From: Vitrella brassicaformis CCMP3155 | Lineage: Eukaryota; Protista; Chromerida | Direction: 5' to 3' | Assembly: GCA_001179505.1 (NCBI GenBank) | Contig: CDMY01001036.1 | Location: 62,001 to 126,000, forward strand | DNA length: 64,000 nucleotides | Shown here: positions 1 to 64,000 of the stretch, piece by piece | How the letters are laid out: every line of letters begins with the position of its first letter | How positions within the stretch are numbered: the stretch's first letter is position 1 | Notes under the pieces: model-generated | Databases searched by the model: none | Seen by the model: only the letters and a program-made list of their open reading frames with translations | Told to the model about the DNA's origin: nothing | Translations under genes and position numbers: made by a program

Positions 1-1560
1 CGATGGGTCCTTTCTTCACCTGAGCGGCACTGGCCCCAGTTCCACCAACGGGTCTTCGATGTACTGCTCCAAGGCGCAGGGAGTGTGGCACAACGTCGAC
101 AGATCTAAGCACTTGACACCCAACTGAAACACACACACACAAACCACAGAGACACCAACACGGACACACACACGGCTAATCTGAGTTGCCCTCTCCCCAT
201 CCATCCATCCATCCATCTCACTGAGGGTGCGATTGTGTGCAGCACGGCTGCAAAAGGGCCCAGCAGGGGGTGCATGGGCTTCCGCAGCATCTCCAGCTCA
301 GCAGGCCCACGAATTAGGGACCCGATCAGCACAGCAGACGAAAATGCTTCCGGCTCCTGCTCAGAACACAAAGCAAATATTTCGACTCTCACGCACGCGC
401 CAGCATACACACACGTGACATGCCCTAAATCTCACTTTCGCAAGCACATGTATGCCGATGAGTCCGCCCATGGAGTGAGCCAGCAGGTGGAATGGGGGCA
501 CATTTGCCCGCGGCTGCAGCTTGGCTGCACCGCTGTCACCATCACCAGAGGCCTCGGGAGGGACCACTCCCGGGCACCGGGATACATACCGGCTGCGGAC
601 TGCACACACGGGAAAGAAGGCAATCGATCTGAAGTGTGTCAGGCGGGACTGCGGTATGTTTACATACCTGTGTGGACGAGCAGCAGTACGTCCTCTACAA
701 GCCACTCATAGTTCCATAAGAGCCCCCGCCGGCCCCACGCACTGTCGGACTGCCCATGACCCATGTGGTCCTGCCATACAGCCATCCAGCCATCCAGCCA
801 TGGGCGGACGGACGGACACCAACCAACCATAGGTGAGGTGAATGACAGTGTGTAGACAGACGTGAGTGAGTGCCCCTTGATTGGATTGAGCCCGGTGGTT
901 TCGGTCTTTCTTTGCCAGCTCGCCCACCCACCAGTGCAAACACGTCGAGTCCCTGCTGCGTGAGAGCCGTAGCAACGTGCTCGTATCGCCCGCAGTGCTC
1001 AGCTACATACACACACAGACATGACACACACGCACACACACACACGCGCAATTAACGATGCAACCCCTGTCTTACTGCCAGCCTGCCAGCCTGCCTCACT
1101 CAGTACCGTATCCATGTATAATGAAGACGACGCCCTTGGCGAACCCATCCGACTCACCCACCACCCCCTGGGCTGGCCAGAACCTCGTGTGCAGCCACAA
1201 TCCCCTGGGTCGGGAGCCAGCCAAAGAAAGAAGCATTCAGTCGTGACAGAAAAGAGGTAGAGGTAGGTGCCCATCACACGTACTCTCTACGCTTCGGTGG
1301 GCCATTTACCTGCTGTTGACGATGAAGTGAGGCAACATCGTTCCCGGCACCGTTTGCCGTGATGACACCTGCCGGTGTTTCCTTCGCTTCCTCCACGCCG
1401 CAAACAGCCTCAGGAGCCGCCACACGCCCACAGATGCGCTGAGTACGATGAGTAGTTTGCGCCATAGCGGCCGCCTCGTCGGATGGATGAGTGCGACTTC
1501 AGATCTCGGACGTCTGGCTGCAGGGAGCGGATGGGTCAGGCCGTGTGATGCTTCTATCAT
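1..1560 (-). CDS. Monoacylglycerol lipase/lysophospholipase-like alpha/beta hydrolase (Hydrolase_4 family), multi-exon, 3' end runs off the window
   Basis: Spliced minus-strand exons give FIVNSR|GLWLHTRFW...KGVVFIIHGY|AEHCGRYEHVATALTQQGLDVFAL|DHMGHGQSD...|PFHLLAHSMGGLI (nucleophile motif)...EQYIEDPLV. Probable start MIEASHG at 1560 with an N-terminal hydrophobic stretch (LLIVLSASVGVWRLLRLF). Confidence 0.9.
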
Positions 1561-2007
1561 TGGTTTTGGTCGCTTCCTGCATGGTGAGCTCGCAGCCAAG
1601 CTCGCATTGAAGAGGACCTCCTTTCCACATCTGGCTCAGCTGCTACGGGCGCTGTTGGTGCTTGCTGCAGTCGTTTTATTGAAGACCGCGTCAGCTGCGA
1701 TGGAGCGTCCCGTTCCCCTCCTCTCAGACGGCTCAGTTAGTGCCACAGCTTGACCGAGTGGGTGCTCCCATACTGCCTTGTGTCCTAGAATGCATGGAGC
1801 GAATGACCACCAGACGACATGGCCATGATCTGCATGTATGCGGCCGTCGTTCGCAGCGCATTGCATATCCTCCTCTCTGCTGCATCTGCCCTCTGCGTGC
1901 TGCGTGTTGCGTGTCCGGGTTGCATGTTAGGGTGCCTGTTTCATGTTGGACAGACCGACAGGGGACTTGGCCGTCAGGCCACCTAGGATGCTGCCTGAAA
2001 CCGCTGC

Positions 2008-2803
2008 ATGATCTGCGCTCGTATGGTCACTCTGCTGCTGTTTTGGGTTCTCACATCCTCGGCAATGCCGCCGGCCGTTGCCTTTCTCCCCTCGCACCGC
2101 ATCATGTCGCATCAGCCCTTTCACAGGCACCTGGTGCCGTCCGTTCAGCCTCTCGCCCAGCCACGGCAAAGAATATTTCAGCGGGTAGCCACCTGGCGCC
2201 ATGCTGAGGAAGGTCAAACGTCTGGACAGCTTGTGGGAGAGGCGTTGTGGGAGCGCCTTGTGGGGGAGAAGGATCTGATTATAGACGGCTGGCTTTACAC
2301 TTACCTGTCCACGATTGAGAAGGTCAACGCATTTGCCATCTTCGAAAACTTCGTGGCCAACGCGCTCGTCAACAGCGGCCTTCAAGACGGATGGACCTAC
2401 GAGTGAGTATGTGTGTGTGTGGTTAGATGCAGTCGGGCAGAAAGAAGCTTGAATGAAGGACTTGTGTGAGCGAGCACTCGTGTGTCCACTCTATGGAATG
2501 GTGTGTATCAATCAATGTGTGTAGGAATGTGATCTGCACGCCCCAGCTGGAGCAAATTGAGGCGCTGGGAGGGATCATCAACCATCGGAGCCTCGATCAG
2601 GTAAGCGGCTCTGCCTGCCTGCCTGCCTGACTGTTGATTCATCCGTGTGTGTAGGTGGGTGACCACACACTGCGTTTGATGGTCGACACACACCACAAGT
2701 GCTGCAAAGATGAGCGACACTTCGTCGACTTCTACCAGGACCTGTCCGAAGAACTCGCCAAACGTGAGCGGGCAGAAGCATCGCACACTGTCGTCAAATT
2801 CGC

Positions 2804-2840
<37 letters not shown>

Positions 2841-3185
2841 TGTGTGTATGTGGCGTTGGCCTTATTGCAACCTGCAGCTGAGTACGACTTGTGGGGCATT
2901 TGTCAGCCCATCTACATCAGAATGCCTCAGGACGACCTCTGCCGTGCCATGGTCAGCACGCACACACACTCACACAAACGGCCCCCTGCCGACTCGATTG
3001 CCTACGTGTGTCGTACGTATTTGTATGGCTTGTGCATTCACTCACTCACGCAGGAGATCATCATTGGGTCGATGGGCCTCGAGACATCCCGGAAGGACTT
3101 CCACGGGCCGATTGACAGACAAATGGAGCTATTCGAGCAAGACCGGCAGGCGAAACTCAAGAGGCTTGCTGAGCAGAAGATTTGA
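2008..3185 (+). CDS. Hypothetical protein, copy A, with signal peptide plus transit-like leader (possible plastid targeting)
   Basis: Five exons joined by GT-AG introns: MVTLLLFWVLTSSAMPPAVAF-LPSHR...DGWTYE|NVICTPQ...SLDQ|VGDHTLRL...ELAKP|EYDLWGICQPIYIRMPQDDLCRAM|EIIIGSMG...AEQKI*. Exon structure is mirrored in copy B. Confidence 0.75.
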
Positions 3186-4223
3186 TGGGCAACATGGAAG
3201 CTGGCAGTCCATCCCACAGAGAGAGGGCGGGGGACTTATCAATCCACACACAAGTGCGCACCAGGGTTGTGCGTCGGTTGTGGTCTGCCCATTAGATCGT
3301 GTGTCTTGCCTGCGCTCGCTGTCCAATTGTCGCCTAGCGATGCGATGGAGGTGTACAATGAGCGTCTTTGCTGTCTGTCTTATTTGTCCTCAGCTTAATT
3401 TGTGAGGAATTAGCACTGTTAGATGTGGACCGATTCTCACCGCACCGGCAGATCGACCAGACCACTACCATGATGACATGACGGCCACGTTCACGTGCAG
3501 CCAGTGTATCGCGTCTCTACGTCATGTAGACATGCGATGAACGAATGGAGTGCGATATCGAGCCAATCAATCCGTCGCACACGCAAGGGCCCCCTCTCAA
3601 ATACACACACCGATAGAGTGTAGACACCCACCCGACACGAACGAGTAATGGATGGACAGACGGAGAGACACCTGGACTGGACAGCATTCGACCTAGATCA
3701 GCCTCCGATGCACACCCACACACACTCAGAGACGTTGTGCCATGCATGCGGCTGAGAAAACTTCCGAAGGGGAACAGAAAGCTGTCAGAATAGGTGGAGA
3801 GTCGGTGAGAATGGTCAATGCAAGGTAAGGTCTATGGATTTTGTGGAAAGTCCACGTAAAACATGTAGTATGCGTCGACGAGTGTCCAACGAGAGACTCA
3901 ACTGCAGTGTCTCCCGGGAGCGGATCGTCGGTCGAACCCTAGACCGTAAACCACGGACTTTTGCACTCCTCCGAGAGAGCTTCAAGCTCGCATTGAAGAG
4001 AAGGGCATTTTCGGATCTGATGCTCATTCTCCGCTGCTACGGGCGCTGTTGACGCTTACTGCAGCCGTTTCATTGAAGAGTGCGTCAGCTGCGATGGAGC
4101 GTCCCATTCAACTTCCCCTTCTCTCAGACGGCTCAGTTGGTCACACAGCTTGACCGAGTGGGTGCTCTCACACAAGCTTGCCTTGTGTCCTAGAATGCAT
4201 GGAGCGAATGACCACCAGACGAC

Positions 4224-5392
4224 ATGGAAATGATCTTGCTGACTGTTGGTAGCCTCCTGCTCATCTCGGCAGTGCCGCCGGCCGTTGCCTTTCTCCCCTC
4301 GCACCGCATCATGTCGCATCAGCCCTCTCACAGGCACCTGGTGCCGTCCGTTCAGCCTCTCGCCCAGCCACGGCAAAGAATATTTCAGCGTGCAGCGGCC
4401 AGCCGACGCCATGCGGTCCAAAAGCGTCAAACGTCTGGGCAGCTCTGGCAGCTGAGGAAGGTGCAGGCGTCGTATGAGCGCCTTGTGGGAGAGAAGGATG
4501 TGATTATAGACGCCTGGGTCTACCAGTACCTGTCCACGATCGAGAGGGTCATCGCGTTCGGCATCTTCGACAGCTTTGTGGCCAACGCGCTCGTCAACAG
4601 CGGCCTTCAAGACGGATGGACCTACGAGTGAGAATGTGTGTGTGTGGTTAGATGCAGTCGGGCAGAAAGAAAGAAGCTTGAATGAATGACCCGTGTGAGC
4701 GAGCACTCGTATGTCCACTCTATGGTATGGTGTTTATCAATGTGTGTAGGAATGTGATCTGCACGCCCCAGGTAGAGCAAATTGAGGCGCTGGGAGGCAT
4801 CATCAACCATCGGAGCCTCGATCAGGTAAGCGACTCTGCCTGCCTGCCTGCCTGTTGGTTCATCCGTGTGTGCAGGTGGGTGACCACAAGCTGCGTTTGA
4901 TGGTCGATACACACCACCAGTGCTGCAAAGATGAGCGACACTTCGTCGAGTTCTACCAGGACTTGTCCGAAGAACTCGCCAAGCGTGAGCGGGCAGAAGC
5001 ATCGCACACTGTCGTCGAATTCGTCTCTCTCTCTCTCTCTCTCTGTGTGTCTGTGTGTGTGTGTGTGTGGCGTTGGCCTTATTGCACCAGCTGAGTACGA
5101 CTTGTGGGGCATTTGTCAGCCCATCTACATCAGAATGCCTCAGGACGACCTCTGCCGTGCCATGGTCAGTACACACACACTCACACAAACGGCCCCCTGC
5201 CGATTCGATTGCCCACGTGTGTCGTGTGTATTTGTATGGGGTGTGCATTCACTCACTTAGGAGACCATCATCGGGTCGATGGGCCTCGAGACATCCCGGA
5301 AGGACTTCCACGGGCCGATTGACAGACAAATGGAGCTATTCGAGCAAGAACGGCAGGCGAAACTCAAGACGCTTGCCGAGCAGAAAATCTGA
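4224..5392 (+). CDS. Hypothetical protein, copy B (tandem paralog of 2008-3185)
   Basis: Same exon/intron layout and near-identical peptides (MEMILLTVGSLLLISAVPPAVAFLPSHR...DGWTYE...KDFHGPIDRQMELFEQERQAKLKTLAEQKI*). Confidence 0.75.
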
Positions 5393-8109
5393 TGGGCAGC
5401 ATAAACGCTGGCAGCCCATCCCACACAGAGAGAGAGGGCGGGGGACTCATCAATCCACACACAAGTGCGCACCAGGGTTGTGCGTCGGTTGTGGTCTGTC
5501 CATTAGATCGTGTGTTGCCTGCGCTCGCTGTCCAATTGTCGCCTGGCAATGCGATGGAGGTGTAGAATGAGCGTCTTTGCTGTCTGTCTTATTTATGCTC
5601 AGTTTGATTTGTGAGCAATTAGTGTTAGACGTGGACCGATTCTCACCGGCAGATCGACCAGACCACTACCATGATGACATGACCTGCACGTGCAGCGAGT
5701 GTGTCGCGTCTCTACGTCATGTAGACATGCGATGAATGAATGGAGTGCGATATCGATCCGTCGCACTCACACACGCAAGGGCCCCCTCTCAAATACACAC
5801 ACCGATAGTGTAGACACCCACCCGACACGGACGAGTAATGGATGGACAGACGGAGAGACACCTGGACTGGACAGCATTCGAACTAGATCAGCCTCCGATG
5901 CACAGCCACACACTCAGAGATGATGTGCCATGTGTACGTGTGTGGGAAGGGTCCAGTTGACACCTCTCTCTCTGTCATATCAGTCACCAAAGCTTCCTTC
6001 ATCCCTCAAACAAAGGTGGCATAGGCAGGCAGGCCAACACCACGCAGCACACGAATGGGAAATGGGATCGACACTTGCGGGTGCACTGGCCAGGTAGCCA
6101 TGCACCCGACTGCAGAAACGAAAAATACATACAGCAGGAGATCCACATGAGATACACACACACACACACGTGGCAGGGGTGTGTGCGCGTCTGCCTGTCC
6201 ATGCGATGCGATGCGATGAGAGAGCGATCGGCCATCAAATCCATGCCTTGAAAAAAGGCGCATTACACCTGACGCGACATGCGACACGAACACCACATGA
6301 GTGTGAGTGGAGTGGGCGGTGAGTGCGATCGACAAAGCTCGATGCGGGTGTGCGTGTGGGGGGCATACCTACCAGAGAACATGCCCGCCCCGCCCCGCCA
6401 GCGGACACACCAAAGATCGACAAGCTGACAGACAGACAGACAGACGGACAGCAGCCACGGAGTGACCTGACTGACCTGCCTGACCTGTCAGTGATAAAAA
6501 GACAGACATCACATCCCATCCCATCACCGACGCATAAAGTCACCAGAGGGGCCCACCCACCCTGATATGCAATGGAGTGAATGCCCGCCAGCCCGCCCGC
6601 CCGCCCGCCCGCCCGCCAGGCCAGCCACCTTTCCGTCAAAGTGGCGAGCGACGAGTACGAGTGCACACACACATCGCACGGCATCATCGGTTTTTGTTGT
6701 GGCTGCTCTAGTCCTGTCTGTCCCCCAAGGCTTTTGTTGTCATCTGAGCAGACCACTGTCAACGGTCAGACTACCCCTGCTGCATCAGGGAGCACCTAAG
6801 CGTCGATCATGGCGTAGCTAGACGACAACAAAGAGGGGAGACAGGCGGCTTGAGGCAGAGGTCACATATGGCCGGCCATCCATCCATCCATCCATCCACT
6901 CCTCGCCGCTCACCCTTTCGCATACACACAGCCAGGTGCTACCCATATGTATAATTGTGATGCTGCTTCCTTCCTTCTCTCTCTCTATCGACATGGCCGC
7001 CGCCAACACACACACACAGACAGACAGACAGACAGCCGAGTATAGGTCGAGGTAGTGGTAGCATACATAGGCTGTAGCTATTGACACCTATATGGTGAAG
7101 GGAAGATCCCTCGCAAACACTCGCTTCTTTCACCGTCGCCCTCGCCCATACCCTCGCTCCAACAAATGCGCCAACGTAGTCAGTAGTTAGTGATGTAAAC
7201 CCTCTCTCTCTCTCTCTCTCTCTCTCGGAATGGCAGCATCTCTCTCTCTCTCTCACTCTCATTTCACAAATATCAGTACGCACACACAGATCGATGCGCA
7301 AAATACAACACGGATATCCACAGAGGAGAGGCACTGGCGACTGTGATACATATATTACGGCGGCCCACCGGACACGCCCACAAGCGCATCCACGCAGCCA
7401 CACCACACCCTGGCCCTTCAAAACACCGCACACACACGCAATACACATCCATACACATACACACACACACATGTATATCAAGATGCGCAAAACGGACGGC
7501 ACACGCAGCCACAGGGGTTTCAACGAGTGAGTGGGTCAGTGGGCGAGGGCAGCGCCCACTACGCACACGAAATTCCTGTGCGAATTACATACACACATGG
7601 CGTTCCCTCATCCGCTCCAGACACTCACCCACCCGACCATCCCATCCACTGCCTGCCTCACCGAACCGACCCACTCTCTCACCCACCCCACACACACACA
7701 CACATATATGTATATATATATATATATGTCAACAGACAGATAGATACCCACTGGTCGGTCACTCAGTCAGTCAGCCAAAAGGAGGGACGCTTAAATACAC
7801 ACACACACACACACTCACACACATACACACATACACACATATACCTGAGAGCGAACCGAGCGAGTAAATCAATCCCTCTGTCTTGTGACTAGAATGATCC
7901 CTCTCAGCAGACAGACAGACAGTGAGACAGACAGACAGCCAGACGGTGAGTGGATGAATGACACACCCATTTCCCCCAGCCCCTCCCCCATCCCTCCCCC
8001 CTCCCCCCCTTTGTGAATTGTCACGGCAAGGATCCCTCCCGAGATCGCCTGCCGCGAGTCATATGACGACATTCATATGAATCGGTCGGCATGAGAAGCA
8101 GCCGGACAT

Positions 8110-8215
8110 GGAGGCAAAACAGACAAGACAGGCAGCCGGACAGACAGACAGACAGGCAGCCGGCCAGACAGACAGGCAGCCGGCCAGACAGACAGTGAGG
8201 CGGATGGTGAAGTGG
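8110..8215. repeat. Short tandem repeat of GACAGGCAGCCGG(C/A)CAGACA units in a microsatellite-rich interval
   Basis: Three adjacent imperfect copies visible in the sequence. Flanking 6400-8550 is rich in (GACA)n, (CA)n, (TA)n, (CT)n and (GGCA)n. Confidence 0.7.
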
Positions 8216-8554
8216 AGAACAGAGGAAGCAGATGTCACCATTGTGGGCTCAAAAATCCCTGAGGTGTGCATTGTAGACAGACAGATGGAACGAAAGACAG
8301 ACAGGAAGGATGCGGGCGGGCAGGCAGGCGGGCAGGCAGGCGGGCAGCCGAGCGAAGAGAAAACTGCCGTCCGCCCGCCCGCCAGGGACAAATCTCTCTC
8401 ACACTAACTAGTGCATCCTTGCATGTGAAGTGCAAACAAACATCTCTCTCAAAGTCAAATCTCTCTCCCATCTCTCTCGCTCTCTCTCAGATCTCTCTCA
8501 TCCCTCACACACACGCAATACCTAGCCACCCAGCCCCCCCCCCCCCCCCCCCGC

Positions 8555-8854
8555 NNNNNNNNNNNNNNNNNNNNNNNNNNNNNNNNNNNNNNNNNNNNNN
8601 NNNNNNNNNNNNNNNNNNNNNNNNNNNNNNNNNNNNNNNNNNNNNNNNNNNNNNNNNNNNNNNNNNNNNNNNNNNNNNNNNNNNNNNNNNNNNNNNNNNN
8701 NNNNNNNNNNNNNNNNNNNNNNNNNNNNNNNNNNNNNNNNNNNNNNNNNNNNNNNNNNNNNNNNNNNNNNNNNNNNNNNNNNNNNNNNNNNNNNNNNNNN
8801 NNNNNNNNNNNNNNNNNNNNNNNNNNNNNNNNNNNNNNNNNNNNNNNNNNNNNN
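8555..8854. other. Assembly gap (300 N)
   Basis: Run of N flanked by poly-C; same length as the second gap, so probably a fixed placeholder. Confidence 1.
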
Positions 8855-9027
8855 CCCCCCGCTGCCCATACATACCAACTGCAATCGACCTCTCTGCGCG
8901 TGAGTCACCCATCATATACCGGTCAGAACCCCCAAATCGCTACCTGGCTAGCTACCAATCGCTCGCTACCTTCACAGCCCATCCATCGATCCATGTGCTC
9001 GGCGGGCGAGCAGGTCACTCAGGTCAC

Positions 9028-10153
9028 TCACTCTGTGTATCGGCTGGGCTGTGCCGCCTTGAGCTGCTCGCTCACGCCCTCCTCCCTGGCACGGTCGGCC
9101 ACCAGCGACAGCAGTGGCGGCACGGGCATGGGGATGGCAGGGAACGACACTGGGGTCGCCGTCACGGAGGAGCCGTCAACACACAGGGAGGGGAAGCCCA
9201 CCGATGCCATGGAGGCGGCGGCGGGCCCAGTCATCGGCGCCGGCGACAGGGGTGGGGAGAGGGGGAATGCGCCGTCCACACACGTGATGGGAATGATCGG
9301 GGTCAGGGGCAGCTGCAGGCTCATGAAGGTGCTGGTGCCGGTGGTGACGCCGCCCTCGTGTTGGCGGCCGATGTGCTGCGGGTGTGGCGTCCCGTCAGCT
9401 GGTGTGGCCGTGAGTGCCGGCGACAGGATGAGGCCGCCGCCGTCGACAAAGCTGGAGCGGCTGGATGGCGTCACGCTCACCGCCCCCTCGCCGATGGCCA
9501 CGAATGGCGGCAGTGGCACCGCACTGAGGTCCACGCCCCCACCCATCCCGCCGTCCATGTGTCGCAGCATGTCCACGTCAAAGGTGTGTGGGGGATGGCG
9601 TGGCGTCTTGGGGTGGGTGATGGGTGTGCCGACCAAGGGCGTGAGTGTGCGGCGGGTGATGGCGCGGCTCGCTGTGGCCGAGTCCCCTAGCAGTGGGTAC
9701 GCGCGCGGCGGGCGAGGGGTCGAGGATGGCTCATGTGCCAGCAGCTCGGGGTGGTACTTCTTGACATCTTTGAACCCTGACAGACAGATAGACAGACAGA
9801 CAGACAGAAGAGAGTGTGTGGTGATGCGATACGTGTGTGTGGTAGGTACCGTACCGTGTGCGAATCTGCAGCGGTCCCCCAGGCTACATGACCCCTTCTT
9901 CCACTTCTGACATATCTGCACAACCAACACACATACAGCCCTGGGCGGATCCATCGACGCGCAGGCCTCCTTGGCTGGTTGTGGCATGACTGACTACGTA
10001 ACGTACCTGTGTCTTGTACAGTTCGGGTGTACTTCTGAGTTCGCTCTCGTGGTGGGCGAACCTGCAGTTGCGATCCGTGCAGCTGCCGCTCTCACGGAAG
10101 GCCTTGCACATCGTGGTCTTGCTCAGGTCAGGCAACGAACGCATCTCGGAACG

Positions 10154-10191
<38 letters not shown>

Positions 10192-10566
10192 GCATGACGC
10201 CCATACCGCCTCCCTCACCCCCTCACCCACCCCTCCGTCCGTCCACTCCTCCCCTCTGTGTGCACTGCAGTGACTGTATGTCGGTGGGTGGCTTACGCTA
10301 TGTGCGTAGTTGCAGTTGTCCCCCTTGGCACACCTCCCGTTGATGTACATGTTGCACATCTTGGTCTGAACACACAAACACACAAACACACAAATACAGC
10401 TACACAAGGTGAGCGTTGTCCGCTGGATGGACGGCGTGGCCGCCCTTTCGCCAGGTGCGCTGACCTTGATCATGCGCTGCACCAGCGACGCTGGGAACCG
10501 CGCAAGCTTGGTGTCAGGCGTCGTGGGGCTCGATGGTGGCGGGGTGTTTGGGCTACTCTCGGTCAT
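9028..10566 (-). CDS. Tandem CCCH zinc-finger RNA-binding protein (three fingers) with Pro/Ser-rich tail; 3' end uncertain
   Basis: Exons MTESSPNT...LVQRMIK|TKMCNMYINGRCAKGDNCNYAH|S...LPDLSKTTMCKAFRESGSCTDRNCRFAHHESELRSTPELYKTQ|ICQKWKKGSCSLGDRCRFAHG: three C-x7/8-C-x4/5-C-x3-H motifs with K-T lead-ins. A GTGAGT donor near 9030 suggests the gene may continue toward the gap. Confidence 0.85.
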
Positions 10567-11063
10567 GACGGCAGGCGGGAAGACGCGGCAAACAGACGGT
10601 GCAAGGCAAGATGCCCTCGCGTGTGGTGTCTGGCGAGGCTGCTGCAGCGATGGATGGTGGCGGGTGTATTGTATTCCTGCAGAGTAGGGCGGGGCACGAC
10701 GGACGGGTGTAGGTGTCGTCGCGACGTGCAGGGTAGGGCAAGACAGCTCGGTAGACAGAATGGATCTTCGGTAGCTAGGCCCTGCGAACGCACCCGTGCG
10801 AAGGGCGAAATAGGAGAGGAGTGTTAGCGCGTTCTGAGCTTCCACCTGTTTCGCGTTTCCCTATCATGTTTGAGCTCGCAGATAGGAAAACTTCAGCACT
10901 TTTGAGGGTCCGGAATATCACGCTCGGTGTAGCTGACCGTTCTGCCCCTTTCGGCCACTGCAAAGGGCGTTTCCACTCGTGACACCGTCTCGGGACGCCC
11001 CTGTTTCCAAACGCCGTCCTGTGTTGCTCTCTGCGTTGAGCGCTCTGGCATCGTAATCGTAGC

Positions 11064-12442
11064 ATGGAGACCCTCCCCCAGGAGAAGCCCGAAGAGATCG
11101 ATATCGATGACGTTGAGGAGTTATCAAAGGTAAGAAAATGCCGGTTCCACTGTGCGTGAGGACCATCATATGCGCATCTCACGCCATGCCCCATGCCATC
11201 CAGGACTGTGCCCGTTTGCACTGTGTTGTGGCTGTGTGTGTGCATGCAACGCAATGCAGGACGAGTTTCTGTGGCGGTCGTTTGAGAGTTACGTGACGGT
11301 CAAGGAGTTGTCGCTGCGCGGCACTCTCGAGGACAACAAGGAGCAGGAACAGCCCATGGATAAGACGGTGAGTGAGAAGGGCAGAGGGACGGGTGAGTGA
11401 AAGGCAGGCACTCGGAGGCCGTTGTGGGTCGTGTGTATGTGTGGTGCAGGCTGACCGTCGTCGGTATGAGATTCAGGACCGCATTGAGCTGACGGGACCG
11501 GTGGGCACAGGACGTCTGTGTGTATGGTGGATGGATGGATGGCTGAAGGCACGTGCTCTTCATGTGTGTGTGTGTGCGCAGATGCCCACGGCCTCGCTGT
11601 ATCAGATGTGCAAGAACAGGGATACCAAGTGAGTCTGTAACAGCACTTGAGACAGCAAAGGAGGGAGGCAGGGGCAGCGTCACGTCACAGCTCTGATGGA
11701 TGGATGGATGGATGGATGGTCTCTCTGCCCGTCCCGTCTGCATGTGTGTGTTTGTGTGCTGTGTGTGTGTTTGTTTGGTCGTTCCTTCAGGGAGTATGGT
11801 TGGTGCTTGATGCAGGAGGGCCCTTTGCGCATCACACGGCTCGACACATGGTGGGTACCCATACACACATCACATCAAGAAACACACACACACACACACA
11901 CACACATACACATACACACGTGTTCTTTCCCTGCGCTGCATGTGCCTCTGTGATGTGTCAGTTTCGTGTTGGCGGTGACGGCGCCCCCCCGGGCCACACT
12001 GCGTTCGGGGCCGATCCACTGCAGGTCGGCCAGCGGTGAGGCGCAGATAGTGTTCAAGACGGGCGAGAGGTACGACGCCTGGAGCAAGAGCAACCACCTG
12101 TTCATCCAAAACACCACCGCCGACGACTCAAAGGTAGGTCCCATACACTCTCTCTGCCTCCGTGGACGGCTGTGTGTGTATGTGTGTATGTGTGTGTATG
12201 TGTGTGTATGTGTGTTCATTCAGTGGAACCGTGAGCTGTATTCGCTGCGGGTGCACGACGTGGAGCACCACGAGTATTTCACCAAGGTGGTGCAGGAGAT
12301 CATCGACGACGTGCACACCCTGGTGCCGCCCACCCTCGTGCCCCTGCCGCCCCTCGAGCTGCCCCTGCCGCCCCCACTCCCCGGACGACGGCCCGTCGCA
12401 TCATACAGCTGCGTGGGAGCCATCGGCAACACATACTCGTGA
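11064..12442 (+). CDS. Hypothetical protein (~260 aa) with C-terminal polyproline stretch
   Basis: In-frame splicing of 7 exons: METLPQEKPEEIDIDDVEELSK|DEFLWRSFESYVTVKEL...|...|KEYGWCLMQEGPLRITRLDT|CFVLAV...YDAWSKSNHLFIQN...|WNRELYSLRVHDVEHHEYFTKVVQEII...*. No family recognised. Confidence 0.65.
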
Positions 12443-13088
12443 GCGACCATGGGAGGGAGGGAGGGAGGGAGGGAGGATGCCATCAATAATGGCATCTGTG
12501 TCGTGTGTTTGGGTGTCTGTGCAGGGAGGGGATTGACACGTGAGCGGAGTGGCTGGTATTGCGGGGGGTTGGGGGAAGAGGGTGCTGTGTGTTGATTGGT
12601 TGATTGGGTGGTCGGGCTGTGGCGTGCGTGGCGTAGTGAGCTGTGGAGGAGACAGACATGGATGCGTCCATGGAGGAGTGGGTGTGTGCTTGAGAGGGAG
12701 GGAGGGAGGGAGGGAGGGCGGCAGTGTTTTCTAATGCGATCGATGGCTGGCCAGCCGGACAATATATTGATGGGATGTCCAAGCATCAATCAACCAACAC
12801 CCATATACACATCTTATCCTTCGCTCTCAAAGGTGCCATGATGCCGCCGCAGCAGCACACCTCTACGCAGATGCCGTCGACCCATCCACGACACAAACTA
12901 TTGCACTGCACTGCAGTGCACTTCGCTGCGGCGGAGACCAATCCGAGATCAGAAAGCAACAACCTCCACACATGCATCATCCATCCACGCGAAGAACTGA
13001 CTCCCTCGTCGGGTGGAGCCTCCCACGAAGGCCCGTAGTCTGCACACACACATACAACGATGGCCGCGCCTTGATGCATTGATTGACA

Positions 13089-14536
13089 TCACTGCTGCTG
13101 ACCAGGAAGGCTGTTCCACAGGCTATCAATCGCAGCAGCCGACCCAGCCCAACCTTCACACGCCTCCCGCACCACTTTGATGCTCGCCTCCCCATCTACC
13201 TTCCCCTCCCAAACCATCGAGCAGCAGAAGAGCACTCCGTGCCGCTCATCCCTGTGCGCCAGTTGCGACGCCAGGAAGGCCAGCCGCTCCAGGAACTGCT
13301 TGAATGGTGTGTGGCTGAGGGTGAGGAGCCTTGTGTGTTGACTGCGGTCGAAGAGTGTCTGGCAGTTGATGAAGTAGAGAGTGCGCCTGGATGTCTTGAG
13401 GAGGTCCATTGACCGCTCGAGGACGTCCTGCAGGTGGGAACTAAAGGATGTGTCGCCGGGAGAGGGGTCAGAGAGAGGTCGATTGATCACCGCGGTGACG
13501 TCCTGCAGACAGCCAACATGAGAAGCGAGAATGTGCGGTCAACGGATTCACTTGTTTGGTGTGCATGCTTGTGGAATGTGTGTGTGTGTGTACGTGTTGG
13601 TGTGTGGCGAACGTCATGAGTCTGTCGAGGTGGTCGCCGCCCAGCTCCAGAAACTGATTGCCGACGAACCGTGTGCTTGCATAAACACACATAGTACTGG
13701 TCCGTCGACGAGCCTGAACGCAAGACAAGGTATCCACGACGTCGGTCGGGTCACGTATGTCACATCTTCACTTATTGATTGACGACCTACCTTCCATGGC
13801 ACATGCTGGCCTAAATGCGTCGATGCCGAACTCATTCCAGAAGAAGAAGAAATCGTCGATCGTCAGCAGAAACAGACCCCTGACGGACACAAAGAGAGAG
13901 GCAGCACGACATCCACACTGACGCCAGCCAGACTCTTTTATCACCTGGCGATGTCTGTGTCCAGGAAGGGCAGGCGGCTCACCTCTCGCGGCGGACACAT
14001 CCTCACCCGGCTGACACACACACACACACGCACGGACGGCCAGAACTGACGCTGCATCCCTCATGCGCGCCAGCTGTGTGTACCTGCAGCAGCCGCACAT
14101 TGATGAAGGAGGCCGACAAGATGGGCAGGAACGATGTCAGCCGCAGAAAGTTGACGTCCGAGGCGTTGGATCAGAGTGGACCTGACGGCGAGCCAACACG
14201 GCAGACACGTCAAGAATGAAGTCAACCGGCATCAGCCGGCAGACAGAGGGTGCTTACTTGCCGGCATTTTGGTCTCCCACGAGGAGGAATGTGAGGACTT
14301 CCACGCCTGGCTTGTGGCCGAGTGCCGCCACCACATTGCTGAGCGTCAGCTCGTCCACCTCCTCGTCATACCTGCAAACACAAACATCAGCACAAGCACA
14401 GCACAGGCACAAGCAGCTGGACGAACGACAACGAATCATCAGATCTGGGTGATGACCTGTCTGGGTGTTTGTAGGAGCATCACTGCTCGAACCCGAAGGG
14501 CGTCCTCACGACGGGAAGCGCCTCCTCAACCTCCAT
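13089..14536 (-). CDS. P-loop (GTPase-like) protein of unknown function; frame continuity unresolved, possibly a pseudogene
   Basis: MEVEEALPVVRTPFGFEQ|YDEEV...TFLLVGDQNAGK|STL matches Walker A GxxxxGKS. Later protein-like segments include LPFLDTDIAR|GLFLLTIDDF, QFLELGGDHLDRL and LYFINCQTLF. Confidence 0.6.
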
Positions 14537-14896
14537 TTTCTCCGCTGCGGTGCGATCGAATCGACGCGCGGGGAAGAGCGGCGAAGGAATGGGGATGAGA
14601 GGAGAGCTCCCCATCCTCTGTTGAAGACGGTTGAGCCATCCATGGGTTGACAAGCCATCGCAACTCATCCATCGCGTGGCGCACCTCATCATCATCGGCC
14701 TCTCTTCGTCGCCTCGTCCAGGCATGGCGAGCGCACCTCTCTCTTCAGCAGCCAACCGACAGAGGACGAGGCCTGTCAGCTACTTGGATAGGGCCACGTG
14801 ACAAGGTATGGCGCATCAGGCGATGGAAGACCATCATCTTTCTGAGATGCTGGCTGGCTGACCTGACCTCCTTTGTTGTGTTCAGGACGGTTGGCC

Positions 14897-15923
14897 ATGT
14901 CTGCGGCTGCACTCGTGGATGGCCTGGCTAGTGACAGCCAACAGACCCGAGCCGACTGCATTCGCGCCCTCGCCGATGAGATCCGCAAGGATCCTGACTG
15001 TGCCAACCTCATCAGGCGTCTGCTGGAGGCCAATAGTCGGGCACTGCTAGCGCTTCTTGAGGCGGTGTCCTCCTCACGCGAGACTGAAAGGCTTGCCGGG
15101 GGGATTGTCCTCTTCGGGCTCACTGTCACACGAGAGAGCGACCTTCTGGACGCCAAAGTGGCTGACCACGCAGGCCCTGTCTGCTGCTGGCTCCACGGAC
15201 AGTCTGGTGGCCATGATGGTCGGCGCCAAGGACGAGGTCGGCGTGTCTGTCGCCTTGAGCGTCTTCTCAGAGGTGTTGCAGCGAGGGATTGAGTCGGGGG
15301 ACTCGGGTGCCCGCGACCTGCTGCTCAGCAAGTACTACGACATCGTGACGACCTGTCTGACCTACCTGGCGTCGCAGAGGGACTCGCACGGCCACCCTTT
15401 CATCTTCAGGCTCATCTTTATCGAATCCATCTTCTCCATACGCTTCCCGACGCCGCCTGCTCCGAGCACGTGGGAGCCTCTGCTGCCATGCCTGTGTGAG
15501 GCGCTGCTGCGCGACGGTGCCCTCTGGTCTGGCAGGCTCCACTACATCAGGCGCCTCAATGAGATCATCGCCGAAATCATCAGCTCCGCACCAAAGACAA
15601 GTAAGAAATGGATGGATGGATGGATGGATGAATGGGTTGATAACACGGAGAGCTGGCATCCACCAGACCAGATGTGTGTCTGTGATGACCTCATCCATCA
15701 GGTGCCTCTGAGATTCTGTCTCGGCTTTTGCCCTCGCATCTCGACAGCAGCATGGCCGTCCTGGACAGCGGCGGCTCCACAGATAGCCTCAATGCGATGG
15801 CCTCAATGCGCTGGCGGGCATCCATCGCGATCTCTCTGATATTCTGCTTCGCCTCTCTGCATCTGGGTCGGCATACCATACCCACACGCTTCTATGATAT
15901 AGTATGATATAGTGCCTGGACCT

Positions 15924-15954
<31 letters not shown>

Positions 15955-18900
15955 CGCAGAGCGTGTAGATGATGATGCTGATCTGGCCGATCTGGCCGAG
16001 TTCGACCGGTTGTGTGAGCCGCTGCTGGAGGCCCCTCGAGCGCTCAGGATCGTCGCAGACCACGTCATGAGAGGACTCAAGGAGCCAGAGCCACTTGTGC
16101 AGACGGTCTCGGGAGACCGATCTGCCAGTCGGCGCGCTGTGGACGACTGTCGAGCCCTTTCTGGCGTGTCCGTCTTTATCCCACGGGCACTCATCTGTGA
16201 GCAGAGACAGGCTCTCTAATTAGTCGGCATACATGCATCTGTTGTGCGTGTGCGTGCAGGTGTTGGTCACACTGCTGCAGTGATTCAGGCGGGCTTCCCC
16301 GATGTCATCATGGCACTCACACAGCACTGCCAGCACAGCAACGGGTTATTTGACGACGCCGTCGACTTCGCCCCACACGTGCTCGGTGTCATGTATGCAT
16401 TCACAGACGCAAACGACAAGGTGGGGGGGGGCGCTAACGGAGGGAGGTCTCATGATACTCTCGGATACGTGTGTGTGTGTTTGTATCGATGTGTGCAGAT
16501 GATGATCGACATGGGTGCGGTAGAGGTCGTGTGCGATTTGTTGCTCAAGCGCCACGCAGAGAAGATTCCAGCACATGCCACGACCACCGATTCGCCAGCG
16601 CCACTAGGTGTGGTCGGACGGTGTTGGCAAATCCTGGGCAAGGTGGTCATGTAAGCATCCAGACCCGATATGAGATGCCCACACACATAACGGTCACATG
16701 TGATGTGTTTGTTGCATGTGTTTATCTCGATGCTTCCATCCAGCTATGGCGAGTCCCGCGTGCGTCCCAATGCGCCGCACAACAAGGTCTCTCAAAAGAT
16801 CCTGCAGGTGACTGACTGATGAGCAACCTAGGTCATGCCTCCTCAGCTTGGCAAGCTGTTACGGTTTCTTTTGTCCGTTTCCAGAATGCATCCGTCCAGA
16901 AGTTGCGTGAGCTTCACCGCTCCACCGGTGGCCTCGACGTCCAAGACACCAGCAGGCGCTCCAAGGCCAAGAAGGGCAGGATCAAGGGGCACTCAAACGC
17001 GAAGCCATCCCAGTAGGCCAACTAAGCGATGGACGGATCTGTTTCTCTCGGGTGGCTGGCATGGATGCCGTGGATGGCATGCAGGCCATGCAGCCCGCCA
17101 GACCCCACCTCTTGCCCGCCGTCATCCTCCTCCTCATCCCCGTCAGATCAGAAGGCCGACGGCGCAGCAGGGAAGGACGCTGCTCGTGGGGCGACACCTC
17201 TCGCCGGCGTCCTGGCGTTCTTGGACCAGATCGAAGAGAAGGAGAACGATCGTGCTGCGGCCGTGTTAGCTGACCTCATGGCGACCGACGAGAGGGCGGA
17301 GAAGGACAAGACGGCGGGGAAGGGCGGGGGGAAGGCTGGAAAGGGCAAAGGGCCACCGAGTGTGGCCGAGTCTGCGCGCTCCTATGGCGTGTAAGTGGGC
17401 AACGACACGGCAAGCCCCCGCCACTGATTGGTGTGTGTACCGTTTGCTTGTATCTGTCAGGTGTGTTGATGGTCGTGATGCCTCTGACAGAGTGGCTGCC
17501 GCCGGACCCCAGGCAGGGTGTGTGGGCGGGAGGGAACACTGCACGGCTGCCAGCACACATGCACTGTGTGTGGGTCTATCTGGGACAGATCTGCTGGTGC
17601 TGGTGCTGTCCCAGGGGAGAGGGACCCTCAGCCCAGCGGCAGGAGGAGGAAGAATCGGAAGAAGAAGCTCAACAAGGGCAGGGGCGAATCGCAGTAAGTG
17701 ATGGAAGGAGAGAGGGAGGGGGAAGGGGCTGCATTACGGTGGACTGTGTCATCCATTTTGGCTCCCAAAGGTGTGTTGAGTCGGTGGCCGAAGAGGGCGT
17801 GGAGCATGACGGTGGTGGCGACGTAGAGGACGCTGGTGCTGACGGCGATGACATAGACACACGGCAGGAGAGGTCAGCACACACAACACAACACGACACA
17901 ACACAGCAAACCTGTCACCCCTCACTGATACGTACTGCATCCTCTCTTGATTTACAGGCCAATGTCCGAGTCTGCGGACACGACGCGGCCTTCTTCTCGC
18001 TCGTCCGCTGCCGAGCCTCTCTGGCCTGCCGCCAAGCCTTTGCAGGGCGTCGGAAGCGGCACGGCTGGGCAGGCCGGCAGTGGCCCGGGGGCGGGGTTGC
18101 GAGAGGGCCATGGTCTCGCTGCCCTTTCGCCTTCGGTCAGTGGCGCGGTGGCCGCATCGTTCGGAGCTGGGCCGGCACTCACACGGGCGACCGACAAGCA
18201 ACATCCACCACAGCAAGATGGAGAGGACAGGTCCGTTGCGTGCCCCAGACAGGCATCTGCACCGTGGCAGACGTGTCATTTGTGTGTTGGGTGTGCAGTG
18301 AGGATGAGGACGAGCATGAGGTGCAGACCCAGATGGCCATCGCTGCATCGCTGGACGACGCCACCACCGCTGCCATGGTGCGCCCGCCATCCATGCCGCC
18401 TTCTTCGTCGATGATGTCTGGCGGCTACGCCAGTGGCGCACCCGCAGCAGCAGCAGCGGCGGCGGCGTCGCTCGGGCCTCTGAAGGATGCAGTGTGCAGG
18501 GCTATAGAGGAGCAGCAGAGGTCAGCAAAGGATCTTATGATGGAGGGATGGGCGGACGATTGGCTGCGTCATGTGTGTGTCCATGTCATTCATCTGCAGC
18601 ATGGAGCGTGCTTATGGCGAGGCGCTTGAGCGGCACTCGACCATCATGGTGCGGACCAACAAGCTCAGCGCGGCCATGAGGGCACTCACAGAAGCCACGC
18701 AAGAGCAACCAGACACGTACAAAGATGGAAATGAAGCGCTCTGAATCATCTTAAATCGATTCCTGTGGTGCGTCAGGTTGACTCGCGATGCGCTGATGGC
18801 CCTGACGACGGCAGCGGAGGTGTGTGAGTTCGGCGAGAGGGTCACGCGCGAAGACGAGCGGCTCGACCAACTCTACCGTCGTGCATGCGATTCCTCCCGC

Positions 18901-19861
18901 ACCAGCAGTAGCGACACACGTGCCGGCAACGGCAGCGGGTCCCTGTTTGGCCGTCTGCCGTCCCCGTCTGCAGCATTTGATGTAGCGCGCAACAATGATC
19001 GCATTCCAAGGTGAGTAACGACACCATACACACACACACACAGAAGTGATTGATCGGCACTCACTCAGGTCCTCGCGTCATGACGAGATAGCTGACGAGG
19101 TCGATTCGATGTCATCGGAGGGGCAGCTGCGCGAGATGCTGCAGAGCACCAAGGCCAAGCTGCGACAGTGAGCACACGCACGTAGAAACGAGCGAGGGAG
19201 TATGTTCATACTGCCCCTTGGCTCTCCTGTAGGCTGGAGGTGGACATCTCGACGGTGACGGAGGCGACTGCGGCAGCCGAGGCGACCACCATACCAACAC
19301 TCCAGCAACAACACGACCGCCTGCTGCAGATAGCCCGCACATGGTAGACACACGCGCACACGAGTTTAGCCGCCAATGCACCGCACCCTTGTTCGTTCTG
19401 TTGTTGTGTTGCGTGTATGCAGCTTGACGGAGTACCGGCTGTCATCCCTCCAGTCACCTGAAGATGTGGAGGCCTTCAAGCGCGACATCACCAAGGCCAG
19501 GGAGGCACTGCGGGCACTCAACAAGGAGGCCAGCAAGATAGAGGGTCGGCTGGAGGAACGCGAAGCAGCGGCCGCCTCTGCTGCTGCGGCACCGCCTCCC
19601 CCTCCCCGTCCCATCTGCGGCATCTGCAACGACAGCCCGCCCACAGTGCTATTTTATCCCTGTGGTCACCTGTGCCTGTGTGCCGATTGTTGGCAGCAGT
19701 GGAAGGGCAGACACGAGAGGGCCAAGGCAGAGAAGGCGCGGCTGGAGGGGGCGGGCCAGCCGGTGCCTGAGGAGGTGCGTCGGTATGCGGTGCTGAGATG
19801 CCCTTCCTGCCGGAGCGAGCCCGAGAAGACGATCCTAGCGCACGTGCAGACGGAGGATTGA
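14897..19861 (+). CDS. Helical-repeat (ARM/HEAT-like) + UIM-like + coiled-coil + C3HC4 RING protein (putative E3 ubiquitin ligase), paralog 1
   Basis: Leu/Ala-rich helical N-terminal exons; EDEDEHEVQTQMAIAASLDD (UIM-like, ~18300-18360); C-terminal CGICNDSPPTVLFYPCGHLCLCADCW...VLRCPSCR RING. Joining everything into one gene is inferred. Confidence 0.7.
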
Positions 19862-20268
19862 GTAGATCAGACAGGCAGAGGGGAAGGGCGGGCGGTGTTG
19901 TACAGGTGGTGGACGGTGGATGGTGGGGGATGCCTGATGACCGACTCACCATCAGCAGCCAGCCAGCCAGCGTAGCTTTCATTACATTCCATTGCATTTC
20001 ATGGTCATACAAGACACATTTCACGTAAATGTCGTTGGATGGCCTCATAGTCTGTCGGCACATTACTGGCCTGCCTGACACATGGCTGATACACATAAAC
20101 CGAACCGCATGCCGCCACACATCCATCCAACATATCCGACTTACTACACAAAAAAAGGCTCAGCTCACTTCTTACTACCCACACATCACACTAATGCCCT
20201 CGCTCAAGTGCTGTGCCCCTGCTGCCGCACAGGCTCATCCCCCGACCGTGACGCCGATCAGCCCCCAG

Positions 20269-20904
20269 ATGCCCCCAAGCCGGCAACTTAAGGCCTACAA
20301 GTTGCTCGCCTCGGACGATAGGTGCGCTGCGCGTGCCCCTTTCCACAATTACGAAGTTGCCCAAGTGGAGATCTGTCTTCTGACGCAGTGTGTGGTGTGT
20401 GTTCAGATCACACGTCCAGTTAGTGCATCTCGCCACCGGCCATCGGCATCAAGGATGAAGTGGTGGGTGCCCCAGCCTAAGCAGGTATGGAACCCATCCT
20501 GGAAGCTGCCCAAGTTCAGCACCATGCACCGCCTCGACAAGTCGTTCTTCGCGGCCGTCCCCGCCGCCTTGGTCATGTTCCTTGTATACCAATGGGGAAA
20601 CCCTCCTAAGGTACGTTGACGCAGAAACGGTGCACACATCGACACAGACACAGACACGGACAACACACACACAGATCTGTCTGTCGGTCTGTCGGTCTGT
20701 TTGCCTGCATCCCTGGTGCAGGGCGTGCCAGTTCCTGGCGACAAGGACTATGAGATCGAGAGGGTCGAGTGGATCAGGGAGGCCAAGGAGCGGCAGGAGC
20801 GGCTGAAGCGCGGCGGTCCCGTGGAGGACGACGAGTCGCTCTCCTTCCTCACCAGCAATCCTTACGAGGGAATGGGCAAGTTCCACACGCCGAGAACCAC
20901 CTGA
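20269..20904 (+). CDS. Small single-pass membrane protein, possibly mitochondrial
   Basis: Three exons: MPPSRQLKAYKLLASDDR|ITRPVSASRHRPSASRMKWWVPQPKQVWNPSWKLPKFSTMHRLDKSFFAAVPAALVMFLVYQWGNPPK|GVPVPGDKDYEIERVEWIREAKERQE...*. Basic N-terminus and one hydrophobic helix. Confidence 0.65.
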
Positions 20905-21672
20905 CTGACGAGAGAGCGAGAGAAGCGGGGGACGGAAGGCCGTGACGTGACGGGCTGTTTGGTGTGGTGTGCAGTGGGTGGTGCTGGCCCTCTTGGCTCG
21001 CTGACTGATCAATGCTCCTGGCCCGTCGCTGGCCCTTGGGTTTCCTGCCTTCTGCTTGGCTGATGCCTTGGTGGTGTGGGTAGCTTCCCACACCGTCACG
21101 GCGTCGGCCATGCGCATGGCACAGGGAATCGAAGGACAGACGATGGACAGGGGGTGCTGTGGCTGTGGTGGGGGGATGCTTGTTGTAGTGGGGGGCTGCG
21201 AAGGTTGCTTGGTTGATTGCGTGTGGATGGATGGATGTGTGTGGGCCTTGATCGGGTGTTGTCCGTCCCGTGCTGCGACCGCATTCAGCCCTCAGCTGAT
21301 GCACACAGCTGAGAGATGAGTGCGGAAGAGAGAGGGACTGTCACTGCTCGACAGCCTCACGCGTACAGTCCGCCTGCGCTCATCGTGTTGGTGTGAGGGA
21401 GAGAGCACTTGGTGTTGATATGGGTGAGAAGGGAGGTACGGCAATGACGATCTCAGCGAGGAGCTTTATGGTGTTTGTTTGTGGGCGATGTGTGTGGTGT
21501 GAGATACGGACACACAGCAATGCTCTGTACAATCGCTTTTCAGTCCTCCCATCCGATCATGAGTTCATCCAGCCCAACCCAACCCAAGCCGACATCCTAA
21601 CCTCCTCTCTCGCCCGCCCCCTCACACACACGACGGCCCGCACACACCCACACACTCATCTATCCAGTTACT

Positions 21673-24600
21673 CTACCCCCTGCCCCCAACTCCCCGCCCG
21701 AACAGAGGCGGCCGGCCACGGCCGGTGTTGCTGCTGTAGGGATGGTGATACATACTGGGGTAATTGGGGGGCGGAGTGAGGGGCCGCACTAAGTGCTGCT
21801 GGGGCATCCGTGGCATCGGTCTGTGCACCAGCTGCGGGCTGTGGGCCACCGCCTGCACCCCTGCTGCTGGTGGTGCTGGGTGATACATGGGGCCCGGTGG
21901 GGGAGATGGGAAGGCAGGGCCCTGGCCACGCTGACAAGGAAAACAGAGAGAAGACAATTGTCTGTCTTCGTCTGTTGTGTTGTGTTGTGTTGTGTGTGTG
22001 TGTGGTTCTTACGTGTCTGAGGTTGGTGGGCATGTGTGGCTGTGTGACGAGGCGTGTGTTGACGCCCGGCCGCTCGTCCCCCCCACTCCCACTAACGAAC
22101 CGCCGAGGTGCTGCAGGGGAGGTGGGCGTCGTCACCGTACCAGCCACACCCAGCGCCAGAGGACTGCAGCCAGGAAACAACCAAAGGAGACAGACCATCT
22201 TCTCCTCTCTCTCTCTCTCTCTCCTGTGTGCCTCACACACAAGTGTATGTATTACCGACCGGTGGCCGTGTCTCATGAGGGGTGGTGGTCCGGGTGCCAC
22301 CAGCGGTGCCCCCACCCCCCTCCCCCGCCCCAGCTGCAGCATGGGTGTCATCGGCGGCCGCAGGCTAGGCATGTTCATGACCGGGGCCGGCCCCCTCTCA
22401 CACGTGTCGTCCTCCGCACCACCCACCTGCCCAAGCGCATCCCTCAATGCTACTGGTCCACCACCCCTACCGCCGCCCTCCTTCCCCACACCCTTGGCGG
22501 CCGCCTTGTCTGCCGGCTTCGTCACGCTCTCACGGTTGGCGCGCAGCCCGTCGGTCGACCTGCTGGGTTTTCCACTGCCCAGCGTCTTTGGGTTCGCTGC
22601 CGCTGCTGCTGCTGCTGCGGGGGATGGTTTGGCTGTGGCCGCCCGTTTCTGTGTGTGTGGCGGGTGTGGGTGGTGTGGTGCTGTGGTGGTCTTCTGGTTG
22701 CGGAAGGGCGACGAGCTCCGGACGAATGGACGGTGGTGGGGCGGGTTGTGGGAGGCCTCGCGGCCGTCGGCAGGGGCCAGCAGATTGCGATGCGACGAAG
22801 AGGGACTGCCTAAGAGCAGAAAGCAAAAGAGAGATAGAGGAAGACACAGATGCATATCTATGCAGTGCTGTGTTATCCTATTGGTTTGTGTGTGGGGTGT
22901 ATGGATACCTCCTTTGTCGTTCATTTTGGGATGTGTGGCCTTCTTGGGTGGTTGATGGTGATGGCGCGGCGGTGGCTGAGACGAGAGGACCGGCCGACGG
23001 CCGCCATGGCCCCTGAAAGCAAAGCAGGCGGACAAACATGTTCTTGTCTTGATGGATGTCCACCGGTTCTGGCTTACTTGGCCTGGGTGCCCTCGGGTGG
23101 CTTTGGCGACGTCTGTCTGCCCCTCGTGCGCTCATGGTGAGTGGCACCACGCGGCGGCCGCTCCTCGCCTCTCCCCCTACCGCCCCGCCCAACATTGGCC
23201 GCCTGCCCCCGCCCATCCCTTCTGTGCATCCCCGCACCTGCTGCCGGTGCTGCTGCTGCACCGACCCCCCGGCCCTCTCTCCCTTGCCCATGCCCATGCC
23301 CATGCGGCGCCGTACTTGGTGGTGGCTGCGACGAGACACGATTCTGAGAACCGCCCCCGACCATCCCTGTCGAGATGCGGGGCCGCACTGACGTCGGCAT
23401 GACCGCCGTCTTGGCGGGGGGCTGGGGCTGCTGCTGCTGGTGGTGGTGGTGTTGCTTTTGCTGCTGCTGCTGCTGGAAGGCCATGTTGGGTATGTTGGGG
23501 GTCCTGTGGATGGGGATTGGCGATGCCATTACGTGTCTGTAGAGGTTGATGGGGTTGGGGAGGGGCGATTGCGCCACCGAGTGGGAGACGGGCAGCGGGA
23601 CGCGAGGAGGGTATGGATGAGGATGCAGCTGGACGGCTACCGGAGAAAACGGCGGCGGAGGGAGACTGCACATACACACACAGAGGAGACAGTAAGTTTT
23701 GCGAGAGGGATATGTTACGGCCGCTCTCTGTGTTTCTGTCTTCCTGTCTTCCTTACCCATGCATAGCGGCCCCTGGCAGCGGCTTTGCCAGCGCGCCGCG
23801 TGGCTGTGGGACGTGGGGGTCCATGGGCAGTTGCCGCCTGGCCCGCTCCGCCTCCTGCTTCTTCATCTCCATCTGCCGCTCCTCCTGCCGCAGCACTGGG
23901 CTCATGTAGACTGCATCCGAATAGGCATACTTGCCGCTGTCATTCTCGACGGGCGGCGGAGAGGTCTCTCGGGGGACACGCACCAGCGGCTGATGAAGAA
24001 GGACACAGGGAGATAGAGGGAGGGAGGGAGGGAGGGAGGAGAGATCAGTGAGGGTTTGTTCGTTGTCCTGTCCTCCTCACCGCTCGTTTCGGTCCGACAG
24101 CGGCGTCCGTCTTTCGTCTGTGTTTGGTGGGAGCTGCACCGTCGATGTCGGGTGGCGTGTCCTGGTCGTGCTGACGTCTGCGGGGCGGGGCGGCGTCGCG
24201 ATGCATGACCGCCGGTGTGGCCGGCGGCACTGTGCCCAGTACTGTGCTGCGGGGCACGTGGGCCTGCGGATGCACCTCTGCACACACAGACATTCAGAGG
24301 CATGTTGCGACTAGGGTGCGTGTGGGATGTCTGTCTGTCTGTCCAATTGTGTCTGTCTGTCTGTCTGTCTGTGAGGGTTGCTTTACTCGTCCGTTTCTCC
24401 AGGTGTTTCTTGACCCAGGGGTGGTGCATGATCTCTGTGGGGGGCCACACACACACAGCAATATGACACACAGTCTGTGTGTGGGTGGGGGATGGATGAA
24501 CGGATGGATGGATGGATGGCGTACACACCCCATAGCTCCAGCCTTTGTTTGGCGTTGTACACCACCAGCCGCTTGATCAGATCGCTCACGTCACTAGGCA

Positions 24601-26433
24601 CATACTGACACACACACACACACACACACTTACACGTGAGAAGAGACTTCGCGGCTCGGCTTTCTGGCTCCAATGATTTCCTACCTCTGGTATGGTGTAG
24701 TCGACATTGAGTATGCCGAGCAGCAGCGCCTCCCACGACATGCTGGCGAACGGCGGCCGGCCGACGAAGAACTCATACAGCAGCACACCCAGACCCCATA
24801 TGTCCACTCGGTAGTCGTGGCCCGGACGCGCCAACGCCATCTGCACGTGCACACACAGACACAGCACACGGTCGCGGAGAATGAGAACCAATTGTCGCAT
24901 CTGCATGCATATGCACCTGCCCACCGACTTACCTCTGGCGCGAGGTAATCCAGCGATCCTGACACAAGGCACAGACACAGAGACATACGCGGCCGTGTTC
25001 TTTGTCTTCAGCCCAGCTCACCGCAGAACGTGTTGCGCAGCCCGTCCACGGCCAGCCGCTGGCGGCCGGCGGCGGTCGGGGGGCCCGACATTAGCCGATG
25101 CCTCTCGATGGGTGCCGCCCAGCCGAGGTCCACCAACTTGATCAGACCGTCAGACCCGATCAGCAGATTCTCGGGCTGCCAGACACAGAGGGGGGAGAGA
25201 TGGTGTCTGTTTGTGTGTACTTTCTTACTCACTTTGAGGTCTCTGTGGAAGAAGCCTGACGCGTGCATGTGCGCCAACGCCAACACTACCTGCAGCCACA
25301 TACACATGTGCACACCACGAAGGTAGGTATCCACAGAGATGGAGGGCACGTGTGTGTGTGGCGTAATGCTGCCCGCCCTTTCCGTTACCTGCAGGAAGTA
25401 TATGAATGCGTCGTCCTCGTTGAAGCGCGGGGGCCGACGGGTGCGCATCCGGTGGTACAACTCGCCCTACGGACACACACACACACACACACACGGCATA
25501 CAAAGGAGGGAGGAAAGGATGAGGGGGACGATGTGCCTACCTTGCCACAGATGTCCATTATGAGGTAGACATGGAAATCGTCCTCCAACACCTTATGCAG
25601 CCTGCACAGACGTCATCCACCTCACACCCTTTGCATGTCTGTCTGTCTGTGGTGCGGTTTCTACTACTTGATGAGGTTGGGGTGGTCCAGGAGCTGCATT
25701 GTGGATATCTCCTTCTCCACCTGGGCCACCATGCTCCGATTGTCCCCACTCTCCAACGCACGGGCCTTGCGAATCTGACACACACAGTACACACACACAC
25801 ACATCACATCCTTAGCAGCACATTCATTTCAACTCGCTCTGGCGGGGTGGGGTCACCAAGTGCGATGGCGTACTTACGTGTTTGACGGCGTATATCTTGT
25901 TGCCTCCCTTGACATGGATGGCGTGCACCTCGCCAAACGAACCCTTACCCAGCAAACACTCCTCCTGCCTCACACAACACCACACAACACACAAGACAAC
26001 ACATTGCATCGCCTCTACTCTCTCTCTTGTCCATTCCTGCCTGCGGTCCGATAGGTGTGATGTCCTCGAGTGTGAGGTTCTTCCAGTCCACCTGGCCCGT
26101 GTCAGGCGGCTCGTCGGCAAACTCCGGCAACAACGACCGCAGCAGCCGCCGGGCATACTCCTTGCTCCCAATCTGCGATACGCTCAGCGGCACGTCCACA
26201 TCCGATAATGGGTAATAGGCCCGCCTCGATGATGCATACGGTGATGCATGGGCGGGGGTGACTGTGGCCTGGTTGAGTGCGAGGAGGGGCGGGTATGGGT
26301 GGTGGTGGTGCGGCCTCACGGGCACCGGCCGGGCGTGGAAGGCATACGCAGGCACCGCCGGCAGCCGGGGCGACGGACCTGCTGCTGTGGTGACGGTGAC
26401 ATGGTGGGGTGCCCCGGGCAGAGGATGCATCAT
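21673..26433 (-). CDS. Aurora-like Ser/Thr protein kinase with long Pro/Gln/Ala low-complexity C-terminal tail
   Basis: LLGKGSFGEV, YAVK, EKEISTMQLLDHPNLIK, HRDLK|PENLL, DLGWAA, RNTFCG|SLDYLAPE, HDYRVDIWGLGVLLYEFFVGRPPF, IMHHPWV. Attachment of the low-complexity exons at 21673-24300 is inferred from strand and splice sites. Confidence 0.85.
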
Positions 26434-26537
26434 CCTACTTCATCTGAAGGTTGCATCGAGGGGGGTTTGAAGTTCGATTGCAACCATCGTACTCCTCGTG
26501 GGGTTTGTAAATGCATGCGCGCTATTTCAGCCGAACC

Positions 26538-28719
26538 ATGATTTGGGTGGTTTTTCTCCTGTTTGGCACCGTGTGTGGCGAAGAGAAGAGGACAGGGGAG
26601 TACGCTGGTGCACGGCAAGAGTGTTTGAGCCATGGGCTGACGTGGGAGCGGTGTTGCGACGCCGCCTGGGGAGAGAAGGGCAACGCCGCCTGCTGGCAAG
26701 ACAATGGTCAGCATAGACACACAGGCAGCAAGGACGCAACACAACACATCCACAGCTAGATCTGCAGATCGCTTGACGTACGAGCGGTGCTGCACCCCCT
26801 GGGGATGGGTGGAAGATGCGGACACGCTGATGCCGTTTTTCGCCGACAGGCGGCAGCACGACCAGCGCATGGACGGCCCTGCTGTGCGGGCATACGCCGC
26901 CCTGTTCAACTGCCTCATGGAAGTGCAGAAAGGGGGACTCATGACGGGACAGAAATGCAGGTAAAGGACCACCCCACCCACAACATCTGCACAAACCGTG
27001 CCGTATGCTCTCTCGTGTATGGTTTGCAGTGAGTTTCGTTCCCTGTTTCACGAGCACGTGTCTGCGCCTCCCGCGTCGTTTCAGCTGGTAGGACTGCACT
27101 ACCCTCTGGTGTACCGCAGCTACCCCTTCTACTCCATGCTCCTCCCGCCATACGACTTCTACCACAAATCGAGACTCTTTCCAAGGTATTCACGCACACA
27201 AACGCACACCACATAGACCAGACGACGACAACACACTAGTGTGGGTGTCTTGTGTCGTGTCCTTGCTTGTTGTCAGTGTGTTGTGGGGTCATGACGAGCA
27301 GGCGTTGGTAGAGGAGGGGCTCATGACGCTGCTCAGTCAGGGCGACGTCGTGGTCGACGCTGGGGCCAGCGTGGGAGCACTCACACAGGTGGCTTCTCCG
27401 CAGATCAACATATGAATGAATCCATCCACCTATAAGTCATCTTAGCTGTCTTGTCTGTGGTCAGATCTTCGCAGCGGCTGTCGGCCCGAGCGGCCAGGTG
27501 CACGCCTTCGAGCCGATGCGCATCCCCTTCCAGATCCTGAACGCCAATGTGGCCCTTGGAGGGTTCAGCAACGTGTGGACATACCAGGTGGCCCTGGGGG
27601 ACAACGAGACGACCGTGGCCGCGTCTCACCCCCGCATGACGTGGCCCGGCAGCGACATCTCATACACCACTCTGCTTAACGCAAACAAGAATGCCGATGA
27701 GGCATTCAAACAAAGAGGTACCACGTGCAGGTACACAAGAGTGCATGCCGTCTATGTGTCTTTGTCATGTGTGCAGGCGATTTTCAGGCGGTGGATGTGC
27801 GCCGTCTCGACGCGTATGGCCTCGATCGTGTGGACCTGATCAAGATTGATGTGGAGGGGTTTGAGTATCGTGTGCTGCGGGGGGGCGAGCAGACGCTCAG
27901 GAGGGCCAAACCGGTGAGACAGAGAGAACATAACATGGCGGGTTCTGTGTGGCTCACCGCCCTTGTGTGTCTGCCAGGTGATATTTGCTGAGATCAAGAA
28001 GCCCTACAAGCGAGACGTCTTTGACCTGCTGGTCACTCAGATGGGTACACACATACATTCATAGTGAAACGAAGAGACACACACACAGGGCACACAGGGC
28101 ATAGTGTGGCATTCCTTCCCGCCACACACCTGTAGGCTATGAGTGCCACAACGTGCTGACATCAATGGTGTCCGAATACATCTGCGTCCACCCACACAGA
28201 CGGTACACCCCTCCNNNNNNNNNNNNNNNNNNNNNNNNNNNNNNNNNNNNNNNNNNNNNNNNNNNNNNNNNNNNNNNNNNNNNNNNNNNNNNNNNNNNNN
28301 NNNNNNNNNNNNNNNNNNNNNNNNNNNNNNNNNNNNNNNNNNNNNNNNNNNNNNNNNNNNNNNNNNNNNNNNNNNNNNNNNNNNNNNNNNNNNNNNNNNN
28401 NNNNNNNNNNNNNNNNNNNNNNNNNNNNNNNNNNNNNNNNNNNNNNNNNNNNNNNNNNNNNNNNNNNNNNNNNNNNNNNNNNNNNNNNNNNNNNNNNNNN
28501 NNNNNNNNNNNNNNACACACACACACGACCTGTCAGCCATTGATTGCTTGTCCTCTCTGTGCGTGTCCCCGGTTGTCCAGGCAATTTTCTGCATCGGCGC
28601 TCTCTCGGTTAGATTTGACGCTGCAGCTGTGGACCAACGCCACGCAGGTTCGTGAGAGATGTAGGGTGTGCAGGGACACACAGATACCCCTCAACGAGGG
28701 GGAGGCTGTGGTGTCATGA
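26538..28719 (+). CDS. FkbM-family SAM-dependent methyltransferase with signal peptide and Cys-rich N-terminal repeat; interrupted by an assembly gap
   Basis: MIWVVFLLFGTVCG signal; VVDAGASVGALT, AVGPSGQVHAFEP, ILNANVALGG, LDRVDLIKIDVEGFEYRVLRG, VIFAEI are hallmark FkbM motifs. The exons after the gap are tentative. Confidence 0.85.
28215..28514. other. Assembly gap (300 N)
   Basis: Run of N. Confidence 1.
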
Positions 28720-29071
28720 AGGAAGCATTGCTGCCGCGTGTGCATGCCTGCACATGTGTGACGCGACGATTGATGGATGTGATGGACGCGTATTGACTTA
28801 AGAGGGTGCAAATGTCATGCATGGCCTGTTGACTTCCACACGCGCCCACACGCACTGCACACGTCAATCGATAACTAATTTGACACATACGTGGAAGGGC
28901 CTTCGGCTGGTTGCCAAATGAGATACCCACGCGCGCAGGCAGGGAGTCGGGAACGCACTCACGAAGACTGAGTGAGGCATCTACTCTTAGCAGTACTTGC
29001 CAGTGCTCCTATACAACCTCACTCACTCACACCACATCAACATCACGCGCACATCCATCCATCCATCTGTA

Positions 29072-31457
29072 TCATTTCTCGGTGCCTTTGTCGGCCGGCA
29101 GGTCAGTGGCGTTGAGCACTGACACCAGGGCAGCGATCAGGTGAGCATTGTAGTCTATCGCAGGCTGCAGCCACACATACAGCGACAGAAAGACAGAGTG
29201 AGTGAGCACCCATGGCTGCTATAGGGTCGGTCATCTTGCCTCGTTCATATTCCATTGGTCCCGCTTGTCCAAATAGCCATCGTATGTGGGCCCACCCACC
29301 AGTGCACCTGTCAGCGTCTGCATTCACACACAGGGATATCGCACTCACGGGCATTCCCATACCCCCTCCCCCTCCCTCCCCAGCCCCACACACGCCACGC
29401 CCACAAATACCCACCTGCAGGTTGGGCCCTGGGTGTGTCGAGCCAGGCACGAACTCATTGCACGGCAGCCCTGTGCGAAACGACGGGCAGTAGCTGGTCT
29501 TGTGGGCCACTCTCAGAGGGGGGTTAGGCCCATACCCCACCACATACGAGCGCCTCTCGCCCTCAGGCATGTCTTGAGCGTTGCCGATGAGTAGGTCCAC
29601 CTGCCGCTTGGCCCAGCGGTACAGCCGCCGGTCGCCTGTGTGCATGGCCATGTGGCTTGCCACGGCCACTGCTGACGAGATGTGCCGGTTGTTGCCCCAG
29701 GACCATATCATGGCCAGGCCGCTGGGGAGGTACCCATAGTAGCCGCCGGGGAGGAGGTTGGCTGTGTACACGGAGAGCTTCTTCTCGTACAGAGGGTCAT
29801 CTGAGAGAGATGAAGAGGTAGGTGCAGAGAAGCCGTCTTCGCGATGCTCAGGTGCATTGGTGTGTGTGTACCTGTGAGCTGAGTCAGCAGCACCAAGCTC
29901 CATATGTGTTTGTCATTCCTGCAGAATCAGGGTGTATACTGAGGGCATGGGCATGTGCCTCTCTATCACTCGTCTGACGCACCAGAAGGGCCCCCACTCA
30001 GGTGTCGGTGGTGTGAGTATCGACATATCGCCGTCAGCGAATGACGGCAGGTCTTTCTCCATAGCAATGGCTTTGTCGAGGTAAGTCTGATTGCCGGTGG
30101 CCCGGTACAGCCACAGAGCGCCCCAGACGATCTCATCCAGGTAGCCGCTGCTGATGTAGCCCATGAACTCCCCTGGAGTGTGATCACTGGACACACACAC
30201 ACGCACGCACACACACACACACACACATGACGATACTAATTGTCGGCGAGTGGGTACCTGTACAGGCCCCTGTATTTGTCGGCGAATTCAAAGAGCTCCA
30301 CAGCGTGTCTGAGGCAGATGTCAGCCAACTCGTCGTCAGACGCCCTGAAGGCCATCGAGCACGCCGCAAAAGCCGCTGCTGACTCACCTGCAGCAGCACA
30401 AGGAAGGGTAGCCCGGAGAAACTGTTTGTTGAGTGCGTTTGGTGCATTGCATTGCATTTCCTCACCAGCCAAGTCGCTGCCTGGGTGTGTTTCGTTGATG
30501 ACCCAGGAAGGCCGATAGTACCCATCCGTGTGTATGTCCTCAGGCCTGATGCGATGCACACATACAAGCGACCGCGGTCCTCCCATTTGACTCGTCTCTC
30601 TCTGTGACGTGTGTGCCCCTTCCTTGACCCGCCTCACCTGCCCCACCAGAACCACTCCTCGTCTGCAATGCCCACGCCGGCGTACATGACATTCGGCTCG
30701 ATGTGGCACTTGGCCAGGTACTCCAGGCCCCACCGAGCGGTCTCCAGCATGGTGTTCCACAGCTTCAGCCGCTGCAGCAGCGGCCTGAAGTCGACGGCCA
30801 TCCACGAGAGCATCGTCATGGCGTACGCCTGGTTGAAGTTCCACTTCGTGTGGTCGGCTGCATCGGCATAGCCGCCCACCAGGTCGCGGCCCTCTGGCTC
30901 GTGCGCTAAAGAGAGCACAATTGACTGACATGTGGCCGTTAACGTTCTGTCTGCCCGTCGGCCACTTACTGTTGTCTTTGAGGCCATCGAGAAGGGCGGC
31001 GTCGCCCCGCCACTTGATGGGATGGTCCTTGCCCAGCCGCCCCAGCTGCTGGGCGCTGAAAAAGAGGAACGACCGGCGCAACACCTCCTCGTACTCACGG
31101 ACGTCACGCTCTGCAGCAATGAAAAAATCCGTGTGCAGCCAGCCATAGACGGATTCGCATCAAGCTCCGCTTCCCACCTGAGGCAACGAATCGGTCGTCG
31201 TCGTCCGCGTCGAAGTCGAACGCCACTGAGCCCTTTCCCACATCATACGCCGGCCGGCTGTCTTCTCCTCCCTCAAGTAGAAAGTCCCCCAATGGCTCCT
31301 CCTCTTCAAAATGCTCCTTGTCTTGTTCACCGCCGACCAGAATGCGGCCGGAGCTCTGCGGTCGGTCTTGTGCGTCCGGCCGGTGCAAGAAAGACGGTGC
31401 AAGTGGTGTCGCCACACTCCGTGACACCAGCAGAACCAAGGACATCAGGATATGCAT
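29072..31457 (-). CDS. Glycoside hydrolase family 9 endoglucanase (cellulase), secreted
   Basis: Signal peptide MHILMSLVLLVSRSVA; YEEVLRRSFLFFSAQQLG...WRGDAALLDG; LVGGYADAADH; WGLEYLAKCH; PGSDLAGE; YLDEIVWGALWLYRATGNQTYL; YVVGYGPNPPLRVAH; ALVGGP; NE|PAIDYNA with the catalytic Glu. Confidence 0.95.
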
Positions 31458-31693
31458 ATGTGAAATGCGCATCGTCCCGCATGGGAGGGGAGAAGGGGGT
31501 GCTCGTCGGGCTGGCTTTCGGTGGTGCCATTATTTCTGCCTATTTCATCCCCCTGTGTTTCACAGGCGTCACCGGGGGGTAAAAAAAAGCTCGCTGTCTC
31601 GCAAAAAACACCTCAGGAAAGGACCCCTCTGTGTGTCAGCTCTGCCTCCATCTACCGTTTCCTTGATTGCCCCACACATCGTTCGTAGCAGCC

Positions 31694-33460
31694 ATGGAAG
31701 GTCAGAAGTCGCTTCAGCAGGTGGACAAGGAGATGTTTGACCTCATCAAGAGTGAGAGGGACCGCCAGGTGCGGGGCATCGAGCTCATCGCATCCGAGAA
31801 CTTCACCTCCCGCGCCGTCATGGAGTGCCTGGGGTCATGCCTCACCAACAAGTACTCGGAGGGGCTGCCCGGCGCAAGGTACTACGGTGGCAACGAGTTC
31901 ATCGACCAGGTGGGTGCGGTGGGTGTGGGTAGGGGGATGCATCGAGCGAATCGTGGCATGCAGATCCACCATGGGGCGGCCTCTGTCGGGTGCTTGTGTG
32001 TGTCCTCTGTGTGTGTGACAGATTGAGGTGTTGTGTCAGCGTCGTGCGCTCCACGCCTTCGGCCTCGACCCAGAGGAGTGGGGAGTCAACGTGCAGCCAT
32101 ACTCCGGTACGCAACAGCTCCCTTGACATTCCAGCCATCCACACACGTGTGTGGTGGCTGTCCCCTGCGTGTGATGCAACAGGTTCGCCGGCGAACTTCG
32201 CTGCGTACACGGCGTTGCTGCACCCGCACGACCGCATCATGGGTTTGGATCTGCCGTCTGGCGGCCACCTGACGCACGGCTTCTACACGGCCAAGAAGAA
32301 GATCAGCGCCACGTCCATCTACTTCGAGAGCCTCCCCTACCAGGTCAACCCCCAGACCGGATGGCTCGACTTCGACGACCTCCTCAAGAGGGCCAAGCTC
32401 TTCAGGCCCAAGGTCACACAGCACACGAGAGGAGGAGAGAGGGAGAGAGGGATGACGATGCGTCGTATGTGTGTGTGTGGTGGATGGGATGCAGATGATC
32501 ATCACGGGTGCGTCTGCGTATCCCCGCGAGATCGACTTCAGCAAGTTCCGCGAGATCTGCGACGAGGTCGGCTGCTACCTGCTGGTGGACATCGCCCACA
32601 TCAGCGGCCTGGTGGCCGCCAAGGTGCACATGTCGCCCTTTCCGTACGCCGACATCGTCACCACCACCACACACAAGTCCCTCAGGGGGCCGCGGGCGGG
32701 CATGATCTTCTTCAACAAGAAGCGTGTGCCCGACGTCGAGGAGAAGGTCAACTTCAGCGTGTTCCCCAGCCTGCAGGGCGGCCCGCACAACCACCAGATC
32801 GCCGGGCTCGCCACGCAACTCAAGGAGGTCGCCACGCCCGAGTTCGCAGAATACGCCAGACAGGTGAGACCACACACACGTGGGGAGCAGGGAGAGGAGG
32901 CAGACACACGAATGTGTGTGTGTATGCGTCGTATCAGGTTGTGTCAAACACGAAGGCGTTGGCCGAGGTGTTGATGGGCAAGGGTTACAAGTTGGTGACG
33001 GACGGCAGCGACAACCACCTGGTCCTCTGGGACGTCAGGCCCCTCGCACTCACCGGATCCAAAGTCGAAAAGGTACCTACCCCTGTCAGTCAGGAAGCCA
33101 CCAGAGACCCTCTGCTCATCCATCTCTCCATTGCCCCCTCCCTCTCAGGTGTGCGATGCGGTGCACATCACTCTCAACAAGAACGCCGTGTTCGGCGACG
33201 CGTCGGCCATGTCGCCGGGCGGCGTGCGCGTGGGCACCCCCGCCATGACGACCCGCGGGTGCAAGGAGGCCGACTTCCGGCAGGTGGGCGAGTTCCTCCA
33301 CCGGGCGGTGCAGATCTGCCTGGAGATCCAGCAGTCGCACGGCAAGAAGCTCAACGACTTCGTCAAGGGCATCCCTGGCAACGCCAAGATCAACGACCTC
33401 AAGAAGGACGTCGAGGAGTGGGCCACCAAGTTCCAGTTCCCCGGCAACCCGGAGCTCTGA
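31694..33460 (+). CDS. SHMT: Serine hydroxymethyltransferase, probably cytosolic (no leader peptide)
   Basis: [52 protein letters not shown] (PLP lysine), [24 protein letters not shown]. Confidence 0.98.
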
Positions 33461-35099
33461 GCTGATTGATCGATGGATGGCCGACTGCCTGCCTGCCTGC
33501 CTGCCTGCCCGTCCGTCCGTCCGTCTGTCGCGTGTGCGTGCATTGATGAGTGAGTCTCCTCAGTGATGTGTGCGTTTATCGATGTGGCTGCCGGGGTGGG
33601 GCGGGGTGGTGCTGGGGCGAGCAGCTGGTGCGGTTTTTTCAACCATTGCATGTATGTATGTGTGCGTGTTTGTGTGGTGTCTGGGGCGGAGTGAAGTGAT
33701 GGTGCGTGCCTGGTAGTTGAGGCACAGTACCTGCAATTTTGGTCGTAGGCTCACAGGGCCGGCCCCATTTCACATACATCATGACACTGACTGGTGCGTG
33801 TGTGGATGCCTGTGTGTGTGTTGCCTGCTGTCACTCTTCTCTTAAGCACATGTCCGCCTCCCCTGGCCAGCGCAGTTGGCAGGGGAGTGGAGCAGACTTT
33901 ACACACACATACACTCATACGCAGCAGAGAGACAATTCCACGCACATGCCTATCTGCCTGCCTGCCTGCACCAATCAATCAGTAAGACGATGCACTGCAC
34001 GCCGTGGAATGGAGTGAGAGGGATGGATCTGCCGTTTGTGGAACTGGTGCTGCTCTGTCAATATAATGCTCTCTCCTCACCATTGACGCTTCCCCATGGC
34101 TGCCACCGCCATACCGGAGGCAAGTTGCGAACCATCAAGACGTGATTCGCAGCTAGCCTCCAGTGTGCGTTGCTGGCGGCCATGGCAAGGGGCCGATGAT
34201 CCAGAGAGAAGTAGGAGACAGAGGCAGAGAGTCTGTCAGAGGGTGTGATGAGTGTGAGAGATGGATGGCGACTATTTGGCCATCTTGACATCTGCTATGC
34301 TGGCTGTCTTGTCGATCATGTCGCTCCTGGCTTGTTCGTGCGGTCCTCGTTGACGTCATCACGATGGACTGGCTGTGGTTTCATCGTGACATCGTCAGCC
34401 ATGGCTGCTCGAACCGACCAGGAGTGCCAGCGGGAAGCGTGGCGAAGAAGCGGGCTGGTGCCATCTATTTGTTCGCGAGAATGGATGGAAGGATCAACGA
34501 GTGCGATTGAATGCGATTGAATGACACTCTGACCAGCATGCCATGCCGTTGTGAGTCGTGTGACGCATGGATGGACAGATGGATGGATGGATGGGTTCGT
34601 GCCTGCCTGCTTTGGACACACTTGGTCGGTCTGCGTTTAATGGTGGTGGTTTAGTTTCATCAATCGACGTCCGCCACTGTAGTGCACGCAGCACGTCCAA
34701 AGTCACACACTCAAATAACCGCTGTCCCCCATGCACTTGCTAGAAGAGACGGCGGGGAGGCTGCTCCCAATCCACACCAGCCCAGCAGCAGCGACTAGCC
34801 ACCGCTCGCCCTCGCACCCACACAGAAAAGCACAGGCGCACATGTAATGTAGAGCAGCATTGGCTGAGCTGATTCACGCAAGACCGTCAAGCGCCGTTCG
34901 CCCTCAAGCCGAGTGGCAAGTACAGCAGCCAGGCAGGCAGGCAGAAAGAACGGCATTCACGTATCATTCTTAATCAGTCCACCCGACCCGCCCCTGCACA
35001 CGCAAGGCGGCCGATCTGACAGACATACATGAGAATTCAGCACACAGCACACAACACATCACTGGCAAGTATGCATACCTGTGATAAGTAAGTCTTCTG

Positions 35100-37456
35100 T
35101 CAGGCGTCCAGTGGTTTTAGAGTGAGGGTACCGCGGTCCCCCGTCCGCGCGTCCCGGGCCCCCCAATCGGTCTTGTCGATGTGAAACTGCCCAGGGATGC
35201 CCTCTATGCTGTTGCCATCGCCATTGGTGCGCTCATCCACCAGCCGCTCGAAGGCATAGGACGGCTTCTGCCGGAAAGTAAGCTGCTTGATGCCTCGGAT
35301 CTTGAGCAGCGACTTGACACACGCAATGCCGAACTCACCAGCGGCATCGCCATCGCCCAACTCCTCAGGCACTGCACACACACGCAAGCAGCAGTCACCG
35401 CAACAATCGACAGGTAGAAAACAGCTGATGAAGGCGATTGGTTGCTGCTCACCTACTACAGTTACATCCACTTCTGCGATGGTCGGCAGCTGATCCGCTA
35501 TGTCGCCCCACGTCAGCCCCCCCTCGCCCACACCGTTCACGCACGACGCCTCGAATTTCTCCAGGTCTCTCTCGCCGCCCACCGCCTGCAGCACCCCCAC
35601 CGCCTCGGCCTCTGTCGGGTGCGTCTGGGAGAGGTCGATGCGTTTGACCGCCGGCATCTTGGTCACCAGCCTTCGGGCAATCGCGAGCCCCATTTCGCTG
35701 TGGCTCAGGAGAAGTGATACAGCGGGGAATGCGTTTTGTGGCATGCTGTCGAGCACAAGTGGGTCCGGCTGCTCGACTTCCGTCATCGTCGGGCTCCCAT
35801 TCGTCCTGGTCCCTCACCGCCACGCTCGTCGCCTTTGAGAAGGTCAGGCGCTGTGCGAGGGCGATGGCAGCGGGGCTGGGTGTGTCGAGAGGGGTGGTGA
35901 GATGCTGGGGACGGACGACGAAGGATGCCTCGGAGGCTTTGACTGCTAGCTGCTGAATGTGTGTCTGCACGAAGTGGGAAGGGGCCGTGGTGCCGCAGAG
36001 CAGCGACAGGTCGAAGTCGAAGTGCTCGTCGGTCTTGATGTCGACGGGGATGTCGGGGCTCACACACACGGCACATGTGAAGGCCTCGATAGCCGACAGG
36101 GCGAGGACAATGCGGCTGTCGATGGGCGCTGCGCCCCTTTCCGTGAGCTCAGCACTGAATTTCTTGATGGATCGACATCCAAGGTCGGCAAGGACGGTCT
36201 GCAGGAAGACACACACAACGTCTGGGCACCCTGCCGCTCTTGCGGGTTTGTGTGACTCGTGACACACCTGAAGGCGCTCGAGTCCCTCCAGCCACTCATC
36301 AATGGTGATTCTGTCCCACCATTCCTCAGCTTCAATGGTGAGTAGGCCGATGTCCTCCAGCTGTGACAGCGGCCCCGACACCTCCGCCAATACACTAGCT
36401 AAGTCTCCAGGCAGCAGGATTACATCCAGCTCCCTCAGACACCGTGACGTCCTCACCCACTGCCTCAGCACCTCTCCATCGTCCTCTCTGCGACTCTCCA
36501 CCGTCCCGTCCATCTGCACTTTCTCGAGGGCCGGGAGGCGCCAGTGCCGCTCGCGACCGAAACACAGAGTCCTGTCTTCCGGCCGTCAAGGCATGGTGAC
36601 GGATATGAGGGTCGTCAGGCCGGTCATGCCGGTGATGGATGTGAGGGATGTGAGGATGGGCGGCGGGTCGAGGGGAGGGGGGCGGACCGCCGCTTTCTCT
36701 TCGGCAGCTGTGATGCTAGGGTACTCCTCGATGTCGACGTCTATGACCGATCCGCCATTGCTGTACTCGATCGACTCCAACGTCTCCCCCGCCGGCTCAG
36801 TTTGCCCCGCTGTGACCGCTGCGGCTCTCCGGCCTTCGCTGTGCCCCTCCACCAATGCCGTAACGATATTGTCGATCACCAACGGCAGAGTGCACTTCCT
36901 GAGACCAGGGTACACTGGGATGCCCTCGACCAGCCTACCACGCCATGTAGGCTTGTCAGCACGTGGGATGCGGAGGCCTCGGGGGTACTTCGCGATAATA
37001 GATCTGAGCTGTGTGAGCTTCCGCCCCCACTCGAAGGCGTCACTGAATGAGAGGCCGCACCAGAAGCGCCGCTCGGCCGCGTCGTGGGTGTCCATGACCA
37101 GCTGGGTGATCTGGCAGCCGACGTGGCGCCACAGCCGCTGGGGCAGCGCCGCCACGAAATGAAGCGATAGAAACGAAAAGACGTAGGCGACGACAACAGG
37201 CTGAATGGACAACACACACCGCACAGAGAGAGAGGAGACAATGAAGATTTGTGTGTTTGCCTGTGATTCGTTTGGTGCATCTTACAATCTGGCCGAAGTG
37301 ATGAGCAAAGGTCTCCAGATCTATGCTGTGCGATGCCGTGGCCTGCTGCTGCTGCTGGCCATCTGCGTCCACCATGGCTTCCTCGTGTGCATGATCGTCT
37401 TCCTCTCCCTCGGCTGCCCGCCTCTGCCGTTTCGCACAGGCAGCTTCTTCACTCAT
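35100..37456 (-). pseudogene. Lineage-specific multicopy family, copy 1, with an in-frame TGA
   Basis: Four-exon structure homologous to 47152-49451. In-frame TGA at 36588-36586 (...SVTMP*RPEDRTLCFGRERHWRLPALEKVQ) with the same frame continuing. Confidence 0.75.
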
Positions 37457-37539
37457 CGTGATGCCTGTTTCTCGTGTACGACGCGCAGATCCATCAGCAG
37501 CCGCCAGTGGGGTAAAGGGTTTGGGCAGGGAATCCGTGA

Positions 37540-37551
37540 CCCTAAACCCTA
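37540..37551 (+). promoter_or_regulatory. Telo-box-like motif CCCTAAACCCTA in the 112-bp divergent intergenic region
   Basis: Exact AAACCCTA core (TTTAGGG telomere-type repeat) between two head-to-head start codons. Function not shown. Confidence 0.3.
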
Positions 37552-37568
37552 ATTCAGGCCCTGGCTCG

Positions 37569-39915
37569 ATGTCTTCGAGCAGCCGGCGTCGGCTGCTTTC
37601 GTATTGCCCTGCCCGTCTGAGGTACTATGGCGGCATCATCTGGGCCACGGTCCTCTCTCTGGGCGTCGGTGCACTCACGGGCTTGCTGCACTCGGGGACG
37701 GCCGAGGCCATGGACGTCCTGGCATGCTCCATCGGCTACTTTTGGGACACCAAGAGATGCCAAGAGGAGCTGGGCATCAAGGAGGGCACGTCACTGCGCG
37801 CCTCGATGCCCTCGTGGGTCCCCGAAGAGATCGTCATGCTGGCGGTGACCGCACTGGGAGGTAAGGGACGCAGGCAGCCGACTTGACTTGATTTGCCACA
37901 CCACAGACATATGGACGTGGATGCACTCGCGTCATCTGTGTGTGTCGTGTGTGTGCCTTGACAGCATTGGTGTCTGTGGGTCTGATCCACACACTGGCTC
38001 CCGAGTGCGGCGGGGATGCCGTCATTGACACCAAGAAGGCCATGGCGAGGGGAGGACCCTACCATCTCAAGGTGGGCATGTATGGCCACACACACACCAA
38101 AGATCGATGGCGCATCTGTCCCATTTGTTCGCTCACGTGTTTGCTGCTGCTGCTGCTTGTGATGCCTGCACGGCAGGCGGCTTTGATGCGGGTCATCACA
38201 ACAGGCTTCTACGTGGGCACAGGTGCACTTCAGTCATGGGTGGCTGAGTGTGTGTCCATCCATCATATCATTGGTCTGTATGGTGTGCTGTGTGGTGTGA
38301 GCAGGCAATCCGCTGGGCATCATCACGCCTCAGATGTACAGTAGTGCCCTCGTCGCTGCCGTGCTCGCTAAATGCTTCAAACACGCCTACCCGCCGTCAT
38401 CGTGGGTACACTCCAACACACAGACAACAAGCACACGGATGGGGCACTTCTCTCAATCTGTCTGTCTGTCTGTTCAGATGATTGTGGGTGCTGCAAGCGG
38501 CATTGCCGCCGCCTTCAACGCTCCCGTGGCTGGTCTGGTGTATGTGCTGGAGGTGCTCATGGACAACTGGCTCAAGGCAAGAGTGGCTGACGTCCTCGCG
38601 GCATCACTCGCCGCGGTCGCCCTGGAGAAGCTCCTGCTGCGCAGAGAGGGGTCAACAGCCACGGGTGGTTCCAACCACCCCTTCTACCCGGAGCTGACAA
38701 ACTTCGAGAACTTCGAATCAGACTACCGCTTGTGGATGCTGCTGTGCATCCCTATCGGCGCCCTGTGCGGCCTCGCGGGCCACGCATTCGTCCGAGTGGT
38801 TCTGTACCTTGACTGGGTGCTCGACGGCAAGGCGCAGGGCGGAGAGACTGTCGAGAGAATTCGCAAGTGGACCCGGAAAGTGCCGCGCTTTCTGCATCCG
38901 GTCCTGGCGACCGTGGTCATCACTCTGATGGGCAGCATCGCATACAGGACCATGGAGACCCGACGCGTCTGGGGGTCGGGCAGGCGCGTTCTCGGGGACG
39001 CCTTCACCAAGGGCCGAGAGAAACCCACGTGGTGGTTTGTGGTGCTGTTTGTGGTCAAGTTTGTGGCCATTGTTGCGGCTAAGGCGTCGGGGGGCCCTGG
39101 CGATCTGGTGGATCCGTCCATCGTGCTGGGCGGGCTGCTGGGTGGCATGGTGGGTGGCCTGGGAGTCTGGTCAGCGCGCGACGGGGCCGGGAAGGCCTTC
39201 TATGGGTGCTTTCTGTTCGGGATGGGTGGCTTCATGACGGCCCTGCTGCGGACGCCCGTCACGGCCATCATCGTCATGTACGACCTCACAGGTGAGCCCC
39301 GGAATGCTCACAAGGGTCTGCTGGCAAGGTGTGGTGTCTGTCGCCTTGTGTCTGGCAGGTGCCTACAGTCTGATCCTGCCGATCATCTTGTGCAACTACA
39401 TCTCCTACTGGGTGGCCCAGCGGCTCTCAGAGGAGTCCTTCCACACCCTCCTGCTGCTGCACGAAGGCATCTCACCCGACGCAATCGACCTCGCCATCCA
39501 GGACAGAGTGCCCTACGCCACCATGGTCGGCGCCCCAGAGCAAAACTCATCTCAATATGCCGCCTCTGCCGGCTCGCCAGCTGGTGGGTCAGCCTCATCG
39601 ACTGCAGCAGCAGAGGCCCACGTGCAGCCGGCCGTGGCCAGCCCCACAAAACGGGCGCCTGGTGGTGCGGGGCAGGGCACGTCGAGCTCCGCCAGAGAGG
39701 CGGGGGATGTGATCATGAAGGAGCTGGTGCGCGTGTACGGCAGGAGGGAGACCAATGGCACCACCGACACCAATGGCACCGCTGGCACCACGAGTGCTGG
39801 TGGTGCTGGTGGTGCTGGTGGGGGGAGGGACGGTGGTGGTCAGCAGGGTGCTGCTGAGAGGGAGCGGGAGAGGGAAGATGATTTGAGTAAGAGGTCATGG
39901 ACCGATAGCCAGTGA
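37569..39915 (+). CDS. CLC (voltage-gated chloride channel) superfamily protein with non-canonical filter and gate motifs, no CBS domains
   Basis: Six exons. CLC scaffold motifs: LAPECGG, GAASGIAAAFNAPVAGLVYVLE, GALCGLAGHAF, FVVKFVA..A..ASGGPG, GMGGFMTALLRTPVTAIIVMYDLTG|AYSLILPIIL. Confidence 0.9.
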
Positions 39916-40540
39916 GGGATGGGCCCACCTCTTCGTGTGTGTGTGGCAAGTCAAAAGGTGTTTCGTCTGTGTGTGCATCAATCAAATGAGCTCGTGCCCT
40001 TTATCCAGTGAGCAGGGAGGAGCCAGGACGGTGCTTGTCTGTCGAGCAAGAGACTCTTACAAGCCGGATGTGTCTGTTTTTCGCGTTGGACCATGACTGG
40101 TGGCCGTCCCTTTTTTGGTTGCTAGGAACTGACTGAGGCGAGAGGGAGGGATTAAGACGTCACGATGTGCTGCACGGCACGGATGGATGTACAGTATGAT
40201 AGCACCGCAATGACCTTTCGATGCTTTCTTCAATGTTCGGTTCGGCTGTCAAGTCTATGTACAAGCCCACCAGGCAGGCAGGCAGGCGGGCAGATACTAA
40301 CCATGCTCTAGTAGTCTGTCTATCCCGCACCAGCCACGCATGAGAATATGCCTCCATCATGGCAGCCCCTCTTCATGGGCCCTCCCTCTGCTCTGTCTGC
40401 AGCCAGCTTATGCTACACATCAACCAACTAATCATTCGCCGATGGACATGGGGCGGGCGACCTGACAGACAAATATGCAGTGCGTGAGAGCCCATTCACT
40501 CAAGACAGACAGATGTCCAAACCGTACCTGTGGTCCTCTG

Positions 40541-42859
40541 TCAGGTGTCTAGTGGTTTGAGAGTGACAGCCTCCTCACCAAGGCCCCCCCAGCTAATATC
40601 GTACCGCCCCTCCAGCCGCTCAATGGTGGTGCCGTGTGTCCGCCCCTCCACCAGCCGCTTGAAGCTATCTCCTCCGGCTTGCCCCGGCGCGAACCGGAAG
40701 GTGAGCTGCTTGATGCCTCGGATCTTGAGCAGCGACTTGACACACGCAATGCCGAACTCACCAGCGGCATCGCCATCGCCCAACTCCTCAGGCACTGCAC
40801 ACACACGCAAGCAGCAGTCACCACAACAGTCAGGAGGTAGAAAGGGCCGATGAAGGCGATTGGTTGCTGCTCACCTTCTACACTGATATCCACTTCTGCG
40901 ATGGTCGGCAGCTGGTCCGCTATGTCCCCCCACGTCAGCCCCCCCTCGCCCACACCCTTCACGAAGCCGGCCTCAAATTTCTCCAGGTCCCTCTCGCCGC
41001 CCACCGCCTGCAGCACCCTCACCGCATCCTCCTCTGTCGGGTGCGTCCGGGAGAGGTCGATGCGTTTGACCGCCGGCATCTTGGTCACCAGCCTTCGGGC
41101 AATCGCGTGCCCATTGCGACTTTTGATATGAAGGCGCGATGCGGCGGGGAATGCGTTGTGGGGCAAGCGCTCGAGCACCACCGGATCGGGCTGCACTTCG
41201 ATCTCCTCGGCGTCCTCCACATCGTTGTTGTGACTGACCACCACATCCTTCGCCTTGGGGAAGGTCAGGCACCCTGCGAGGGCGTTGTCAGCGGGGCTGG
41301 GTGTGTCGAGGTACCCGGGGTTGGTGAGGTCCTCGGGATAGATGAGGAAGTGGGCACTCTCTGATGTGGCGGCTATCTGCGGAATGTGTTTCTGGACGAA
41401 GAGGGACTGGCGCGTGGGCACGTTACACAGGAGGCCGAGGTCGAAGGAGCCGCTGATATTGATGTCGACGGGGATGTCGGGGCTCACACACACGGTGTCT
41501 ATGAAGGCCTCGATAGCCGACAAGGTGGGGAAGATGTCGCTGTCGATGCCATCGGGATGACCCCCCAGGTCGATGATGGCGTTGAACTGCTTGATGGATC
41601 GACATCCCCTCTTAAAAAGGACGGTCTGCAGAAACAACAAACGTAAGAAGCGGTGAATGCTTTGTGCGTGGCGTGTACCTGAAGGGCCTCGAGGCCCTCC
41701 CGCCACTCATCGAAGGTAACATATATAGGCCAATCCATTCCCTCAAAGCTGAGCGTGCCGATGTCCTCCAGCTGTAACAGCGGCCCCGGCTGGCCAGCAG
41801 CTGCCACCGGGATGCGCCTCAGCGAGTCCGCCATGCTGTCGGGATAGGATTTCACCTGCAGCTCCTTGAGGCTTCGCGACGCCCACACCAGGTCCCCCAG
41901 CTCCCCCCCTGCCACCGTCCACTCTGTCTGGACTTTCTCGAGTGACGGCAGCCGCCAGTTACGCCCGCGGCCGGGGATGACTGGCTGTATGGGTCCCGGG
42001 TCCCCCGTGTCCTCCCAGGGGATGCCGGTGATGGATGTCAGGGATGCGAGGGTGGGGGGCGGGTCGAGGGGAGGGGGACGGGATTCCCTCTTCAGGCTGA
42101 TGCGCTGGAGCTCTCGCATCTCGTCGTCATCGATGGCCATGACCGAGTCAAACTCGCTGTACTCGATGGACTCGAGTGTGCTCCCCGCCGGCTGCCCCGC
42201 TGCCGCCGCCGCGGCCCTCTGCCCCTCACAATGCCCCTCTACCACCATCGGCACCAAGGAACCCAGTTTATTCATCAAGCATTCAGGAGGAATAAGAGGG
42301 ATGTCGCTAAAGATGCGGGAGGCCACTGGGATACCGGACGTGCCGGACGGCAGTTGGGATGGCGCGGTGACTGGGGTATCTCGCCATAATGGATCTGAGC
42401 CGTGTGAGCTTCCGCCCCCACTCGAAGGCGTCAGCGAATGACAGGCCGCACCAAAAGCGCCGCTCGGCCGTGTCGTAGGTGTCCATGACCAGCTGGGTGA
42501 TCTGGCAGCCGACGTGGCGCCACAGCCGCTGGGGCAGCGCCGCCACCAAATGAAGCGACACGAACGAGAAGACGTAGGCGACAACAACAGGCTGAGTGGA
42601 CAACACACACCACACAGACAGAGAGGCGACAATGAAGATGTGACACTGTGTGCTTGTCAGTGGTTCGTTTGGTGGATCCACTTACAATCTGGCCGAAGTG
42701 ATGAGCAAAGGCCTCCAAATCTATGCTGTACGATGGCGTGGCCTGCTGGTGCTGCTGGTGTTGCTGGTGTTGGCCATCTGCGTCCACCATGGCTTCCTCG
42801 TTGCCATGCTCCTCTCCCTCGGCCGCCCGCCTCTGCCGCTTTGATGCCGACTCACTCAT
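40541..42859 (-). pseudogene. Lineage-specific multicopy family, copy 2, with a +1 frameshift (or sequencing error)
   Basis: Homologous four-exon structure. An extra C in ggcctcccgcatc (~42317-42319) gives GLPHL* instead of GLRIFSD...; the downstream frame is otherwise open. Confidence 0.7.
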
Positions 42860-43410
42860 CGCTAAACACCAACTCGGTCAATCTTCTACTGGTCTTCTAC
42901 CAAATGGGCGGGCCGGGCCGGCATCGTCAGCATCCATGGCTGCACCAATTGGGCTGCACTCCACAAACATGAAGTACAGCAAATGCATTCAATGTATACG
43001 GCTCTATCTCGTTTGTAATGAAGCGGGTGTGATGGGTCCCATACCTCCAACGCGCTCCTGAATCGTTTTTCTCCCCTCTTGAATCCCTCGGGAAGGCTCT
43101 GAGCTCGCAGTGGCGTCCGGAACAGATCCGCCTTCTCTATGGCCCGTGAGCTTTGCAAGTAGGTGCGCAGATAGATCTCTCATCGCACCGCCTGTGAGCT
43201 GGAGCGAATCGAGCGATCTCTCACTTCTCCTCTCCTGTCGGATCCGCCCCTGTCGCCCAACGCCACAGCAGTCCTTCGCACACTGCCCTCAGCCACCCCC
43301 AATCGCAGCCTGCATCGCATCTTCCCCCTCTTCCCATCGCAACAGCCTCATTCCAGCGGCTCTTCCCAGCTTGTCGTTCATTCATTCAGCCACCTGAGTC
43401 AATCAACAGG

Positions 43411-43653
43411 ATGATGCGAGCAGCCGTCTCTATTTTGCTGCTGAGTCTGATCCTCTCACCCGCCTCTGCACAGAAGACGACCAATGGTATGCCGAACACA
43501 CGGAGCGCTGCTGTTGGGAGCACCCCGTGTCTGCATGGCATGGTGGTGTCTGTCGTCTGTGTTGTCCATCGTTCAGGTGTGTCATCGTCGCCCGAGACCG
43601 ACGAGAAGGTGTATGACACGATCATAGTGGGCGCGGGTGCTGCCGGCTGTAAG

Positions 43654-43709
<56 letters not shown>

Positions 43710-46061
43710 ATGTTCTCACCATAATCTCGTTTTCGTCTGTTGCCCCTCTGTTTTCGTCTGCAGGCCCCCTGGCGCGCACTCTGGCCGATTATGGTGAAGA
43801 GGTGCTGCTGCTCGAGCGTGGCGACGACCGTCAGAAGTTCCCAGAGGCCTTGACCAAGAGGGGCGGGCAGACGGCGATGCTCAACCCCGTCATATCTGAG
43901 CAGTTCGAGACCGCCCAGGGCGTCGTGGGTCACATCGGGCGGGTGACGGGAGGCGGCACAGCCATCAACGCCGGCGTGTACATCGAGGAGGGCACCGGCT
44001 ACTTCGACGACCTAGAGAGGCTATACGGCGTCACTCTCAACCGGACCCTCATCGACGAGAGCTTCGACTGGCTGCGCGACTCGGGCATCGTGAAGCCATC
44101 CTCGCAGGACGGCCAGTGGAACACCGCCCTCCGCGCATCCCTCGAGGCCGAAGGCTATGAGTGGGCGGGCGACGAGGGCACACCACAAGTGGCCTATGAC
44201 AACGCCATGGTGTGGCGCACCTACTCCATCTTCGACGCCGACACCGACAAACGTCACGCCGCTGACGAGCTGCTCGAGGGGTCGACGGTCACCCTTCAAG
44301 TGCTCTCAGAGGTGCAGCATCTCGAATTCGACGAGGAGTCGGCCGACGGCGCCAAGCTGACAGCCACGTGTGTGGTGTACGACAAGCTGACTGATACGGA
44401 GGGCAGGGAGCGGTCGAGGCGTCGCGTGTGCGTGAGGGATGGGGGCCGCATCATCCTGTCTGCGGGTGCCATCCACACGCCGGCGATCCTCATGCGCTCG
44501 GGGCTGGGCCCGCGGGAGATGCTCGAGGCGGCCGGCATCGATGTGGTCAAGGACATGCCCAACGTCGGCAAAGACCTGCACGACCACCCTCAGGTACGCC
44601 ACCTACCAAGACACGCTCTCATCGCATGTGTGGATTGTCCATGTGTGTGTGTATGTGTGTGTGTGGCTGGTGCAGACGCCCATCGGTGTGGGTCTGAACG
44701 CCCCTGGTCCCGTGACAATTCAGTCTATCATGGCCACTCGCTACGCCGGACCAGGCTGCGACGCCGAGAACCCCTCGCCAAACGAACAGTGCCACTTCAT
44801 ACTCATCGTAAGCACACACACACAGAGACAGAGACAGAGACAGAGAGAAGAGAGAGATTTCCTCAATCTCTCATTTCGTCTTCTGCCTCTGTGTGTTGCA
44901 GGATGAGTTGTCTCAGGGTTACGGCATCACGACGGGCATGGCCCTGACCGCCGCTAAGGGTGCGGCTCAGGGCAAGGTCAGTCGCAGAGCCTTCAGCTTG
45001 CTCGAGGGCTTCTGGGAGTGCGCACACAACTTCGACATCGCACTCAAGGACGAGGAAGTCGACACAGACACCGACGCAGCTGAGGTGGAGGCGCCGGCCG
45101 TGTGCAGTGACCAGCAGGCCGACCTGGCCAACTGCGCGCGTCAGGGGGGCTCGTTGCTGTCGTGGGTGACGGACCCGCTGTCCCGCGGGAGTGTGTCGCT
45201 GACTGCGGATGGGTCGGTGGTGGTGGACCCCAAGTACTTCGACCACCCGATGGACAGACAGGCCGCCGCACTCTCCATCAAAGGTACATAGACATCCACT
45301 CACGTGATGGCTGGAGCACTAGGCACACATGGTGTGTACGTGGTTCGGTTGCTGCAGAGATCGTCAAGCTCTTGTCGTCTGATGACATGCGCTCCATCAC
45401 TGCCAACGGGGAGGAGTCATGCTTCGCCTCAGACCTCCTCACCTCGGGACTCGTCTCATCCGCCATGGTACGCACACCTCACCAGACAGCCCACTCTGCA
45501 GCCATGTGACTCATGGATGGCGTGCTCTCTTCACCTCTCCAGGGGTTGATCTTCCCCCCGTCCAAGTACGCGCCGGCCGATGCGGATCTGCAGCTGTTCC
45601 CCCGCGGCATCAACGCATCCATGCTGGACACCGACGACTCGCCCGAGACCCTCGAGGCCATCTTCCAGTCGGTGGCCGACCCGCTGTACATCTCGATATG
45701 GCACTACTGCGGGACGGTCTCGATGGGCACCCTCATCGAAAGCGACGACTTCCTCCTCACCGGCACGTCCAACGTGCACGTGGTGGACGCATCGGTCATC
45801 CCCGCCGTGACGCGCGTCAACCCCATGGCCACCGTCATGATGCTGGGCAGATATGCGAGCGTGCAGCTGGGCGAAAAGCGGGAGACGCTCAGGCACAAGG
45901 AGAGGGCCTACACATTCGCCGTGTCAAGGGCGGAGGCGCCGCTCGTGGATGGTGTCGGCGATGTCGTTGAGGAGGAGTTCGTGTCGGGGAGTGTTGGGCT
46001 GGGGGGCAGTGTGTGGGGCGGGCTGGTGCTGCTGGTTCTCGGCTGGTTCCTCCTGGCCTAA
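43411..46061 (+). CDS. GMC oxidoreductase (HOTHEAD/mandelonitrile-lyase-like) with signal peptide and C-terminal hydrophobic tail
   Basis: YDTIIVGAGAAG (FAD), VLLLERG, GRVTGGGTAINAGVY, IILSAGAIHTPAILMRSGLGP, MPNVGKDLHDHP, SRGSV, SIWHYCG, VVDASVIP, NPMATVMMLGRY; ends VWGGLVLLVLGWFLLA*. Confidence 0.93.
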
Positions 46062-47151
46062 ACCTCTCTCTCTCTCTCTCTCTCTTTCGTCCCTCTCTGT
46101 CTCGTCCCTCTCTGTCTCGTCTCCACTGTTTGTCTGTCTGTGTGTCTGTCTTTCGTCTACTGTCTACTATCTCTGTCTACCTCTGCGTATCCATCCAATC
46201 GGGACACTTTTTCAAGCCGCTAAGTGTCCTCTCTCTTTTAGAGAAGCAAGAACCGGGAGAGATGTGGCTTGGTTTATGCTATGCGTGTTGGCTGGTAAGT
46301 GTAGCCTTTCATGTTTGGGTGTGCACGGGCTTACGTCATGTCGGTCAAGTCACGTGGCATTTGTTATTTGACGAAAGCTGGTTGCCGGGCCGGGTGTATG
46401 ACAAACATGGCAGAAAGGTTTTGCCAGCCGTCACAACAAACGCCGGCCTGCACCTGTCGGCCTGTTGTCGACAGCTGCAGGCGGGCCGAGTGCCGGTCTG
46501 CCTTTCTGCGAGGGAGTGGAGAAGATCAGCGGCGAGACGCCGCCTGACCATGAAGTGCCGTGGTATAATGGTGTGGTGTCGGTGTGTGGTGTGGTGTCGG
46601 TACATTTAGTCAAGCCAGTCGCCGTGTGGCTGCAAGCGGCTGTCTCTTGGTGGGTTTTCATCGCCAAGGTTGGTGGGCAGGGGGGTATGCGCGTTGGTCT
46701 GTCTGCGCGTCTGTCTGAGAGTGTATGTGTGTATGTGTGTGGTGTCGGTATTTCATTACTGGTTCGTCGTCCGTAGAGGATGATCAAATGGCGGTCACAC
46801 TGGGACACGCTTGTGTGTTGGTTGCGTCTGTGGACCTGTCGTCACTCGTCTGTCTGTCTGTCTGTCTGTCTGAATTCACGTGTGCGTGCCGGTCCCCCAT
46901 CGTCCATCCATCCCATTCACACACACATGCCGTGAGAGCATGCCCGGACCTGTCAAGAGTCACACCACCTTTATTTATGTGCACGTCCACATGTTCACAA
47001 TCACATCCGTCCGTTTGACGGTTTGCTCTACGTCGACTTCCTCCCGGCGCTTGGCGATTGGGCGCGGCGGGGATTCACCAGTCACACTAAGAGAATCGTT
47101 TGTGATTCAGAATCTGTCGTCGGTCTATCCCAGCACTGTGTGTGGAGGGCG

Positions 47152-49451
47152 ATGAGTGAGTCTGCATCAAAGCGGCAGAGGCGGCCGGCGGCTGGGGGAG
47201 AGGAGCATGGCAACGAGGACGCCATGGTGGACGCAGATGGCCAGCAGCAGCAGCAGGCCACGGCATCGCACAGCATAGATTTGGAGGCCTTTGCTCATCA
47301 CTTCGGCCAGATTGTAAGTGGATCCACCAAACGAAACACTGACAAGCACACATCTTCATTGTGTCCTCTCTGTGTGTGTCATCTGCTCATTCAGCCTGTT
47401 GTCGTCGCCTACGTCTTTTCGTTTGTGTCGCTTCATTTGGTGGCGGCGCTGCCCCAGCGGCTGTGGCGCCACGTCGGCTGCCAGATCACCCAGCTGGTCA
47501 TGGACACCCACGACGCGGCCGAGCGGCGCTTCTGGTGCGGCCTGTCATTCGCTGAGGCCTTCGAGTGGGGCCGGCGGCTCACACGGCTCAAGTCTATTGT
47601 CGTCCGGTATCCCAATGGTCTCCGCGTCGCATATGCCCCGCTTGCAGAGAGGGTATCCCAGTGGCTGGAAAGGATGCTCGTGGACATTCTAGTGCGACGA
47701 GCTCCTGACTATCGCACTCTGCCGCGGGTGATCGACAAGATCGTCACGGCATTGGTGGAGGGGCACAGCGATGCACCCAGAGCTACGGCGGCAGCAGCAG
47801 GGCAAACTGAGCCAGCGGGGGGGACGTTGGAGTCGATCGAGTACAGCAATGGCGGATCGATCATAGTCGTCGACGAGGCCGAGGGTCGCGAGATCAGAGC
47901 TGCCGAACAGCTGGCGACGGCGCTCCCCCCGCCCCTCGACCCGCCCCTTACCCTCACATCCCTCACATCCGTCACAGGCTTGGCCTTAAACGAGGTGTAT
48001 CCCGGCCGCGGGCGGCACTGGCAGCTGCCGTCACTCGAGACGGTGCAGACGGTGGATTGCGAAGAGGTCCTGGGAAAGCTGGTGGCGACGTCGCGGCGCC
48101 TTAAGGAGCTGCAGGTGGAATTCACTCCTGACGTAATGGCAATGGCTGAGGAGCTGAGGTGTGTCCCTGTGGCCGAGGCCGGCCAGCCGGGGCCGCTGTC
48201 ACAGCTCGAGGACATCGGGACGCTCAGCATGTTGAGTCGAAGCGCTGAGGGGCTGGAGCGCCTTCAGGTATGCGATGAACCACACAAGATACACATGATC
48301 AGAGAGGGTGGGCGAGAGCCTGCTTGTGAGTTGCGTGTGTCTGCGTGTAGGCCGTTCTCGTCGACCGTGGCTGCCGCTCTATAAAGAAGTTCAGTGCTCA
48401 GCTCAGGGACTGGTACACCGACAGTCGCATCTTCGAGACCCTGCAGACCATCGAGGCCTTCACACGCACCGTGTGTGAGAGCCTTGAAATCCTCGACATC
48501 TCGATCAACATCGAAGACTTCGACCTGTCGCTCCTGTGCGACGTGCCCACGCGCCCGGAGCCCTCCCCCTTCGTGCAGAAGCACATCCAACAAGGCGCCG
48601 CAAAAGCCCTCTCGGCGTCTTTCGGCATACGCCCCCACCATCTCACCACCCCTCTCGACACGCCCAGCCGCGCTGCCATCGCCCTCGCACGATCCCTGAC
48701 CTTCCCCGAGGCGACGAGCGTGAGGGTGGTAGACCATCTGGAGTTCGCCGAGGAGGAAGTGCAGCCTGACCCGATTGTGCTCGACAGCATACCCGACAAC
48801 GCATTCCCCGCCGCGTCGTCCCTGGAGGTCTTCCCCCCCGGCCTCGCCATCGCGCGCAGGCTGGTGACCAAGATGCCGGCGGTCAAACGAATTGACCTTT
48901 GGTGGACGCACCCGACAGAGGCGGAGGCGGTGGGGGTGCTGCAGGCGGTGGGCGGGGACAGACACTTAGAGCACTTCGAGGCCAGAAGGGTGAAGGGCGT
49001 GGGCGAGGGCGGGCTGACGTGGGGCGACATAGCCGACCAGCTGCCGACCATCGCAAAAGTGAATATTAGTATAGAAGGTGAGCAGCAACCAATCGCCTTC
49101 ACCAGCTGTTTTCTACCTGTCGATTGTTGCGGTGACTGCTGCTTGCGTGTGTGTGCAGTGCCTGAGGAGTTGGGCGATGGCGATGCCGCTGGTGAGTTCG
49201 GCATTGCGTGTGTCAAGTCGCTGCTCAAGATCCGAGGCATCAAGCAGCTTACTTTCCGGCAGAAGCCGTTCGATGCCTTCGCACGGCTGATAGAGGATCG
49301 GACTCATGGCGACACCATCGAGGGGCTGGAGGGGCGGTATGACATCGGCTGGGGAAGAGATGATGACTTTACCACCACTGTGGTACAGTCGTTGTGGAAC
49401 GCCCTTACTGGCAAGCGGGATATCCTCGTTCTCAAACCTTTGGACACCTAA
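47152..49451 (+). CDS. Lineage-specific multicopy family, copy 3, apparently intact; possible F-box-like N-terminus and LRR-like body (inference)
   Basis: Exons 47152-47313, 47395-48267, 48351-49078 and 49159-49451 splice in frame: MSESASKRQRR...HHFGQI|PVVVAYVFSFVSLHLVAALPQRLWRHVGCQITQLVMD...ERLQ|AVLVDRGCRSIKKF...|VPEELGDGDAAGEFGIACVKSLLKIRGIKQL...KPLDT*. Confidence 0.8.
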
Positions 49452-50494
49452 CAGCGGACCACAGGTACGGTTTGGCCATCTTGGCTTCTTTTTCGTTTAT
49501 TTATTTATTCTTCTCGACGTATACATACAAACCTCGTTCTTATACTTCGATAACGGATTATGATACATAAAAGTCTATCTGACTTTTATGTATCTGTCGG
49601 GCCTCGCGTCTGTCGCCTTTTCTTGGCGTCGCTGCGACGGCCAGGGAGGGGATGGCTTCCGATCCGATGCTCATGCTGTCGTACCTGTCCCTGTTAGAGT
49701 TTCGTGTCCGTGTGGCCGCTGGCTGCATCTGTCAGCGGGTGGCTGCTGGTGCTGTGGGTTGATTGAGTGGGGTCACGGTCTGTTTGCCATATATGTGCAT
49801 TTGTCATGGTTCTGTGTGTCTTCCGTGTCTCCTCTCTATCGGTGGCACACAGAACGAATCGCAATGTCTGCCCTGCAATCGCAATGTCGTACTCGTCCAT
49901 TGACGTCCTGATGTTTATGGCGAATAAACACTCCCTGTCGTCCATCTGTTGGATTCGCCAGAGGGATGTACGGCATCGCTCATATCATCGCACAAGCTGG
50001 GAGGGAAAGAGGATAGCGTGCTTTCATGCGTAGCTGGTGTGTGGTAGGTAGACCGACTTTTTCTGGCCCGTCCCTGCCTGCCTCAAGTGCGCATTGGATC
50101 GATTTACTTTCCTGATGTGTCTGTTGTCAGTATAAGCCCCTTTTATGAAACGTTGTGCGTCCAATGCATGCATCTTCACCGTTGAAATCCATAAAGCAGA
50201 TCATTCATGAGCAAAGCGGAAGGAGAAGAGCCTCCCCATAGTGTCGACAAATAAGTATATTCCACACCTCCCTAGAAAACATCCTCATCTCACCTCTCAC
50301 TTGACACGACACCAACGAGAAAAGGCCGTACACGGGGCTCGTCAACTCACACACACACGGAGCAAAACATCCATCATCGATGTCGATGTCTGTCCATGAT
50401 CATCCAGCAGGCAGGCCTTCGCGCCTTCCCACGCAACACACACATAGATACTTACCTACACACAACACTCACTCGCCCACGATCAGTCACGCCT

Positions 50495-51703
50495 TCACGC
50501 CTTCTGACCATTTTCCTTGCTTTTTCCCGGGCTCTCTCCCTCTCCCTGTCCACCGGTCTTATCGTTCTCATCAGCCGGCTCCACTGGGTCGCTCTCCTGC
50601 TGGGCTGCCTCAGCCTCAGCCTCAGCAGCAGCAGCAGCAGCAGGGTCGTCAATCGTCACAGTTGTGCAGTCGAGGGAGTCGGGTGAGAGGGAGAGGCGAT
50701 ATAGCTTGTCGAGTATGGCCACTCCCAGCGTCCCGGGGCCCTCGGCCACGTGCCGCGCCTCCCGTGCTGCCTGCTTGACGGCGGCGAGGGCCGTCACGGT
50801 GGCCAGGAAGGGGTCGCCTTTGCTCGACGTCAGAGCAGCTGCGCAGACGGCACCCACTGCGCACCCTGGAGTGCACACACAGACGCACAGACGCACAGAC
50901 ACACAGGCAGACAGAAACATGGGTGAAGACGACACAATCGCTGGCTGTCTTTGTGTTGATGGTCCATCTAGGTAGGCACCTGATCCAGTGATCTTGGTGA
51001 GCATCTTGACGTCTTGGCTGACCCTGCCGACCCTCTGGCTGACACTCGGCTTGTCAGCCACAACGTCGACCCCTCCCGTGATGGCCACCACACAGTCATA
51101 CTTGTCAGCCACGACCCTTGCGGCCTCGACGCTCTCCTCCGCCCCCTTCGGCGAGCTGTCGACGCCCTTGCCGCCTCCCGCCCTGCCGGCCAGTGTCATG
51201 ATCTCGCTGGCGTTGCCTTTGATGAGATCGGGGCGGCCCTGCTCAATGAGGTACTGGATCTGGTCGGTCCGGTACTCGGTCGCCCCCACCGCCACAGGGT
51301 CTACGATGAAGAAGGGCTGCGGCACGTCTGCTGACCGGCGGTAGTCTATGACGGCGTCGATGGCCTGGATCTGGGACATGTGCAGGCCCGTGTTGAAGTA
51401 CAGGGCCTGCGCAAGACGCGCGAACTGCGGGATCTGCACACGCAAGGAGGAGCACAGCCACAGGGGATGGAATGGATACCGATGGATGGAACGGATGTGA
51501 TGCATCCATGCCCTCGCCCACCCATTTTCCACCCATCCACGTGTGTGTCTGACCTCATAAGGGTTCTCGACCATTGCGGGCGATGCGCCGCACGCGAGGA
51601 GGAAGTCAGCCACCCGCTGCACCGATACCCTGTTGGTGATGCATTGGACGAGAGGATTGGACTCCCGGAGGGCACGCCAATAAACAGAGAGGGGATGAGG
51701 CAT
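50495..51703 (-). CDS. thiM: Hydroxyethylthiazole kinase (thiamine salvage)
   Basis: NPLVQCITNRV, LLACGASPAM, DPVAVGATEYR, IKGNASEIMTLAG, GKGVDS, VVAITGGVDVV, MLTKITGSG|CAVGAVCAA (GxGC motif), GPGTL. Confidence 0.95.
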   Translation of the reverse strand: MPHPLSVYWRALRESNPLVQCITNRVSVQRVADFLLACGASPAMVENPYEVRHTRGWVENGWARAWMHHIRSIHRYPFHPLWLCSSLRVQIPQFARLAQALYFNTGLHMSQIQAIDAVIDYRRSADVPQPFFIVDPVAVGATEYRTDQIQYLIEQGRPDLIKGNASEIMTLAGRAGGGKGVDSSPKGAEESVEAARVVADKYDCVVAITGGVDVVADKPSVSQRVGRVSQDVKMLTKITGSGAYLDGPSTQRQPAIVSSSPMFLSACVSVRLCVCVCTPGCAVGAVCAAALTSSKGDPFLATVTALAAVKQAAREARHVAEGPGTLGVAILDKLYRLSLSPDSLDCTTVTIDDPAAAAAAEAEAEAAQQESDPVEPADENDKTGGQGEGESPGKSKENGQKA

Positions 51704-51906
51704 CGATGCATCATACGCTCACACTCGGGGAGGAAGGCAAGGGTTTCTTACCCTGTAACCCTGAAGGTTCCTGCACACCTCCAACATCTGAGCCGCTGAA
51801 GACTCCCTCTTTCTTTGCCTCTCATCACCATCAATCTGCCCCTGCCCTGGATCTTCCCATCTATCGTCCGTCATCTATCTATCGGCCTGATCGCATCTGG
51901 CTGACC

Positions 51907-53869
51907 ATGAATTTCGCTCAGCGGAGATCAGGGGTTACCATCTTCGGCAGTACGGAGGGCCACATGCGTCTGGCGGGCCGGTTCTGGCGCAGGTCCAACC
52001 GGCACACGCCGCAGGTGGTGCGGGTGCCCAACCCTCAGGGCCCTCCGCCGCCCATCAGCTACTCATTCATGTGGATACTCGGCATGGACACTGTCAGGCT
52101 CGACTGCTTCCAACAGGCACTCACCCAGTTCGCCAGGGACAAATCCATCCTCGGTGAGTCGGGAGAGAGGGAGGGAGGGAGGGAGGGAGGGAGAGAGGCA
52201 GACGGGCAGACAGACAAGGCAGATCAGACAGGGCGAGCGAGCAAGGAAGAGCTCCCGTCCTTTGCACTGACTGGCCCTTCTGTTTGTTTGCCTGTATGTA
52301 TGTATGTGTGATGCGATGCTCCCTCCCCTTTGACTCATGAATCCATTAGTGAATCGTTGCGGCCCTGCGATCAAGATGGTGGAGAAGTGCATGCAGGCCA
52401 GCGTCCGGCACGTGTATCTCGTGGAGCCCCACCAGGACGCCTGGGAGCTGGCCGCTCGGTGGCTGGAGCAGCGCAAATGGATGCTCCAGGAGACCTTTGC
52501 CTACCCGGGGGACTCTCGCGGCTTGGACGCACAGGACAACGTCTATTACAAGGAGTTGAGACGCAAGGGCTTTGGGTTCGACAGGGCCAGGTGGGTCAGC
52601 CGGTTCAGCCATGGCGTGGGGTACCCCAAGGTCAACATCTTCCGCCAGATCACCGAGACGCCCAACGAGGTCAAGGCTGACGTCCTCGTCCACGAGCTGT
52701 CGGGCAACCTGGCCAGCGAGCAGGGAAGCATACTGGACGTCATCAGGGCCAAGAAGAAGGTCCTCGTTACGGGCGGCAGGGTGCTGCCCGGGGTGGTCGA
52801 GACGTGGATCGCTCCCGTGGCTCCGCTCAGGCTCTCGTGGTACGACAGGTACCGCAACTGGCGATGGTGGAATATATGGCCAAACGAAGAGGAAGAGGGC
52901 CTCTATGACGTCAGGAAGTTCCCTCGTGAGCGGGGCGGGGCGGGCCGCGCACACAAAACAGGCCACTGAGTCTTTCCTCGTGTGTCTTGCTCTCTCTCCT
53001 TCCCTCCCTCCCTGCATCCCTCCCTGCCTGCCTCTCTCCTTGGTTCAGTCGATTTGCTCTTGGCGCCCCCGCAGCTGTTCGAGCGGTACGACCTCAACAG
53101 CCACGTCCGCGACTTGCAGAAGAGCCTGCAGCAGACGCGGGAGCTGTCCTTCACCCTGCCCTACGACTCCCAGCTGGCCGGCTTCGTCATTTTCATGCGC
53201 TCGGTGCTCGTGGAGCCGGCGCAAGCCAGCCCAGACAATGTCGCTGAGCAGGCCAGCCGGGGGGAGGACAGCTCAGAGGAGAAACAGCAGCCAAAGACCG
53301 GTCTGGAGGGTGCGTTGCGGAGCAAGATTGCGGAGCTGGAGACCCAGCTGGAGAAGGGCAAGGGCAAGAAGAGGAAAGTGGCGCTGATGGGGCTCAGCAG
53401 GGGGGAGCAGTGGGCGAGATCCGTCACGACTGACAACGAAGCCAACAAGGGCATGGTGGCCTACGACACCCTCAACGACACCACGAGCTTCAACCCCTAC
53501 TACCTCCACCTGTGGAACCCGCCACTCGAGCCACCCGAACTGGAACTTGATGACTCCGACAAGGCAAGCACTGTGCGTGGGGTGCGGCCGTACACGCACA
53601 CAGACAGACAGACAGACAGACACGGTGCCTGTGTGTGTGGTGTGTGTGGTGTGCATTGATTGTATGCATGTCTGCAGGAGAATGTGGTTGAGTCGTTGTG
53701 GCAGGACGCCCCGTGCGACGTGCCTCTGAAGGTGCGGTGCAGCGTCGACGCACGCTACCCGGCCGCCATGTACTCGATCACCGCACAGTGGATGAACGAG
53801 AGGAAGAGCTACTGGTGGGGCGGCAGAGAGGTCCTCGCCAAGGCCAACCCACACACTTTACCCGACTGA
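51907..53869 (+). CDS. Divergent protein arginine methyltransferase (PRMT)-like protein
   Basis: MDTVRLDCFQQAL (ML-D--R--Y--AI-like), DKSIL|VNRCGPAIKM...VRHVYLVE, ADVLVHELSGNLASEQ, VLVTGGRVLPGVVETWIAPV, LLLAPPQLFERYDL, LAGFVIFMRSVL: PRMT motifs in the expected order but degenerate. Confidence 0.7.
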
Positions 53870-54479
53870 CTGCCAGTGGCGGTGAGCAGCTCAGTGGTGG
53901 GTGGGCGAGTAGAGGGGGCGGAGGGAGGGAACGACAAGACGGCCGCAGCCAATCGGTGAATGGGGGCAGGGAAAGAGGGCTGATTGGTAGGTAGATGGAT
54001 GGATGGATGGACACGTTCATGAAGTGCATCAATGTGCCTGCTGTCTAGCGCTCATGCATTCATGTCCGTGTTGTGGGTGGGTGGGCGGGTGACTCGAATG
54101 CTCGAATGAATGAATGGTGTGCGCACTCCTTCTCTTTCTGAATCTTCGGGCTTTCCATTGGCATGAAGTCTCGTCTGTCCGTCCATTCACATACATGGAC
54201 GTACGTGCACGTGCATTGACACGAGACACGTACCACATCTGGTACGTCAGGCAGGACAATGCCCTCCCCGTCTCCCCCGTCATGTAGGGCACGCACGTCT
54301 CGAGATGTGACTGAGAGCACATCTGTCGGTATCACGTCTCTCACAACCTTAGATAGGTAAGACAAGTGTCACGAAACAGCTGAGTGTGAGCCTGTTGGTG
54401 TGTTCTCGTCCTCGGGGAGCCGGCTGGCTTGGAGCCACTCAGGCCTTGTTGGTGGGCACCGAGTGACGCCTGAAACTCG

Positions 54480-57400
54480 CCGTTGCCCGTTGCTGCTCGA
54501 CAGCTGACGAAACACAAACACACATACGGGTATGCACAAAGATACCTTCTTCCTTTCGATTCCTTCCGCAGTCAGCTCACCGCTCTGTGTTTCAGTGCGT
54601 GGCCTCGATGGCGGACATCACCATCGCCTGGAAGAGATGCGCATCGCCCTAGAGACACGTGCTGCACACAACACCGCACAAAGCAACAGCACACAAAGTC
54701 TCTTTCTGTGCATCGAGAGGGTAAAAGTGGATCAACTGGGGCTCTCTCTGTGCCTACAAGCGTTCTTAGGTGGAGCATCCCGTTTAGCGCGTGTTTGGTC
54801 GAAGTGACCGATGGCCTTCTCCGACGGCCTGAAGATGCACACGTTAATCGATGTGCCGTATTGTGATTTCGCCTCTGCATTGCCTCCCAGCTTACGTGGA
54901 AAGGAAAGCTTCACGTTTCGGCCGCCTTCGGTAGAGCGGCTCTTGACTCAGAGAAGCCACGTACGTTACGACCGCAGTCAAGTTGCCTATCCTATATTTT
55001 ACACACACACAGCGAGCAAGGCGGAACAGTGAATGCTCGTAGGGTAGGCATTTTGTTGGTGCTGTTGGCATCGCTCACCTGTGGTAATAGCGTTCCTTAG
55101 TGTTTTCTCGAGCCAGATGCCTCTGCATTCTCGAGCTGCTTGTCAGTGTCCTGTCGCTTCACGGGGCCCCACGTTCGGACGCGGAGACAACGGCGCACGT
55201 CACCAACACCACACAAGTGCGCCTCTTCTGCTCGCTGACAGTCTGCTTGTCTCTCGCTGCCCTCTCAGCTGTTGCATGGTCACATCGGCTGATGGTGGTT
55301 GGTTCTCGACTTCTACATCAGCTGAGGCAGTTGAGGCCGTCTCTCGTTGCATAGCGCTGCTGGTCCACTCATTCTGCGACCTCCTGCTGTACTTGGTGAG
55401 ATCCATAGAAAGATCGCGGGATGAAGACACAATCAGGCGGAGAGGCATTGGGGGAGACACCACTTCTCTGATCGATGCGCCGCTCAGCACCACGTGCGCA
55501 GAGCATAAGGTAACGGTCTCACGTAGAACATTCCCGAGCGACCCAGCCACCACTGCCGGAAGCCTGACCACCGTCAGCCGCTCACTGAGCGACGTCGCCA
55601 GCCGTAAGAAGACCACAGTCCCCTATGGTCGTTGGCTTCCATCAGCCGCCCACTTGCCGCACAGTGGTCGCACCGCTTGGGCCTTCATCTCTCCAGTCGC
55701 CTGTAGGTGCGCGGTCTCTGCCTGCTAAAGGTCCGCTCGCGATAGCTGACCAAGAGGACCCAACAGGAACTGCTGGGCTGGGCACTGACTGGCACCTGAG
55801 CCAAACACAAATGTGCACACACACAAAGTGTATGAATAGATACTCTCTTCCTTTCAATTCCTTCCGCAGTCAGCTCACCGGTCTGCATGTCAGTGCGCGG
55901 CCTCGATGGCGGACATCACCATCACCTGGCATCGCTTTGACGAGACACGCGCTGCACAAGCACCACACACAGCACACAAAGTCTCTTTCTGTTCTGTGCA
56001 TCAAGTGGGTCAAAGTGATCAGGTGAGCTCTCCGTGTGCTTACTTACAGTCGTTTTCGGTTTGCACTGCACCATCCCGTTGAGTGTGTGTTTGGTCACGG
56101 TGCGGCCTTCTTGGAATGGCCAGTCTTCCAGTAATGGCCGGCTCCGACGACCTGAAGATGCACACGTTGATCGATTCGATGTGCCGTGTTGTGATTTTGC
56201 CTGTGCATCCCTCCCAGCGCTCACATCAAAAGGAGACCTTCACGTATTGGCCTGGACGCCTGGGTGTGTCGGCTTCACCATGCGGTAGAGCGTATCTTGC
56301 CTCAGGGAACCGACTCACGTGGCCGTCAACAACATCACGACTCGCATTGACCGCTGGGCACATACACACAGAGCGAGCAAGGCGTATGGTGATGCTCGGA
56401 GGGTACGCATTTTGTTGGTGCTGCTGGTATCGCTCACCTGTGGTAACAGCGTTCCTTAGCGCTCTTTCGTGCCAGATGCCTCTGCATTCTCGAGCTGCTT
56501 GTCAGTGTCCTGTCGCTTCTCGGCGCCCCACATGCGAAAGCGCAGACGACGGCGCACGTCACCAACACCACACAAGTGCGCCTCTTTTGCTGGCCTTGTG
56601 TCGTGCCCTCTCAGCTGCTGCATGGTCACATCGGCTGGTGGTGGTTGGTTCTCGACTTCTACATCAGCTGAGGCAGTTGAGGCCGTCTCTCGTTGCATAG
56701 CGCTGCTGGTCCACTCATTCTGCGACCTCCTGCTGTACTTGGTGAGATCCATAGAAAGATCGCGGGATGAAGACACAATCAGGCCGAGAGGCATTGGGGG
56801 AGACACCACTCCTCTGATCGATGCGCCGCTCAGCACCACGTGCGCAGAGCATAAGGTAACGGTCTCACGTAGAACATTCTCGAGCGACCCAGCCACCACT
56901 GCCGGAAGCCTGACCACCGTCAGCCGCTCACTGAGCGACGTCGCCAGCCGCAAGAAGACCATCAGGACACACGCGGCAGTGGAGTAGGGCTCTTTTGCGA
57001 GACACAGCAGTCTCCTGCGGGGTCAGCGTCCACAGACAAACGCCGGTACAGTAGATGGCGCACAGGGCCACCAAGTGACCCAGCCGGACATCCACCACGA
57101 CTTGCGTCGACACCAGCAGCTGCCTCTCCGGTCTCTCGTCTATCGTCAACGGCTGATCATTCGCCGCATTCCCCTCACCCCTCACCCCTCCCCCCCGCAG
57201 CGTCTCCACCATTAGCGAGCCCCAAAACACCGGCTGTGCCACCACTGTGAAGAAGAACGCACGCTGAGATGTCGAGTCAAGCACCGCCTCAACCACGAGC
57301 CCAGCATTATCACCAACACCACCGCCGTTCACCGACATTTCCCCGCCCCCTCCTCCACCCAGGCACCCTGTCTGTTCCTTCTCGCTCCTGTATCTGCTCG

Positions 57401-58271
57401 TCTGGTCCTTGAGTGGTCATGAATGGTGTGATACATGTGTGTGATGCGATGCCGATCTTGTCTAAGCAGCGGAACAGTTGTGGGAGGGATCAGAAGCGGA
57501 ATCGGCGCAGCGGCTCCCTCCTCTCTAGCTCCTCCCGGCGCTGCAGCGCCTCATCCCTCCGCCTCTGCATGGCCGCGGTCACCAGGGTCGCCACTCTTGG
57601 CAGCCTGGGGCCGGGCGCAGCAGGGGGGTGGGGCGATTGGATGACGGGGGCAGGGGGAGGTGAGGAGAGGCTGAGCCCTCCCTCCGACTCTTCTTCCTCC
57701 TCCCCGGCCTCAGAGGAGGCCATATACCCTGAGCTGCTGACGCTCGAGGCGGTGGAAAGGGCTCGCCGGGCCGGGGGGAGGGTGAGAGGGCTGAGTTCGC
57801 CCAGCGGCCGCGGCACCTGTCCCAGCGGTGTGACAGGGGTGCCTGTCTGCGAGTGGAGGGACGGGGTCGAGGGTGCTCGGGGGTGGAGGGGCGGAGACTG
57901 GCAGGGCGACGGCACCAGCGACGGCGGCACAGGCAGCAGCTCAGGCGTCATGACGCCTGCAGTAGAACCAAAGGAACGCAGAATGAATGCATGCATGAGT
58001 TGAATGCTTCGAAATGGAAGCGCAGTCCGAATCTTGCATGTCGCATGCCCCGTCTTATCTGCCTTGGCCTACCTGCGGCCTCGCGAGCAGGGCGGTAGTC
58101 GACGACGCTCCCCAGGCGGGCAGCTGCATTGCCCTCGAGGGCGGCCAGTGGGAGGGCGGCGGCGGCGGCTGGGCGAACAAAGGCAGCCTCTTGAAAGGGC
58201 AAGAGCCCGAGGTCGACGGAGAAGTGGCTCACCATCATTTGCAGTGATCTCTTTTTGGGGGGCGAGCTCAT
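54480..58271 (-). pseudogene. Hypothetical gene with degenerate, tandemly duplicated 3' block
   Basis: Minus-strand ORFs 57948-58271, 57490-57996, 56928-57338 and 56456-56962 look coding. The segment from LRLATSLSERLTVVRLPAVV onward recurs at 55200-55616 with stops and frameshifts downstream in both copies. Confidence 0.4.
54515..56960. repeat. Tandem duplication of ~1.1 kb (block 1 ~54515-55615, block 2 ~55815-56960)
   Basis: Collinear matches such as ttccttccgcagtcagctcacc...gcctcgatggcggacatcaccatc and ggttggttctcgacttctacatcagctgaggcagttgaggccgtctctcg...gacgtcgccagccg occur twice. Confidence 0.9.
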
Positions 58272-58442
58272 GCGGCCTCAGTTTCACGGAGCTTCTGATG
58301 ACGCAGCAGGTGCCGGCAATATCTATCAACAGAACTGAGGAGGATGCGGGTACGAGAAAGAAAGAAAGAAACGAAAAAGATCCTCGAACAAAGATGCACA
58401 GATCTGCCCTACTGGCCGTGGTGTTGTGTGCAGGTCGTTCGC

Positions 58443-61400
58443 ATGGAGATCCTTCTACCGGTTCTGCTGGGCCTCATCTCGCTGCCGGCTGGCAGTGGCG
58501 TTCCGTTTGATGTTTCTCTGGTGCAGCGGCTGGAGAGCAACGACACGGACCAGGAACTGTCTCCACTCATGCAGATCCGGAACTCCATCTCCATGAGTGC
58601 ACGGCGGGAGGACGATGCGGCAAGATATGCAAATGACTACGGGCGAGCCATCTTGCGGCTGGCGAGAGTCTTGTGCGAGTGTGCCGTGCGCTCCGTGCAA
58701 GAGCAAGTAGGGCAGCTGCTGGTTGAAATTGCAGAGGCTGGACCTCGGGCTACTAAGGCTCTCCTACGGTGGGCTCTCATACAATACACACGAAGGCAGG
58801 ATTGCCTACACACGGCGTGCTTCTGCTTCAGGGTGGGTGCCATCCCCTCTCTTGTCGAGGCGCTCGGACTCGTTTTGTACACTCTCGAAGCGACGGGCCG
58901 AGAGCTCTTCACATACGATGTCTTCTTCCCTTTATTCCTCGTGACGGACAAGGCGAAGGAGAATTGCTTCCGACGGGTGGATGAGCTGGTGGAGTGGGGT
59001 GGAGTGCCCCTGCTCATGAAGCTGCTCGACGACAAACCGCTGTTTATCAGGACAGCTGCGACCAAGACTCTAAGGAATATGGTGACCGGTAAGTGGTCAG
59101 CTTGCCACGCCAGAATGGTGCGTGGTGTGATGCTATTGCTTGCTTCTTGTCGCCCGCAATTTTGTTGAAGCGTTATCAACGGGCAGTCCCTGCCCGCAGT
59201 CTGTCAGGACCGACGTGATAGATGTCTTGTTCCAACGAGGGCTGCTGACAAGGCTCTCACCGTCGGTTTTGCCGTCCGACTACGTCGACCTCCAGCTTCA
59301 TGCCGCCAACGCCATGGTCAGAACAGTGTTGGAAACATCAGTCAAGATCGGTCAGTGAGATACCACAAGGAGGTGCATGTATCGGAGAAATCATTTGTTG
59401 CTTGACCTGTGTGTGCACGATGGCAGGAGGGAAGCCACAGGCACAGTCCGCGCTTCTTTCCGACATAATGGACGGATCTATCCTGCCCAACGCCGTAACA
59501 GCCCACCGGGAGGCCGATCGCAGTGACGGAAGAAGCCAGGCCTTCTGGGAACTTTTTCTGGTTTCTTGTGGCCCACTGATGAAGTGGGGAAACGACACAC
59601 AGGTGCGCTAGCTGGCCCCTGCACCACACCAGGGACGGAGCAGCCGGAGACGCTCATGTGTGTCGTGTGTTGCAGCGTTATCACGCGGTCGATCATGGGT
59701 GTGTGGAGCTCTCGTGTGAGGTGCTTGGGGGCCAGGGGGAGTATAGATGGGAATTGGAAGGAGTGGACCTGACGATGATCTATATTATCGGATCCCTCAA
59801 TGATCTCCTCCGGTAAGGCTTTCCCTGTCGCCATCTCGTCCTGTCGCCATATCGTGGTTTTTCAATGGCAGGAACAGTAGCGTCGCCTTGAGCGGTCGCG
59901 CGAAGGACATCATCTTCAACAAGGTCGGTCTGCTCCGTTCACTAGCCCATGTCTGTTTGGTGTGTGTGTTTGCACTGCAGAGCGGCTGTCTGCACTCTAT
60001 CCAGAAGCTCGCCAGCTACAGTCATGACATCATCACCAGGACGACAGCCAAGGACACGATGGCCGCCCTGGCCACTGGCGCTTGTCCCCGGCCCCTGACT
60101 GACATCCATGGGAGTGAGTGCCCACGATGTCCGCTGCCCACGGCCGACATCCATTGGGGGGAGGATGGCTCGCTGGACGACGACAATCCCAGGATGACAT
60201 CACAGGAGTGCGGTGTAGGCCGAGTTCGTCTCTCGCAGCAGTCTCCCTCCTGTGCGCGATGGGTCGGTGCCGCCCTGCTTGGCCTGGTCGCCCTGTCAGT
60301 CGTGTGTGCTGTCGTTGTCCGTCCCCTCATCCCTTCATGGCGGCAGAGCACCACCTCATCCGGTACTCGAGCACCAGAAAGCGGCAAATCGGCTGCAGTG
60401 GTTGCTCAGCTCAAGGGTGCCATCAGCGAGGCGGTTGCAAAGACACAGAGGTCAGCAGATGAGTACAGCGATGGCTCCACTGGCTATGCAACGTGTATAT
60501 CTGTGTTGGCGCAGTTTGGAGTCGTCTCTTGCAGCCGCGAAGGCCACCCGTTCTCGCGTCACGCAGCGGGAAGATCAGCTGAAAGAGGACATCAAGCAGC
60601 TCAAGCAGCAGACCACTTCGCACAAGTGAGCGGTGTTCGGTCAGCAACGAGAGGGACCTAGAGCGGTGGATGTGTTTCTTTCTGCAGCTTGAGTCGTGAC
60701 GCATTGGCGGCCTTGACAACCTCAGCCGCCATCGGTGAGTTCGCCGACAATATAGCCAATGAGGAGGGGCGGCTGGAACAGCTGCACGGCCAGCTGTGGT
60801 ATCGAGTACTCGACATAGCCAAGACGGGACAGCACCAGCAGCAGCAGTGTGCCAACGATAGTATCGATAGCGATCGGCCGACTACCACACACAGAGCAGA
60901 GGGGTGAGAAGAGGAAGGGAAAGACAGACAGGGGCGCCTGTCTGTCAACTGTCGTGGTGTTCTTCCGCCCATCCACAGGTGTTCGTCGGCTGATGTGTCG
61001 CCCTCGGCGTCGGCCGTGGATGCCGAGTCGCTGACCAAGGAGCTGCGACAAATGCTCAAACGAACCATCAACCAGATCAAAAAGTGAGAGAGTCGACGGC
61101 GCACGCAGAGTCGACGGCGCACGGTGCATTCACAGCGTTTGTGCCGGCCACTTACGTGTGTAATTCAGGTTCGAGGGCGACATAGCTAGAGAGCGGGGCA
61201 GATGTGCGTCCTTGGAAACAGACGTGGCGGCACTCGAGCAACAGCGACGCGACCTGCAGCAGAAAGCGGCCGCTGGGTAAAAGGCAACCGATTCACGCGC
61301 ATTGTCTGCCATCCATCCACTCATTTATCAGGTTGACCGAGTATCGTCTATCGGTGATCGACACTGCTACTGATGTAGAGGCCTTCAAGCGCGACATCAC

Positions 61401-61767
61401 ATCGGCCTTGCAGCAGCTGCGGGCCCTCAGCAAGAAGGCGAGCGAGCAACAGGGCATTCTGCAGCAGAAGGAGCGTGCAGCCGCCGAGCAGGCCATGCAA
61501 GACGGCACCTGTGTCGCCTGTCTCGAGCGGCCTCCCTCAGTGGTCTTCTTCCCCTGCAAGCAGAGGTGTCTGTGTGCCGGTTGCTGGGCTGAGATGTCGC
61601 ACAACCACGAGCGGGCCAAACGTGAGATGGAGCGACTGAGGCGGCGGGGTGTGCCGGACAAGGCGATGCCCATGTGGGTGCAGATCGATGGCGTGCTCAA
61701 GTGCCCTGCGTGCCTCACCAGGGCCGTGTATGCCACCGATCTGGAGGGCGTGAAAGCCACCACGTGA
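58443..61767 (+). CDS. ARM-like repeat + predicted transmembrane helix + coiled-coil + RING variant protein, paralog 2
   Basis: MEILLPVLLGLISLPAGSG (signal-like); GAIPSLVEALG, WGGVPLLMKLL...IRTAATKTLRNM (ARM-like); WVGAALLGLVALSVVCAVVVRPLI (TM); LTEYRLSVIDTATDVEAFKRDIT shared with paralog 1; CVACLERPPSVVFFPCKQRCLCAGCW...LKCPAC. May be two genes. Confidence 0.65.
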
Positions 61768-62594
61768 CTGACGTAGAGTAGAGAGGGGAGGGAGCGAGCA
61801 GGCAGGCAGGTTTCGCTACCGTCTTGCGTGCATTCATGGCCCTCACAGCATATATGGTTTTCGGTATCTCCTTGTGTGTACAGCGATGAATCCATCAGAC
61901 CATCTGATGGGCACCTTTATATATATCCATGTGTTGGTATGTATGGGCTTTGTCGAATCGGGTTGTGTGTTCTCTTCCTCCTCCTGACGTCTCTCTGTCG
62001 CTTAGTCATCATCTGAGCTTCACGTGTGCAGTGCGTACTGTATTTGTGCCATGCCTTACTTGCGCCGTGGACATGCTTCTCGCGGCGCGAGCCATCAGTA
62101 AGTAAGTGGGTCATGCGGTGCAGGCAGTCGTGTGCGTTGCCGTGCGTGTTGTGACATTTGTGGTTGGGGCAGACGACATGTATGTCGCTCTATCAAATGT
62201 GATGTGCTGTGTGCAGCAGACGGGTGTCTGTCTGTCTGTCTCTCATTGCACACTAACACCCACACAGACAGGGCACACACCACCAACAAGGATACAAACA
62301 CGGTATAGCCATCCCTCCATCCCTGCAGTCACTCCTGCCTCTACCACACCACATGTCGCCCTCCTGCTGCCATAACTGTACCAGCAACCCCCTACACCCA
62401 CCTTTCACCCCTCTCTCTGTGTGTGTGCGTATCACGGGCGCGTACCCACTCAGCCACTCAGATGAAAATGACATTATTGTCACTTAATTGCCCACTTCCC
62501 TCCCTTCCCCGCCCCGCCCCCCTCCCATCCCTCTCTCTGCGTGTCGGTGTATGTGTGTGTGTTATTCCTTCCTCGGTGACGGAAGTGATGTGTG

Positions 62595-63462
62595 TCAGAA
62601 GAACACGAGTTGTCGTGCGGGCGGTGTGATGCGGCCCGCCTTGAGGTTGGCGATGTCCTCGGGGGTAAGCTCCGTCAGCAGCAAACGGTACTTGTTCACA
62701 AGACGCATCACCTGTAGGTGAGTGACGCACACACCACCACACACAGGGATGTGCACACGATTGGTTGGTTGACGGACGGCAGGTCAGTCATCTCATCTCA
62801 TCGAACCCACCCACCCATATTTCGATGAGGACGAAGAGGAAGTAGAGGAGGGCGGTGAGCCAGCCGCCACTGTAGTTCGCAATCAACAGGATGGCTGACA
62901 GACAGACAGACAGACCCACCTCGACTCGAGAGCTGCTCGCTTGGCATGGCGTGTGCGCGTTTGTGTGCGTCTGTCTGTTTCGTAGATGCCATGCATACCG
63001 ACAGCTATCCTTGCCGCGATAGAAAAGCAAAGGTACCCCAGGTAGCCCCACACCTGCGGAGCACACAGATACACAGATACACACACACACAGGGACAGCG
63101 AATGAGCGGCCATCCATCCATCCATCCATCCATTGTGTGTTTGTGGACTGCGTACGAAGATGCGGTTATATGTCCACCCCGCGATGAGACCGCACAGAGC
63201 AAAGGGAGTCAGCAAAAGAAACCTTCAAACACACACACACACAAACACGGAGAGAGAGAGAGGGTGACAGACACTCCCTCGTCTCGTTTGTTGCCTTACA
63301 CCTGTCCTGTGTTGGCCAACCCAATACAGACTCACTCACCATCTGAAGCTTCGGTTCATGGCCCAGGTGACGCATATCAGCAAATCCAACACGCTCAGAC
63401 ACATAACCGTCCTGCTCAGCTGATACGCCAACAACACCTTGCCCTCAGCTGAATGAATGAAC

Positions 63463-63493
<31 letters not shown>

Positions 63494-64000
63494 TGTGGTT
63501 GGCTCTCGGTTTGTTCTCGCCTTCCCCCGCCCACCAGGTGTGAGCGCAGAGACGGCAATGACGCCCATGGTGCCCGGCGGCCCGCCATAGTTGCCCATGG
63601 CCATGCCCGTTGGCCCGAACCCCACTGGCTGCCCCACCACTGTCGGCTGAGGGCCGCCAGTCATCGCTGTGGGAGCAGACGAACCCGGCCTGCGGGCACG
63701 TCATGACAGAGAGAGAAGAGATGATGACAATACGCGTGTGCGCGTGTGCGCGTGTGCGTGTAGGTGTGAGAGATGGCTGCTTACATGTGTCCCATGGCTA
63801 TGCCTCCGGCTGAGGGGACGTGTTGGTGTCTGTCTGTCGCCACGCCCATGAACTCCTCCTGCTGGAGATGACGCGCCTGACATTCACGCGCACACACACA
63901 CACAAATGTTGTCATGCGTGTCATGAGATGGAGTGTTCCGTGCTCTATGCGTGTATGTGTGTGCGTGTGTCTGTCTGTGGCGTACCAGCTCCTCATCGTT
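62595..64000 (-). CDS. Multi-pass membrane protein of unknown function, 5' end outside the window
   Basis: Exons: Gly/Pro-rich N-part, AEGKVLLAYQLSRTVMCLSVLDLLICVTW, LTPFALCGLIAGWTYNRIF|VWGYLGYLCFSIAARIAVG, LLIANYSGGWLTALLYFLFVLIEIW|VMRLVNKYRLLLTELTPEDIANLK...VFF*; about 4 hydrophobic helices. Confidence 0.7.

What the first reader, a model, noticed from the sequence alone, without database searches (positions are those of the whole stretch)
37569..39915. CLC-fold protein with every anion-selectivity and gating motif replaced, several by acidic residues
Seen: the spliced protein keeps CLC scaffold motifs, but where E. coli ClC-ec1 has APEAGGSGIP it reads APECGGDAVI (Asp at the S107 position, codon 38015-38017). 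LGREGP becomes LGIITP (gating E148 -> Ile, ~38316-38330). PGGIFAP becomes PGDLVDP (two Asp, 39102 and 39111). The central Y445 position reads SFH (~39442), and the E203 position is Val (YVLEVLM). Established: these motifs form the Cl- pathway and H+-coupling machinery in CLC channels and antiporters, and the fluoride-exporting CLC-F variants (GNNLI/GMGLI, GREGT, GEVTP) differ from this set. Inference: three Asp placed into a normally anion-binding pore argue against ordinary Cl- transport. The protein could be a CLC with a new substrate (possibly a cation or neutral solute) or a non-transporting regulatory subunit. The ORF is intact, so it does not look like a decaying pseudogene.
Basis: partly seen in the sequence, partly recalled or inferred. 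Interest (0 to 1): 0.8.

Follow-up and report, generated by a model that had tools for sequence, protein, structure and literature searches.

The report
Chloride-transporter relative with an acidic pore
The alga Vitrella brassicaformis makes and correctly splices a gene for a protein with the full shape of a chloride transporter, but every residue that normally binds or gates chloride is replaced, three of them by acidic aspartates, so it probably no longer moves chloride in the usual way.

Summary
The six-exon gene (37569-39915, + strand) encodes 638 aa, identical to the public Vitrella brassicaformis protein CEM39359.1. Intron-less contigs from three studies show all five GT..AG introns removed as modelled.

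It is a true CLC: Pfam Voltage_CLC 5e-53, and an AlphaFold model that matches CLC-ec1 at TM 0.8.

Against ClC-ec1 the pore residues change as follows:
- S107 to Asp115
- E148 to Ile155
- G355 to Asp391 and A358 to Asp394
- Y445 to His482
- E203 to Val208

Among 269 homologues, Ile at the gate and His at the Tyr site were seen only here.

It keeps 35 of 46 highly conserved scaffold columns. The non-conservative losses cluster in the three pore loops, which argues against plain decay.

No orthologue exists in about 15 billion public proteins. The best hit is a 34%-identical Vitrella paralogue that keeps Ser and the gating Glu and lacks the Asp pair.

The protein belongs to a strongly supported, apparently undescribed alveolate CLC clade (Perkinsus, Amoebophrya, dinoflagellates). 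One conserved subclade there has the same acidic pair (PGDxLEP).

Best reading (about 0.42): a fast-evolving paralogue whose anion sites are filled or neutralised by its own carboxylates, so canonical Cl-/H+ exchange is lost. An altered-substrate transporter remains a serious rival. I rate it a new variant of a known kind.

The parts
37569..37860 (+). Exon 1 (aa 1-97 plus the first base of codon 98). Short cytosolic N-terminus and the first CLC helix.
   Evidence: Identical to P0001. The exon 1/2 joint is seen in RNA-type contigs of X6 and X7.
37965..38071 (+). Exon 2. First filter motif APECGGDAVI, with Asp115 (codon 38015-38017) at the ClC-ec1 Ser107 position and Ala116 at the Gly108 position.
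   Evidence: Alignment A1. Among the homologues Asp occurs here in 3 and Gly108 is 99% conserved.
38177..38222 (+). Exon 3 (46 nt). Helix E, including Arg138 at the ClC-ec1 Lys131 position.
   Evidence: Joints seen in X1, X6 and X7. Arg138 is nearly invariant in the alveolate clade.
38305..38405 (+). Exon 4. Second filter motif LGIITP (38313-38330), with Ile154, Ile155 and Thr156 at the Arg147, Glu148 (gate) and Gly149 positions.
   Evidence: The Glu148 column is 243 E, 7 D and 6 Q, and no homologue has Ile there.
38478..39291 (+). Exon 5, the core of the CLC domain. It holds FNAP...YVLEVLM (Glu207 kept, Val208 at the Glu203 position) and the third filter motif GGPGDLVDP, with Asp391 (39102-39104) and Asp394 (39111-39113).
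   Evidence: Pfam Voltage_CLC 3.7e-39 on this exon alone. HMMER alignment to ClC-ec1. Column counts.
39359..39915 (+). Exon 6. Last CLC helices, with His482 (39442-39444) at the Tyr445 position. It is followed by a roughly 150-aa low-complexity tail without CBS domains and the stop codon at 39913-39915.
   Evidence: Pfam finds nothing in aa 480-638. The model has pLDDT below 50 for 514-566 and 586-615.
39916..40400 (+). 3' UTR, at least 485 nt. Transcript contigs run on past the end of the stretch that was laid.
   Evidence: X7 record 20 and X1 record 5 cover 39356-40400 without a break.
37286..37568 (+). Probable 5' UTR. It is transcribed and contains an in-frame ATG at 37461 (a possible 36-aa extension) and a telomere-type repeat at 37540-37552.
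   Evidence: Contigs of X1, X6 and X7 lie on 37286-37538, but their strand is not known. ORF 37458-37886 is open in the CDS frame. The repeat is unique in the window.

Best explanation
This is a real, expressed, lineage-specific paralogue of the CLC anion channel/transporter family in Vitrella brassicaformis. It keeps the CLC fold but has lost the chemistry of canonical Cl- conduction and Cl-/H+ exchange.

Shown:
- The gene, its splicing and the CLC fold.
- Replacement of Ser-cen, Glu-gate, Glu-in and Tyr-cen.
- Three Asp and one His at or beside the former central and external anion sites.
- Retention of the scaffold residues.

Inferred:
- In CLCs the anion sites are built from free backbone NH groups and the positive ends of helices D, F and N.
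- Here Asp115 sits at the N-cap of helix D, and Asp391/Asp394 sit at the start of helix N.
- Their carboxylates should therefore act as tethered anions that occupy or neutralise these sites, as the gating Glu does transiently in normal CLCs. They may pair with the retained buried Arg138 (the Lys131 position).
- The mobile Glu gate and the inner proton Glu are gone, so no 2Cl-/1H+ cycle is possible.

The protein most likely serves as a non-chloride-conducting CLC-fold subunit with a structural or regulatory role. It could, for example, partner with the canonical-looking Vitrella paralogue CEL97091.1. At most it would be a proton-titratable, normally closed pathway.
For: - Gene and expression.
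- Family and fold: Pfam 180.8 bits against a cut-off of 24.8. AF2 mean pLDDT 80, above 90 in most of the membrane domain. Foldseek finds CLC-ec1 at E 3e-15 with TM by target about 0.8.
- Motif replacement.
- Rarity: no homologue has Ile at the Glu148 position or His among the listed residues at the Tyr445 position, and only 1 has Thr at the Gly149 position. The normally 99%-conserved Gly108 is Ala.
- Scaffold: 35 of 46 columns that are at least 80% conserved are kept. The non-conservative losses are concentrated in the three filter loops.
- Profile score: its Pfam score is no lower than those of most clade relatives tested (157-229 bits).
- Helix starts in the model: helix D begins at 116 and helix N at 393, which places Asp115 and Asp394 at helix N-termini.
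- Accelerated evolution: end branch 1.68 against a median of 0.47.
- Nearest relative: a same-genome paralogue that keeps Ser and the gating Glu and lacks the Asp pair.
- Far below the NCBIfam ClcA and ClcB equivalog cut-offs: 113 against 350 bits.
Against: - CLC-F shows that a carboxylate at or next to the Asp391 position is compatible with anion/H+ antiport (PMC10962343).
- A deeply diverged clade that includes a dinoflagellate protein strictly conserves Asp and Glu at the same two helix-N positions. The acidic pair may therefore belong to a working transport design rather than a plug.
- The framing Gly and Pro of all three filter loops, Glu207 (Glu202, 100% conserved) and Arg138 are retained. 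This would also fit a still-functional pore.
- No partner, localisation or transport data exist.
Confidence: 0.42

Rival explanations
1. Altered-substrate or altered-mechanism transporter. The three carboxylates and the His form a new binding and relay site, so the CLC fold now carries protons, a cation or metal, or a different anion with carboxylate-mediated H+ coupling. On this reading the gate carboxylate has been relocated from helix F (Glu148) to helix D or helix N (Asp115, Asp394).
For: - The filter loops keep their length and their framing Gly and Pro, and Glu207 is kept.
- The count of three filter carboxylates equals that of the conserved PGDxLEP clade (Glu/Asp gate plus Asp plus Glu). 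This looks like a carboxylate moved rather than lost.
- In CLC-F, Glu318 at or next to the Asp391 position contacts the central fluoride, and Thr320 near the Asp394 position lines the external site.
- Placement with the PGDxLEP clade is not rejected (AU p 0.25). It was favoured when the motif columns were included.
Against: - No CLC is known to me to transport cations (my own knowledge). I did not run a paper search aimed at cation transport by CLCs.
- The backbone NH groups and helix dipoles of the CLC filter disfavour cations.
- The unusual Gly108Ala and Gly149Thr changes suggest relaxed filter geometry.
- The motif set is unique to one protein of one species on a long branch.
Confidence: 0.33
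2. Relaxed selection. The gene is a redundant duplicate drifting towards loss. It is still transcribed and open, but it has no selected function.
For: - Long terminal branch.
- No orthologue anywhere.
- Loss of otherwise 92-99% conserved residues.
- A low-complexity C-terminal tail with no regulatory domain.
Against: - A 638-codon frame is intact across six exons, with five consensus GT..AG introns correctly spliced in RNA from three studies.
- 35 of 46 highly conserved scaffold positions are kept, and most remaining changes are conservative.
- The Pfam score is equal to or above those of most clade relatives tested.
- The membrane-domain fold is predicted with high confidence.
Confidence: 0.15
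3. An ordinary chloride channel or Cl-/H+ exchanger despite the substitutions. The public name is 'Chloride channel protein'.
For: Family membership only.
Against: Ser-cen, Glu-gate, Glu-in and Tyr-cen are all absent, and three carboxylates have been added. By established ClC-ec1 mutagenesis (my own knowledge), Glu148 and Glu203 are each required for H+ coupling, and Ser107 and Tyr445 form the central site.
Confidence: 0.05

Closest known systems
ClC-ec1 (E. coli ClcA), the canonical 2Cl-/1H+ exchanger
   Same: Same fold: Foldseek TM by target about 0.8. The Pfam domain is covered end to end. Scaffold motifs such as GxxAAFNAP, GMG, RxPxT and TxxYxLxLP are shared, as is Glu202.
   Different: About 20% identity. 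Ser107 is Asp, Glu148 is Ile, Gly149 is Thr, Glu203 is Val, Gly355 is Asp, Phe357 is Val, Ala358 is Asp and Tyr445 is His. It scores 113 bits against the 350-bit NCBIfam ClcA cut-off. It also has two loop insertions and a 150-aa disordered tail.
CLC-F fluoride/H+ antiporters (CLC-F-eca, PDB 6D0J and 6D0N)
   Same: A CLC with a non-Ser residue at the central-site position and an extra carboxylate (Glu318 in G-E-V-T-P) at or next to the Asp391 position, in contact with the central anion (PMC10962343).
   Different: CLC-F keeps the gating Glu118 and the central Tyr396, has Met or Asn rather than Asp at the Ser position, and has Thr320. The Vitrella protein has none of these. No CLC-F structure appears among its PDB sequence hits.
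Alveolate PGDxLEP CLC clade (one member is from the dinoflagellate Biecheleria cincta; the rest are unnamed transcript contigs). I found no description of it.
   Same: Asp at the Gly355 position and an acidic residue at the Ala358 position. No Ser-cen, no Tyr-cen and no Pfam CBS domain. Three carboxylates in the filter loops. Both lie in the same strongly supported alveolate clade.
   Different: That clade keeps the Glu/Asp gate and has GGGT in motif 1 and Leu at the Tyr site. The Vitrella protein shares only 7 of its 40 signature columns. A sister relationship is neither supported nor rejected.
Vitrella paralogue CEL97091.1 (P0121, 867 aa)
   Same: Best hit in 1.84 billion representatives (E 7e-53, 34% identity). 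Same genome and same clade. Shares LGI in motif 2 and Ile at the end of motif 1.
   Different: It retains Ser (GSGLI), the gating Glu (GIEGP), EE and PGGLFSP. It is longer at the C-terminus and has a shorter branch (0.92 against 1.68).
Arabidopsis AtCLCe, the thylakoid CLC
   Same: A precedent for a eukaryotic CLC that lacks many selectivity-filter residues. It has no Ser (Lys instead), no Tyr (Thr instead) and no proton Glu (PMC4746265).
   Different: AtCLCe keeps the gating glutamate and a CBS domain, and no Asp substitutions are reported.

Membership tests
CLC superfamily (Pfam PF00654 Voltage_CLC) | Profile match above the gathering score across the whole membrane domain | tested here: met
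   180.8 bits against a cut-off of 24.8. Residues 97-474 cover profile positions 1-346 of 346.
CLC superfamily (Pfam PF00654 Voltage_CLC) | CLC fold | tested here: met
   AF2 pTM 0.80, with pLDDT above 90 in most of the membrane domain. All of the 50 best Foldseek hits listed are CLCs, with TM by target 0.62-0.83 (about 0.8 for CLC-ec1).
Canonical Cl-/H+ exchanger (ClcA type) | Central Ser in GSGIP | tested here: not met
   Asp115.
Canonical Cl-/H+ exchanger (ClcA type) | Gating Glu in G(R/K)EGP | tested here: not met
   Ile155. No homologue in the set has Ile at this position.
Canonical Cl-/H+ exchanger (ClcA type) | Internal proton Glu (E203) | tested here: not met
   Val208. Val, Ile or Leu is common here in other CLCs: 76 of the 269 homologues.
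Canonical Cl-/H+ exchanger (ClcA type) | Central Tyr (Y445) | tested here: not met
   His482. The top PDB sequence hit is in fact the Y445H mutant, 2ht2.
Canonical Cl-/H+ exchanger (ClcA type) | NCBIfam ClcA or ClcB equivalog cut-off | tested here: not met
   112.6 against 350 bits for ClcA, and 105.1 against 482 and 72.7 against 425 for the two ClcB-type models.
Eukaryotic CLC channels and exchangers (ClC-0 to ClC-7, plant CLC-a to CLC-d) | Cytosolic tandem CBS domains | tested here: not met
   No Pfam family in residues 480-638. The tail is predicted disordered.
CLC-F fluoride/H+ antiporter | Met or Asn at the Ser position, gating Glu in GREGT, and central Tyr | tested here: not met
   The residues here are Asp115, Ile155 and His482. 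The CLC-F features are taken from PMC10962343. No CLC-F chain appears among the PDB sequence hits at E up to 0.01.
CLC-F fluoride/H+ antiporter | Glu directly after the conserved Gly of the helix-N motif (GEVTP) | tested here: inconclusive
   Asp391 follows Gly390 in the same way. However, the motifs differ in length (5 against 6 residues) and no CLC-F sequence was available to align, so the match rests on the motif only.
Alveolate PGDxLEP CLC clade | Asp at the G355 position and an acidic residue at the A358 position | tested here: met
   Asp391 and Asp394. Twenty-two clade members have Asp and Glu at these positions.
Alveolate PGDxLEP CLC clade | GGGT first motif, retained Glu/Asp gate, and Leu at the Tyr site | tested here: not met
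   The residues here are GGDAVI, Ile155 and His482.
Alveolate PGDxLEP CLC clade | Phylogenetic placement inside or sister to the clade | tested here: inconclusive
   The free tree puts it at the base of the alveolate clade (95/82). Holding it with the PGD clade gives AU p 0.25. Holding it with the P0121 group gives AU p 0.50. It shares 7 of 40 signature columns.

The most novel reading that the evidence does not exclude
Myzozoan alveolates (chromerids, dinoflagellates, syndinians, perkinsids) possess a previously undescribed functional class of CLC-fold proteins with carboxylate-lined filters. The Vitrella protein is its extreme member: the gate carboxylate has moved to the central site, creating an Asp3/His site that binds or conducts protons or cations. 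That would be the first CLC fold with inverted charge selectivity.
Probability: 0.2. Interest if true: 0.85.

Novelty: new variant of a known kind. Interest (0 to 1): 0.55.

Why it matters
CLC proteins are a textbook case of how a fixed fold and four side chains (Ser, two Glu, Tyr) produce anion selectivity and Cl-/H+ coupling. A naturally occurring, expressed CLC that keeps the scaffold but replaces all four, and adds three carboxylates, is a natural experiment on what else the fold can do. The outcomes could be a dead subunit, a proton-gated pore or a new substrate.

The wider result may matter more. The protein sits in a well-supported alveolate CLC clade whose subclades each carry their own non-canonical filter: GGGT/PGDxLEP/Leu, GGGS/GTEGP/Trp, and ankyrin-fused forms. 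My limited paper searches found no description of this clade. Dinoflagellates and their relatives are ecologically dominant, and their ion transport is almost unstudied. These proteins are directly testable by reconstitution.

Tried and rejected
1. Hidden or alternative exons restoring the canonical motifs. None turned up in a six-frame scan of 37000-40500, and no alternative joints appear in the RNA contigs. The one odd joint, 38479 to 40271, has GA..AC ends, only 21 nt on its shorter side, and lies at multi-copy repeats.

2. Orthologue search for a conservation or dN/dS test. The word-index search on exon 5, full HMMER against 1.84 billion representatives and a clade-profile search found nothing above 35% identity except the protein itself. 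The clade-profile search was swamped by bacterial CLCs and did not even return the alignment members. The runs that hold the locus show no sequence differences, so there is no polymorphism test either.

3. Placing the protein in the tree. The quick tree, the careful tree with motif columns masked, two AU tests and signature-column counts leave three positions open: basal, sister to the P0121 group, and sister to the PGD clade. With motif columns unmasked, the constrained PGD tree was 41.7 lnL better than the quick free tree. I treat that as a search failure plus motif bias, not as evidence.

4. Pore geometry and electrostatics. The model coordinates are not exposed to scripts, so side-chain distances, pore radius and potential could not be computed.

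5. Bacterial origin by recent transfer. The top word-search hits are Verrucomicrobia CLC+CBS proteins at about 30% identity, but the tree puts the protein inside a eukaryotic alveolate clade. I rejected this reading.

6. CLC-F membership. Rejected.

7. Literature. Six searches found no paper on Vitrella, chromerid or dinoflagellate CLCs or on these motifs. A review of protozoan channels mentions only Entamoeba and Giardia CLCs. This is a limited search, not proof of absence.

8. ESM Atlas. It gave only a diatom-rich eukaryotic CLC cluster auto-named 'YfeO', with no functional lead.
Full report
**1. What is in the sequence**

The region 37569-39915 (+ strand) holds a six-exon gene with five short GT..AG introns of 104, 105, 82, 72 and 67 nt. 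The spliced CDS is 1917 nt and encodes 638 aa.

The translation is identical to a public protein of Vitrella brassicaformis CCMP3155 (CEM39359.1, UniProt A0A0G4H671, auto-named 'Chloride channel protein'). The window is therefore chromerid nuclear DNA, and the annotated model agrees with mine.

Contigs of three public runs from three studies (X1, X6, X7) lack the introns at the predicted joints. X6 and X7 show all five, and one 2645-nt contig of X7 spans them all and runs on into the 3' UTR. Contigs without introns must derive from RNA, so the gene is transcribed and spliced as modelled.

No alternative joint or hidden exon that could restore canonical motifs was seen.

**2. Check of the observation**

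- Asp115 at 38015-38017
- LGIITP at 38313-38330
- Asp391 at 39102-39104 and Asp394 at 39111-39113
- His482 at 39442-39444
- Val208 in YVLEVLM

The equivalences to ClC-ec1 rest on gap-free local alignment anchored by invariant neighbours (APE..GG, LG...P, G.PG....P, and 26 residues from the conserved Tyr of TxxYxLILP to residue 482). They hold in MAFFT with E. coli ClcA and bacterial relatives and in HMMER alignments to PDB chains. The correspondences are:

| ClC-ec1 | Vitrella protein |
|---|---|
| S107 | D115 |
| G108 | A116 |
| P110 | I118 |
| R147 | I154 |
| E148 | I155 |
| G149 | T156 |
| E203 | V208 |
| G355 | D391 |
| F357 | V393 |
| A358 | D394 |
| Y445 | H482 |

**3. It is a genuine CLC**

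- Pfam Voltage_CLC matches end to end (5.4e-53).
- An AlphaFold2 model built on a 99-sequence alignment has mean pLDDT 80, above 90 through most of the membrane domain.
- Foldseek finds only CLC structures, with CLC-ec1 at TM by target about 0.8.
- The last roughly 150 residues are low-complexity, predicted disordered, and contain no CBS domain.
- It falls far below the NCBIfam equivalog cut-offs for ClcA and ClcB.

**4. How unusual the residues are**

I compared the protein with 269 homologues (120 from the word search, 149 from the exhaustive HMMER search and E. coli ClcA).

| Position | Homologues | This protein |
|---|---|---|
| Gating Glu (E148) | 243 E, 7 D, 6 Q | Ile, seen in no other homologue |
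| G149 | 242 G, 1 T | Thr |
| Tyr-cen (Y445) | 207 Y, then L, W, F | His, not among the listed residues |
| Ser-cen (S107) | 137 S, 58 H, 49 G, 3 D | Asp |
| G355 | 247 G, 22 D | Asp |
| A358 | 22 E, none listed as D | Asp |

Of 46 columns that are at least 80% conserved, the protein keeps 35. Among the 11 losses, five fall in the three filter loops (G108A, E148I, G149T, G355D, F357V). Three are conservative (F199Y, L361I, E414D). The other three are Gly-to-Ala or Gly-to-Thr changes at three further Gly-consensus positions.

Other members of its clade lose 10-15 of the same columns, so its overall divergence is not exceptional for the clade. Its Pfam score (181 bits) lies within the range of the relatives tested (157-229 bits). 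This pattern, scaffold kept and ion chemistry replaced, is not what uniform neutral decay predicts.

**5. Relatives**

The exhaustive HMMER search of 1.84 billion representatives, standing for about 15 billion proteins, found no protein above 35% identity other than itself. The 90%-cluster word search found nothing between 32% and 100%. No orthologue is therefore known.

The best hit (E 7e-53, 34% identity) is a paralogue in the same genome, CEL97091.1 (867 aa). It keeps Ser (GSGLI), the gating Glu (GIEGP), EE and PGGLFSP.

Trees place both proteins in a strongly supported clade (100*; 100/99*) that is separate from bacterial CLC+CBS proteins. The members with a source name are:
- Vitrella
- Amoebophrya sp. 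A120, a syndinian (two proteins)
- Perkinsus chesapeaki
- the dinoflagellate Biecheleria cincta

The remaining members are intron-less ORFs on 2-4 kb contigs from Logan, JGI/IMG and ENA assemblies, which look like transcript contigs. This looks like a myzozoan-alveolate CLC clade.

None of the eight members scanned shows a Pfam CBS domain, and one carries ankyrin repeats. The clade's subclades each have a non-canonical filter:
- (i) The group around the Vitrella paralogue.
- (ii) GGGS / GTEGP / PGGxLVP with Trp at the Tyr site.
- (iii) Twenty-one representatives with GGGT / G(M,G,A)(E,D)GP / PGDxLEP and Leu at the Tyr site.

Subclade (iii) strictly conserves Asp at the G355 position and Glu at the A358 position. 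Those are the same two positions that are Asp391 and Asp394 in the Vitrella protein.

**6. Position in the clade**

With the motif columns masked, a careful IQ-TREE search puts the protein at the base of the clade, as sister to all 45 other members (95/82). Its end branch is the second longest, 1.68 against a median of 0.47.

AU tests reject neither a grouping with subclade (iii) (p 0.25) nor one with the paralogue's group (p 0.50, lnL equal). It shares 7 of 40 signature columns with subclade (iii), 2 of 46 with subclade (ii) and 2 of 7 with the paralogue's group.

Its exact origin is therefore unresolved. The acidic helix-N pair may be inherited or convergent.

**7. Mechanistic reading**

Established CLC structural biology (my own knowledge, in line with PMC10962343 and PMC4746265) says three things. 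The central and external anion sites are made of backbone NH groups and the positive ends of helices D, F and N, plus Ser107 and Tyr445. The Glu148 carboxylate competes with Cl- for these sites. Glu203 feeds protons.

In this protein the mobile Glu and the inner Glu are aliphatic, and Ser and Tyr are Asp and His. In the model, helix D starts at residue 116 and helix N at 393, so Asp115 is an N-cap residue and Asp394 lies in the first turn. Carboxylates there satisfy free NH groups and cancel the helix dipole. Arg138, at the position of the buried Lys131, is retained and could pair with one of them.

I therefore infer that the former anion sites are internally occupied or neutralised, and that canonical Cl- conduction and 2Cl-/1H+ exchange are lost.

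Whether the protein is a non-conducting subunit (my best guess, 0.42) or a transporter with new chemistry (0.33) cannot be settled here. Two facts keep the second reading alive:
- CLC-F, a working F-/H+ antiporter, has Glu318 directly after the conserved helix-N Gly, about 3 A from the central fluoride, and a non-Ser residue at the Ser position.
- Subclade (iii) conserves three filter carboxylates over deep divergence. The Vitrella protein also has three, with one apparently moved from helix F to helix D.

Plain decay (0.15) is disfavoured by the intact frame, correct splicing and retained scaffold. Ordinary Cl- transport (0.05) is disfavoured by the loss of every specific ligand.

**8. Comparison with what is known**

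[quoted passage not shown] It is not a member of the ClcA/ClcB, CBS-bearing eukaryotic CLC or CLC-F groups.

The nearest functional analogies are CLC-F (the extra filter carboxylate) and AtCLCe, a plant thylakoid CLC that lacks Ser, Tyr and the proton Glu but keeps the gate.

Six literature searches found no description of this protein, of chromerid or dinoflagellate CLCs, or of the PGDxLEP motif. This was a limited search.

**9. Verdict**

- It is a new variant of a known kind. Interest is moderate to high for CLC specialists, mainly because it points to a whole uncharacterised alveolate clade with acidic filters.
- The weak points are a single species, no orthologue, no coordinates for electrostatics and no functional data.

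Noticed in passing
window 37540-37552: A telomere-type repeat, CCCTAAACCCTAA, lies 17 nt upstream of the annotated ATG, inside the probably transcribed leader. It is the only copy in the 64-kb window, and none is expected by chance. RNA contigs break around it. It could be a telo-box-like promoter or leader element.
   Followed up: partly
window 37458-37568: The CDS frame is open upstream of the annotated start and has an in-frame ATG at 37461, giving a possible Arg-rich 36-aa N-terminal extension. Contigs from the RNA-type runs cover 37286-37538, but their strand is unknown and several short upstream ORFs precede the start. The true start codon is not settled.
   Followed up: partly
window 35449-36519 (-) and 40549-41706 (-): The two long ORFs flanking the CLC gene on the opposite strand are paralogues: 53% identity over 145 aa, E 9e-36. 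They share a conserved block (CVSPDIPVDI...LDTPSPA) followed by divergent Gly/Arg-rich tails. This fits the dispersed gene family noted earlier on this window (s1-205850).
   Followed up: partly
P0164, P0166, P0217 (transcript contigs) and P0196 (Amoebophrya genome record, contig 16.5 Mb): A sub-group of the alveolate CLC clade has 1100-1290-aa proteins with GxG(V,T,A)D / G(I,M)EA(P,A) filters. P0164, the one member scanned, also carries C-terminal ankyrin repeats. One member is from Amoebophrya sp. A120.
   Followed up: partly
Homologue set, e.g. P0177, P0183, P0188: 58 of the 269 CLC homologues have His at the Ser107 position (motif GHGVP), mostly together with E(I/V) in place of the proton Glu. 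Several carry TrkA_C and CBS domains. This looks like a large bacterial CLC subtype with its own filter variant.
   Followed up: no
window 39790-39829: A GGT/GCT-rich repeat encodes the Gly/Ala-rich part of the disordered tail. The reads tool skipped it as a repeat, and contigs of X6 break there.
   Followed up: no
window 38447-38475 and 40265-40293: Short CTGT- and CAGG-type low-complexity repeats in intron 4 and the 3' UTR attract very high contig depth and many loose ends from unrelated transcripts. They also produce a spurious 38479-to-40271 'joint' with GA..AC ends.
   Followed up: no
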